A DNA stretch of 64,000 nucleotides from Ranitomeya imitator (Eukaryota). Shown here in pieces: positions 1-64,000 of this stretch. The translations under genes were made by a program, and so were the position numbers. The notes under the pieces were generated by a model. That model had not been told where the DNA came from. It searched no databases and worked only from the letters and a program-made list of their open reading frames with translations. The stretch spans positions 10,540,001 through 10,604,000 of the forward strand of contig NC_091285.1 of assembly GCF_032444005.1 (NCBI RefSeq), written 5' to 3'. The first letter of the stretch is position 1. The number at the start of each line of letters is the position of its first letter.

Positions 1-30
1 AGGGACAAAGAAACAATAACACCACACTTA

Positions 31-474
31 AGGTACCTTCACACTAAACGACGCTGCAGCGATACCGACAACGATCCGGATCGCTGCAGCGTCGCTGTTT
101 GGTCGCTGGAGAGCTGTCACACAGACAGCTCTCCAGCGACCAACGATGCCGGTAACCAGGGTAAACATCGGGTTGCTAAGCGCAGGGCCGCGCTTAGTAA
201 CCCGATGTTTACCCTGGTTACCATCCTAAAAGTAAAAAAAAAAAAACCGCTTCATACTTACCTTCCGCTGTCTGTCCCCCGGCGCTCTGCTTCTCTGTAC
301 TGGCTGTGAGCACAGCAGACGTCACCGCTCTGCTTTCCAGCCGCTGTGCTCACAGCCAGTACAGAGAAGCAGAGCGCCGGGGGACAGACAGCGGAAGGTA
401 AGTATGAAGCGTTTGTTTTTTTACTTTTAGGATGGTAACCAGGGTAAACATCGGGTTACTAAGCGCGGCCCTGC
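31..474. mobile_element. Truncated palindromic MITE (PIF/Harbinger-like), same family as 60382-61219
   Basis: Begins TTA|AGGTACCTTCACAC, the same terminus as the complete copy at 60382. Contains the same nested hairpins (e.g. GGTAACCAGGGTAAACATCGGG...CCCGATGTTTACCCTGGTTACC). Right end is missing. Confidence 0.7.
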
Positions 475-1011
475 GGAAAACGCAGAAAGAAGTGACATGC
501 TGCGGAATGTAAACCGCTGCGTTTCCGCGTGTTTTTTCCCGCAGCATGTGCACAGCATTTTTTATTTCCCATAGGTTTACATTGAACTGTGCACATAGCC
601 TTCTGCTTTCTAGTTGCTGAAATCACAACATTTTACCCCACTGCTGTTCTGTGATGGTGAAAGGAGATCTCCATCTTCTTCACAGCGCTTGCTGCCCCGA
701 GATCCATTTATGTGCACACGTTGCGGATTTTGATGCGTTTCCGCAGCATTGTTGGATGCGTGGAATTGCCTCAGTGCGTTGTGCGCACAATGTTAATAGG
801 AAATACAAAAACGCTATGCACATGCTGCGCATACCTCCCAACTTTTGAGGAAGGGGAAGAGGAACAAAGTCAGCGGCGCGTGTAGCGTGCCGCGGCAAAT
901 TGTAAGCCACACCTCTGACCACACCCATTTCACAACTAGCCACGCCCCGACCACACCCATTTAGCAGTTCTGATCACAAATTTTCGTAAACAATAATTAT
1001 AAACAAAAAAA

Positions 1012-1680
1012 ATATGGCCACACACGACGCTCCATACTGTACAATGGCCACACACGACGCTCCATACTGTACAATGGCCACACACGACGCTCCATAGTGT
1101 ACAATGGCCACACACTACACTCCATACTGTACAATGGCCACACACACGACGCTCCATAGTGTATAATGGCCACACACGACGCTCCATACTGTACAATGGC
1201 CACACACGACGCTCCATACTGTACAGTGGCCACACACGACGCTCCATAGTGTATAATGGCCACACACGACGCTCCATACTGTACAATGGCCACACACGAC
1301 GCTCCATACTGTACAGTGGCCACACACGACGCTCCATAGTGTATAATGGCCACACACGACGCTCCATACTGTACAATGGCCACACACGACGCTCCATACT
1401 ATACAATGGCCACACACGACGCTCCATACTGTACAATGGCCCCACACGACGCTCCATAGTGTACAATGGCCACACACGATGCTCCATACTATACAATGGC
1501 CAGGCTGTCAGAGACCGGCCGGTCCGATGGCACATCCATACAGTATAATGGCCCCACACGATGCTGGGTACAGTATAATGGCCACACATAATGCTGGGTA
1601 CAGTATAATGGCCACACATGATGCTCCATACAGTACAATGGCCCCACACAATGCTGGGTACAGTATAATGGCCACGCATG
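1012..1680. repeat. 30-nt minisatellite (ACAATGGCCACACACGACGCTCCATACTGT) with diverged 3' units
   Basis: Period 30 is visible directly in the sequence and explains the repetitive ORFs at 936-1727. Confidence 0.95.
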
Positions 1681-1955
1681 GTTACCCCACCCCCATCATT
1701 GCCTTCTCCATCACTACACACAGACACCTTTCACTGTGCATCCTTGCAGCAACTGGCAGCTTCCACTCCCACGGCGCTGAATGGTGTCATCCAGCTGCAC
1801 CGCAGACTGCTCACGTCGCTGCAGCTGTGATACGCCACTGATAAAGACCTTTCTGTGTCTCCTGTGCCAGTCCGTGTCAGAGCGAGGAGCAATATCTGCT
1901 CCGATCCAACACAGCTATACACCTTGTACACACACGACTCCGCTCCATGCACCAT

Positions 1956-2493
1956 TGTTAAAAATCGTTATTGAGCAAAAATATCTAATCAAGACTTAAC
2001 CAGGTGCGTTATTCTTAAAAGAAAAATGTCATGATTTTCTGACGAAAGTATAGTGGTTTATTGAGTTATCCACCATCGCAGCAAAAACATAAAAGGTAGA
2101 TGAAACAATTACAAACAGAGTGTCCATGTGTAGATATCAGCGCTTCTCCTGTTACTCATCTTTCCAGGGTCCTGAATGGTAGAAGTCATCTGTCTGTGTG
2201 AAAGTCTGAAGTCATCATGGCATGGAGTAGCTAACAGCTGTTGTTCCTCGTGTCTTGTCCCATGTCCATGGAGAATGATGGTGAAGGAAGGGAGGTGACC
2301 GTCCCACGTGACAAAAAGCCCCCCACCCCCTCCTAAGAGACGTTTATATATGGTTTCTACACTGATCACGTGTCTTCTGTATATGGAGTTAACTTATACT
2401 CTGAGCTACATACACAGAAATAGCTTTTGATAGTGTCAGCAAGAAACCATGTGCTCGATACAGAATAAAAATAAGAATAATTAATATTTAACA
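1956..2493 (-). repeat. 3' LTR of the ERV-like element
   Basis: TG...CA ends. Minus-strand TATATAAA at 2350-2343 and AATAAA at 2062-2057. Preceded on the minus strand by a PPT. Confidence 0.92.
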
Positions 2494-5400
2494 ATTCCCC
2501 CTTTTGAGGGTGACAGACATTGATTGGAACCCTCAAATTAAAATATTAATAAAATCTTCTTTCTTCTTTGGCAAAATGATGTAATAAATAATATCAATAA
2601 TAATATTGTTATATGTTCTCAATGATATGTAAATTCATGTTATGGTAATTCATGTTATGGTAATTCATGTTATGGTAAGCCGTGACTAATATTCATATAA
2701 AATATATATTATACTTCCCTATATCTACTTGATGCATCTCAGGTCTGATGTCATCTGGTCTTCATATTGATGTCTTCTTGGTTCTTTTAAACAATTTTTA
2801 ATATAAGTCTTTTGAAATAGATGATAGCATGTAGATATGTAGAGACTGTGTGTCATGTGTCAATCAAAGTCCATAAAATCAAATGTTGATAAGAAAACAA
2901 AGTCCATAGATGAAATGTAGCTTTAATATCTGTGCAGTGTCACTTTTAGAGACCTGGACTTACATTGGCTCGCCTTGGAAATCATCTGGAATCCTCATAT
3001 CGTCCGCACTGGTCTTGGGACAGGTGTGACGTCTTTGGTCAGCACAGCAAGGGTTACATTGACTCTTCCTTGCCAAACATAGCACCATAACCAGTCCTTA
3101 GTGCACAGGACACATGTCAGGGTTGTAGCGTCCTGACAATTACCTGAGTGTTCACCAGCTTTCATGGAAGTCTTATAGGTGATAGGAAACCACTGGATCG
3201 TGATAAGAACGTAATAACACAGTTCATCTTTGATACTGTACTCAGTTGTCAGTGATGGATGCTGTAGTTGTGAATGGTGACATGAATTGTATTTGACACA
3301 GTCTATTATTACTCAGAAATCATAGCATTGTTACCTTGTGGAACTTCTGGATAACGGCTTTTCTTCTTGCAATTTTTAAGAATCAATTGAATTTAGAAAA
3401 ATGTAAAGTCTTTATTAACGTATCTCCGGTATCTTGATTGAAGTCTTCATTCCCTATTCTATACCAAATCTGGTTCTTTTCCCTAACTTATAACATCACA
3501 GCGTACCATAGCAATCAATAATATCCATATAATTATTAAATTATATTAATATGAAATTTATATTTAGAAAATAAAATAATAATAATAATAACAATAAATG
3601 ATATATTATTTACCATATTCTTCATGTGATTGGACATTTTTATGTCATAGGTGTAATTTCTTTTTGAACCCATAGATGTCAGTGTGTCTTTTATGTAACA
3701 AGTGCTGATATTTATTATTAAAACTTTATTAATTTATGTTCAGTAGACCAATAATATGTAAGTATGTATAGTCATGAACCAAAATAAGTATATATATGAA
3801 TAAATGAATGAATGAGTGAAAGAATTGTTGTATTTAACTCAGGAATTGAAACATTTCTTATATAATGAAACCATATGATCACTATATTTGATAAAGCAAT
3901 ATGCTTGTAGACATTACTCTATTAAATATTGATTTTTCCTTGATGAAAAATAAGAATGAAAAATAAAAATTGAAAGAAAAGTGGAAAAAAAATGAAAAAT
4001 AAAAATGAGAATAAAAAATAAAAATAAGGCCTTTATATGTTGATGACAAATGCTGAGATTATGTCTCAGTAACACATTCCCTTAATATTTTTGTAGATGT
4101 TGTCATAACCTTGGATTACCAAAATATTGAAATTATGCAACTTTGCATAGAATACCCTTCATAAGAGAAAAAAATGATATTTATAATATTTATTGTTATT
4201 GTACCCAATAATACCTTATTAATATTTCTTCTTTATTAAAATGTGTGAAGAAGAGGTATTGATGAAATGTGATGATGTGATCAGGATCAAAAACACATTT
4301 CCCCCTTAATATCAAAAAATATTATTTTATGAAAAAATTAATTTGTAAAAACCCAAGTGAAAAATAATTATTTTTATAACTGTCATATCAACTTGTGCCA
4401 TATATTTGTTTGAAGATGTATACTCATCTGTAAATATAAAAAAACACTGAAATATGAAAAAATTATCATTAGGAAAAAATGTTCTAAATGTAGGTTTCCT
4501 TGATAAACCATATTGATGTGTTATTGTACTTATTAAATAATAATAATAACTAAAGAAATATATGTTGCTTACATGTTGAATAATAATATTTAAATATATC
4601 TTAATATTCTAATAATTTAACTGGATCCTATTATTATTATTTTTTTTAAACACACAGTTGTTGGGTTTTTTTTCTGACATACCATAAATCATGAGGCCTC
4701 AGTCAAACTGTGCATACACATTCCACATTCCACGCTCTGGTCACTCTTACATCACATCTCATGTCAAGTTCACTCAGCAGCTGCTCATATGTTCTCTCAC
4801 CTGTCACATGTGACTCACATAGACGTTCACAATACATTTCACATACAAAGAATAAAAAACATGTATATTAACCCAAAATATTGTATCCTAATTATCAATA
4901 AATGCGCATTGTAATCTATTAAATTTAGTATTCTAATATTCCTTTGAATATTCCCCAAATATTATCTAACAGTATGTTTTAACCTATAGAAAGGACTCCT
5001 CCATTTACAAGAAACCCGAGTTGAATGTTCCAACGCTATTTCGGTACAGGAATCCATTTGAATGTATAGGCTGAGGAAAATTCCTAAAATTAAAAAACAA
5101 GGCTATATGATATTTCTTAACTCACATATGTCACACCATGCACCATGCAGTGGGAGGAAAAAAAAAAACATAATGTTACAGAAAAACATGTAGTACACAC
5201 ATTTTTAGGTTATTAGATATATTATTTTAAGTGTTAAATATATATATATATATATAAATCATGCAGTTAATATAACTTCCTGTGTGAATAAGACATAAAT
5301 TCATGAAACAGGTATTTTTTGTTCAATCCTCGCTTTGAAAGTAAAATTCTAAGGGAAATGAAAGATAAAGGTTAATTTCATATTTATTTCAAAACAAAAT

Positions 5401-5661
5401 AATTTAAATATCTTATACATATGTATATATTTAATAAATGTATTTAATTGTAATTCTAAATATTTTTTACTGGAGTATATTTTAATTATTTCACTATATA
5501 TATAAAAATGCAGTTAATATAATCTCTATTTATACAAATATGCTACAGTATTTACTGTATACTATATTAATATATATAACTGCAGAATTATATTGAAATA
5601 GAATAATTACATTTTAATAAATAATACATTGTATAACTCATCATATAATATAATTACATAT

Positions 5662-7035
5662 TTAGCCAATTCCTATCCCAAAATGTAACTCTCTGTCGAT
5701 TATCTGAAATGCTGTATTTAGTAAGGTCAGTTTTAACCCTATGGACTCTTTGAAGAGCTGCTGTGATAATGGAGTGTTCAGCTGAGCTCCCCCTGGGATA
5801 CTCACCTGCTTCCGTCTGTCAGTCTCCGCCATCTTTAGAGACAGATCTGAGCCTTCAGATTTTAAATCTTTCAGAGAAATTTCTTTAATAGACTCCTGAA
5901 TCTTTTCATAGGGTTTGTAGCAAATATGTAATTTTCTTCGTACTTCATAGATTTGATTTTGGATCAGTTTTGGAGATTTTGATTTTGGCTTTTGATAAGA
6001 TTGAATTCTGACTGGTTTCAAAAACTTAGTAAAATGTGTTTTCCTTTCAAGATTCTCGTGTTTTCTAGAAAAATCAAGGGATTGGGCGCATTCGTATAAA
6101 GAATTTTTCTGTGTAGCAATTATACGAGATACAGGATTTAAGAATTTAAACTTGTTTACAAAACAATTTATCATGGATTGTTGATTCAAATTCGTACAGA
6201 CCAATTTATAAATCCTTTCAAAAATGGCCATAAAAGTAAACGTACATTCTTCCTGGCCAATCTTCAATTTTAGAAGAATATCAAGATCTGGATAATTTTC
6301 TTTCAATCCACAGAAAATCAAAATTCTTAATCTTTCTACATCAGTCATATTTTCATACTCCTCATTCTGCATTTCTAATGAATATCTTCTCATAAAAGTT
6401 ACTGGCAGCCAAATTTTAAACAAATTATTTTTCTCCTGATTAGTCAAATCAAACTTATCAGCAAAACTTTCAAATATCTCTGAATTTCTGCACACATGGA
6501 TTTTGTCATCATATGCAGGAATGATTTTGCATAATTTTAGCAGGATTTTCCTAGATTTAGGTTGGAGTTGGGCCTCTGAGTCGTCTATTTTTAGTGGCAA
6601 TGGTACATCTGTCCCTCGTAGATCATCTTTGTCAATTGTCATGTCTCCTTCACTTCCTCCATCTTGTTTTTCATCTTGTGTCACAAAGTCAATGTCACTT
6701 TGGGTGGTCATCGTCATTACAGATACGTGCGTCACATCTTTCTCACTCTTCTCATTACAGTCAATCTTGGGAACATCATTAGTTTCCTTAGAAATTCTTT
6801 CTACACTGTCTTTTTTGGACTTCTCTATGACAAACTCGTTAAATACATAAACCATATGTAAAATATTTTTAAGTTGCTCTTTTTCTTTTTTCTTAGACAT
6901 TAGCTTACAATCTAAATTCAAATTCGCGGTTCTGCATTCTGAAAATAAATTAGACCAAAATATTTCTAAGCTAGATCCGTACAAACTTACAAATTCTATC
7001 TGACTTGATTTAGCATATGAATTTATCAAATCCAT
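5662..7035 (-). CDS. 457-aa ORF in the gag position of the LTR element (putative Gag/capsid-like protein)
   Basis: The only long ORF in the element. Starts about 300 nt after the PBS and 9 nt after a consensus donor AAG|GTAAGA. Has a predicted helical central region and a basic C-terminal part. No diagnostic motif recognised. Confidence 0.6.
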   Translation of the reverse strand: MDLINSYAKSSQIEFVSLYGSSLEIFWSNLFSECRTANLNLDCKLMSKKKEKEQLKNILHMVYVFNEFVIEKSKKDSVERISKETNDVPKIDCNEKSEKDVTHVSVMTMTTQSDIDFVTQDEKQDGGSEGDMTIDKDDLRGTDVPLPLKIDDSEAQLQPKSRKILLKLCKIIPAYDDKIHVCRNSEIFESFADKFDLTNQEKNNLFKIWLPVTFMRRYSLEMQNEEYENMTDVERLRILIFCGLKENYPDLDILLKLKIGQEECTFTFMAIFERIYKLVCTNLNQQSMINCFVNKFKFLNPVSRIIATQKNSLYECAQSLDFSRKHENLERKTHFTKFLKPVRIQSYQKPKSKSPKLIQNQIYEVRRKLHICYKPYEKIQESIKEISLKDLKSEGSDLSLKMAETDRRKQVSIPGGAQLNTPLSQQLFKESIGLKLTLLNTAFQIIDRELHFGIGIG

Positions 7036-7343
7036 TTGTCTTACCTTGAAATCTCAGCTTGTAATCCCTTTGCTTTTACAACGCTGGGCTCCGGACTTCA
7101 GCACGGCTATTTTTAGCACGTCTGTTCTTCAGCACTACCAGTGCTTGCTGTCAATCCGTACAACACCTGTTAGTCTCCGTCATTCGTAGGTTCTTGTGAG
7201 ATCTTTGTGACTTGAAATTTTGAAGTGGAATTCCTGAATACTTGCACAATCTAGCGGAACTCTTCTGTCTTCCCCCGTGTGCAAGAAGAAGGAAATTCAC
7301 GCAAAAATAGCACAAAAAATCAAAACTGGCTGGCTAGGCCAAA

Positions 7344-7881
7344 TGTTAAAAATCGTTATTGAGCAAAAATATCTAATCAAGACTTAACCAGGTGCGTTAT
7401 TCTTAAAAGAAAAATGTCATGATTTTCTGACGAAAGTATAGTGGTTTATTGAGTTATCCACCATCGCAGCAAAAACATAAAAGGTAGATGAAACAATTAC
7501 AAACAGAGTGTCCATGTGTAGATATCAGCGCTTCTCCTGTTACTCATCTTTCCAGGGTCCTGAATGGTAGAAGTCATCTGTCTGTGTGAAAGTCTGAAGT
7601 CATCATGGCATGGAGTAGCTAACAGCTGTTGTTCCTCGTGTCTTGTCCCATGTCCATGGAGAATGATGGTGAAGGAAGGGAGGTGACCGTCCCACGTGAC
7701 AAAAAGCCCCCCACCCCCTCCTAAGAGACGTTTATATATGGTTTCTACACTGATCACGTGTCTTCTGTATATGGAGTTAACTTATACTCTGAGCTACATA
7801 CACAGAAATAGCTTTTGATAGTGTCAGCAAGAAACCATGTGCTCGATACAGAATAAAAATAAGAATAATTAATATTTAACA
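7344..7881 (-). repeat. 5' LTR of the ERV-like element
   Basis: Identical to 1956-2493. Followed on the minus strand by TT and then the PBS. Confidence 0.92.
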
Positions 7882-9595
7882 ACCATGCACATGCGGCTCC
7901 GCTCCGTACACCTCGTACACACACGGCTCCGCTCCGTACACCTTATACACACGGCTCCTCCCCATACACCTCGTACACACACGGCTCCGCTCCGTACACC
8001 TTGTACACACACGCCTCCACTCTGTACACCTCGTACACACACAGCTCTGCTGCATACACCTCGTACACACACAGCTCTGCTGCATACACCTCGTACACAC
8101 ACGGCTCTGCTGCGTACACCTCGTACACACACGGCTCCGCTCCGTACACCTCGTACGCAGACAGCTTCGCTCCGTACACCTCGTACACACACAGCTCCGC
8201 TCCGTACACCTCGTACACACACGGCTCTGCTGCATACACCTCGTACACACACGGCTCCACTCCGTACACCTCATACACACAAGGCTCCGCTCCGTACACC
8301 TCATACATACATGGCTCATCTCCATACATCTTGTACACACACGCCTCCACTCCGTACACCTCGTACACACACAGCTCCGCTCCATACACATTGCACATGC
8401 TGCTCCGTATACCTTGCTCACACATGGCTCCGCTCTGTACACCTCATACACACGGCTCCTCTCCATACACCTCGTACACACATGGCTCTGCTCCACACAC
8501 ATTGCACACGCTGCTCTGCTCCGTATACCTTGTACACACATGGCTCTGCTCTGCACACCTCGTACACACGTGGCTCTGCTCTGTACACTTCGTACACAAG
8601 TGGCTCAGTTCCGTACACCTCGTACACACACGGCTCCGCTCCGTACACCTTGTACACACACGCCTCCACTCTGTACACCTCGTACACACACAGCTCTGCT
8701 GCATACACCTCGTACACACACAGCTCTGCTGCATACACCTCGTACACACACGGCTCTGCTGCGTACACCTCGTACACACACGGCTCTGCTGCGTACACCT
8801 CGTACACACACGGCTCTGCTGCGTACACCTCGTACACACACGGCTCCGCTCCGTACACCTCGTACACACACGGCTCCGCTCCGTACACCTCGTACACACA
8901 CGGCTCCGCTGCGTACAACTCGTACACAGACAGCTCTGCTCCGTACACCTCGTACACACACAGCTCCGCTCCGTACACCTCGTACACACACGGCTCCACT
9001 CCGTACACCTCGTACACACACGGCTCCGCTGCGTACACCTCGTACACAGACAGCTCCGCTCCGTACACCTCGTACACACACAGCTCCGCTCCATACATCT
9101 TGTACACACACGCCTCCACTCCGTACACCTCGTACACACACGGCTCTGCTCCATACACATTGCACATGCTGCTCCGTATACCTTGCTCACACACGGCTCC
9201 GCTCTGTACACCTCATACACACGGCTCCTCTCCATACACCTCGTACACACATGGCTCTGCTCTGCACACCTCGTACACACGTGGCTCTGCTCTGTACACT
9301 TCGTACACAAGTGGCTCAGTTCCGTACACCTCGTACACACACACGACTCTGCTCCATACACCTTTCACACTCTGCTCCGATCCGCACACCTCTTAAACAC
9401 ATGGCTCCGCTCCGTACACCTTGTACACACACGACTCTGCTCCATACACCTTTCACACTCTGCTCCGATCCGCACACCTCTTAAACACATGGCTCCGCTC
9501 CGTACACGTCTTACACACACGACTCTGCTCCATACACCTTTCACATGCTGCTCCGATCCATACACCTCATACACACACGGCTCTGCTACATCCAC
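7882..9595. repeat. 30-nt minisatellite (CACCTCGTACACACACGGCTCCGCTCCGTA), split by the LTR insertion
   Basis: Tandem units throughout. The first partial unit lies left of the LTR element at about 1915-1955. Source of the 300-530 aa repetitive ORFs. Confidence 0.95.
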
Positions 9596-9743
9596 ACTGT
9601 AAACACCTTGTCACGATATTGTATGAAATATCAAATAAGTTTAGTTTCTCTTGTTAGCCCAGGCTGTGGGCTAAAACCCCCCTTCCCTTTCACTCAGGCA
9701 AGAGCTTGCCTTGTCAATGTATGCGGGGGAGTTTTATTGAAGA

Positions 9744-10332
9744 AAGGTATTTACGACTATCATAGCTGCAGTGGAAAGTTGTGCTAGCCAAAACCGGTCT
9801 GATTCCCTTCTGAAAATGCAAGAAGTCCTTTGTTCCATTATTGTAAGATATTGGGCCAACGATTTAGGCTAGAAAAAGGAAAAGTACATATTAACATTCA
9901 TCAGCTTCTAACTCCATCAGGAAAAAAGTAGGGATTTCTCTGTAATTATGCATCACAAATAGGACATATTTGATCTCATTAGAATGCCAATGTTAATATG
10001 AGATGAATGCTGGGTTTGTTATGACTATGACATGTTCTGTAGCGAAGTTACAGGCATTAGACAAATTTAGGTTAAATTTAGTTAAACTGAAGAGATCGGA
10101 GGAATCAGAGAAATCCCTACTTTTTACCTGATGGAGTTAGAAGCTCATGTTTAGAGTGGCTGACAGAACCGCCGACGAATGTTAACAATATGTATTTTTC
10201 CTTTTTCTAGCCTAAATCGTTGGCCCAATATCTTACAATAATGGAACAAAGGACTTCTTGCATTTACAGAAGGGAATTAGACCGGTTTTGGCTGGCACAA
10301 CTTTCCACTGCAGCTATGCCAGTTGTAACCTT
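9744..10332. mobile_element. Foldback/MITE with long inverted arms
   Basis: 9761-9942 is the near-perfect reverse complement of 10106-10318. The right end runs into a Penelope fragment. Confidence 0.7.
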
Positions 10333-10794
10333 CAACGCAACAGAGGCGGCGGAAATTCTTTCCAAAGTTACCGCGCCCAGCGACTTTCTTCAGATTCCTG
10401 CCAAAGAACTCAAGAATCGCGACTTGGAACGCGAGTCTAGAAGAGCAGTTAGCTTAGAATTGCACATTATTACAATAGCTGAATACCTCCGTGTCCAGAG
10501 GATCCCACGGGGATTGCGGGTCCCCTTACAACCGACCTTCTTCAGGGAAGATAAAGACTATTGCACGAAGTTCGAACACATTCTAAACAAATGTTCCGCA
10601 GACCTTATGACTTTAACCCTTTCCTACCTTCAAAAGAACCTGGAGACGGTGAATGCCCAAATCAACGCGATCGAGAGCCAACTGACCAGTACCCTGCCTC
10701 AAGAAGAATTCCAGGAACTCAAGTCAAAGAATCAGGAATTATTACGGTCACACGGATTAGAATTGGAGAAGAGGAAAAGATCCAAATTCTTGAG
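10330..10794 (+). mobile_element. Truncated duplicate of the 5' part of the Penelope-like ORF
   Basis: Near-identical to about 12592-13060 (FNATEAAEILSKV...KRKRSKFLR). Confidence 0.9.
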
Positions 10795-13700
10795 AGAACC
10801 CCACGTTCTGAGCACTGGCCTTTCCTCACATGGTATAGTATTCACAATGCCATCTCGATGTAGAGTGTTATTCTTATCTCTACATAGCGCTCCAATGTGA
10901 CCACCGTTTCATGGACCTATATCTCTCTCTCTGACTCTCTGTATCATTACGCTGTTGGCCTGTTGTGCCTCCCTAGCACTCTGCTACTATCTGGCGCCTT
11001 GCCTGTTATCCCCTGCACTGCGATCCTGGCATTACACGGCCTCTTAGCTTCTTGTCCCCACTGTCTGGCACTCTATTCCTCTGCGCAGGCGCCGCCTCCC
11101 CTCGGCTCTCCTCCCCGGTCTTTCCCCTTGCTACGCGTGCGCGGTCCCGGCGGTCATGTGACCTGGTGACGCGGCACGTCAGCTGACCTTTAGGCGGCGG
11201 GCACTTAAACCCGGAAGTGCCGCTGCCTGTCAGCAGTCCCGGGAGTAACGCTACTCCAGCTGTCCGGTGCCGGTGCCAGTGGAGATCCCAGGTATAGCAG
11301 CGCCCTTCCCTGGCGACGTTTTCTCATTCCTTCTGCCCTCTCCTCCTCTCCTTATCCCTTTGCCATCTTATATTCCGTGCTGCCTAGTTACCTTTCTTCT
11401 GCCTTCTTTGTCCTCAGCGCTTTTGCTGTTGCGAGCTCCTCGCCCTCCTACAGCGCCCTGCTCCTGCATCTCCAGATTCTTCAAGGTAACCGCCGCAGCT
11501 CTATAGTGTACCCTCCTGCCTTAGGCCACTCGTCCTGGGTCTTACTTTTTATTATACCATTTTTACTCAGGCGCCCTATTCTCCCGGACTTTGCCGATTG
11601 TTGGCACCCCTGTGGGCCCACATTCACTCTTCGTGGCTTCCAGGTACTTCCAAGGGGGGCTTCTAGTTTTCTTTATTTTTCTATTCTTCTTTATTTCTCT
11701 TCTTTTTTTTTCTACATTTTTTCCTTCTTTTTCGTTTTTCTTTTCCTTTTCTTTGTCTTCAGATCTATGGCCATTCTGGTCTGTAGGTCTGATTCCCTTT
11801 CATACAGGCTCCTGGTGGTCACATACCTGGACTAGTCTCATCATATAGCACGCCCACCCGGGCCTCACGCCTAGCCGTCCTATACGATACCTGTTATATG
11901 GCATGTTGATGTGGTTCTACATGATCTGTTTTTGTGCTCATGTCTTTTGTTTCTATGTTATAGGCACTTCATCTCGCACCCTAGCCCTCTGACCCCGTAT
12001 ATTGGGAGGTCATCTCATTCGCAGTATCCTTCTTTTTTTAAGTGGGGGAGGCTATTTCGTAGCCCACTTTGTTATTCTTTTACTGGGACTTGAGGTCATC
12101 ATCTGATCATATTCCTCTCCTATACACGTTCACAGTCTGTAGCATCCCCTGAACGAGGCTCACGACTCACGGAACACCAGGCCGGATCCACCTAGTCCGC
12201 CACAGTCGTTGTGTGTCACTTCTCTTATGATGTATTTGTTTTTCTCAAGTATAGTGTATTATGTCTGGATTGAGACTGTGCATCATGTTACCTATCTTAA
12301 CAATATGTCTTTGTATTTTTACATATGTATTTCAGTAATCCAGTATCTATTTCTGATGAAGGTCTGTTCAGTAGACCGAAAACGTTTAAAATTGTGGATG
12401 CACCAAATAAACGAATTGTTCACTTTCTATCATGCAAAAAGATCTCCTGAGTGCCAAGTATTTATTGCTTTGATTTGACGGGTTGGAAACCCAACTTGCG
12501 CACGTCTAAGAAGCCAAGAGTGCCGTGCTTAATATTACTACATGCTCTATCCTTCCACGAGCACCTTGGATGATGTCGAGTGAGACCTTCTCCTTCAACG
12601 CAACAGAGGCGGCGGAAATTCTTTCCAAAGTTAGCGCGCCCAGCGACTTTCTTCAGATTCCTGCCAAAGAACTCAAGAATCGCGACTTGGAACGCGAGTC
12701 TAAAAGAGCAGTTAGCTTAGAATTGCACATTATTACAATAGCTGAATACCTCCGTGTCCAGAGGATCCCACGGGGATTGCGGGTCCCCTTACAACCGACC
12801 TTCTTCAGGGAAGATAAAGACTATTGCACGAAGTTCGAACACATTCTAAACAAATGTTCCGCAGACCTTATGACTTTAACCCTTTCCTACCTTCAAAAGA
12901 ACCTGGAGACGGTGAATGCCCAAATCAACGCGATCGAGAGCCAACTGACCAGTACCCTGCCTCAAGAAGAATTCCAGGAACTCAAGTCAAAGAATCAGGA
13001 ATTATTACGGTCACACAGATTAGAATTGGAGAAGAGGAAAAGATCCAAATTCTTGAGAGACACCGAGGACTACCTGCAGAACCGTGTCTACCAGTGGCGA
13101 GATACTCAGCATTCCACCAGGCGCCACAGCTCGCTAAGCTCTTCTGGTTCCATCGACAGCAGGCCCGGCACCTCAAATTCTTCTTCCTCCCATTCTTTTT
13201 TAGGGAACAACCGCAGCCGTCCAAAGGGAAGACGAGGCGGGGGGGGCCAATGCCGCCGGGGAACCCAGAAATCAGATGGCAACACGCTCACAGGTAAGGA
13301 CCTCCCGCTGGTAGTTAACATCTCTTCCAAAAACCTGGACACACATCAACTGGCTGTACTCCAGAAGGGTCTATCCTTTTGCCCTATGTATAAGTTCAAT
13401 TCATTTGAACTCAACATGGACCTGCAGAGGTTCTATCGCAACATTAGATTGCGTGTACACTTCTCAGAACAACCTGCCATACCAAGCTCTTCCGGGCAGG
13501 ATAAGACTCTTCTTGAACTCCGTGACTTGGGGTTACGGACTCCGAGCTCCTACATGCCACCACGGTCCAACCCACCAGTGGAAACCTTCGTTTCCCTTGT
13601 CGAGAGGGACATTCACACATTGACTCGGGAGATGGACCGAGGGAAGTTCCAGTTCCATACCAACCTCACACATTCAGAGAGACTTTCATTGGAGCAACTT

Positions 13701-15385
13701 TCATCGGATAAATCCTTAATTATCAAACCGGCAGATAAGGGCGGGGCGACGGTGGTTATGGACAGGTCTGACTATCTTGAGGAGGTGTTTAGACTGCTGG
13801 GGGACACCACAGTGTACAAAATAATACAACATAACCCTCTGAACCAGTTGATCAAAAAAATCGCACCCATCGTAGATTTCCACTATCAAGCAGGCACCAT
13901 TGATAGTAAATTGAGAGATTTTCTCATTAAAAGGGATCCTATTACCCCGATGTTTTATGTCCTGCCTAAAATACACAAAAGACTAGTTAAACCACCTGGC
14001 CGGCCTATTGTGTCCCTGACCGACTCTGTCTTGTCACCTTTGTCCATGGTATTGGAAAAAATTCTCACGCCGCTAGTTAAAACTACCCGCTCTTTCTTAT
14101 TGGATACCAATGATTTCATTCAGGTAATTAAATCTTTGGGCCCCATATCCCCTTCATCCCTCCTGATAACCTGGGATGTTAACAGCCTTTATACATCGAT
14201 AGTCCACGAGAAAGGCTTAGCAGCTACCGATAGACTCTTACATGACAACAAAGTAGATATTAAAATCCGTCATCTCTGTGCCGACCTATTGGGCCTGGTA
14301 CTCAAAGAAAATTATTTCTTGTTCCAGGACACATTCTATGCCCAACAACAAGGTACCGCAATGGGCGCTAACGTAGCGCCTCCTTACGCTGTAGCATATA
14401 TGGCAAATTTCGAACAGGATTTTGTGTATAATCATCCTCTGTTTATGAGTCACTATAAGGTTTGGCGGAGATATATCGACGATATATTCTGCATCTGGGA
14501 CGGTCCAATTGAATCGCTCCTGCCCTTTGACCAACACATCAATGGTATCTGGCCTGAATTAAAATTCTCGATACAACATGACACACACAGGATTAGCTTT
14601 TTGGATACTCTGATTTACAAGGAGAGGGGGGGTCACTTGGCAATCGATTTATACACAAAACCGACAGATCGCAATGGCCTCCTATTCTTCACCAGTTGCC
14701 ACCCTCCCTCCATTAAGAACTCTATTCCAAAATCGCAGTTTCATAGGGTCGATAGGATAGTCTCCGATGAAAATTTAAAAAAGACCAGACTCATCGAGAT
14801 GGAACACAAGTTTGCTGACAGGGGGTACCCTCAGGGGATACTGACGGAGGCTAAACGGAACATGTCAAATAGTAAAACCAGGGACAATCCCAAAAGAATC
14901 CCATTTGTCTCTACTTTTCACCCTTTCTCTGGCTTAGTACAGTCGACCATACGGAGGCACTGGAATATCATAACCAAGAGCTACCCTAATATTGCAGAGT
15001 TCAAATTGCCATTTCTGTCATGTTTCAAGCGAGCCAGGAACCTCAAGGATAGGTTAGTAAAGGCAGATGTTGGCCCAGGTACCCTGGTTCCCAAGCAGGT
15101 CTTTCTTCACACTCAGAGACGGGGCACATTCCCCTGCCTAAATTGTCTACAGTGCAGTAATGTACAAAAGGGTCCCTCTGTTTTTCACCCACAGACTGGT
15201 AAGGCCATTCCCATTAAGGGCTTCTACACCTGCGAGTCGACTTTTGTGGTCTATCTTATCAAATGCCCTTGCGGCTTGGCCTATGTGGGGGAGACCACAC
15301 AAACGGTGAGGGATAGGGTGGCCCAACATAAGTCTACGATCCGGTGTAATAAGACGCACCTCCCCCTTCCATTTCATTTTTCTGC
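10795..15385 (+). mobile_element. Penelope-like element (Neptune-type): pLTR/UTR region plus RT-GIY-YIG ORF, 3' truncated
   Basis: RT motifs KPADKGG, LPKIHK, GRPIVS, DVNSLYT, QGTAMG, YIDD. Linker CxxCxxC followed by VVYLIKCPCGLAYVGET (GIY-YIG). Hammerhead motif upstream at 12353. Confidence 0.9.
12347..12394 (+). ncRNA. Minimal type I hammerhead ribozyme motif
   Basis: CTGATGA (12353-12359), A, stem II GGTCT/gttcagt/AGACC, GAAA, short palindromic stem III (AACGTT), then TA. Stem I is weak (ATTT/AAAT). Confidence 0.7.
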
Positions 15386-15638
15386 AAAAACAAGGGTTTT
15401 ATCACCAAGTATTAAGTCTTGTTTGCCAGAGGGATCAAATACTTATTTCTCACTGCAAAATGCAAATAAATTTATAGAATTTATACAATGTGATTTTCTG
15501 GATTTTCTTTTTGATATTCTATATCTCAGTGTTAAAATTAAGCTACCCTTAAAATTAGACTGTTCATGTCTTTGTCAGTGGGCAAACTTACAAAATCAGC
15601 AAGGGGTCAAATACTTATTTCCCCCACTGCACCTGTGA
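12525..15638 (+). CDS. Reverse transcriptase / GIY-YIG endonuclease of a Penelope-like element; last ~84 aa read through into Tc1 DNA
   Basis: Uninterrupted 1037-aa ORF with all RT motifs. After HLPLPFHFS the sequence switches to a Tc1 terminus. The start codon is uncertain (native start probably MMSSETF at about 12570). Confidence 0.88.
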   Translation: MLNITTCSILPRAPWMMSSETFSFNATEAAEILSKVSAPSDFLQIPAKELKNRDLERESKRAVSLELHIITIAEYLRVQRIPRGLRVPLQPTFFREDKDYCTKFEHILNKCSADLMTLTLSYLQKNLETVNAQINAIESQLTSTLPQEEFQELKSKNQELLRSHRLELEKRKRSKFLRDTEDYLQNRVYQWRDTQHSTRRHSSLSSSGSIDSRPGTSNSSSSHSFLGNNRSRPKGRRGGGGQCRRGTQKSDGNTLTGKDLPLVVNISSKNLDTHQLAVLQKGLSFCPMYKFNSFELNMDLQRFYRNIRLRVHFSEQPAIPSSSGQDKTLLELRDLGLRTPSSYMPPRSNPPVETFVSLVERDIHTLTREMDRGKFQFHTNLTHSERLSLEQLSSDKSLIIKPADKGGATVVMDRSDYLEEVFRLLGDTTVYKIIQHNPLNQLIKKIAPIVDFHYQAGTIDSKLRDFLIKRDPITPMFYVLPKIHKRLVKPPGRPIVSLTDSVLSPLSMVLEKILTPLVKTTRSFLLDTNDFIQVIKSLGPISPSSLLITWDVNSLYTSIVHEKGLAATDRLLHDNKVDIKIRHLCADLLGLVLKENYFLFQDTFYAQQQGTAMGANVAPPYAVAYMANFEQDFVYNHPLFMSHYKVWRRYIDDIFCIWDGPIESLLPFDQHINGIWPELKFSIQHDTHRISFLDTLIYKERGGHLAIDLYTKPTDRNGLLFFTSCHPPSIKNSIPKSQFHRVDRIVSDENLKKTRLIEMEHKFADRGYPQGILTEAKRNMSNSKTRDNPKRIPFVSTFHPFSGLVQSTIRRHWNIITKSYPNIAEFKLPFLSCFKRARNLKDRLVKADVGPGTLVPKQVFLHTQRRGTFPCLNCLQCSNVQKGPSVFHPQTGKAIPIKGFYTCESTFVVYLIKCPCGLAYVGETTQTVRDRVAQHKSTIRCNKTHLPLPFHFSAKTRVLSPSIKSCLPEGSNTYFSLQNANKFIEFIQCDFLDFLFDILYLSVKIKLPLKLDCSCLCQWANLQNQQGVKYLFPPLHL
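15388..15630 (+). mobile_element. Right end of a Tc1-family transposon
   Basis: Ends CAAATACTTATTTCCCCCACTG, the reverse complement of the TIR type at 17413. Subterminal sequence resembles 18590-18815. Confidence 0.8.
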
Positions 15639-15639
15639 C

Positions 15640-16015
15640 CGAACTGCTCACATCAACCTCACCTGCCCAGAGAGGCAGAAGAGGAACCCCACATCTGAGG
15701 CCCAGGAGCCTAATGCAGCTGTTCTTTTTGTGGGTGGAGTGATTGGGAGGTCCCGTGACAGCTTGCAGCCACTTACTGCAGGCAATACGGTCACTGTGGG
15801 GCTCAAGTACACCATTGCAGAATGAACTCTCAAGCTCCCTGAATTCTGTTCCCTAAAGAAATCATCCCTGGGAAGACCCTGATTGTCAGCGGGTTTGGGC
15901 ATGTTCTCCGACCCATACCAATGGCCTGAGTTTTCCTGGTTTGGGGTGGTGGGAGGGGGTTAAGGTAAGTGGGTGTGTCTGAGAACCTCCCCATTAATGT
16001 TTTATTGGAATCCAG
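15640..16015 (+). mobile_element. Decayed Gypsy gag-protease fragment
   Basis: Broken frames read VLFVGG...LQPLTAGNTVTVGL and KEIIPGKTLIVSGFG...VGVSENLPINVLL, resembling the protease region of SCAN-type vertebrate Gypsy elements (recalled). Confidence 0.5.
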
Positions 16016-17412
16016 CAATCAGTTGTTTGATTATTTTGGTTTCCATTCATCGCTAATGACAAATTACACAGTTGATATCAGGAATATTTTGCACTTGAAT
16101 CTTTATTTCATCGAGATCCAATGTGAGATTTATGTGTAACCTTCATTATTTTCAGCAGTGTATAATATGCAGAACTTTGTATCTGAGCCTATTGTGACAA
16201 CACAACATTTTATCTTAATTAACCAGAATTCTATTTTCCGTAAGCCAGGAGGAATAGACTGTTATCTATATGTTGACTTTTGAATTTATGTGTTTGTTCT
16301 CTTGTTGGCCAAGTAAAACACAGACTGTTGTTCATATGAGCCTGTAGTATTGACTTTTAAGTTGACGCTTGTTGTAACTTATTGTGCTGTTATCCTGGAT
16401 GACAAAAGTTGCAGGATAATTGAACAATGTTTGCTGATATGTTAATTACACATTGCCCAGGCCAGCTAGTTTGTTGACTTGCAAAACAGAGGAGGAAAAA
16501 CTTTGCAAAGAGATTAAATAACCAAACAATGCGAGTTAATCTCATCACCATTCTTCCCCTTTACCTCTGGATGTTGGTTTGAAGGACGACAATTGGGAGC
16601 TATATATATGCATCTGTAACAATTTATCCAATATAACCAAACAGCGAAGACATCCAGATATCCAAGACATCGAGAGATCCAAAGAACCAGAGACTCTTTA
16701 CAAAACCACAGCCAGGAACACTCTACAGGACTGCCGCCAATACATCATGGCTCCATCACGAGGGACACAAATTTGACATTCTACAGGATGTCAGCTTAGG
16801 GGTCCACAGCCCCAGCTGAAAGAATATAGATTTGCTCTATTGACCATCACTGAACCATGGATATGTTTGGGGTAGTCAGGATTTAAACCCACCGGTCACC
16901 TGAGCCCCATGGATATGTTTGAGAAAGCCAGGAATGGGACCCACCAGTCACTAGGCTCCATGGAGATGTTCTGAGAAGCCAGGTTGTGACCCTCCAGTCA
17001 CCTGGCCTTGTACCTTAATGGACTGTCATCTTCCTAAGCTTGTCGTTACCTCCTCTCACTGCGTGCCATAGATGGGGTAGTTGGCCCTGGAAGCTCTGAA
17101 CTTATACTTCTCTGGCAAGTCAGAGTGAGTATCTGTAATTTTGCACCATCTTGGGTATTTTTCTGGGACTGTTTTATGTGATATTTGCCTGTTTTGTGGT
17201 TCAGTATTGCCATCCTGTTTTACCCTCACCCTATGTTGTCTGAGTAGTATTATGCCCATGGTACAAGGCGTTCAGTGGGATGATCTTTGGTCTATGCAGT
17301 TTCGGCTAGCAGACTAGGGTACCTGCAGACCGCCTTGTCTTCACACCTATTTTGTGTGATACTGTCTGATGAATCTAATCTTATCATGTGTGATTCTGTG
17401 CTAATCTGCGTA

Positions 17413-18815
17413 CAGTGGGGAAAATAAGTATTTGATCCACTGCCGATTTTACAAGTTTTCCCAACTACAAAGAATGGAGAGGTCTGTAATTATTATTATC
17501 GTAGGTACACTTCACTTGTGAGAGACAGAATCTAAAATAAAATTCAGAAAATCAAATTGTATGACTTTTGCATAATTAATTTGCATTTTATTGCATGAAA
17601 TAAGTATTTGATCACCGACCAACCAGCAGGAAGTCTGTCTCTCACAGACCTGTTAGTTTTCTGTAAGAAGCCTCCTACTCTGCACTCGTTACCTGGATTA
17701 ATTGCTCCTGTTTGACCTCGTTACCTGTATAAAAGACATCTGTCCACAAACTCAATCACTCTACACCCTCTCCACAATGGCCAAGACCAAAGAGCTGTCT
17801 AAGGACATCGGGGACACAATTGTAGACCTGCACAAGGCTGGGATGTGCTACAGGACAACAGACAAGCAGCTTGGTGAGAAGGCAACAACTGATGATGACA
17901 CAATTATTAGAAAAGGGAAGAAACACAAGAGGACTGTCAATCTTCCTCAGTCTGGGGCGTCGTGCAAGATCTCACATCGTGGGGTAAGAATGATTCTGAG
18001 AAACTTCAGGTTTCAGCCCAGAACTACATGGGAGGGTCTGGTCAATGACCTGAAGAGAGCTGGGACTACAGTCTTAAACATTACCATTAGTAACATACCA
18101 CAGCATCATGGATTAAAGTCCTGCAGGGCATGCAAGGTCTGCCTGCTCATGGTGGGGGAAACATCATGCTTCGGGGGTGTTTTTCTGCAAAGGGAACAGG
18201 ACGACTTTCCTGTATTGGAGGGAGGATGGATGGGGTCATGTATTGTGAGATTTTGGCCAACAACCTCCTTCCCTCAGTAAGAGCGTTGAAGATGGATCGT
18301 GGCTGGGTCTTCTAGCATAACAATGACCTGAAACACACAGCCAGGGCAGCTAAGGAGTGGCTCCGTAAGAAGCATTAACAGGTCCTGTAGTGGCCTAACC
18401 AGTCTCCAGACCTGAACCCAATAGAAAATCTTTGGAGGGAGCTGAAAAATCAATGTTGCCCAGCAACAGCCCCAAAACCTGAAAGATCTGGAGAAGATCT
18501 GTATGGAGGAGGGGGCCAATATCCCTGCTGTGTGCAAACCTGGTCAGGAACTACAGGAAACGTCCGACCTCACTAACTGCAAACAAAGGTTTCTGGACCA
18601 AATATTAAGTTCTGTTTTTCTATTGTATCAAATACTTATTTCGTGTAATAAAATGCTAATTATGTAAAAATCCAACAATGTGATTTTCAGGATTTTTTTT
18701 TTAGATTCTCTCACAGGTGAAGTGTACCTCCGATAAAAAATTACAGACCTTCTATTCTTTGTAGGTGGGAAAACTGCATAATCGGCAGCGCATCAGATAC
18801 TTATTTTCTCCACGG
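17413..18815 (+). mobile_element. Tc1 transposon relic with internally deleted transposase pseudogene
   Basis: TA|CAGTGGGGAAAATAAGTATTTG left TIR and a degenerate right TIR. ATG at 17777 gives [10 protein letters not shown]. Later frames contain [18 protein letters not shown] and [15 protein letters not shown], with stops and frameshifts. Confidence 0.9.
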
Positions 18816-19929
18816 AATATCTAATCCTATCATGTGATACTGTCTGCTGAGCTGTGTATCTAATCCAATCATGTTCGATGCTGTCTATTGATATACTGTA
18901 TCTAATCCTATCCTAGATTTAATTATATATGAAATATCAATAAATGATAGTACACAGCATCTCATGGAACTATTGAGTCAACTTTACCCATAAATGAAGC
19001 GCACGTCCTATCCAAGGAGTCATTCTTGGAAAAATTGTCCAGTATCCATATACGAAAAATACAGCGCCTCAAGAGTTGGTGAAAAGAAAATCACATTTAT
19101 TCTGCCTTCTGTGTCGACGTTTTGATCCAATGATCTTTATTAATTATATGGGTCACACTCGGGTCACTTGCACCGTGGTCCTCGGGGTGGTCAGTTGGCT
19201 GTTAAAAGGGGCGATACTTCTTGCTCCTCTTTGTAGCTCTCAATATTTCTGCAGAATTTCTTGGTAGTTGAGAAAAGGATTCTTCAGGGTCAGTGTTCGA
19301 GGTTTGTTGGGGAAATTAGGTGCAGGGTAACATCCTGTCTCCCCAGGGATGGACATCACTTCTGATCGAGGGGGTGTCGTTGCGCCTGGTCCCGTGTATC
19401 TGTCCAAAAAACACCAACAATGAAAATAACAGATGTAGAAGTATAAAAAATGTTCTCATTCTGCCCCCCAGAGTTTACAGTTCTAAGGAGCTGACCATGG
19501 ATGTGGATACAATATATTAGAGTAGAGTGTGAATTACCTACAAGAGGAGAGGTGTGCTGAACAAAGAGCAGTTCCCAGAGTGACTACAGAAAATAATGAA
19601 ATACCAAGGAATAAAGCAAATACTGTTAATAAATATACTGCCTACTTCCTAATGATTGTAGCACCGGCGTCCCTGCACGATTCCCATCCTCATCTCCCAC
19701 GTCAGGGATGCCGACTCGGCCTGCTGATACTCCTGCTACTGCAGTCTCCTGGGGTCTGCGCACGTCTGGCAGAACCATAGGCATGCATACTCCACCGGTC
19801 TCTTGAAGACACAGCACGCACTGTTGGAAAATGACCCCAGATAATAGCTGAGATACACTTTTTACTTAAGGCACCTCCACCTGTTGGGAGGTGCCTGAGC
19901 AATGTGTACTCTCTATTTGTCTGCACGCT

Positions 19930-20790
19930 TGCTAGTTGTCAGGTCCCCTGTTCTCTCATACCTGCTTATACCTGCCTGTCCGAAGGAATTGTACCTCAGA
20001 TGAGGATTTTCATGTGCAGGCAAGGTTCTTGACAGAGAGATTCCAACAACGTGGTTATCCTAAGAAAGTAACTTCAGCAGCCTTCCAATGGGTCAAAGGA
20101 TACAGTCAGGACTCATCACTTATTCCTCATGACCGGAAATAGGATTCTGTGACAAGATTGATCACCAATTACAAGACCCGGTGGGATCAGGTGAGGGGTA
20201 TTTAACAGAACCTTTGGTCTATCCTCACTACTGATGCTCAAACATCCCCGCTCATCAGTACATGACCCCTTTTAACAGCTAGAAGGGCCCCAAACTTGCG
20301 TGATATCTTAACCAGAAGTCACTATGTTCGACCCACTATGAGGCTCAATCGGGGCATCTCACTAAGGGGATCTAAGGGGAATGTAGCATATGTCTGTTCA
20401 CGAACCCAACCAGGGACAGTTCATTCAAATCATACATCAACCGTAAGACGAGAAATGTAATAAATGCAATTATTTGTCCTTGTCACAGAGTGTATGTCGG
20501 TCAGACTTCTCAGGAGCTGAGAAAATGGGCACAAAGCCACCTTTCTACTATTCATCTGGCAGCAGCTGATCTGAAGAAGGGTTGCCTATCTCCTGATGAA
20601 ACATGGTGGAAAATCCAACAATATTCACTTTTTCGGTCTACAGAAGATCGTAGGCAATGGGGAGGTGGAAGCTGCCAAAAACAACTATTACAAGTGGAGA
20701 CAAGATGGATCTTCAACTCACAAGCCATCGCTCCATCTGGATTAAATGAAGAATTACTTTTTACTGGATTCTTGGGCTAATCTACTCTGG
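19930..20790 (+). mobile_element. Decayed second Penelope-like element (RT thumb plus GIY-YIG)
   Basis: RFQQRGYPKK, RRAPNLRDIL, ICPCHRVYVGQTSQELR and ETRWIFNSQAIAPSGLNEEL, interrupted by stops. Confidence 0.8.
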
Positions 20791-22995
20791 CTCATGATAA
20801 ATTACTTTCTTTAGATGTTCTCTCTGTCTTGTTGTCCATGTCTACTGACGTTGCTTTTCTACATGATTGGACATCTTTCGGTCTTCTCTGGATGGGTAGT
20901 TATTACACTTGGACCCCCAGGACTGGCGGCCATCTGTCTCATCCTAGGATACTTATCATGGTGATGCCATTATCTAATATCTGCATTGTTACCTTAGAAC
21001 CATGTAGGTTTTCTGGTTTCCTCTATTTTACCACCACATCGATGCAGATGCCTGGGCACAGGTCTGGCTCAATGCATCTATGTTCGGGGCCCTATCCTTG
21101 TATAACTTTACATTATTCAATGCTCTCCTCCCTTATACATGGTTTGGGTCTTATAGAACATTGGGCCTCAAGTTTTGTCCTATTGATGACTTTACACCAC
21201 ATTGGGTCCATATTGAGATCACATGAATAAAATATTAAATACTCCCCATTTTTGGCTCCTCTGGTATTGAATCCTTTCTGACCGGTCACGCAGTTCACGT
21301 AGGGTTATGTCTACCTTTGGCACAGTGTATGTGCTGGTCTTGACATACGCGTCTTATCCTTGGCCAATATTTGTCCTTTATGGGGCTCCTTATGACCAGG
21401 CGGCATATGCACATTACTATTCCCTTTATACCATGATCTTTACTTATCAGACAATAGTGCACCCCATTTATTATATTACGAGATGCAGTGAACCAATCCC
21501 CAAAATGTCACCCACTACATATATTGTGAAATCCATAGTTACAACAGGACAGAGAAAAACGATGGGTGGTGATGCCCACCCTGAATGGCCGACCTCCTTT
21601 GTTAACTCACCCCTACTTGCTGTGTGAAGTAGGGGTGAGTTACCCAACATCATCTTCTAGGGGAGGACATGAGTGATTTGACCATCTCGAAAATAAAAAG
21701 AGGGGAAATGTTAGAGTACGGAAAGTGTTAATGAGTTCAGGACTGCCAAAATCTCACAGGGTGTTGTGCTTCTCACAAGAACTCACTGAAACAAAGACTT
21801 GCTGAGGGGTTATGACGGTGCTGGAGGGATGCCGTGAGGGTCTTTTCTTATAATGCAGTTCTGCATTCCGCTATTTGCCATCATGTCGGCCTACAGTCAG
21901 AGGGGCATTGTCATGAATGGGGTTATGAGTTATACAGATGGAAGGCTGGGGGCATTGGATCACGGCCCGCACCCCCTGCTGTGAACAGGTAATTGAAGCA
22001 GGTTATCTGATGGAGAGCAGACACGGAGTAGTAACAGGGAACTGTCAATGTTGGATGTGTCCCTGTATACCTCCACTAGATTCACCTCATGGAGCCGTTC
22101 TCTCTGTACGGCATAGTCAAGGTAAAACAAGGTTTCTGATATTTTAGTTCTAGTTCTCCAGACTCCATGGCGGTATCCATGATCAGGGATCATATTCGCC
22201 TCTGGGGGTAAAATTACAGAAGTTTTGCTAGCAGGTGACGGACATATCTCCCTGAATTATGGCTATATCATGTTCATGTATGGTATAGTCAGATGCTTGA
22301 AGGACGTTCGGAGAGATGACGGCCACATTGTTTCTCTCGGAGGTTAATGGGGGAAAATATGACCCACGGCAGAAATCTAATCATCCGTCCCCTTTTTATC
22401 TCAGCTGATGGAGGAGTCAGACCCTTCATAACATCTCATGTGCCGAATATCCGGGTCAGATATAGAAGAACCTCATGCGTATGGTCATTCTATATCACAA
22501 CGTCTTTTGGTGGCATCTTCCACGCAAAGAAGTCTCACGATCCGGTTGTGTAAGGATTCTTCATTCCTACATTTTATCTGTCTGTTTTAGGTCTTTCTGT
22601 TATTCCTTCTTTTGTACATTAAATCTAAAATGTTATAAGTTTGTTCTTCGTTGTTCTAAACGTTCCCACGACCTCAAGGAGAGAAGATAACTTTTACCTT
22701 GTAGGTATAGAGAAAAAAGTGAACCATTCAGGAGCTTGGGAAAGCTGGGAGTGCATGTGTACCAGTGTGTTGCCCAATGCAGGCGTCTCGCTCTCCTGGT
22801 AAAACGGCCACTGGCAGCAGCATAGTGTGGCGTGGATGTGGGGTCCGTCTATGAGCCCCCCACATCCTTAGCTCATTGTTGGCCTATTGCGATAGGTGTG
22901 TGGGAAGCTGAGTTCCCGTTTTCAGTCTGTACTGAGCCCCGTGTGTCACGAACGTGTATAAATAAATAGACTATGACCGGTCCCGTGTTTCTCAC

Positions 22996-23492
22996 CGTCT
23001 GAAGCCTTCGGGGGGCAGAATGTTCCCATGAGTGTCTGTAGGGGGCACCCGTCCTCGGCTACGGATGCGGAGGGCCCTGGATTCTGTCTCACTGCTCCGG
23101 ATGCCGCTGCAACAAATGAATTTGTCCCAGGTGTTGCCCTCCATGCGAGATGGCGGGGGGATCGTTCTCTGGGGTCCAGCAGTGGTCGGGGCTGTGGTGA
23201 TCTGTCTCCACACTGCGCTGTTATGGGGTCCTTCTTGGCGCAGTGGCAGGAGAGGGGGTAGCCCACTGACTTCTAGCCAGGTCAGGTAGCCCAGGGTGTG
23301 AGGTGGGGTCTGCTGTGTCCATGGGGGGCTCCGCAGTTTCCCCATCAGCTCCAGCTTTGCCTCTGTGTAAGGTGGGCGCTCCATTATCATCCTGTGGATG
23401 CTGCGGGGGGTGAAGCCGGAGGTGTGGACCGGGGGGTCTGACAGTAAAGGAACGGGGTGAGGAGGGGAAGTCATGGTGGAGGCAGGAGGTAC
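22996..23492 (-). CDS. TEX52: Testis-expressed protein 52, main internal coding exon
   Basis: Acceptor TTTTTCCAG|GTA at 23492 and donor CG|GTGAG at 22996. Translation (SGFTPRSIHRM, HTLGYLTWLEVSGLP, PHNSAVWRQIT, IPPPSRMEGNTW, IRSRGRVPPTDTHGNILPPEGFR) matches recalled TEX52 motifs. Position 3' of FOXM1 on the same strand matches amniote synteny. Other exons unresolved. Confidence 0.72.
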
Positions 23493-23579
23493 CTGGAAAA
23501 AGGACAAAGTAATGTTAGTTCCGGGGAAACAAGAGACCAAACCGATCCCCCAAATCTGCGAGACCCCACAAATATAAGC

Positions 23580-23805
23580 AATGATGTCATTGCACCCATA
23601 TGATGTCACTGCATCCGCAGGATGATGTCAGTACACATGCAGGACAATGTCACCGCACCCGCTAGATGATGCCACTGCACCCGCATGATGAAGTCACGGC
23701 ACCCGCAGGACAAGGTCACGGCCCCCACATGATGAAGTAACTGCACCCACAGGATGATGTCACGGCACCCACAGGATGATGTCATGGCACCCGCATGATT
23801 ATGTC
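23580..23805. repeat. ~22-nt tandem repeat (GATGATGTCACTGCACCCGCAG-like)
   Basis: About 10 diverged units visible. Confidence 0.8.
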
Positions 23806-24181
23806 ATCTACCACGGCCCAATAAGGCCGACGTGTAATTAGATTGTGAGCTCTGCTGGCAGCGGCTCGTCAGTCTGATCTGTGGAGATAAATGTCGCCTT
23901 CCAGGGCAGCCGGATCCTCCCGGGAGGAGCCGGAGTCAGACATGGAAAAGATCAAAAAGCCGAAGCACAGGGGACCAGGTATAAGGACCTGGAGAATGGG
24001 CAGTGAATCGTGACAGCCGGGCACATGGCACATCTGCGCATGAATGGTGGGAGTAGAGCATTAGACTCTGTGCCCCTTGTGCTGCTCTAATACCACATTC
24101 ATCATCTCTACAAAACCTCATGATATGAAGATGTGACGGGACTGCGCAGGTGTGTAGTCAGCAACACAATACCGCTGATCA

Positions 24182-24225
24182 CCAGCAGGTGGTGCTATAA
24201 GCAGTAGGTACCACTAGAGGGAGCA
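24182..24225 (+). promoter_or_regulatory. Two tandem CTCF-like motifs
   Basis: CCAGCAGGTGGTGCTA (24182-24197) and CCACTAGAGGGAGCA (24211-24225) resemble the CTCF core consensus. Confidence 0.5.
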
Positions 24226-24744
24226 GATCTTTCCTGCCAGTGACTGGTGTTACAGCAGCACCTGCTGGTCACCACAGGTTACTGAAGGATTCTCCTTTCC
24301 TGGATCTGCATTACACCATGCAAATTAGGGTTTAACCCCCTTGGTCTAGTTTGGGGAGTAAGATCATAGGTGGGGATATGGCGGTGAAGCTCCGGGGCCT
24401 TCATCTGTCATTTATAATGCTGCTATATAGGATATTTTGGCTTCACCATGCCCCAGGTCCAGTTGTGACCCCTGAATGTAGAAGGGGTCACCTGTGCCCC
24501 ACTGCCTGGGGGGTTATTATAGTTTCCTATAACAGTAATAGTATTTACAGGAATTGCTAGTTTGGCAGTTTTCTTATCTGGGTCGTCGCCGTCCTCGGTC
24601 TCCTCTTATATCACCGCCCGCCCTGTTCTCTTTTACTCTATGGCCCCAATTCTCCTTTTTCAGGATTTCTCTTTATACTTTTCCTTTTTTTTTCTATGTT
24701 ATTCCTTTAAAGATTCTCAAGAAGGACGATCTGAGATCACTGGG

Positions 24745-25010
24745 GGGGTAAGTATTGGGGTATATTAAGGAGTACGTGTTAGGGGTGTATTAGGGGGTAA
24801 GTCTTGGGGTGTATTAAGGAGTAAGTGTTAGGGGTGTATTAGGGGGTAAGACTTGGGGGGGTAAGTATTAGGGGGTAAGTCTTGGGGTGTATTAAGGAGT
24901 AAGTGTTAGGGGGTATTAGGGGGTAAGTCTTGGGGTGTATTAAGGAGTAAGTGTTAGGGGGGTATTAGGGGGTAAGTATTGTGGGGTATTAGGGGGGTAA
25001 GTCTTGGTTG
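24745..25010. repeat. G-rich minisatellite (GGGGTAAGTCTTGGGGTGTATTAAGGAGTAAGTGTTAGGGGGTATTAGG)
   Basis: About five tandem ~49-nt units. Confidence 0.85.
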
Positions 25011-25947
25011 TCGCCTGCTCCGTCATGTGATGGTCACGGCCAGGAGACAGTAATGTGAATGGCGCCGACACCCATCAGTCTGAAGATTACAGGGACTCAC
25101 CAGATCACCCGGGGACTACTGCTCCCATCATCCCCAGACAAGGTAAGTCTCTGCAGTCCGGTCCGTCGTGTTTTCAGCTTCTCCATGGTGACGGCCCTGC
25201 CTGCGGTATAGAGGGGTGGGGGGAGAGGCGGCACTTACAGGACGAGAATTAATTATTAGGACACTTTGCTGCTTTCAGAACTTTGTAGTTTTGCAGCAGC
25301 TGGAAAGAAAGAAGCTGCAATAATGTCTGAAATGTGAAATTCTCTCTTAAAGGAGCAGTACACTTTCAACACCCGATACCATCCACATTAGTTCTCTGTT
25401 ATCAGCCACTCAAGACTACGTTCAACTATTATGAAAAAAGAAGGCTGCGTGGCTCCAAATCAGGGCGAAAACACAAACTATACAAAAAAAAAAAAATTAT
25501 AAAACAAAATAAAGCAAAAGGCTAAAAAAAAACAACCACAAACTAAAAAAACCCCCTCAGAGCGTGGGCCTAGGCACGACAAGAGAGGACACATCGTGAG
25601 CGAGCTCCCGCTCCTGGGCCCTAAAAAAAAAAAAACTTTAGGTTTTCGTAAACTGCTTTTTATCTGCTTGAGCTCCCAGATCTCCCCCGACAGGGTGAGA
25701 GAAGTGACACCGAGGGCCGGCCATACTGGGGGCAACAGGAGACAGCCATCTTCATACCTGCTGAAGAAGCCGCTGATCTCCGCAGAGGAGGGGTGGGGAC
25801 GCGGGAGTTGGCGCAGCACATGCGCATCGAGCAAGAGAGGATGCGAGCTGTTACCGAATGCTGGAGAGGCGGTAAGGGTTCGGGCAGCTTCATTACCCTC
25901 GGCCCTTCTCTCCCTTTCCTTACACTGCCCCCCACAGTCACAGCCAC

Positions 25948-27623
25948 AAACAAACTGAGCTCAAAGACTGAATCCTTAATTGGGTTAGATAATTGTTGTG
26001 AAAGTTTTATTTTCCCAAGATCCAAGTAAGATCGGAGGCCTGGTGCCCTCACCGTCTCTGGAGCAGGTTCCCGGTGCCCTCACCGTCTCTGGAGCAGGTT
26101 CCCGGTGCCCTCACCGTCTCTGGAGCAGGTTCCCGGTGCCCTCACCGTCTCTGGAGCAGGTTCCCGGTGCCCTCACCGTCTCTGGAGCAGGTTCCCGGTG
26201 CCCTCACCGTCGAGTAGGTTCCCGGTGCCCTCACCGTCTCTGGAGCAGGTTCCCGGTGCCCTCACCGTCTCTGGAGCAGGTTCCCGGTGCCCTCACCGTC
26301 TCTGGAGCAGGTTCCCGGTGCCCTCACCGTCTCTGGAGCAGGTTCCCGGTGCCCTCACCGTCTCTGGAGCAGATGAAGCGATGGCCGTGAGACCACCACG
26401 GTGCAGGAAGGCTACCGTACACAAGATGAGGTGGAAACAACAAAGAGTAAATTTATTGGAAGGCAAGGAATGAAGTGGATGAGGAAGATGCAAACATGGG
26501 TATGCAATGGCAAAAGATAATTTACAAGAGTTATATTCTTTAGCTTGTCCGTCAAATAGCACGGTGCTCCAATCTGTTACAGATTCAATATATGTCAGAC
26601 AAATAAATGCAAACAATAAAACAAAGAATTATGCTACTCTATGTATAACTCTACCTTTACTAAGCAGGCCTCACGGCTCCCGTGTACTGACTATTGAAGC
26701 CTACACTAGGCCCTGAAATGTGCACAAAACAGGAACAAACTCACGGTGATGTTGGGGACTCAGATCCTGTCTCGGGGCCCCCCCAACAGTCTAGTACGGT
26801 GGTGCACACGGCTTTCTGCCAGCTCCGTGAAACGTGGTCTTCTCCTTGCTTCTGGGTCCTGGAGATGCTTCTGGAAACTGTAAATCCCTTTCTCTGTATC
26901 TTCGTGGTTTCTCAAACTCACACAGGACAGCCACTTTCGCTGCACCTGGAAAAGTCTGTCAAATTTCACAAGTCCACTCCGTTACAGGCTGTGGGTCCTC
27001 TTACAGCAAAACGGCACAAAGTTCTCTCTGCAGCAGCTTCAGCTCACACATGCTGTTCCGGCTCCACCCCCACCCTCTGCACAGTCCAGCTCATTCAGTC
27101 TATTGCAGGGGAGAAGCAGAACATTCCATCATGCCAGACAAGGGGATGCAGTCTCTTAAAGTGACAGCGTGTTCCTTACTGTCCATAACAGCACCACCCT
27201 CTTACACAGGTTCCTGGTGCCCTCACTGTCTCTGGAGCAGGTTCCTGGTGCCTTCACCGTCTCTGGAGCAGGTTCCTGGTGCCCTCACCGTCTCTTGAGC
27301 AGGTTCCTGCTGCCCTCACCGTCTCTGGAGCAGGTTCCTGGTGTTCTCACTGTCTCTGGAACAAATTCCTGGTGCCCTCACTGTCTCTGGGGCAGGTTCC
27401 TGGAGTCCTCACCATCTCTGAAGCAGATTCTCGGTGCCCTCACTGCCTCTGGAGCGGAGTCATGGTGCCCTCAGTCTCTGGAGCAGGGTGAGGGCACCAT
27501 GACCCTGCTCCAGAGACAGTGAGGGAACCAGGCCTCTGATCTTACTTGGATCTTGGGATTATAAAACTTTCACATCACTTATCTAATCCAATTAAGGATT
27601 CATTCTCTGAGCTCAGTTTGTTT
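25948..27623. mobile_element. Inverted-repeat-bounded element containing 31-nt tandem arrays
   Basis: About 120-bp arms (25948-26070 versus 27502-27623) are reverse complements. Arrays of GGTGCCCTCACCGTCTCTGGAGCAGGTTCCC at 26040-26370 and a diverged array at 27208-27490. Confidence 0.65.
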
Positions 27624-28899
27624 ATTCAAAGGTTGATTTATTATACGATGCTCTTTTTTTTGTTTGTACATATATTTGTGTTTCTTCAGAAACTTTGTTA
27701 TACTGTACCTGAGAAAGGGACCTAAGAGGTTTTTCACACTGAGAATTATCTTTATTCCTGACATTTTGGATACTTGTGATATTTTCATTCTTTATTCGTC
27801 ACTGCCACCTACTGGTCACCTGATCGCACTACAAGTGACTATACTAAAAAGAGACACCAGCCCAAAATTCCTACCTGATCAACTAGTGCTGATTTTATGC
27901 TCAAAACAAACAAACGGCGTATAAAAGACTCTGTAGAATCCATCGCATGTAAACAAGAATTAGAAACATTGCTAAAGAAAAAGCTCTCCACTCCACAACA
28001 GCTTCTAAAATAAAAACCATCTATGAAGTCTGTAGGCACAAACCAGATCAAGGATAAAGATTTCAGCCGATTCGGAAAGCGAAGCTTTATCTGCGGACCC
28101 TGCGCCCACTTCCAGGTCTTTTCTTAAGCTCTCTGTCACCCAAGTCATGAGACCCTTCCTACAAGAAATAACCGGCCTGAGATGAGACTAAAAACATATA
28201 GGCCACAGAGTGGATTCCCCCCCGAGTCTGTCACTCAGATCTTGTGGGGAGGCAGATGGACCATCCACTCATCCAGATCTTCAGAAGGCCTGGAGAGTTC
28301 TTCAATCCCCTCCCCCCAGTAGAAGTACCCTCTTGGATGCCTTTAGACCAGAAGTTTGTGTATCCTCATCAACAAAAAAGAAGCCTGGACCCTGCGGAAG
28401 AAATCCTCCTCTCCAAAAACCAGGTGGCAAGGTGTTTACCTACTTGAGGAAGAACTTCTCGCAAAGAAGTGGGATAGAAGCGGGTGGAGATCAGGAATTT
28501 CCTTGTTTAAGAATTCTGTTATTCGAGGACGAGACAAATCTTCAATCTTTCATGATTCTTACCAACCTCAGTCCCCCCTCTCCCGTCCTTCCTTCCCCAC
28601 CATCAATAAGTTCTAGACTCAGGATTGACCAGAGATGGTTCCCCACACATCTCCCCCATTTTGCCCTTCTCCACACTCTTCTGAAGCAGGAGATGTCGCG
28701 TACTCAGGCTTGGACTGGCCCATGGGAGAACTGGAGAATCCTCCGCTGGGCCACCACCTGCTTCTATGACCAGCACTTGGCACTAGATACATGAATCACT
28801 ATGTACAGACATTCAGCGTCTTATTCATGCAATAATCTGACCCGATCATCGTAATCTACATCTGTGATGGAGAAGGTCCCATTCACATGTAGCTGAAGT

Positions 28900-31290
28900 G
28901 CGGCCCTGGTTACTGGTGGGCTCCTAGCATCCCAGCCCGACCCCGACATATAGCCGGTGGACTAGTAACTGTGTGTATTGTATACGAGCCAAGCCATAAG
29001 CGAGAATCTTGACTTTCTGAGGCACTAGAAACCCTAAAAATCTTTCCGGAAGGCCTCCTGATGGTGGGGGAGATCTAATAATGCCCCTAAGGACAATTCT
29101 AGATACCACAATATCTCAGAGAGTGATCAGGAGCGCACTGGTCACTAAACACCTTACATTCATGGAGAACAAATAACCCCAATGGGAAAAATTATACTTT
29201 TATCATAGGTTTGATTATTTGCTAATCCAAAATAAATCGCTACCATTAATCCAAACTATAGACCCCATAACGATTTCTGGCCACGCACCCATTGTCATAA
29301 AAATTGTTATTGCCTCATCCAAGCGCAACGTGGAGACTTAACGAAACTCTTTTAGACAACGGAAAAAAAACCCTTTAACCTATACTTCAAGGAAAATTCA
29401 GTCGGGCCCCTCGATGTCTGTAGTCTGGAGGGCCGACGACTCAATCGCTATCAGATTATATATATAATAAAGGGGAAAATAAAGAAATGGAATCTATTCT
29501 ACGTCAAATAAATGCCCTCGAGTCCGTTCATAAAAAGAATCCCTAGGCCAAAAATATCCAAGATGACCGGTGTACGTTGCGAAATAATCTCATAGATGCA
29601 CTAAACATTCACAGTCAAAATCTATCAGTAGACAAAAATTGTACGAGCATGGTAATAAAAGGAAGCAAACTTACCTAAAAATAATAATTTAATAAAAAAA
29701 TAATTTTTTAATAATTAAAAAAAAAAAAAATACTCAGAAAAATCCTTTATTAGGAAAAGTATAGTAGATAAAAATACAACAGCTGATAAAACCGAAGATA
29801 AAGCGGAAGTATTTAGACTTTTCTGTGAAAGACTATATTATATAATAACTTCAGACTCCATGCTAAACCCTTTAGAAATTCGTGAAATCTCCCTGCGCTC
29901 CAAGCGAGTGACTGCAAAGCTCTAATGTCTCAAGTTACTTCCCAGGAAAATAAACTATCCCTAATGGGAAGGTGAGGACCCAGAACCATGGAGCAGTTAC
30001 TGCCTAATATACCGTATTTTCCGCTTTGTAAGACGCACTTTATTTCCCCCAAATTTGGGGGGAAAATGGGGGTGCGTCTTACAAAGCGGATATACCGCTT
30101 ACAGTTACAGGCTGGGATGAGGGGGTGTCCGCTGCTGCCCGCCACTGCTATCGCCCGCCACCGTCCCGGGAGATCCACTCCGGTGCTGCTGGGGGCTCTG
30201 GCGGCATTTTGTGAAAGACCAGAGCCCCCCGGCAGTTCGTCCATGCGTTCCTGTATGACTGACTTCGGGAAAATGGCCGCCGGAATCTCGGGAGATGAGA
30301 TTTCAGCGCTGAGATCTCATCTCTCGAGATTCCAGCGGCCATTTTCCCGGAGTCAGTCATACAGGAACGCATGGACGAACTGCCGGGGGGCTCTGGTCTT
30401 TCACAAAATGTCGCCAGAGCCCCCCTCAGACAGCCCTGCAGCACAGGAGCCCCCCTGCAGACCTCCTCATCCCAGCCTGCAGCAATGCTCCACTCCTGCC
30501 TCCAGCACCGACCCTGGGACCCTGATCCGCTGCAGCCACAACCCCTGGTGAGTAATAAGACGCATGGATTATAAGAAGCCCCACCAATTTATTAAAAAAA
30601 GTTTTTTTCCTATTTTTCTCCTCAAAATTTGGGGTGCATCTTATAATCCGGAGCGTCTTACAAAGCGAAAAATAAGGTATCTAGTAAATGTAGATGTGAA
30701 GCTCTGGGTAAAGATACTGGTAACAAGAATTAGCAAAATCCTTCAAAAACGGATTTACTCCCAGAGTTTCAATATCCAAAATGGAAGGAGGCGGGGATGG
30801 CCCTGTTCCCTTCCATTTTTATTCTCATAATGGAGACTTTGATACAAAAAAGAATATAAACAGAACCCACATACAAAGAGACTGAAGGTGGGAAACACGT
30901 CCTCCTACTTCTCGCTATCCTTACCAGGAACCTCCCTAAACTCATCGAGTTTTATAAACAGTTTTGGTGAAACATCAGATTTTAAGATCAACTTAGACAA
31001 GTTAGAGGCCCTCAACATTTCTGCTTCATCCGAAGAGATCGACATTATCGAAAAGACGACCCCTTTTAATTGGCCAATGTCAGATACTCAGGGGTCTTGG
31101 TCACTAGGGACCCAAAAGACTTGTAAAGTTAATAAACAACATCACATCAATTCTAAAAAACATACGTCTTACCAGATGGGGAGAATAAACGTGTTAAAAC
31201 CGTACATTCTTCCAAAGATATCGTATGCCATGTAGATGCTGCCCGTACTCATACCTAAGGAATTTTTTTTAACATGATCAGAAATCTATT
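28900..31290 (+). mobile_element. Decayed L1-clade LINE ORF2 (APE plus RT), interrupted by a MITE
   Basis: Broken motifs GGDL(I), SGHAP, LVNVDVKLWVKILVTRI, IQNGRRRGWP, FINSFGETSDFKINLDK, GRINVLKPYILPKISY. Many stops and frameshifts. The relic probably extends over about 27700-32120. Confidence 0.75.
30012..30677. mobile_element. Tc2/pogo-type MITE with a central 233-bp hairpin
   Basis: TA|CCGTATTTTCCGCTTTGTAAGACGC...GCGTCTTACAAAGCGAAAAATAAGG|TA. Internal palindrome at 30192-30424. Inserted at a TA within the L1 RT. Confidence 0.85.
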
Positions 31291-32605
31291 CTAGTTCTAC
31301 ATAGAAATATGTATTAACTAAAGAAAAAACTAAAAAAAAAATATAGATTTATGGTTGTTTTTTTTTTTTTTTCAAATACCTTCATCTATTTGGTTAGTAA
31401 TGAACGGACACGACGACCTTTGGGGGTAAAGTTTTTAATTGTACATATTGTGATAGAGATAAGAACCATAACCTGGATCTTTGACGCTCGCGGAGGAGGC
31501 GGGGCAGTGACTGCCGCGCTCTCATTGGTCAGTACACGCGCCTACTTATCTAGGCTCAGGCAGCATTAGAGCAGGGTCGGTATTAGTTTGCAGCAGACTG
31601 TAAATCGAGATGCTTCCTGCCGTGGTGTTGTTAGTATGCTGACATCTAGTGGACGATATGAAAACTGCAACACAATAAATGTGACATAATCCAGGAAATT
31701 TAAGGGAGATAAGGAGGGTCTCGAACCTGTGGAACTACAAGCCTCAGCATGCCAGAGATGCACAGATCAGGGTGGCCACTATCTACACACTGCATGGAAT
31801 AGCACATTCGCCACCTCACCTGATGAGGGCGCTAACACAATATACTTATCACCTCTATGACCCACAGCTTTGCCAAAAACCAGAAATTGCCGCACATTCT
31901 GCGCTCAACACCAGAGGATGCTGGGATTTAAAGGGACGGTGTTATGTTAAATTCACTATTGCTCCCAGTTATCACCCCTTTAAAGACTGTAGGGTCAATC
32001 ATCTCATTGAAAGACATGCGATGCTGTATTGTCCCTCTCACCCCATGATCACTACAGGTTACTGTCCCTTTAAGAAAACAGTCAAAATCTTGTACATTTC
32101 TTTGTAAATAAAAGTTTCCTCATCGAACTATAAGAAGTTTTACAACTTTCTAGTATCCCGTGTTACCTCTGCTCGCCGCCAGGGAATAGAAACCTTCCGA
32201 CTCACTGACAGCAAGCAGAGATCTTGAAAATCGGCAAAAGAAAATCCATCATGAAGCTGCAGAACTAACTACTATACAGATTCGATATGGCATGGAAACA
32301 CGGGGAAGGATGAGGTGCGCCCCTTTAAGGGAGATAAGCGGCGCCCGCGACATTCTACCGACACAGGAACTATAGTCAGATATGGCGCCCGCAATATGGC
32401 CGGTGTCTATGGATACGATGTCGCGGGCGCCGCTCATCCCTGGGCGACCCCTTTAAAATCAGGTGCAGGGTAATAAAGTGACTCGCGACTGAATACAGAA
32501 AGCCACACGTCAAATATAAATAGCGGAGACGAGCGGCGCCCCGAGATAAAACATCATTATAGAGGGGGAGAACATTATTCCGTTGGGGGGGGGGGGTCTC
32601 TGGTC

Positions 32606-35600
32606 CTATCGGAGCTCATTGAACAGCTGCCCCCAGTAGGAGCTGTCCGTGCCGCCGGGGTCGTCCTCCTCCAGCCCCCCAAAGCTGATGTCCAGGAGGA
32701 TCTTACTGAGGCTCTCGTCCTTCGTGTCCAGCACCAGCCCCTCCAGCAGGGAGCGGTTAGTGGAGCCCCCTACCTGCAGCTCCTTGGAGCAGCGTCTTTG
32801 TTTCCGAGCTCCGGTCGGAGTCTCTAAAGTTTCCACCTGAGGGGAAAAAGGCGACAATGCGGCCATCGTATCTGGGGGGGATCCGAAATATGGCAGATCT
32901 TTAAAAGGGGTCTCCCAAAAGCTGAGGGTCCCGTAGCTGTCCTTGAAGGGGGTGAGAGCTGCGCCCCGTGGTATTCGGACAGGGCTGAAATCCTGCAGAG
33001 GGTCTCTGGTGAGGGGAGAGGGGGACTCCCACGGCTGGAGGCAGGGAAGTCTGCTTGGCGTGGATGAAGAGGGGGGCTTCATGAACTTGTCCTTGACGGG
33101 GGTCTTGAAGGAGTAGCCTTCATCGTGTGACAGCTGGGACGGCCCGTCGTGGGCCAGCTGGGACGGCCCGTCGTGGGCCAGCAGGGACGGCCCGTCGAGG
33201 GCCAGCAGGGACGGCCCGTCGTGGGCCAGCAGGGACGGCCCGTCGTGGGCCAGCAGGGACGGCCCGTCGTGGGCCAGCAGGGACGGCCCGTCGTGGGCCA
33301 GCAGGGACGGCCCGTCGTGGGTCAGCTGGGACGGCCCGTCGAGGGTCAGCAGGGACGGCCCGTCGAGGGTCAGCTGGGACGGCCCGTCGAGGGTCAGCTG
33401 GGACGGCCCGTCGAGGGTCAGCTGGGACGGCCCGTCGAGGGTCAGCTGGGACGGCCCGTCGAGGGTCAGCTGGGACGGCTCGTCCGGGGTGTGTGTGTCC
33501 TGCAGGAAGGAGAGCTCTGTATCCAGACCTGAGTCTGAGGCGCTGCTGTCAGGGAGAACCAGCTCTGGCTCCGAACATCGGGGGGTCACCAGCTGCTGTT
33601 TCCTCCGCGACCCACTCGCCCGTTGGCTCTGAGCAGTGAGGGAGGGCCACAGCTCAGCAGGGTCCGGCTCGACCTGAGGAGGAGCTGTCAGGACCAGTGG
33701 GGAAGGATCCGACATCTCCAACAGAATCTGGAAGAGAAACAAACAGGACACAAGCAGCTCAGCCCCTCCATGTATCACCTGTCCATGCCGGATTAAAGCT
33801 TAAATATAAAATGGGTGGAGCTACTATACCAAGGACCGCCCACGAGGAGACGGTTACAGCAAGGCACAAAAAGTACTGACCTTGGGTGCAATCTTGACCC
33901 GTTTGCTGCTGCGGGGCCCATCGGTGACCCCCGGGTCCGGAGTAAAGGTCTCCAGCGGAGAGAAGATCAGTGGCTGCGTGATCGGGAACTGCACGGGGAT
34001 CAGGTAGGAGTCGATCCTCGGCAGCAGCGGCTTCATCTTTCGCTCCGGAGCTGCGGGAGGAGAAGCAAAATCTGAGCTCAGGCTGAAGTTATAGTCAGCA
34101 CCGAACGTAGGGAGGAAACATGAGCTCACCCCGCGCGCTGCCGGCGACGCTCTGCACAACACCGCTCTGCTCCGGGGTCACCGGCCGCTGAAAGAGGAAC
34201 AAGAGCAAGTCTGATACCAACAGGGTGATCCCAGGACTACGACCCCCTGAGAAGGGCGAGGAATAGACACACAAAACATCATAGAAAGATGCAGAATAAA
34301 TACATTTATAGAGAACGGGATGAGAAAAAAGATAGAAGAGATCTTACCGGTTCACTGCAAGCGGCGGACGAGGAGCCCGAGGCCTAAGGAAGAGAGAAAA
34401 CACCAGCAGAATAGTGAGTGCAGCTCTGGAGTATAATACAGGATGTAACTCAGGATCAGTAATGTGATGTATGTACACAGTGACTGCACCAGCAGAATAG
34501 TGAGTGCAGCTCTGGGGTATAATACAGGATGTAACTCAGGATCAGTAATGTAATGTATGTACACAGTGACTGCACCAGCAGAATAGTGAGTGCAGCTCTG
34601 GGGTATAATACAGGATGTAACTCAGGATCAGTAATGCAATGTATGTACACAGTGACTGCACCAGCAGAATAGTGAGTGCAGCTCTGGGGTATAATACAGG
34701 ATGTAACTCAGGATCAGTAATGTAATGTATGTACACAGTGACTGCACCAGCAGAATAGTGAGTGCAGCTCTGGGGTATAATACAGGAGGTAACTCAGGGT
34801 CAGTAATGTAATGTATGTACACAGTGACTGCACCAGCAGAATAGTGAGTGCAGCTCTGGGGTATAATACAGGATGTAACTCAGGATCAGTAATGCAATGT
34901 ATGTACACAGTGACTGCACCAGCAGAATAGTGAGTGCAGCTCTGGGGTATAATACAGGAGGTAACTCCGGATCAGTAATGTAATGTGTGTACACAGTGAC
35001 TGCACCAGCAGAATAGTGAGTGCAGCTCTGGGGTATAATACAGGAGGTAACTCGGGGTCAGTAATGTAATGTATGTACACAGTGACTGCACGAGCAGAAT
35101 AGTGAGTGCAGCTCTGGGGTATAATACAGGATGTACCTCAGGATCAGTAATGTAATGTATGTACACAGTGACTGCACCAGCAGAATAGTGAGTGCAGCTC
35201 TGGAGTATAATACAGGAGGTAACTCAGGATCAGTAATGTAATGTATGTACACAGTGACTGCACCAGCAGAATAGTGAGTGCAGCTCTGGGGTATAATACA
35301 GGAGGTAACTCAGGATCAGTAATGTAATGTATGTACACAGTGACTGCACCAGCAGAATAGTGAGTGCAGCTCTGGGGTATAATACTGGAGGTAACTCAGG
35401 ATCAGTAATGCAATGTAATGTATGTACACAGTGACTGCACCAGCAGAATAGTGAGTGCAGCTCTGGGGTATAATACAGGATAATTTGTGTATGTAGATCA
35501 TTATGGTCGTACTCGCACCTTGAACACCTGATCGAGGGTCAGGCAGCGATTGGCTTGGGGATGGATGGTCCAGTAGGAGATCTTGTTGTTGTTGCTGGGG

Positions 35601-36813
35601 GTCTCGCGCACAAACATGTCGTGGAGGGAGAGGTTGTGCCTGATGGAGTTCTATGGAGAAATACCCAGAGATGATCAGCAGAGGACGATCGGCCACCTCT
35701 ATTATTAACCCTTTCTTACCCCCTGACATCGTTACCTTCCAGCCGGGTTTGGCCACGTGTCTGAAGTAAGGGAAGTGGTCCTCGATCCACGTGTAGATGT
35801 CCTTCAGCGTCATCCTCTTGGTGGCCGTGCTGTTAATGGCAAACTGGATGAGGGCCATGTAGGAGTATGGCGGACGCTCGTACGGGATGACCCGCCACGA
35901 CTGCGGGGATGCAGGAACCGGAGGTTCTTCCTCCACCTGGGGGTGCTAGAGAGTGTCAGTCTTCTACATAAAATGAGAACAACTCCCCTCTGACCGGAAT
36001 ATCACCTTTACGGGGTCCCTCTCAGGGCAGCAGTCCTCCTCCTCCGCGGCGTCAGGTTTGGGGTCACGCGGTCCCAGACCGTCGGAGCTCATCTTCCCCA
36101 GCCAGTGTATGTTGGTCAGACTGTCATCCAGTTCCTGTCCCTCCACAGGAGGCGCTGACGAGACACAAGACGAAGCGATGTCTATGGGAACAGACATCAG
36201 ACGGGATCATCGTTATAATCTCCCCCTAGACTGATACACTGCAACAAAGCCTCAGCGAGCAGTATTTACCCTCCGTCTCCTCCTTCGGGGTGTGATGGAG
36301 AGAAGAAGCACCGGTGGCCTCCAGCTGTATGGTCTCGATTTCCTCCGCTTTGCTCTGGAGTCCCAGTCTCTCAACCTGAGAGTGGAGGGAGCTGTTACCG
36401 GTGAGGAGGATGAACTTGTTGGGGCCGCCGCTCTCCTTCCCCCGCACAGTCAGCGCCTGGATGATGCTCTCCACATCGGAGTCCGGGGGGATGATCACCA
36501 GCTGGGTGTCAGGGATGGTCGGGTGACCCATGATCTTCACCCCAGAGAGACTGGAGGACTCAGCAGGAGATCTGGGAGCAAAGGACGAGGCGGATCCTCT
36601 GCCGGCAGGGAGCGGATCAACTTCTGGACTCACTGGTTTGGGTTCATCCAGGTCTCTACTGCCCCCACAATCCGACTTATGATCCCCTATGACGCTGCTC
36701 ACGGTGGTCTGCCCCTGTGCAGGACTCCCTGCCCCTCCGACCCCATCCTGAACCGGAAGGTTGAGTCTCCGTCTTCTCAGTATCAGCGGCCTTCGGGGGC
36801 TCGACCTCATCAT
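32606..36813 (-). CDS. FOXM1: Forkhead box protein M1 (8 coding exons, 803 aa)
   Basis: Exons 36813-36270, 36154-36006, 35936-35736, 35650-35519, 34383-34348, 34187-34130, 34050-33881, 33727-32606; all GT-AG, total 2412 nt in frame. [18 protein letters not shown]-terminus, forkhead [17 protein letters not shown]...[33 protein letters not shown], and C-terminal [20 protein letters not shown]. Confidence 0.96.
33125..33484 (-). repeat. Coding 24-nt minisatellite (15 units, DGPS[Q/L]L[T/A][L/H]) in the FOXM1 last exon
   Basis: 360 nt of in-frame tandem units inside the terminal exon, immediately before GYSFKTP. Confidence 0.93.
34405..35480. repeat. 86-nt minisatellite in a FOXM1 intron
   Basis: CAGCAGAATAGTGAGTGCAGCTCT... 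units. The ORF track repeats every 86 nt. About 12 copies. Confidence 0.95.
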
Positions 36814-36964
36814 GTCGCTGCAGAAGTGGCAGCCATCAGGAAGCAGACCCTGCAAGAGGAGAAGGCGAGAGGTGTGAGGAAAAGACAGGAAAAGTGGAGA
36901 TGCTGGGAAGACAGACGAGAGGGGGAGATGCTGGAATAAGAGGGGAGAAAACGAGACGCCGGGG

Positions 36965-37420
36965 CGAGACGACGACAAGAGAGGGGGGAGGAGCCGCCGA
37001 CGACAAGAGAGGGGGGAGCCGACGACGACGAGAGAGGGGAGCCGACGACGACGAGAGAGGGGAGCCGACGACGACGAGAGAGGGGAGCCGACGACGACAA
37101 GAGAGGGGAGCCGACGACGACAAGAGAGGGGAGCTGACGACGACAAGAGAGGGGAGCTGACGACGAAAAGAGAGGGGAGGAGCTGACTACGACGACAACA
37201 AGAGAGGGGAGGAGCCGACGACAACAAGAGAGGGGAGGAGCCGACGACAACAAGAGAGGGGAGGAGCCGACGACGACGACGACAAGAGAGGGGAGCCGAC
37301 AACGACGACAAGAGAGGGGAGCCGACAACGACAAGAGAGGGGGGCCGACGACGACAAGAGAGGGGAGATGACGACGACAAGAGAGGGGAGATGACGACGA
37401 CGACAAGAGAGGGGAGCCGC
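36965..37420. repeat. Purine-rich GACGACAAGAGAGGGGAGCC repeat in FOXM1 intron 1
   Basis: Tandem 20-23-nt units. Confidence 0.9.
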
Positions 37421-37582
37421 TGGATACGGCATCGAGAGGGGAGTCAGAGATACAGTCCAGTATAGGAGTCACGAGACCACAGGCCTCAGGTTCTGGCTTC
37501 GCTCACTGTGCTGTACAGATACAGGACAGTGGACAGGGTTTTCTCTCCTGTCCTTGGTGTACAATCCTGCTCCAGCATTGTG

Positions 37583-39990
37583 ACGTATCAGTGATGGTGG
37601 GTCTTACACCGAGGCCCCGTGTGATGTATCAGTGATGATGGATCTTACACCGAGGCCCCGTGTGATGTATCAGTGATGATGGATCTTACACCGAGGCCCC
37701 GTGTGATGTATCAGTGATGATGGATCTTACACCGAGGCCCCGTGTGATGTATCAGTGATGGTGGATCTTACACCGAGGCCCCGTGTGATGTATCAGTGAT
37801 GATGGATCTTACACCGAGGCCCCGTGTGATGTATCAGTGATGATGGATCTTACACCGAGGCCCCGTGTGATGTATCAGTGATGATGGATCTTACACCGAG
37901 GCCCCGTGTGATGTATCAGTGATGATGGATCTTACACCGAGGCTCCGTGTGACGTATCAGTGATGATGGATCTTACACCGAGGCCCCGTGTGATGTATCA
38001 GTGATGGTGGATCTTACACCGAGGCCCCGTGTGATGTATCAGTGATGGTGGATCTTACACCGAGGCCCCGTGTGATGTATCAGTGATGATGGATCTTACA
38101 CCGAGGCTCCGTGTGACGTATCAGTGATGATGGATCTTACACCGAGGCCCCGTGTGATGTATCAGTGATGGTGGATCTTACACCGAGGCCCCGTGTGATG
38201 TATCAGTGATGGTGGATCTTACACCGAGGCCCCGTGTGATGTATCAGTGATGGTGGATCTTACACCGAGGCCCCGTGTGATGTATCAGTGATGATGGATC
38301 TTACACCGAGGCCCCGTGTGATGTATCAGTGATGATGGATCTTACACCGAGGCCCCGTGTGATGTATCAGTGATGGTGGATCTTACACCGAGGCTCCGTG
38401 TGATGTATCAGTGATGGTGGATCTTACACCGAGGCTCCGTGTGACGTATCAGTGATGATGGATCTTACACCGAGGCTCCGTGTGACGTATCAGTGATGAT
38501 GGATCTTACACCGAGGCCCCGTGTGATGTATCAGTGATGGTGGATCTTACACCGAGGCCCCGTGTGATGTATCAGTGATGGTGGATCTTACACCGAGGCC
38601 CCGTGTGATGTATCAGTGATGGTGGATCTTACACCGAGGCCCCGTGTGATGTATCAGTGATGATGGATCTTACACCGAGGCCCCGTGTGATGTATCAGTG
38701 ATGATGGATCTTACACCGAGGCCCCGTGTGATGTATCAGTGATGGTGGATCTTACACCGAGGTTCCGTGTGATGTATCAGTGATGATGGATCTTACACCG
38801 AGGTTCCGTGTGATGTATCAGTGATGATGGATCTTACACCGAGGCCCCGTGTGATGTATCAGTGATGATGGATCTTACACCGAGGTTCCGTGTGATGTAT
38901 CAGTGATGATGGATCTTACACCGAGGCCCCGTGTGATGTATCAGTGATGGTGGATCTTACACCGAGGCCCCGTGTGATGTATCAGTGATGGTGGATCTTA
39001 CACCGAGGTTCCGTGTGATGTATCAGTGATGATGGATCTTACACCGAGGTTCCGTGTGATGTATCAGTGATGATGGATCTTACACCGAGGCCCCGTGTGA
39101 TGTATCAGTGATGGTGGATCTTACACCGAGGCCCCGTGTGATGTATCAGTGATGGTGGATCTTACACCGAGGTTCCGTGTGATGTATCAGTGATGGTGGA
39201 TCTTACACCGAGGCCCCGTGTGATGTATCAGTGATGATGGATCTTACACCGAGGCCCCGTGTGATGTATCAGTGATGATGGATCTTACACCGAGGCTCCG
39301 TGTGATGTATCAGTGATGGTGGATCTTACACCGAGGCTCCGTGTGATGTATCAGTGATGGTAGATCTTACACCGAGGCTCCGTGTGATGTATCAGTGATG
39401 GTGGATCTTACACCGAGGTTCCGTGTGATGTATCAGTGATGGTGGATCTTACACCGAGGCCCCGTGTGATGTATCAGTGATGATGGATCTTACACCGAGG
39501 CCCCGTGTGATGTATCAGTGATGATGGATCTTACACCGAGGCTCCGTGTGATGTATCAGTGATGGTGGATCTTACACCGAGGCTCCGTGTGATGTATCAG
39601 TGATGATGGATCTTACACCGAGGCCCCGTGTGATGTATCAGTGATGATGGATCTTACACCGAGGTTCCGTGTGATGTATCAGTGATGATGGATCTTACAC
39701 CGAGGTTCCGTGTGATGTATCAGTGATGGTGGATCTTACACTGAGGCCCCGTGTGATGTATCAGTGATGATGGATCTTACACCGAGGCCCCGTGTGATGT
39801 ATCAGTGATGATGGATCTTACACCGAGGCCCCGTGTGATGTATCAGTGATGATGGATCTTACACCGAGGCCCCGTGTGATGTATCAGTGATGATGGATCT
39901 TACACCGAGGCCCCGTGTGATGTATCAGTGATGATGGATCTTACACCGAGGCCCCGTGTGATGTATCAGTGATGATGGATCTTACACTGA
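37583..39990. repeat. 41-nt minisatellite, ~59 highly homogeneous copies, in FOXM1 intron 1
   Basis: GTGTGATGTATCAGTGATGATGGATCTTACACCGAGGCCCC, with only a few variable positions. Confidence 0.97.
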
Positions 39991-40199
39991 GGCTCTGCAC
40001 GGTGCGGTGATTATTTTCTCGCAGTCAGAACACAGCAGAGAAGGAATCCGCAGATCTGCACCGTTACATAGAATAACATTGCACTCGTCTGTCAGCAGCG
40101 GTCACTGGCCGGTGATTGTCAGCAGCGGTCTCAGGCCGGTGACTGTCAGAAGCGGTCACTGTGGGGGATATGAGGGGAAGGATTTGTTTGGCAGCAGGC

Positions 40200-40720
40200 G
40201 CCTGTACTTGGCCACAAGGTGGCGCACGAGTCCGCAGTGCGGCGGGTCTGACATCTTATTGCCGCAGGATGTGACATGATGGGAGTTGTAGTGGGTCTAG
40301 TCCTCTGTTACCTCACTGCGGGCACCACAGCTCCCAGCATGCCCCGGGGACTGCAGAGCAGGGCACGCTGGGACATCATGTTCCGGCACAGCAGCCGCCC
40401 GGGGCTGTCATGTCTGCCCACACCGCACACCCCTGTCACCCCGTACCGCTCAGCTGTCGCTTTCTTTCCCCGCTGGCTCCGACGCTTCCTTCTATCGCCT
40501 CCTGCAGCGGTTTGAATTTGCGCGCTTTGCGGCACGTCGCGTCACATGACCGATCTCATCCAATGGTTTTCCGGCTGCGCTTTGCGTCATCTCCTTTGCA
40601 GCCTACAGGAAGCCGCCGCTGAACGAGCCAATCAGGGCGGTTGGCCAATCAGCGGCGAGTGTCGTAGTGTGCGGCCAATGAGAGGGCGCGGATCTGGAGG
40701 AGACCGGGAGATTCAGGTGA
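40200..40720. promoter_or_regulatory. FOXM1/RHNO1 bidirectional CpG-island promoter
   Basis: CHR TTTGAA at 40511-40516 next to an E2F-like TTTGCGCGC. CCAAT boxes at 40628, 40645 and 40675. ZNF143-type ACTACAACTCCCA (minus strand, 40292-40280). CTCF-like TGGCCACAAGGTGGCGCA at 40209-40226. Candidate non-coding exon donors at 40312 (-) and 40716 (+). Confidence 0.8.
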
Positions 40721-41310
40721 TGAGGGCGGCGGAGCCGGTCAGTCCGGTCCGTGCCGGCAGCTGGATGCAGCGGCGGACCCTTCTCCTGTCAGATTTTGTT
40801 TACTTCTTCACGTTATGGTTTGTTTTTTGCGAGCAGTTTAATACGCGGTAATTCTGGCGGTTTATTTATCTTTCTTGCTGTCAGGTAACCCGTACCTTTC
40901 CGTCTGACAGCCAGAACAAACCCCTCTATCAAGGTTCTTAAAGGGGATGTCTAGAATTGCACGATCCCTTTAATGGCCTAGTAAAATAATCCTTGTGCTT
41001 TTTTTTTTTTTTAATGTGTTTCATGAAACTTTTGCTCCTCTATGTTGTCAGCGCTGCAGCCAATCACTGATAATATTAGCAGGAGCCATATAGATTGGCT
41101 GCAGCGCTGTCTGCAGAGACTGTTCTGGACCTGGGGAGGGTGGCGGAGGGATGATTTGTCGGTTCCTCTGTTGTTTCTGGTCCAGCGATTTCGTGCTGTG
41201 ACCCGGTGGCCTCCGCTGATCACGTCTCGTTCTGTTCCTTCCAGACCCCCGGGTGACTCCTCCGCGCCCCTCCACCATGTGGTTCTCTCTCCCGTGGCCT
41301 CTCTGCGCTG

Positions 41311-42175
41311 ATGCCGCCCAAGAAACGCAGCGCCTGTAACCCGCGGAAGCCTCGCCTGCTCTTCCTGGAGACCCCGCAGGACGGTGCGGTCCACGAGTAC
41401 GGGGCGGCTCCCACCAAAGCCGAGAAACCCAAATATGTCCCCAGCAGACCCCCCGATCACAACTCCTCCACGTCCTGGGTAACGGGGGATGGGGGAGTCG
41501 TCGTGGGCATCGTGTAGTACTGTGTTTCCCCTGTGGAGGCGCTGCAGGGAAATCCCATACATTAGAGCTGACCCCATTACGGGGCGTCTGACGGTCTCTT
41601 CTCTTTCGCAGGTTTCCCCGCAGTTCGATCAGGGATCACAGCTGCACTTTCCTCGTCGCCGCCGCCGCCATGTCTCCAACAGCAGCAGCTCCGCCGCACA
41701 CAGCCGCGCCGGGGACGTGAACCAGAGCCGGCTCCGAGCTGCGGGGAGGAAGCCGAGCGTCTGCAGATTCCCTCCGCTACCATTCTCCACTGCTGAGATT
41801 CTAGAGACTCCGCCAGTCGGCTCCACGAGGAGGAGGACGGAGCACAATGTGCCCACGGCGGTGCCCACCTCTCTGCCCGGCCCGGAGGGGCACAACTGCA
41901 GTAGAATCCCCAGCCCCCCGGACATACGGACCCCAGAGACGAGCCCTAATCGAAACTCCCTGCTTTCCACCTGCGCAGCAGAGACTCCGCTGATCAGGAG
42001 ACGGGCAGGAGCTCCTGACACACCGCCGGCGGCCGGGCCGGGGCAGATCCTGGCGGAGGACACCCCGGAGCATGAATACGGCCTGCGCCTCACCTGGAGG
42101 AGGAGGCAGGGACTGATGACATTCCTGAAATCACGGGGAAGGCTGAAGAGCAGCCAGATCCTGGTGAAGCCCTGA
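41311..42175 (+). CDS. RHNO1: RAD9-HUS1-RAD1 interacting nuclear orphan 1 (RHINO), 243 aa
   Basis: Exons 41311-41478 and 41612-42175 (GT-AG, phase 0). MPPKKR...PRLLF...TSW|VSPQFD, KPSVCRFPPLPF and C-terminal EDTPEHEYGLRLTWRRRQGLMTFLKSRGRLKSSQILVK. AATAAA near 42205. Head-to-head with FOXM1. Confidence 0.93.
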
Positions 42176-44404
42176 GCCCTCGCTGCACTTTACTGTATCA
42201 CTGTGAATAAAGGCAAAAACTGAAAAACACTGCAAGTATCAATCTCTTGCCTGTACAGTGGAGTCGGAGCGCGCGTCGGGGGGGGGGGGGGGGGGCTGTG
42301 GTGTCGGAGCACGCGTCGGGGGGGGGGGGGGGGGCTGTGGTGTCGGAGCACGCGTCTGGGGGGCTGTGGTGTCGGAGCACGCGTCGGGGGGGGGGGAGGG
42401 GGCTGTGTTGTCGGAGCACGTGTCTGGGCCTGTGGTGATGGAGCACCCAGGAGTTGCATGTTTAACCCCTTTCTGCTGCGGCTGTCTGTAGTTTCTGCAC
42501 ATTTGTTTATTCCACGTACAATACCTGATTCCCGTCCTGCGGCCATCGCTGTGCAGCCGTCATCAGCGGGACGAGGGGCAGTGTTGACTCATGTTACTAT
42601 AAAATGTTCTGGGAAATGAGGAAAAATCCCAAATCTGGCAAGAAGGAAAAAAAATCCACTATTCTGCTATTTTGTTTTCTTCCTACAAAGTTCATTGTGC
42701 GGTAATAATGGTAACTCTTTCATTACCCTGCGGATGGCGCTGTGTGAGGCGCACAATATAGGGGGCTGCTGATTATATTGGGGACATGATAACTCTTTGA
42801 TCGCTTCATGGAAAGCGGCTCTGGGGGCTTCTTATATGGTTGCGGCGATAATAAATGTATTAACTGTTGTTCTAATTTCTTTTGAATGACTTTCTCTTGC
42901 TCGCTCTTTTTCCTTTGGAGACATTGGACGGTTTGTGTATAACCTATAACCGGTGCGTGTTTTCAGAAGTGGCAGAGGTCATTATACGGCAGTACTGAGC
43001 AGTGCAGCTGTGACTCCATCTCTGTGGTGAGAGGAATCACTAGAAGCAGCCGGATTGGTCTGCGCCTATCTCTTCGCTTCCCCCTTCTCCCATAACCTTC
43101 AATAGGCAGCTGTAAGCTGATCCCTCAGTGATCCGGCAGTCGGCCTTGTGCTGAGCGCGGTGTATATAATCTGGTCATCGAAATGAACAGCGAGTTTAGA
43201 GGAAGAAGCGGCTGAGAGTGGAGAAAGCGGCAGAGTTCTGTGATGTGGAATTACAGTTTGTCGTGGTTACTCTCACAAATCTTCATCCATGATGAGTTCC
43301 AGATACTATTTTTTGGGGGCTTTCCTTTCAATAAAGCATGTCCTGTATGGGGTCTCGGCATATTACACTATTCCCTGGGGGGTCTCTGTATGTTCCACTT
43401 TATCCCGGGGTCTCTGTATAGACCCTTCACCTGTGAGAGACGGAATCTAACAATAATCCCGAGAATCACATTGTAGAATGTTTATATAATTTATTTGCAT
43501 TTTATTGCAGGAAAAAAGTATTTGATACAATCGATAAACAGAACTTAACCCCTTCACCCCCAGCCTGTTTTCACCTTCCTGACCACTGTCACTTTATCAG
43601 GTCATAACTCTGGAGCTTCAATTTTCTCGTGACCTATTGTTCTTCATGTTCGTGGTAACATTTCTTTGATTTGTTTGTGGGAAAAAAAAAATGGAAATTT
43701 TACAAAAAGTTAATTTTTTGCAACTTTCAAACTTTGAATTCTCATGCCCTTAAATCACAGAGATATGTCACACAAAATAATCAATAAGTAACATTTCCCA
43801 CATGTCTACTTTACATCAGCACAATTTTTGAAACATATTTTATTGTTAGGACGTTATAAGGGTTAAAAGTTGACCAGCAATTTCTCATTTTTCCTGCAAA
43901 ATTTACCAAACCAATTTTTTTAGGGACCTCATCACATTTGAAGTCACTTTGAGGGGTCTATATAACAGAAAATACCCCGAAATGACACCATCCTAAAAGC
44001 TGCACCCCTCAAGGTCCCCAAAACCACATTCAATAAGTATATTAAGCCTTCAGGGGCTTCACAGGAATTTTTGGAACGTGGAAGGAAAAAATGAACATTT
44101 AACTTTTTTCACAAAAATTTCACTTTAGACCCAATTTTTAAAAAAAATTCACAAGAATGACAGTAAAAAATGGACCCCAAAATGTGTTGTGCGATTTCTT
44201 GTGAGCATGCTGATACCCCATATGTGGGAGGAAAACTTCATCAACGGAGCCCCTAAATGCTAGAAAAGGAGAATCCCCCCTCAAGTGGCCCCATTTTGGA
44301 AATTACACCCCTTTGGGAATTTATCTACAGGTGTAGTGATGATTTTGACTCCATAGGTGTTTTCCAGAAACAGTCAGCAGTGGATGTTGCTGAGTGAAAA
44401 TTGC

Positions 44405-44615
44405 AAACTGCCGTTGTCGTGGCCAGTAGGATGTCGTGGCCAGTAGGATGTCGTGGCCAGTACGTTGTAGTGACCAGTACGCTGTAGTGACCAGTACGTT
44501 GTCGTGACCAGTAGGATGTCGTGGCCAGTACATTGTAGTGACCAGTACGCTGTAGTGACCAGTACGTTGTCGTGACCAGTAGGATGTCGTGGCCAGTACG
44601 TTGTCGTGACCAGTT
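44405..44615. repeat. 17-20-nt tandem repeat (GTCGTGGCCAGTAGGAT / GTAGTGACCAGTACGCT)
   Basis: Visible tandem units. Confidence 0.85.
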
Positions 44616-45041
44616 CCTGTTTCTGGAGACGCGCACCCGTAAGTTAGGCGGGCTCTCATCACTACAGAAATGACAAACATGGGGACACTAAATGTAGTTT
44701 AGGCGCTACACGGAGCAGTTACTTTGGGGTTTCCATCTAAATCTCCGAGTGATGTGATAGACGAAACCCCTGATGGATCCATTCACTAGAATGAGGCAGC
44801 AGAGTTACTCTGGACTCCGTCTGGCCTCTGTTCAGCGCAGGAAGTATATGCAGTCCGCAGACTATTCTAGGATAATCTGTGTTCCAGGAGGCAAATAGCG
44901 CTCCGTGCCTCCCGAGTCTCTCCATATGGCTAAGTAGCACTGTATAGCCACATACGGGGTATTGTCACGTTCAGTAGAAATTGTGGGACAAATTTTGATG
45001 CCATTTGTACCCAATTGTTGAGTGAAAATGTAAAATCTGGG

Positions 45042-46417
45042 TGTCAGGAAATAGGAAGAAGCTTTGATTGCTTCAATTACACATACAGAGCTCTCAGCTG
45101 CAGTTTCCTTTGCCTGCCAGCACAAGGCTGGAATTGTAAGCCTCTTCCTCCCTCCCCCCTGCTATATAGCTGTAATGTGAGACCAGCGTGCCAGCAACAT
45201 TCACTGAAATCGCCGAGGAATTTCTATGGCTTTTTGCTGGGAAAGCCAGTCTTCTCCCTAAACCCCTCATCCCCCCCCCCCCCCCACACACACACACACC
45301 AGATTCCAGCTATAACTGGTACAGCAACATTCAAACCACATGGGACTCTTTTGTTCTTGAAAAGTTATGTATATTGGCACCAATCAGGGATAGAGATATA
45401 AGGGTTACATGTTCCGAATGTCCACCGAGAAATCTATAACTCGCTGAAATCACTATAATCTAAACCCACGAAATGCAACAAATGGATTTCTCCATAAGCC
45501 TGGTCATATATCTGTGCCATGTTTATACTTAAAAGAACCTCCCTGACGTGGTGAGCATCATGATCATTGTGTCGTTCTTCTACGAGGTTCATACAGCGAG
45601 TTATGTGTAGAAATGGCTTGTCATAACTCTAAGAAAGGGGAGTATTCAGCCTCTGGGTGAGGTCACCACAGGGGGAGGGCCTTGATTTTGGGCAGGGAGA
45701 TAAGTGAGTGAGACATCAGCCTTCACTAGTCTTTTGTCCTGGGTCTAGCTGCGAGACCGATCTGTAATGCATCAGGATGTATGACCAGCCCCACACCACA
45801 TGGCCAGCCATGAGATTAAATGACATAACGCAATGTAAGTGTTCTCTTCAACTTTAATCCCATTTTATTTGTAATTGTACTGTACATACAATACTTGTCG
45901 TCTTTTATAATATCTTTTTATACTTCAGTAAACGCTGCCTACCTTTTTGGAGTAAAATAACATTACTAGCTTTGCTTCTCCTTGCTCTATAACGAACTGT
46001 CATGTCCTCTGATGTGAATTACGCTACTAATCTGGGTTGGCTCCTGTCCCATTATTAAGAAATCAGAGCTGGTGGCAGCAGATTTGTCCTGTGCGTTTGG
46101 GAGACCTTGTAGCGACGGAAGGCATTGATAATTACTGTTCCTACCTGAGTGGGAGTAGTTATATCGCCCTCGCTGCAGCGTGCCCATTAGCCAGTACAAA
46201 GTAAGGCAGCCTTTCTGGCGACTAATTATCCTAGGTGCAGCACCCTGTCTGACCTGAGGGTGAAGGGGGCGCCAGAGAGCTGCAAGTTCCAAACCGGAAG
46301 TGGGATATAGATAAATCCTCTTCAGAAGGAACCAGGAGCAACCAAACAACCCCGGGTCATGACACATTGGTGTCAGCGGTGGGGATGATAAAGATATCCT
46401 CCCTGGGATCCGTGACA
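45042..46417 (+). mobile_element. Solo LTR (Gypsy family related to the element at 62352)
   Basis: TGTCA...TGACA ends with CTGGG TSD (45037-45041 and 46418-46422). The 3' half resembles about 62430-62994. Confidence 0.8.
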
Positions 46418-46576
46418 CTGGGGCTAAAACAAATTTTTGTGTGGTAAAATGTTATCTTGTCTTCACTGCCCAATGGTGTAACATTCTGTGACACACCTGT
46501 GGTGTCCATATGATCACTGCACCCCTAGAGTTCATTGAGAGGTGTATTTTGTAAAATGGGGTCACTTATGGGGGGT

Positions 46577-47333
46577 CCCTCTTACCAAACTCTCCCCGCT
46601 CCAATCTGTCCTGAATGCTGCTGCCAGGATCATATTCCTCACCAACCGTTACACCGATGCCTCTACCTTGTGCCAGTCATTACACTGGTTACCCATCCAC
46701 GCAAGAATCCAGTACAAAACTACTACCCTCATCCACAAAGCACTCCATGGCTCAGCACCACCCTACATCTCCTCTCTGGTCTCAGTCTACCACCCTACCC
46801 GTGCCCTTCGCTCCGCTGATGACCTCAGGTTAGCATCCTCAATAATCAGAACCTCCCACTCCCGGCTCCAAGACTTTACACGTGCTGCGCCGATTCTTTG
46901 GAATGCACTACCTAGGTTAATACGATTAATCCCCAATCCCCACAGTTTTAAGCGTGCCCTAAAAACTCATTTGTTCAGACTGGCCTACCGCCTCAATGCA
47001 TTAACCTAACGATCCCTGTGTGGCCTATATTAAAAAAAAAAAAAAAAAATTAATTAACTGTTCATGCAGCTTTACATGAACACCCAAGCCTTACACTATG
47101 GCCGGTCCGAATAACTAAAGCAATTGTTACCATCCACCTCTCGTGTCTCCCCTTTTCCTCATAGTTTGTAGCTTGCGAGCAGGGCCCTCACTACTCCTGG
47201 TATCTGTTTTGAAATGTATTACTGTTATGCTGTAATGTCTATTGTATGTACAAGTCCCCTCTATAATTTGTAAAGCGCTGCGGAATATGTTGGCGCTATA
47301 TAAATAAAAATTATTATTATTATTATATTATTA
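46577..47333 (+). mobile_element. L2 LINE 3' fragment
   Basis: Stop-free LQSVLNAAARIIF...LHWLPIHARIQYK...DFTRAAPILWNALP...FKRALKTHLFRLAY, then a 3' UTR ending GTAAAGCGCTGCGGAATATGTTGGCGCTATATAAATAAA(ATT)n. Confidence 0.9.
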
Positions 47334-47739
47334 TAATCCTGTATTTCAGAGACGGAGCTGTATGGCGGCTTCTTTTTTGCGGGACAAGTTGACGCTTTCA
47401 GAGATACCATTTCTATTTGCCTTTTTGACCACACCTTAGCCCCTTATTGACGTCGGAAGGGATAGTACATCTGAGGTCAGAACCCCCAGTTTCATGTGGA
47501 CTCTGGTGGAGAGCCCACCTCAAAGCTGCGACATGTCAGCTGCTTTGAACAGCTGACATGTGCCGGCAATAGGTGCGGATGGAATCGCGATTAAAAAAGT
47601 TATGGCTCTGGCGGCCATGCTGGGTTTTGATATGAGAGACTTGTGCGAGCTTCTTGCATTGCGCTCGTAGTGTGACCGCGGCCTTATAGAGCCGCTCCTT
47701 AGCTGCCCCGCCTCTGTGTTTTCATGGTGGAAGCCTCAG

Positions 47740-48015
47740 CCATGATCCATCTTTACTGCTCTTACTGAGGGAAGGAGGTTGTTGGCCAAAATCTCCCGAT
47801 ACATGACCACATCCATCCTCCCTTCAATACAGTGCGGACTTCATGTCCCCTTTGCAGAAAAGCACCCCCAAAGTGTGATGCTTCCCCCACCATGCTTCAT
47901 GGTTGGGATGGTGTTCTTGGGGTTGTGCTCATCCTTCGTCTTCCTCCAAACATGGCGAGTGGAGTTGATACCAAAAAGTTTTATTTGGTCTCATCTGATC
48001 ATATGAACTTCTCCC
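47740..48015 (-). mobile_element. Tc1 transposase fragment
   Basis: The minus strand encodes the SDETK...HGGGSI...GCFSAKG...LLPSVRA-type DDE region, homologous to 18130-18300. Confidence 0.8.
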
Positions 48016-48024
48016 ATGTCTCCT

Positions 48025-49375
48025 CTCTATATATCGGGGGTCTCTGTATGGGGGGGTCTCTATGTATGGGGGGTCTCTGTATATATCGGAGGTCTCTGTA
48101 TATATCGGGGGTCACTGTATATATGGGGGTTTTCTGTATATATCAAGAGTCTCTGTATGTGGGTCACTGTATATATCAGGGGTCTCTATGTATGGGGGGG
48201 TCTCTGTATATATGGGGGGTCTCTATATATCAGGGGTCTGTATATATTGGGTTTTTTTGTATATATAGGGGGTCACTGTATATACCAGGGATCTCTAGAG
48301 GGGTCTCTGTATATGTGGGGGGTCTCTGTATATATCTGGGGTCTCTGTATATATTGGGGGTCTCTGTATATATCGGGGGTCTCTGTATATCAGGGGTCTG
48401 TATATATCAGGGGTCTCTATGTATGGGGGTCTCTGTATATATCAGGGTCTCTGTATATATCGGGGATCACTGTATATATATATCAGGGTCTCTGTATATA
48501 TCGGGGTCACTGTATATATCGGGGTCACTGTATAAATCAGGGGTCTCTATGTATGGGGGATCTCTGCATATATCAGGGGTCTCTGTATGTATGGGGGGGT
48601 CTCTGTATATATCAGGGTCTCTGTATATATATATATATATCAGGGGTCGCTATGTATGGGGGATCTCTGCATATATCAGGGGTCTCTGAATATATCAGGG
48701 GTCTCTATGTATGGGGGGGTCTCCATATATCGGGGGTCACTGTATATATATCAGGGGTCTCTATATATGGGGGGTCTCTGTATATATCAGGGGTCTCTAT
48801 GTATGGGGGGTCTCTGAATATATCAGGGGTCTCTATGTATGGGGGGGTCTCCATATATCGGGGGTCACTGTATATATATCAGGGGTCTCTATATATGGGG
48901 GGTCTCTGTATATATCAGGGGTCTCTATGTATGGGGGGTCTCTGTATATATCAGGGGTCTCTGTATGGGGGTCTCTGTATATATCGTGGGTCTCTATGTA
49001 TGTGGGGTCTCTGTATATATCAGGGGTCTCTATGTATGTGGGGTCTCTGTATATATCGGGGGTCTCTATGTATTGGGGATCTCTGTATATATCAGGGGTG
49101 TCTGTATGTATTGGGGGTCTCTATATAACTATCCGGAGTCTCTATGTATGGGGAGGTATCTGTATATATTGGGGGTCTCTATGGGAGTGTCTCTATATAT
49201 ATCGGGGGTCTATATGGGGGTCTCTGTATATATTGGGGGTCTGTATGGGGGTCTCTGTATATATTGGGGGTCTCTCTATGTATGGGGAGGTATCTGTATA
49301 TATCAGGGGTGTCTGTATGGAAGTCTCTGTATATATTGGGGGTCTCTGTATATCAGGGGTCTCTGTATACATCGG
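48025..49375. repeat. GGGGTCTCTGTATATATC-type minisatellite upstream of the TULP3 promoter
   Basis: Degenerate 18-30-nt tandem units. Confidence 0.92.
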
Positions 49376-49444
49376 GGGTCTCTCCATCTTCACTTGTCAC
49401 GTTTCGGGGTCTGTTAATTACACATAAAGTTTTCTCTCCTCAGT

Positions 49445-49545
49445 TTCTTTAGCCCCGCCCCTCATTCCACAGTTCTGGCCCCGCCCTTAGCAGCTCACAC
49501 ATTCTACCAACCAATGAGAACAGACCGCTGACCAATGGGCGGGCG
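49445..49545 (+). promoter_or_regulatory. TULP3 promoter (GC boxes plus CCAAT boxes)
   Basis: GCCCCGCCC at 49452 and 49478; CCAAT at 49511 and 49532; about 100 nt upstream of the ATG at 49631. Confidence 0.65.
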
Positions 49546-49630
49546 GGACACTGCCGGGTGCGGTTGTCAGGAGCAGACACTGGTTGCTAAGGGACAGAAG
49601 TCCGGATCTAACGGGGAAAGAAGCTGCGAA

Positions 49631-52600
49631 ATGGACTCCAGCACGGAGTGGGGAACCGGAGCCAGGTACAAGGGAGACCCCGGCATCCCCCCAATACACC
49701 GACCCCCAGCATCCGGCCCCAATACACCGACCCCCAGCATCCCCCCAATACAGAGACCCCGGCATCCCCCCAATACACCGACCCCCAGCATCCCCCTAAT
49801 ACAGAGACCCCCAGCATCCCCCTAATACACCGACCCCCAGCATCCCCCTAATACAGGGACCCCGGCATCCCCCTAATACAGACCCCCAGCATCCCCCTAA
49901 TACAGAGACCCCCAGCATCCCCCCAATACACCGACCCCCGGCATCCCCCTAATACACCGACCCCCATCATCCCCCCAATACACCAACCCCCGGCATCCCC
50001 CCAATACACCGACCCCCATCATCCCTCTAATACAGACCCCCATCCTCCTCACCTAATACACAGACCCCCATCCTCCCCCCTAATACACAGACCCCATCAT
50101 CCCCCCAATACACCAACCCCCGGCATCCCCCCAATACACCGACCCCCAGCATCCCCCTAATACAGAGACCCCGGCATCCCCCTAATACACCGACCCCCAG
50201 CATCCCCCTAATACAGAGACCCCGGCATCCCCCTAATACACCGACCCCATCATCCTCCCCTAATACACCGACCCCATCATCCTCCCCTAATACACAGACC
50301 CCCATCCTCCTCCCCTAATACACCGACCCCATCATCCTCCCCTAATACACAGACCCCCATCATCCCCCTAATACACAGACCCCATCATCCCCCCAATACA
50401 CCAACCCCCGGCATCCCCCCAATACACCGACCCCCAGCATCCCCCTAATACAGAGACCCCGGCATCCCCCTAATACACCGACCCCCAGCATCCCCCTAAT
50501 ACAGAGACCCCGGCATCCCCCTAATACACCGACCCCATCATCCTCCCCTAATACACAGACCCCCATCCTCCTCCCCTAATACACCGACCCCATCATCCTC
50601 CCCTAATACACAGACCCCCCATCATCCCCCTAATACACCGACCCCATCATCCTCCCCTAATACAGACCCTCATCATCCCCCTAATACACCGACCCCCATC
50701 ATCCTCCCCGAATACACAGACCCCATCATCCCCCTAATACACAGACCCCCATCATCCCCCTAATACAGAGACCCCCATCATCCCCCTAATACAGAGACCC
50801 CCATCATCTCCCCTAATACACAGACCCCCATCATCCCCCTAATACAGAGACCCCATCATCCCCCTAATACAGAGACCCCCATCATCCCCCTAATACAGAG
50901 ACCCCCATCATCCCCCTAATACAGAGACCCCCATCATCTCCCCTAATACACAGACCCCCATCATCCCCCTAATACAGAGACCCCATCATCCCCCTAATAC
51001 AGAGACCCCCATCATCCCCCTAATACAGAGACCCCCATCATCCCCCTAATACAGAGACCCCCATCATCTTCCCTAATACACAGACCCCCATCATCCCCCT
51101 AATACTGAGACTCCATCTTCACCCTAATAGAGACCCCCATCATCCCCCTAATACAGAGACCCCATCATCTTCCCTAATACACATACCCCCATCATCCCCC
51201 TAATACAGAGACCCCCATCATCCCCCTAATACAGAGACCCCCATCATCCCCCTAATACAGAGACCCCCATCATCTCCCCTAATACACAGACCCCCATCAT
51301 CCCCCTAATACAGACCCCCATCATCCCCCTAATACAGAGACCCCATCATCCCCCTAATACAGAGACCCCCATCATCCCCCTAATACAGAGACCCCCATCA
51401 TCCCCCTAATACAGAGACCCCCATCATCTTCCCTAATACACAGACCCCCATCATCCCCCTAATACACAGACCCCCATCATCCCCCTAATACAGAGACCCC
51501 CATCATCCCCCTAATAGAGACCCCCATCATCCCCCTAATACACCGACCCCAGCATCCCCCCTAATACACAGACCCCCATCCTCCCCCTAATAGAGACCCC
51601 CATACCCCTAATACACAGACCCCAGCATCCCCCCTAATACACAGACCCCCATCCTCCCCTTAATAGAGACCCCCATCATACCCCTAATACACAGACCCCC
51701 ATCCTCCTCCCCTAATACACAGACCCCCATCCTCCTCCCCTAATACACAGACCCCCATCCTCCTCCCCTAATACACAGACCCCCATCCTCCTCCCCTAAT
51801 ACACAGACCCCCATCCTCCTCCCCTAATACACAGACCCCCATCCTCCTCCCCTAATACACAGACCCCAGCATCCCCCCTAATAGAGACCCCCATCATACC
51901 CCTAATACACAGACCCCCATCCTCCCCCCTAATACACAGACCCCCATCCTCCCCCCTAATACACAGACCCCCATCCTCCTCCCCTTCTCTCATGCGCAGC
52001 AATTACTTTCTGTTCCCAGTATCCTGGATGATGAGAATCTCCGGCTCCGGCAGCTGAAGTTGCACAATCAGGTGCGGGAATTGTTGTGGTGCCAGGATTG
52101 TGAGGAGCATGTACCGTGGGGTGCGGGTTTGGATGTCGGGTGTGAGTACGGTTGGGTGTCGGGTACGTGTATGTTTGGGTGTGGCGTGTGGGTATGGTTA
52201 GTGGTGGCGTGCGGGTATGGATGGGTGCAGGTATGGTTAGTTGTGGGGTGCGGGTATGGTTGGGTGCAGATATGGTTAGTTGTGGGGTGCGGGTATGGTT
52301 GGGTGCAGGTATGGTTAGTTGTGGGGTGTGGGTATGGTTGGGTGCAGGTATGGTTAGTTGTGGGGTGCGGGTATGGTTGGGTGCAGATATGGTTAGTTGT
52401 GGGGTGTGGGTATGGTTGGGTGCAGGTATGGTTAGTTGTGGGGTGTGGGTATGGTTGGGTGCAGGTATGGTTAGTTGTGGGGTGCGGGTATGGTTGGGTG
52501 CAGGTATGGTTAGTTGTGGGGTGCGGGTATGGTTGGGTGCAGGTATGGTTAGTTGTGGGTGCGGGTATGGTTGGGTGCAGGTATGGTTAGTTGTGGGGTG

Positions 52601-55600
52601 CGAGTATGGTTGGATGCGGGAATGGTTAGTTGTGGGGTGCGGGTATGGTCAGTTGTGGGGTGCGGGTATGGTTGGGTGTCAGGTATGGTTAGTTGTGGCG
52701 TGCGGGTATGGTTGGGTGCAGGTATGGTTAGTTGTGGGGTGCGGGTATGGTTGGGTGTCAGTTATGGTTAGTGGTGGCGTGCGGGTATGGTTGGGTGCAG
52801 GTATGGTTAGTTGTGGGGTGCGGGTATGGTTGGGTGCAGGTATGGTTAGTTGTGGGGTGCGGGTATGGTTGGGTGCAGGTATGGTTAGTTGTGGGGTGCG
52901 GGTATGGTTGGGTGTCAGGTATGGTTAGTTGTGGGGTGCCAGTATAGTTTGGTGTCAGGTATGGCTCTCCTGACTCCGCTCCCCTTTCTCTGCTCCCCTT
53001 TCTCCGCTTCCCTTTCTCCGCTCTCCTGACTCTGCTCCCCTTTCTCTGCTCCCTTGACTTTGCTCCCCTTTCTCTGCTCTCCTGACTCCGCTTCATTTTC
53101 TCTGCTCCCCTGACTCTGCTCTCCTGACTCTGCTTCCCTTTCTCCGCCCTCCTGACTCTGCTCCCCTTTCTCTGCTCTCCTGACTCTGCTTCCCTTTCTC
53201 CGCTCTCCTGACTCTGCTTCCCTTTCTCTGCTCTCCTGACTCTGCTCCCCTGACTCGTTGCTTCCCTTTCTCCGCTCTCCTGACTCTGCTCTCCTGACTC
53301 TGCTCTCCTGACTCTGCTCTCCTGACTCTGCTTCCCTTTCTCTGCTCTCCTGACTCTGCTCTCCTCACTCTGCTTCCCTTTCTCCGCTCTCCTGACTCTG
53401 CTCTCCTGACTCTGCTCTCCTGACTCTGCTCTCCTGACTCTGCTTCCCTTTCTCCACTCTCCTGACTCTGCTTCCCTTTCTCTGCTCTCCTCTCCTGACT
53501 CTGCTCTCCTCACTCTGCTTCCCTTTCTCCGCTCTCCTGACTCTGCTTCCCTGACTCTGCTCTCCTCTCCTGACTCTGCTCTCCTGACTCTGCTTCCCTT
53601 TCTCCGCCCTCCTTTCTCCGCCCTCCTTTCTCCGCCCTCCTTTCTCTGCTCTCCTTTCTCTGCTCTCCTGACTCTGCTCTCCTGACTCTGCTCTCCTGAC
53701 TCTGCTCTCCTGACTCTGCTCTCCTGACTCTGCTCTCCTGACTCTGCTCTCCTGACTCTGCTTCCCTTTCTCTGCTCTCCTCACTCTGCTTCCCTTTCTC
53801 TGCTCTCCTGACTCTGCTCTCCTGACTCTGCTCTCCTGACTCTGCTTCCCTTTCTCCGCCCTCCTGACTATGCTCTCCTGACTCTGCTTCCCTTTCTCCG
53901 CCCTCCTGACTATGCTCTCCTGACTATGCTCTCCTGACTCTGCTCTCCTGACTCTGCTTCCCTTTCTCCGCCCTCCTGACTCTGCTCTCCTGACTCCTCT
54001 CTCCTGACTCCTCTCTCCTGTCTCTGCTCCCCTTTCTCCGCTCTCCTGCTCTGCTTCCCTTTCTCCTCTCCCCTGACTCCTCTCCCCTGACTCCTCTCTC
54101 CTGACTCTGAAGCGCGCTCTGCTGGAGATGAAGCAGAAGAGGCGGCGTCAGGAGGCGCACATGGTGCTGCCAAGCCAGGAGTCCCGATCACTAAGAGGGA
54201 GAAGCAAGAGAAGCGAGGAGCAGGCGCCCCTGATGCAGCACAGGAGCCCCCGATCTAAACCTACAGATGTTGTCTTACATGGTGAGTGCGGACCCCAAAT
54301 ACTCCCAGACCCCTTTCATGTTGGAAGTGACTTATTGGTTGTTACCAGCAATGTCCAGAAGGTGGCAGCACAGGATAATATAGGGACGTGTGTGTGGCTA
54401 CTGGTGCATACAGCCGGCACCTGTGGCACGGGGCACCTGTGGCACTGGGCACCGTGTCTTTTCGGCTTCCTGTACCTGAGTGACCGGGGGCTGCTCTGTT
54501 AATCCCATGACGATTGTATCGCAGGCATCGATGGTCCCGCCGCGCTTCACACCACCAAGGAGCTGGAGTGTAAGATCCACATTCTGTCCGTGGGAGAAAC
54601 CTGCCCTGATGAGATCACATCGGACGACTCCAGGCCGAACTCCGGCATGGCGAGCACGAGGCCCAGATCCCCCCAGAGCAAGCCCACCGCCCCCCCAAAA
54701 GAATGGAAAGGCACATTCCGAATATCTGAGGTCGATCCCCAATCCGGTAACAGCAACACCCGGAGCGAGGTCAAGGAGGCGAAGACCCAACCTGCTGCCC
54801 CCAGCGAGCCCACCACCAAATGTAGCTCCGAAGAGGAAGACGAGACCCCCAGAAAGAACGAGGTGTCCAAACAACACCTCCAAAAAATGCTGAAGAAAAG
54901 GGGTGAGTGTTCCTGGTTCCTGCTCCAGAGCTGCGCTCACTATTCTGCTCTTGGGGGTTCACTGCTTTATCATCTTCTCCCAGGAATATCGGACAGTCTT
55001 AAGTTTGATGAGGAGTCTTCAGACGAGGGAGCGCCGGGGACTCGGCCGGGGTCAGCGTCCAGTAAGAAGTCCCAGGCGGTGAGTACCGGACCTTGCGTTC
55101 CTGCTGCAGCCCCTCTCCTTCCTGCTATGTTAACCCCTTCCTGCGCGTCACACAGGACTCGGCCTCTGCAGACACCGCTCCAGCAGCGCCGTCCGGAGAC
55201 GCGGTGGACGTGGGAGACCTGAAGGAGTTCGCTTTACGGCCAGCACCTCGTGGCGTCACCATAAGGTGCCGGATCAGCCGCGACAAGAAGGGGGTGGACC
55301 GCGGCCTGTACCCGACGTACTACATGCACCAGGAGAAGGATGACAGCCGCAAGGTGAGGGAAGAGGGGCGGCCGTGACTATGGGGGGTCTCCGGGTGCTG
55401 GAACCCCCGGTTATCACTCCTGACTTGTCTCCACTGTTGTCTCTTGTAGCTTTTCCTTCTCGCTGGTCGGAAGAGGAAAAAGAGCAAAACCTCCAATTAC
55501 CTGATCTCCATCGACCCCACAGACATGTCGCGAGAAGGGGGCAACTTTGTAGGAAAACTCCGGTATGTGGGGGGCAGGGCGGCTGCTTGCTGACGTGCTC

Positions 55601-58453
55601 CACGGGGTGTTGTTTAACCCTCTGTTGTCCTCATTCTATTAGATCCAACCTAATGGGGACCAAGTTCACGGTGTACGATGATGGCGAGAACCCGACCAAG
55701 GTGCGGGGGTCACCAGAGGGCAGTGGCGTGCGGCAGGAGCTGGCAGCGGTCTGTTACGTAGGTGGAGTTCTAGGGTCCGGGGTGACGTCCCCCCTCGGGT
55801 CCGGTATTTACCTCCACTGTCCTCCCACAGGAGACCAATGTCCTGGGCTTTAAAGGGCCGAGGAAGATGTCCGTCCTGATACCGGGGATGAACATCAACC
55901 ACGAGCGCATCCCCTTCCAGCCACACAATGTGAGTTCTTAGGGTTTTATAGGAACAATTGTCGTGACAATATGGCAGCCAGAAACGGCGCCACCGTGGGC
56001 TGTGTTATGGTATTACAGCTCTGTGAATGAGCTCCGCGGACAAGATGGCGCCGTGTCTGCGCTCACTGAGGTCTCTGGTTTTTCAGGATTCAGAGAGTCT
56101 TCTTTCTCGGTGGCAAAGCAAACGCCAGGAGAACATCATCGAGCTGCACAACAAGGCCCCGGTGTGGAACGACGACACGCAGTCCTACGTGCTGAACTTC
56201 CACGGCCGCGTCACGCACGCCTCTGTCAAGAACTTCCAGATCGTACACGACAATGATCGTGAGTCTGTGGCCATCCTCCCCCTCTGGGCAGCCCCTCTCC
56301 TCTGCCCCCTCTCCTCTGCAGCCCACCTCGTCTTTTGTGCCGCCCTCCTACTCCTCCTTCTCTGTGCCTCTGTTCCATCCTCCTCCTTGCCATCATCCTC
56401 CTCCTCTGCGCTGCCTGCTCCTCCCCCTCCTGTGTCGACTTCCTCTGACCCACCCTTCTCCTCCTCCTCTGACCCGACCCGTCCTCCTCCTCCTCCTCCT
56501 CTAACCCGCCCTTCTCCTCTGACCAGCATTTCTCCTTGTCTTCATCTGACCCACCCTTCTCCTCCTCCTCTGACCTGCCCTTCTCCTCTGACCTGCCCTT
56601 CTCTTCTGACCCGCCCTTCTCTTCTGACCCGCCCTTCTCTTCTGACCCGCCCTTCTCTTCTGACCCGCCCTTCTCTTCTGACCCGCCCTTCTCTTCTGAC
56701 CCGCCCTTCTCTTCTGACCCACCCTTCTCTGATCCGCCCTTCTTCTCATCCTCCTCCTCTGACCCGCCCTTCTCATCCTCCTCCTCTGACCCGCCCTTCT
56801 CATCCTCCTCCTCTGACCCGCCCTTCTCCTCATCCTCCTCCTCTGACCCGCCCTTCTCATCCTCCTCCTCCGACCCGCCCTTCTCCCTATCCTCCTCCGC
56901 CGACCCGCCCTTCTCCTCATCCTCCTCCTCTGACCCGCCCTTCTCCTCATCCTCCTCCTCTGACCCGCCCTTCTCCTCATCCTCCTCTGACCCGCCCTTC
57001 TCCTCATCCTCCTCCTCCTCCTCTGACCCGCCCTTCTTCTCTTCATCCTCCTCAGACCCGCCCTTCTCCTCATCCTCCTCCTCTGACCCGCCCTTCTCAT
57101 CCTCCTCCTCTGACCCGCCCTTCTCCTCATCCTCCTCTGACCCGCCCTTCTCCTCATCCTCCTCCTCCTCTGACCCGCCCTTCTTCTCTTCATCCTCCTC
57201 AGACCCGCCCTTCTCCTCCTCCTCTGACCCGCCCTTCTCTTCATCCTCCTCCTCTGACCCGCCGTTCTTCTCCTCCTCATCCTCCTCCTCTGACCCGCCG
57301 TTCTTCTCCTCATCCTCCTCCTCTGACCCGCCCTTCTTCTCCTCATCCTCCTCCTCTGACCCGCCCTTCTCCTCCTCATCCTCCTTCTCTGACCCGCCGT
57401 TCTTCTTCTCCTCATCCTCCTCCTCTGACCCGCCGTTCTTCTCCTCATCCTCCTCCTCTGACCCGCCGTTCTTCTCCTCATCCTCCTCCTCTGACCCGCC
57501 GTTCTTCTCCTCATCCTCCTCCTCTGACCCGCCGTTCTTCTCCTCATCCTCCTCCTCTGACCCGCCGTTCTTCTCCTCATCCTCCTCCTGACCCGCCGTT
57601 CTTCTCCTCCTCCTCCTCTGACCCGCCCTTCTTCTCTTCATCCTCCTCAGACCCGCCCTTCTCTTCATCCTCCTCCTCTGACCCAACGTTCTTCTCCTCA
57701 TCCTCCTCCTCTGACCCGCCCTTCTCATCCTCCTCCTCTGACCCAACGTTCTTCTCCTCCTCATCCTCCTCCTCTGACCCGCCGTTCTTCTCCTCATCCT
57801 CCTCCTCTGACCCGCCCTTCTCCTCCTCATCCTCCTTCTCTGACCCGCCCTTATCCTCCTCTGACCCGCCCTTCTCTTCATCCTCCTCCTCTGACCCGCC
57901 CTTCTCTTCATCCTCCTCCTCTGACCTGCCCTTCTCCTCATCCTCCTCCTCTGACCCGCCCTTCTCCTCATCCTCCTCCTCTGACCCGCCCTTCTCCTCA
58001 TCCTCCTCCTCTGGCCCGCCCTTCTTCTCCTCATCCTCCTCCTCTGGCCCACCCTTCTTCTCCTCATCCTCCTCCTCTGACCCGCCCTTCTTCTCTTCAT
58101 CCTCCTCCTCTGACCCGCCCTTCTTCTCCTCATCCTCCTCCTCTGACCCGCCCTTCTCCTCCTCATCCTCCTCCTCTGGCCCGCCCTTCTCCTCATCCTC
58201 CTCTGACCCGCCCTTCTCATCCTCCTCCTCTGACCCGCCCTTCTCCTCCTCATCCTCCTCCTCTGACCCGCCCTTCTCATCCTCCTCCTCCTCTGACCCG
58301 CCCTTCTCTCTGTTTCCAGCCGAGTACATCGTCATGCAGTTTGGCCGGGTGGCAGACGACCTCTTCACCCTGGACTACAGCTACCCGCTCTGCGCCCTGC
58401 AGGCTTTCTCCGTGGCGCTCTCTAGTTTTGACAGCAAGTTGGCGTGTGAGTGA
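49631..58453 (+). CDS. TULP3: Tubby-like protein 3 (11 exons, 519 aa)
   Basis: Exons 49631-49665, 52020-52071, 54113-54281, 54525-54902, 54984-55078, 55156-55353, 55450-55562, 55643-55757, 55831-55929, 56087-56258, 58320-58453; all GT-AG, 1560 nt in frame. N-terminal [23 protein letters not shown] and tubby domain ending [16 protein letters not shown]3 is preferred over TUB from FOXM1-RHNO1 synteny. Confidence 0.9.
49680..51980. repeat. C-rich minisatellite (ATACAGAGACCCCCATCATCCCCCTA) filling TULP3 intron 1
   Basis: 25-29-nt tandem units across about 2.3 kb. Confidence 0.95.
52130..52960. repeat. 39-nt G/T-rich minisatellite in TULP3 intron 2
   Basis: GGTATGGTTAGTTGTGGGGTGCGGGTATGGTTGGGTGCA units. 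Confidence 0.95.
52965..54110. repeat. Polypyrimidine minisatellite (CTCTGCTCTCCTGA / CTGCTTCCCTTTCT) in TULP3 intron 2
   Basis: 14-nt modules running up to the exon 3 acceptor. Confidence 0.93.
56330..58310. repeat. Polypyrimidine minisatellite (CCTCCTCCTCTGACCCGCCCTTCTCCTCAT) in TULP3 intron 10
   Basis: About 2 kb of variable 18-36-nt units. Confidence 0.95.
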
Positions 58454-58659
58454 CGGAGGAGAAGGGACAAACTGACATCACATTAAACCTGCACAATCTG
58501 CGGGGCGAGAGGAGCCGCCGTCCGTGCCTTTCATAGTCCCAAATATCCAGTGACTGGGGGGCCGGACCCCCGTCCCTCCGCTGCCCCTCCGCTGCCCGCC
58601 CTGTGTATCTAGTTAATGCTTTGCACATAGAAATCACTTGTAGGTCTCCTTACACATAA

Positions 58660-58980
58660 TGTGCATCTGGGGTCTCCTGTGTACGGCTCTGTGTATCTGG
58701 GGTCCTCAGTGTACAGTGCTGTGTATCCGGGGTCCTCAGTGTACAGTGCTGTGTATCTGGGGTCCTCAGTGTACAGTGCTGTGTATCCGGGGTCTCCTGT
58801 GTACGGCTCTGTGTATCTGGGGTCCTCAGTGTACAGTGCTGTGTGTATGAGGTCTTCCATATACGGCTCCCTGTATATGAGGGTCCCCGTGTATCTGGGT
58901 TTTCCCCATGTACAGCTTTGTGTATCTGGGGGTCCTCAGTGTACAGCATTGTGTTTATGGGGGTCTCCTGTGTATGGTGC
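58660..58980. repeat. ~30-nt minisatellite downstream of the TULP3 stop
   Basis: GTGTATCTGGGGTCCTCAGTGTACAGTGCT units. Confidence 0.85.
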
Positions 58981-59059
58981 CGTGTATATGATTGCTGCTG
59001 CCTTATTTTTGCTTTGTGAACAGAACTTTATATGTAAAATATGTTTCAACCTCGTGTGC

Positions 59060-59575
59060 GGTGCTGTGTACGGAGGCTGCGGTCTCATATTCGGCCTCGT
59101 GAATGGAGGCTGCGGTCTCATATTCGGCCTCGTGAATGGAGGCTGCGGTCTCATATTCGGCGTGGTGTACGGAGGCTGCGGTCCTATATTTGGTCTCATA
59201 TTCGGCGCTGTGTACGGAGGCCGCGGTCTCATATTCGGCGCTGTGTACGGAGGCCACGGTCTCATATTCAGCCTCTTGTACGGAGGCTGCGGTCTCATAT
59301 TCGGCGTGGTGTACGGAGGCTGCGGTCCTATATTCGGTCTCATATTCGGCGCTGTGTACGGAGGCCGCGGTCTCATATTCGGCGCTGTGTACGGAGGCCA
59401 CGGTCTCGTATTCGGCGCTGTGTACGGAGGCCACGGTCTCGTATTCGGCGCTGTGTACGGAGGTCGCGGTCTCATATTCGGCGCTGTGTACGGAGGCCGC
59501 GGTCTCATATTCGGCGCTGTGTACGGAGGCCGCGGTTTCATATTCAGCCTCTTGTACGGAGGCCGCGGTCTCATA
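59060..59575. repeat. 33-nt minisatellite (GGTCTCATATTCGGCGCTGTGTACGGAGGCCGC)
   Basis: About 15 units. Confidence 0.92.
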
Positions 59576-60108
59576 ATTTCTAATCTGTAATACCAGAGTC
59601 TTATAATTAGATTTGGGGTGACTCATTTCGCACCCTCCGATCCAGCGGCCTCATCTGGGAGCCCTGAGCGCCTCGTCCCGCCTCCTCCCGCCGTCCCGCC
59701 TCCTCCTGCCATCCTGGCTCCTCCCGCCTTCCCCAGGGTGCTGGGAGGTAAGTGGCGGCCACAGATCGCTGACGGCGATGGTCGAGTCCTGGGAAATCGA
59801 TTCGCACCAAGTCCAATCTGTCGAGAGAGACTATGGCTGACGCCACACGGCCCCCTTGTGCTCGGCCTCTGTACAGCTACGGGGTCACATAACCTTCTGC
59901 AACTGTACACCATGGCCGGCCAGGAGAGGGCGACTGTGAGCTGACAAATCCCCTATAATACCTTATGTTACAACTCCCATAATATCAGGTCTGCTGGGAC
60001 TTGTAGTTCTGTGAGTCCCAGTCCTGGGATTCCTGATGTCAGCAATTAGAAGGTAATTTTTTTTCATAGTAATTTGATACCAATGAGTGAGAGATCGGGC
60101 AGCACAGC

Positions 60109-60123
60109 GGCGCCACCTAGTGG
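60109..60123 (-). promoter_or_regulatory. CTCF-like motif
   Basis: GGCGCCACCTAGTGG, which reads CCACTAGGTGGCGCC on the minus strand. Confidence 0.5.
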
Positions 60124-60381
60124 AGCAACTAGTAGAAGCTCCAGGTGAGTGCTGCCCGGTGTCACTGCGAATCATGAAAAGGGATCATCTGTAATCTCCC
60201 GATCGCTGATCACCGGGCGAGATCCTGCCGGGTCACATTGTACAGCTGGACAATAAAATGATCGGATTTCAGCTTCTGACCAAAAATCGTGTTTGTGTAT
60301 TTCTCCCCATAAGGGATCCAAGATGTATCGTTTCTCCTTGCGGAGAGTGACATGATAAGCATGTCGAGGTGAGGAGACTTA

Positions 60382-61219
60382 AGGTACCGTCACACTAAGC
60401 GACACCGACAACGATGTCGATCGCTGCAGCGTCGCTGTGTGGTCGCTGGAGAGCTGTCACACAGACAGCTCTCCAGTGACCAACGATCCTGAAGTCCCCG
60501 GGTAACCAGGCTAAACATCGGGTTACTAAGCGCAGGGCCGCGCTAAAATTACCGTCACACTAAGCGACGCTGCAGCGATACCGACAACGATGTCGATCGC
60601 TGCAGCGTCGCTGTTTGGTCCCCGGTAACCAGGGTAAACATCGGGTTACTAAGCGCAGGGCCGAGCATAGTAACCCGATATTTACCATGGTTACCAGCGT
60701 AAACGTTAAAAAAACAAACACTACATACTTACCTTCAGCTGTCTGTCCCCAGCGCTCTGCTTTCCTCTGCACTGTCAGCGCCGGTCAGCCGGAAAGCAGA
60801 GCGGTGACGTCACCGCTGTGCTTTCCGGCGCTGACACAGGATGCAGGAGGAGTGCAGAGAAGCAGAGCGCCGGGGACAAACAGCTGAAGGTAAGTATGTA
60901 GTGTTTGCTTTTTTACTTTAACGCTGGTAACCAGGGTAAACATTGGGTTACTAAGCGCGGCCCTGCGCTTAGTAACCCGATGTTTACCCTGGTTACCAGT
61001 GAAGACATCGCTGGATCGGTGTCACACGCCGATTCAGCGATGTCAGCGGGAGATCCAGCGACAAAATAAAGTGCTGGACTTTCCGCAGCGACCAACGATC
61101 TCCCAGCAGGGGCCTGATCGTTGGTCGCTGTCACACATAACGATTTAGTTAACGATATCGTTGCTACGTCACAAAAAGCAACGATATCGTTAACAATATC
61201 GTTATGTGTGAAGGTACCC
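60382..61219. mobile_element. Complete palindromic MITE (PIF/Harbinger/Tourist-like)
   Basis: TTA|AGGTACCGTCACAC...GTGTGAAGGTACCC|TTA: 14-bp imperfect TIRs and a TTA TSD. Internal duplication and multiple hairpins. Confidence 0.85.
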
Positions 61220-61240
61220 TTAAAGCCGCAATGCTCCTCT

Positions 61241-61450
61241 GGGAAATATGGAGATTGTCTCCAGAGAGGAAGAGGACTAGAACTCTAGTGCCACAGTGTC
61301 TGCAAATTGAGATTCTGGTTTGGCTATTATCCTAAGTCATGTGACATGGCTCGTTAAAGGGTCGACATTGACTGTTAGGATTGCTACTTCCAATAGGTGG
61401 CACTAGAGTTCTAGTTCTCTTCCTCTCTGAAGAGACAATTTGCATATTCC
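61241..61450. mobile_element. Small inverted-repeat MITE
   Basis: GGGAAATATG...GAGGACTAGAACTCTAGTGCCAC pairs with GTGGCACTAGAGTTCTAG...CATATTCCC. Confidence 0.7.
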
Positions 61451-61484
61451 CCATAAGGGGGAAACGTCTCCAAAAATGGGGAAA

Positions 61485-62350
61485 CTGCAGGTTGTCAGAG
61501 GATGCGGGGTATATTGGAGGTTGTCAGAGGGTGCGGGGTATACTGGAGGTTGTGGGGTTTAATGGAGGTTGTCAGAGGGTGCGGGGTTTAATGGAGGTTG
61601 TCAGAGGGTGCGGGGTATATTACAGGTTGTCAGAGGGTGCGGGGTATACTGGAGGTTGTCAGAGGATGCGGGGTATATTACAGGTTGTCAGAGGGTGCGG
61701 GGTATACTGGAGGTTGTCAGAGGGTGCGGGGTTTAATGGAGGTTGTCAGAGGGTGCGGGGTTTAATGGAGGTTGTCGGTGCGGGGTATATTACAGGTTGT
61801 CAGAGGGTGCGGGGTATATTGGAGGTTGTCAGAGGGTGCGGGGTATACTGGAGGTTGTCAGAGGATGCGGGGTATATTACAGGTTGTCAGAGGGTGCGGG
61901 GTATACTGGAGGTTGTCAGAGGGTGCGGGGTATACTGGAGGTTGTCAGAGGGTGCGGGGTATACTGGAGGTTGTCAGAGGGTGCGGGGTTTAATGGAGGT
62001 TGTCGGTGCGGGGTATATTACAGGTTGTCAGAGGGTGCGGGGTATATTGGAGGTTGTCAGAGGGTGCGGGGTATATTGGAGGTTGTCAGAGGATGCGGGG
62101 TATATTGGAGGTTATCAGAGGGTGCGGGGTATATTGGAGGTTGTCAGAGGGTGCGGGGTATACTGGAGGTTGTCAGAGGGTGCGGGGTATATTGGAGGTT
62201 GTCAGAGGACGGAGGGCAGACACCAGGTATATTACAGGTTGTCGGAGGGCAGACACCAGGTATATTACAGGTTGCCAGAGGTCGGAGGGCAGACACCAGG
62301 TATATTACAGGTTGTCAGAGGACGAAGGGCAGACACCAGGTAAATACAGG
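61485..62350. repeat. 29-nt G-rich minisatellite (GAGGTTGTCAGAGGGTGCGGGGTATATTG)
   Basis: About 30 units, diverged at the 3' end. Confidence 0.93.
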
Positions 62351-62351
62351 T

Positions 62352-64000
62352 TGTCACGATAATGTGAATATGCCAAGTCTGAGTATCTACCTAGAAGTTC
62401 CATGGCTTTCCAAATACACGCAATGGGCCTTTCTTACATTGCGATTGTATTGTACATATGATATGTCTTCATTACAATATCTTTTTATACTTCTGTAAAC
62501 ACTGCCTACCTTTTTTGGAGTAAAATATATAAAATTACTAGCTTGCCTCTCCTTGCTCTATAAAGTACGGTCACATCGACTGAAGTGAATTGCGCTACTA
62601 ATCTGGGTTGGCTCTGCACCCGTTAATAATTACGAAATCGGAGCTGGTGACAGTGGAATTTGTCATGTGCAATTGGGAGGCTTTGTAGCGACCGGCGGCG
62701 TTGATAATTATTGTTCCCACCTGAGTGGTAGTAGTTATATCGCCCTCGCTGCAGCGTGCCCAATAGCTAATACATAGGCAGCATTACTGGCGACTAAATA
62801 CCCTAGGTGCAGTACCTGGTCTGACCTGAGGTTAAGGGGGTGCCAGAGAGCTGCAGGTTCCAAACTGGAACTGAGAAGTGGGCTATAGATAAATACCCTT
62901 CAGAAATAACAGGGGCAACCAAACAACCTTGGTTCGTGACAAATTGATGTGAGTGGTGGGGATGATAAAGGTATCCTCCCCGTGAACCGTGACATATTGG
63001 TGGCAGAGCGGTGGGATAATAGAGCATTAATAATCTGGTTTGAGCAATCATTCCTCTCACTAAAAACTTGCACAGTTCTTGCGAGGACTTGGCGCAAATA
63101 AGTTTGTAGAACAAGTTCAGTGTTTTAGTCCTGAGACAATTGTGTGTACTTGCGATTACCCCTTCCCTTTCTCTTTGTGTTTCTATCCTATCTTTTATTT
63201 GGCAATGATGGCCGCAAAAGGAGAAGGTGGGTATAAGCAGCTTAACAAGGACACTCTTATTGCCCTTTGCGGGTTGATGCAGATTGACGCCAGGGGCAAA
63301 AACAAAAGCCAACGGGTCGTGGCTCTGGTGCAACGGGAAATCGCTCAGAGCCCAGTGGATGCAGAACCCGGCCCCAGCAAAAATGGGGCTGCAGCAGAGG
63401 TCCAACCACTAAATGCCGGCCCTACTAGCAACCAGGGCGGATTGGACCCCCACCTGCAGGCAGCTTTGGAACAACTCTCCGCCGACGACCATGATGGACG
63501 TCTGCAGCTGATCCAGCATTACCATGAGAAAGCGGAAAAGCAGCCCAAGCTCGTAGGGACCATGAACTGCGGATGGCCCAACTCAGAGCCGTACCATCTA
63601 CCACGCAGAGCAGCGAGTCCCGCAACGCTCAGTTACCCAAACCCAGGCCAGAGCACTTTCCTGTGATGGAAAAGGACGGGGACTTGGACACTTTTCTGAG
63701 GGCCTTTGAGAAAGCCTGCAGCCAGTACCGGCTGCCTGAGAACGAATGGTCCTGATACCTGACATCAGGGCTAAGAGGCAAAGCTCTGGAGGCGTTTACT
63801 GCTCTCTCGCCAGAACAAGATGGTGACTATGAGGCCATCAAGCAGGCCCTGATAGCCAAGTACCAGCTTACACCTGAGGTGTACCGTAGAAAGTTCCGGA
63901 CCCTCCAACGTGGCCCACATGACAGTTACAGTGATGTGGTGCATGGACTGGGGACCCAGTTTGACCAGTGGACCCAAGGACTGTCAGTGACCACCTTTGC
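62352..64000 (+). mobile_element. SCAN-type Gypsy LTR retrotransposon: 5' LTR, PBS and disrupted gag (continues beyond the window)
   Basis: LTR ends CGTGACA at 62994. PBS TGGTGGCAGAGCGGTGGGAT at 62998 is tRNA-Leu-like. gag reads DGDLDTFLRAFEK...W...GKALEAF...DYEAIKQALIAKYQLTPEVYRRKFR with a frameshift and a stop. LTR start is approximate. Confidence 0.85.

Follow-up and report, generated by a model that had tools for sequence, protein, structure and literature searches.

The window analysed here, a 64,000-nucleotide stretch of the Ranitomeya imitator genome, harbors a young LTR element with one long ORF, Gag, and no pol, which raises the question of how such an element moves. The answer we consider likely is that the insertion is very recent and that the gag-only family to which it belongs borrows PR, RT and IN from a distantly related, co-resident gag-pol-env ERV resembling snakehead retrovirus (SnRV), referred to below as the helper. 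Gag-only hitch-hikers are already known; in the present case one can also see a likely helper and signs that the two were copied together. The element is read on the minus strand, and its features, in window positions, are:

1951..1955, no strand, left target-site duplication ACCAT, in flank sequence
1956..2493, minus strand, 3' LTR of 538 bp, identical to the 5' LTR, with AATAAA at 2057-2062
2495..2505, minus strand, polypurine tract AAAAGGGGGAA, 1 nt before the 3' LTR
2995..3312, minus strand, 105-codon frame in the 3' region, start and length differing between copies
5349..5350, minus strand, splice acceptor AG, preceded by a pyrimidine tract, junction in run X2 contigs
5662..7035, minus strand, gag ORF of 457 aa, ATG at 7035
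6004..6588, minus strand, capsid domain, about residues 150-344, predicted model aligned to MLV CA and Copia CA-CTD
7043..7044, minus strand, splice donor GT, 9 nt before the gag ATG
7226..7325, minus strand, post-PBS leader, homologous to the helper leader by local alignment, a candidate packaging signal
7326..7341, minus strand, primer-binding site (PBS), imperfect complement of host tRNA-Arg(ACG)
7344..7881, minus strand, 5' LTR of 538 bp, TATA-like box at about 7733-7738
7882..7886, no strand, right target-site duplication ACCAT, bordering a 30-bp minisatellite at 7894-9587

The two LTRs show 0 differences over 538 bp and have TG...CA termini, the PBS (TGGCCTAGCCAGCCAG) begins 2 nt past the 5' LTR, and the donor reads AAG/GTAAG. 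All the structural claims of an earlier note on this DNA, i.e. identical 538-bp LTRs, a 5-bp duplication, a polypurine tract and a donor 9 nt from a 457-aa ORF, were borne out, as was its claim that RT, IN and Env are lacking, the element giving no match to helper Pol or Env (tblastn, best E about 8). The proposed tRNA-Arg(ACG) PBS holds in part: genes for this tRNA are present in the host and the complement of their 3' end (TGGCGAGCCAGCCAGGAG) is recognisable, but the match is imperfect, with 4 nt, a 2-for-1 mismatch and 10 nt, then 3 mismatches. An Rfam search gave 0 matches. The 105-codon frame reaches the cut-off of no Pfam family and, given its variable start and length, is unlikely to be a gene.

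At least 276 copies share the exact LTR-PBS junction and the reversed control yields 0, which excludes chance. The family numbers several hundred copies and the one in the window is freshly inserted. LTR pairs within family copies are 98-100% identical, in agreement with the "very young" age first proposed, a perfect 5-bp duplication surrounds 34 of the 35 copies having both ends, and the purine tract beside the 3' LTR is identical in family copies. Helper-type pol and env are absent between the LTRs of 50 fetched copies; three weak pol matches (~30% identity) near these copies lie in the flanks or on the opposite strand. Seven large internal deletions were considered as possible splice-derived copies and rejected, since their endpoints differ from the splice sites.

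Concerning splicing, the intron (7044-5349) contains the whole gag. Its junction is visible from both sides in contigs of run X2, and contigs of X2 and X11 start exactly at 7045, both runs being guessed as RNA. Contigs containing an element stretch come from 14 runs in 5 studies, whose RNA status is a guess, none being recorded as RNA. The donor is retained in 48/50 copies and the acceptor motif in 39/50. The expectation of retrovirus-like splicing was thus right as to the donor before gag and a junction in contigs, but no conserved accessory ORF was found downstream of the splice among family copies.

The Gag protein displays an N-terminal helical domain, a disordered linker, the capsid domain and a basic C-terminal region. 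Judged from the predicted structure, the single ORF is a Gag with a retroviral capsid fold: its capsid model aligns with MLV CA over 180 residues at an rmsd of 6.2 (Z 8.2) and with Copia CA-CTD over 81 residues at an rmsd of 2.1 (Z 9.6). Searches with the ORF yielded 0 Pfam families and 0 matches in a PDB profile search; Foldseek by itself gave a weak result, with MLV CA on top (E 0.009), the best hit of a BFVD structure search was WDSV Gag-Pol (E 9e-5), with no SnRV row, and the Atlas look-alikes, Retrotrans_gag/DUF1759 clusters at 0.88-0.90, are a lead only. The coding capacity of Gag is under purifying selection among copies, as read from their sequences: dN/dS is 0.40 (codon bootstrap 0.30-0.53; 26 sequences chosen without regard to the ORF), and 21 of 30 indels in the ORF are in frame vs 72 of 326 in non-coding sequence (p=1.6e-7).

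A CCHC zinc knuckle is a Gag feature of the Xretpos/1A11/Xpo group, in which Xpo ("posterior protein") is linked to Xretpos/1A11. In a profile search, Gag homologues from Bufo, Spea, Hyperolius and X. tropicalis came up under the automatic name "posterior protein-like", which hints at a possible homology to the Xretpos group. These relatives carry the CCHC knuckle, whereas it is absent from the present Gag and its six closest relatives. The CCHC-less Gags form one clade (UFBoot 86), branching roughly in host order, with Leptodactylus, Dendropsophus, Anomaloglossus, Phyllobates, Dendrobates and Ranitomeya imitator as hosts.

The genome also carries a young gag-pol-env family, which is the candidate helper. 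Among the 150 candidates scored out of 149,468 for RT, it is the sole close lineage with long open frames. Its Pol has the retroviral order PR-RT-tether-RNase H-IN and is followed by env; Pfam assigns PR, RT, two RNase H-type domains and IN. The third ORF shows signal-like, RSKR and transmembrane-like stretches, as read from the sequence, with a weak Ig-like Pfam match and no match to the PF00523 fusion glycoprotein at E 0.1. LTR pairs of the helper are 98.6-100% identical and a 5-bp duplication is found in 4/5 copies; a 210-bp tandem repeat dominated the pattern count of helper copies. Its Gag, which encloses a CCHC knuckle, is 31% identical to that of the element (E 1e-44) and sister to the element's Gag clade (UFBoot 100). 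For two Gags that would have to assemble in mixed particles, 31% identity is low, a point against the helper reading. The helper purine tract resembles that of the element, and the Arg primer is common to both; SnRV primes on tRNA-Arg.

The helper RT clusters with Pols of vertebrate retrovirus type and is separated from the Gypsy-type rows (support 1.0), as the assignment to a retroviral lineage rather than Gypsy or BEL had anticipated, and its PDB matches rank MLV and foamy RT ahead of Ty3. A hand count over 107 columns, made on an alignment in the supplement of PMC7947760, gives SnRV 59, Xen-1 49 and Loki-Lch 44; by this count, which stands in place of a reference-virus tree, the helper RT reads closest to SnRV. 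Being apart from Gypsy and near SnRV, the helper pol is not an ordinary Gypsy or BEL pol. The two RNase H-type domains, where a Gypsy/BEL pol would have a single RNase H, speak together with the separate RT clade against the helper being of Gypsy/BEL type. The motifs LPQG, FHQAL and LQYVDD are as in SnRV, while the Loki motifs CPFG/FNIFLHKA/IYVDD are missing, on which a first reading as lokiretrovirus was dropped. A placement of the element in the lokiretrovirus/BHIKHARI lineage or in Gypsy/BEL, instead of the SnRV clade, is very improbable: the gag-only layout matches BHIKHARI and the Atlas lead points the same way, but the motifs, the hand count, the RT clade apart from Gypsy and a third ORF without a fusion-glycoprotein match argue against it. 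In the last respect, the Env similarity of Lokiretrovirus (Wang and Han) to PF00523 is itself weak.

What links the two families is mainly the leader. About 100 nt are shared, with a local alignment score of 62.5 reached by 0/2000 shuffles (shuffle maximum 38.5). Hairpins in the leader are not more stable than those of shuffled sequence (z -0.2 and -0.35), hence no RNA structure is claimed. Helper and element LTRs show no similarity above shuffles, only the TGT...ACA ends being alike, and the acceptor region and 3'UTR have no homology to the helper above shuffles. The partner with pol foreseen in the earlier note does exist as a co-resident pol- and env-bearing family, but it shares only the leader and does not carry these LTRs. 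One locus, L035, is a chimera in which a family LTR and a perfect 18-nt tRNA complement are joined at CCAGGAG to a helper gag-pol; its pol is 94.8% identical to that of the helper and it is the only locus found with family LTR and pol. The PBS is imperfect in the helper and in L035's nearest PBS-bearing relatives (2 of 23 other fetched loci). Since the perfect tRNA copy is absent from both parents, L035 is likely a co-packaging product of element and helper; it is a single, older, rearranged locus with an inverted LTR, and genomic recombination could explain it in part. A second perfect-PBS match (L041) and L071 were set aside as unrelated to either family. Within the element family, a tRNA-perfect 15-nt PBS occurs in seven young copies, six of which could be placed in the gag tree, where they occupy at least five distinct branches. 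About 9/285 copies would have inherited the tRNA primer sequence.

Under the likely reading of borrowed enzymes, transcription from the LTR would give a full-length RNA as well as a spliced one without gag, the splice being that of the contigs guessed as RNA. Gag would be translated from the former and most likely encapsidates that same RNA in cis, and the shared leader may admit this RNA into particles holding helper Gag-Pol, as leader homology and the one chimera suggest. The helper RT would prime on host tRNA-Arg(ACG), which the scattered tRNA-perfect PBSs strongly suggest, and the helper integrase would insert the DNA with a 5-bp duplication, of the same length in both families. Non-autonomy and a retroviral nature, as first proposed, both hold; dependence on this helper is what we infer.

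The unrelated LTRs of the helper leave room for another Pol donor, be it an uncommon autonomous element that shares the family's LTRs and is polymorphic or missing from the assembly, or a different retroelement, and the genome searches scored the top candidates only; the same idea was proposed for Bik-1 in the available part of PMC12067270. We find it unlikely, because none of the 50 copies has helper-type pol between its LTRs, the single family-LTR locus with pol has that of the helper, and the leader is conserved between both families. Less likely still, Gag would be kept mainly for host use, as in Bik-1/Xpo-like development or dominant-negative restriction of the helper, with mobilisation independent of it. 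The lost CCHC knuckle, the contigs from many runs (guessed as RNA) and the posterior-ventralising activity of Xretpos (PMC4585706, in its accessible part) could be so understood, but low dN/dS and in-frame indels across many dispersed subfamilies fit selection for replication better than for a fixed locus, and the host and replication roles of Gag are compatible with each other.

Beyond borrowing as such, we tentatively propose that the family is an old, vertically inherited satellite of an SnRV-clade retrovirus, with its own CCHC-less capsid under selection, that parasitises a 31%-identical helper via the shared leader. As part of the same tentative whole, a conserved basic motif might have replaced the zinc knuckle, and, with comparable reserve, rare inheritance of the tRNA primer sequence might set the family closer to Ty1/Ty3 than to standard retroviruses.

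Pairs of non-autonomous element and helper are known in mammals as MaLR and ERV-L. Mouse ETn is non-coding and shares its LTRs with MusD, whereas the present element has LTRs unrelated to those of its candidate helper and retains a Gag under selection. According to the accessible part of PMC7472051, the most frequent PBS of ETn/MusD does not fully match the tRNA and perfect revertants are scattered among the copies, so that these elements resemble the present family in PBS as well as in having a helper. As far as the consulted portion of PMC4585706 goes, the Xenopus elements Xretpos, lambda-olt 2-1 and 1A11 resemble ours in a single Gag-like ORF without pol and a suggested arginine-tRNA primer, but were judged incapable of transposition; in the present family, by contrast, young copies number in the hundreds and there is a helper candidate. 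Zebrafish BHIKHARI (Bik-1, Bik-2) are, in the available text of PMC12067270, recently mobile gag-only ERVs needing a Pol partner, whose proteins combine an N-terminal coiled coil with a capsid; they are placed there among the relatives of lokiretroviruses and no partner was identified for them, whereas the partner here reads SnRV-like. The SnRV clade (clade Huo) includes amphibian ERVs according to the accessible parts of PMC12193657, PMC6001957 and PMC4131045, and differs from the element, which lacks pol, env and a conserved accessory ORF.

In the sources as far as available, the origin of Pol for fish and frog gag-only elements is open, either immobility being assumed or an unseen partner posited. 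In this genome a young satellite and a young candidate helper occur together and have left a chimera, so three questions become testable, i.e. in what way a gag-only element can exploit so divergent a helper, what makes it retain its own capsid and how an imperfect PBS persists. The "posterior protein-like" frog Gag family would thereby be linked to the little-studied SnRV clade, and the old-satellite proposal, if true, would also explain the movement of pol-less Xretpos/Xpo-type elements.

The feature in the window is real, and the first reading of it proves largely right. As delimited by its LTR ends, the element is:

7881 to 1956, minus strand: whole element, 5,926 bp

The two LTRs (538 bp each, TG...CA ends) show 0 differences when compared, and ACCAT directly flanks the element on both sides, in line with the identical LTRs and 5-bp duplication of the earlier note; the insertion point borders a 30-bp minisatellite. 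The primer site starts 2 nt past the 5' LTR, the 3' LTR is preceded by a purine tract, and the described splice donor (AAG/GTAAG) is in place 9 nt upstream of the ATG of a single 457-aa ORF, whose best named protein match is a Ranitomeya imitator record at 99% identity. RT, integrase and Env had been called absent, and the Pol and Env of the candidate helper discussed below indeed find no match inside the element. Elsewhere in the window, a 1,042-codon open frame (12510-15638, +) with a weak RT match (RVT_1, E 1e-4) is preceded by a 99% direct repeat (10329-10628 / 12592-12891), the two probably being another young retroelement, and an exon of a Tubby-family host gene lies at 56027-56300 (+; Tub, E 5e-23).

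Genome searches gave 1,710 candidates with the LTR query and 1,036 with the ORF query, with open frames of about 460 codons in most of the best 150 of the latter. Counting exact LTR-primer junctions, without variant primer sites, gives 276, and the control gives 0. The best 20 copies fetched are all colinear with the element (20/20, 3.5-7.5 kb) and have LTR pairs 98.4-100% identical, in agreement with the very young age proposed. Among 50 copies examined, a perfect 5-bp duplication is found in 34 of the 35 having both ends, and helper-type pol or env is absent from all 50, three weak pol matches (about 30% identity) lying in flanks or on the opposite strand. One copy with LTRs 99.4% identical carries a 1.6-kb insert (L006:3098-4700) that is bounded by terminal inverted repeats and contains a transposase-like frame, and which we take to resemble a Tc1-type transposon.

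The ORF has no match in Pfam, nor in the PDB by profile search, while a profile search over 1.84 billion representatives yields 44 matches; all those named are frog proteins, several auto-named "posterior protein-like", and a CCHC zinc knuckle is present in many. The Gag of the element is devoid of CCHC and shows a basic stretch after the capsid. AlphaFold2, run on 28 sequences, predicts a confident helical core that aligns with MLV capsid (Z 8.2, 180 residues, rmsd 6.2), Copia CA-CTD (Z 9.6), PEG10 and Arc. For a helical protein, Z values of this size are middling; the match list, however, is uniform, the top 24 rows being capsid-fold proteins (24/24). The ORF is under purifying selection, with a dN/dS of 0.40 (codon bootstrap 0.30-0.53, sequence pairs not being independent), in-frame indels making up 21 of 30 distinct ones within the ORF vs 72 of 326 outside, and at least 445 codons kept in 25 of 33 copies whose choice depended solely on LTR or primer site.

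When the capsid domains of 27 Gags are placed in a tree, the CCHC-less proteins (Leptodactylus, Dendropsophus, Anomaloglossus, Phyllobates, Dendrobates, one further protein and the element) form one clade (UFBoot 86, inner nodes 59-97), whose sister is composed of the helper, Bufo and Hyperolius Gags, with a joint support of 100. Its branching roughly tracks frog host relationships. A separate open CCHC-less Gag-like ORF of 469 aa (L021:7287-8762, -; G000:C10:14.897-14.899 Mb) has no second of its type in the 112 matches scored, and no LTR pair was seen inside either of the two 10-kb stretches adjoining one another there. Mantella and Hyperolius proteins and two further records, which make up a clade of their own (UFBoot 99), are 47-58% identical to this ORF, a candidate domesticated frog gag gene.

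Searching the host genome with a distant Gag retrieved a gag-stop-pol-env family that is likely the helper of the element. Its Pol comprises protease, RT, tether-type RNase H, second RNase H and integrase domains, five copies show LTR pairs 98.6-100% identical (5-bp duplication in 4/5), and in the 150 candidates scored out of 149,468 no other close RT lineage has long open frames. The helper Gag carries CCHC and is 31% identical to that of the element over residues 1-325; the 100 nt following the primer site align between both families with a score of 62.5, reached by 0 of 2000 shuffles, and a donor-like site stands just upstream of the gag ATG in both. Their LTRs and 3' regions show no similarity above shuffles. 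The third helper ORF is an env-like, 884-codon frame (L031:6739-9393, +) with a weak immunoglobulin-domain match (Ig_2, residues 250-347) that at E 2e-4 stays below cut-off, and many degraded helper copies cluster at about 235-390 Mb of G000:C2.

Concerning its placement, an RT tree of 48 rows, namely the helper and 47 of 96 matches (Gypsy-type thinned by three) with no named reference virus, puts the helper inside a vertebrate clade separate from the Gypsy-type rows, with support 1.0. The helper was compared by eye with named viruses in the alignment printed in the PMC7947760 supplement, giving identities over 107 columns in two segments of 59 for SnRV (snakehead retrovirus), 49 for Xen-1 and 44 for Loki-Lch, and over the second segment (54 columns) of 35 for SnRV, 28 for WDSV, 27 for Xen-1, 23 for HERV-L and 22 for Loki-Lch. 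Since these counts are highest for SnRV, and the motifs LPQG, FHQAL and LQYVDD agree with SnRV and differ from Loki, the helper RT is likely, if not proven, SnRV-like as judged by sequence; frog SnRV-like ERVs are already reported in PMC4131045, PMC12193657 and PMC6001957.

The proposed tRNA-Arg primer stands in so far as host tRNA-Arg(ACG) genes are present (8 pattern matches, 4 loci scanned), but the site is only an imperfect complement, in the element and helper families alike. A perfect 15-nt site behind an LTR-like end is found at eleven places, namely in family copies, seven of them young and two old, in a chimera and at an unrelated locus, and about 9 of 285 copies have perfect sites. 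In the gag tree, the six young perfect-site copies with intact ORFs are spread over no fewer than five distinct branches, with mixed support, most of them adjoining ordinary copies. Primer copying would best account for the recurrence of such two-for-one corrections to the exact tRNA sequence. The scarcity of perfect sites is compatible with low inheritance and with selection against them; in PMC7472051, inheritance is given as 50:50 in retroviruses and none in Ty1/Ty3, and the mostly mismatched ETn/MusD sites are ascribed to escape from tRNA fragments. A perfect 18-nt tRNA-Arg(ACG) complement follows an ...AACAG end at L071 (G000:C5:565.349 Mb), a locus unrelated to both families and with no Gag or Pol match nearby, and an abundant 210-bp tandem repeat bears an ...AACA-TGGCGAG motif (G000, e.g. 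C1:283.289-283.290 Mb).

The chimera, L035, combines a family LTR (81% to the window copy) and the full 18-nt tRNA complement with helper gag-pol at 94.8%, the join falling where the helper leader reads CCAGGAG, and its far end consists of a family LTR and 3' end in inverted orientation. A primer site is present in 2 of the 23 further loci nearest to it by LTR, and is imperfect in both. Plus-strand strong-stop DNA mis-annealing on helper DNA within a shared particle would explain the chimera; L035 is a single old locus, part of which may owe its form to genomic rearrangement.

Over half of the sampled element words are present in fourteen sequencing runs from five studies, all of them contigs and none recorded as RNA. 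Contigs of six runs were placed on the element. In X2, contigs coming from either side cross a 7045/5348 junction with canonical GT-AG ends (shorter arms 17 and 11 nt), several in X2 and X11 (two studies) start exactly at 7045, and those of X8 and X9 show no such junction. The donor motif is kept in 48/50 copies and the acceptor motif in 39/50. No conserved counterpart is seen of the spliced accessory ORFs that the earlier note mentions for SnRV; because the splice takes out all of gag and the 3' region holds no conserved ORF, it is likely a relic of env splicing or a means of limiting Gag.

Gag-only LTR elements are an already known kind. The Xenopus elements Xretpos, lambda-olt 2-1 and 1A11 (PMC4585706) have LTRs and one Gag-like ORF but no pol, like the window element, and an Arg primer has been suggested for them. 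BHIKHARI is likewise gag-only and recently mobile (PMC12067270), but its partner was not found, whereas the present family has a candidate helper. The available text of PMC12690878 and the preprint main text of bioRxiv 2024.07.05.601823 make no mention of SnRV or Ranitomeya, and the literature covered, which excludes subscription papers and Repbase, describes neither this family nor a helper for Xretpos-type elements. The family counts as a new variant on account of its CCHC-less Gag under selection, a candidate helper that is divergent and SnRV-like, the L035 chimera and the primer corrections.
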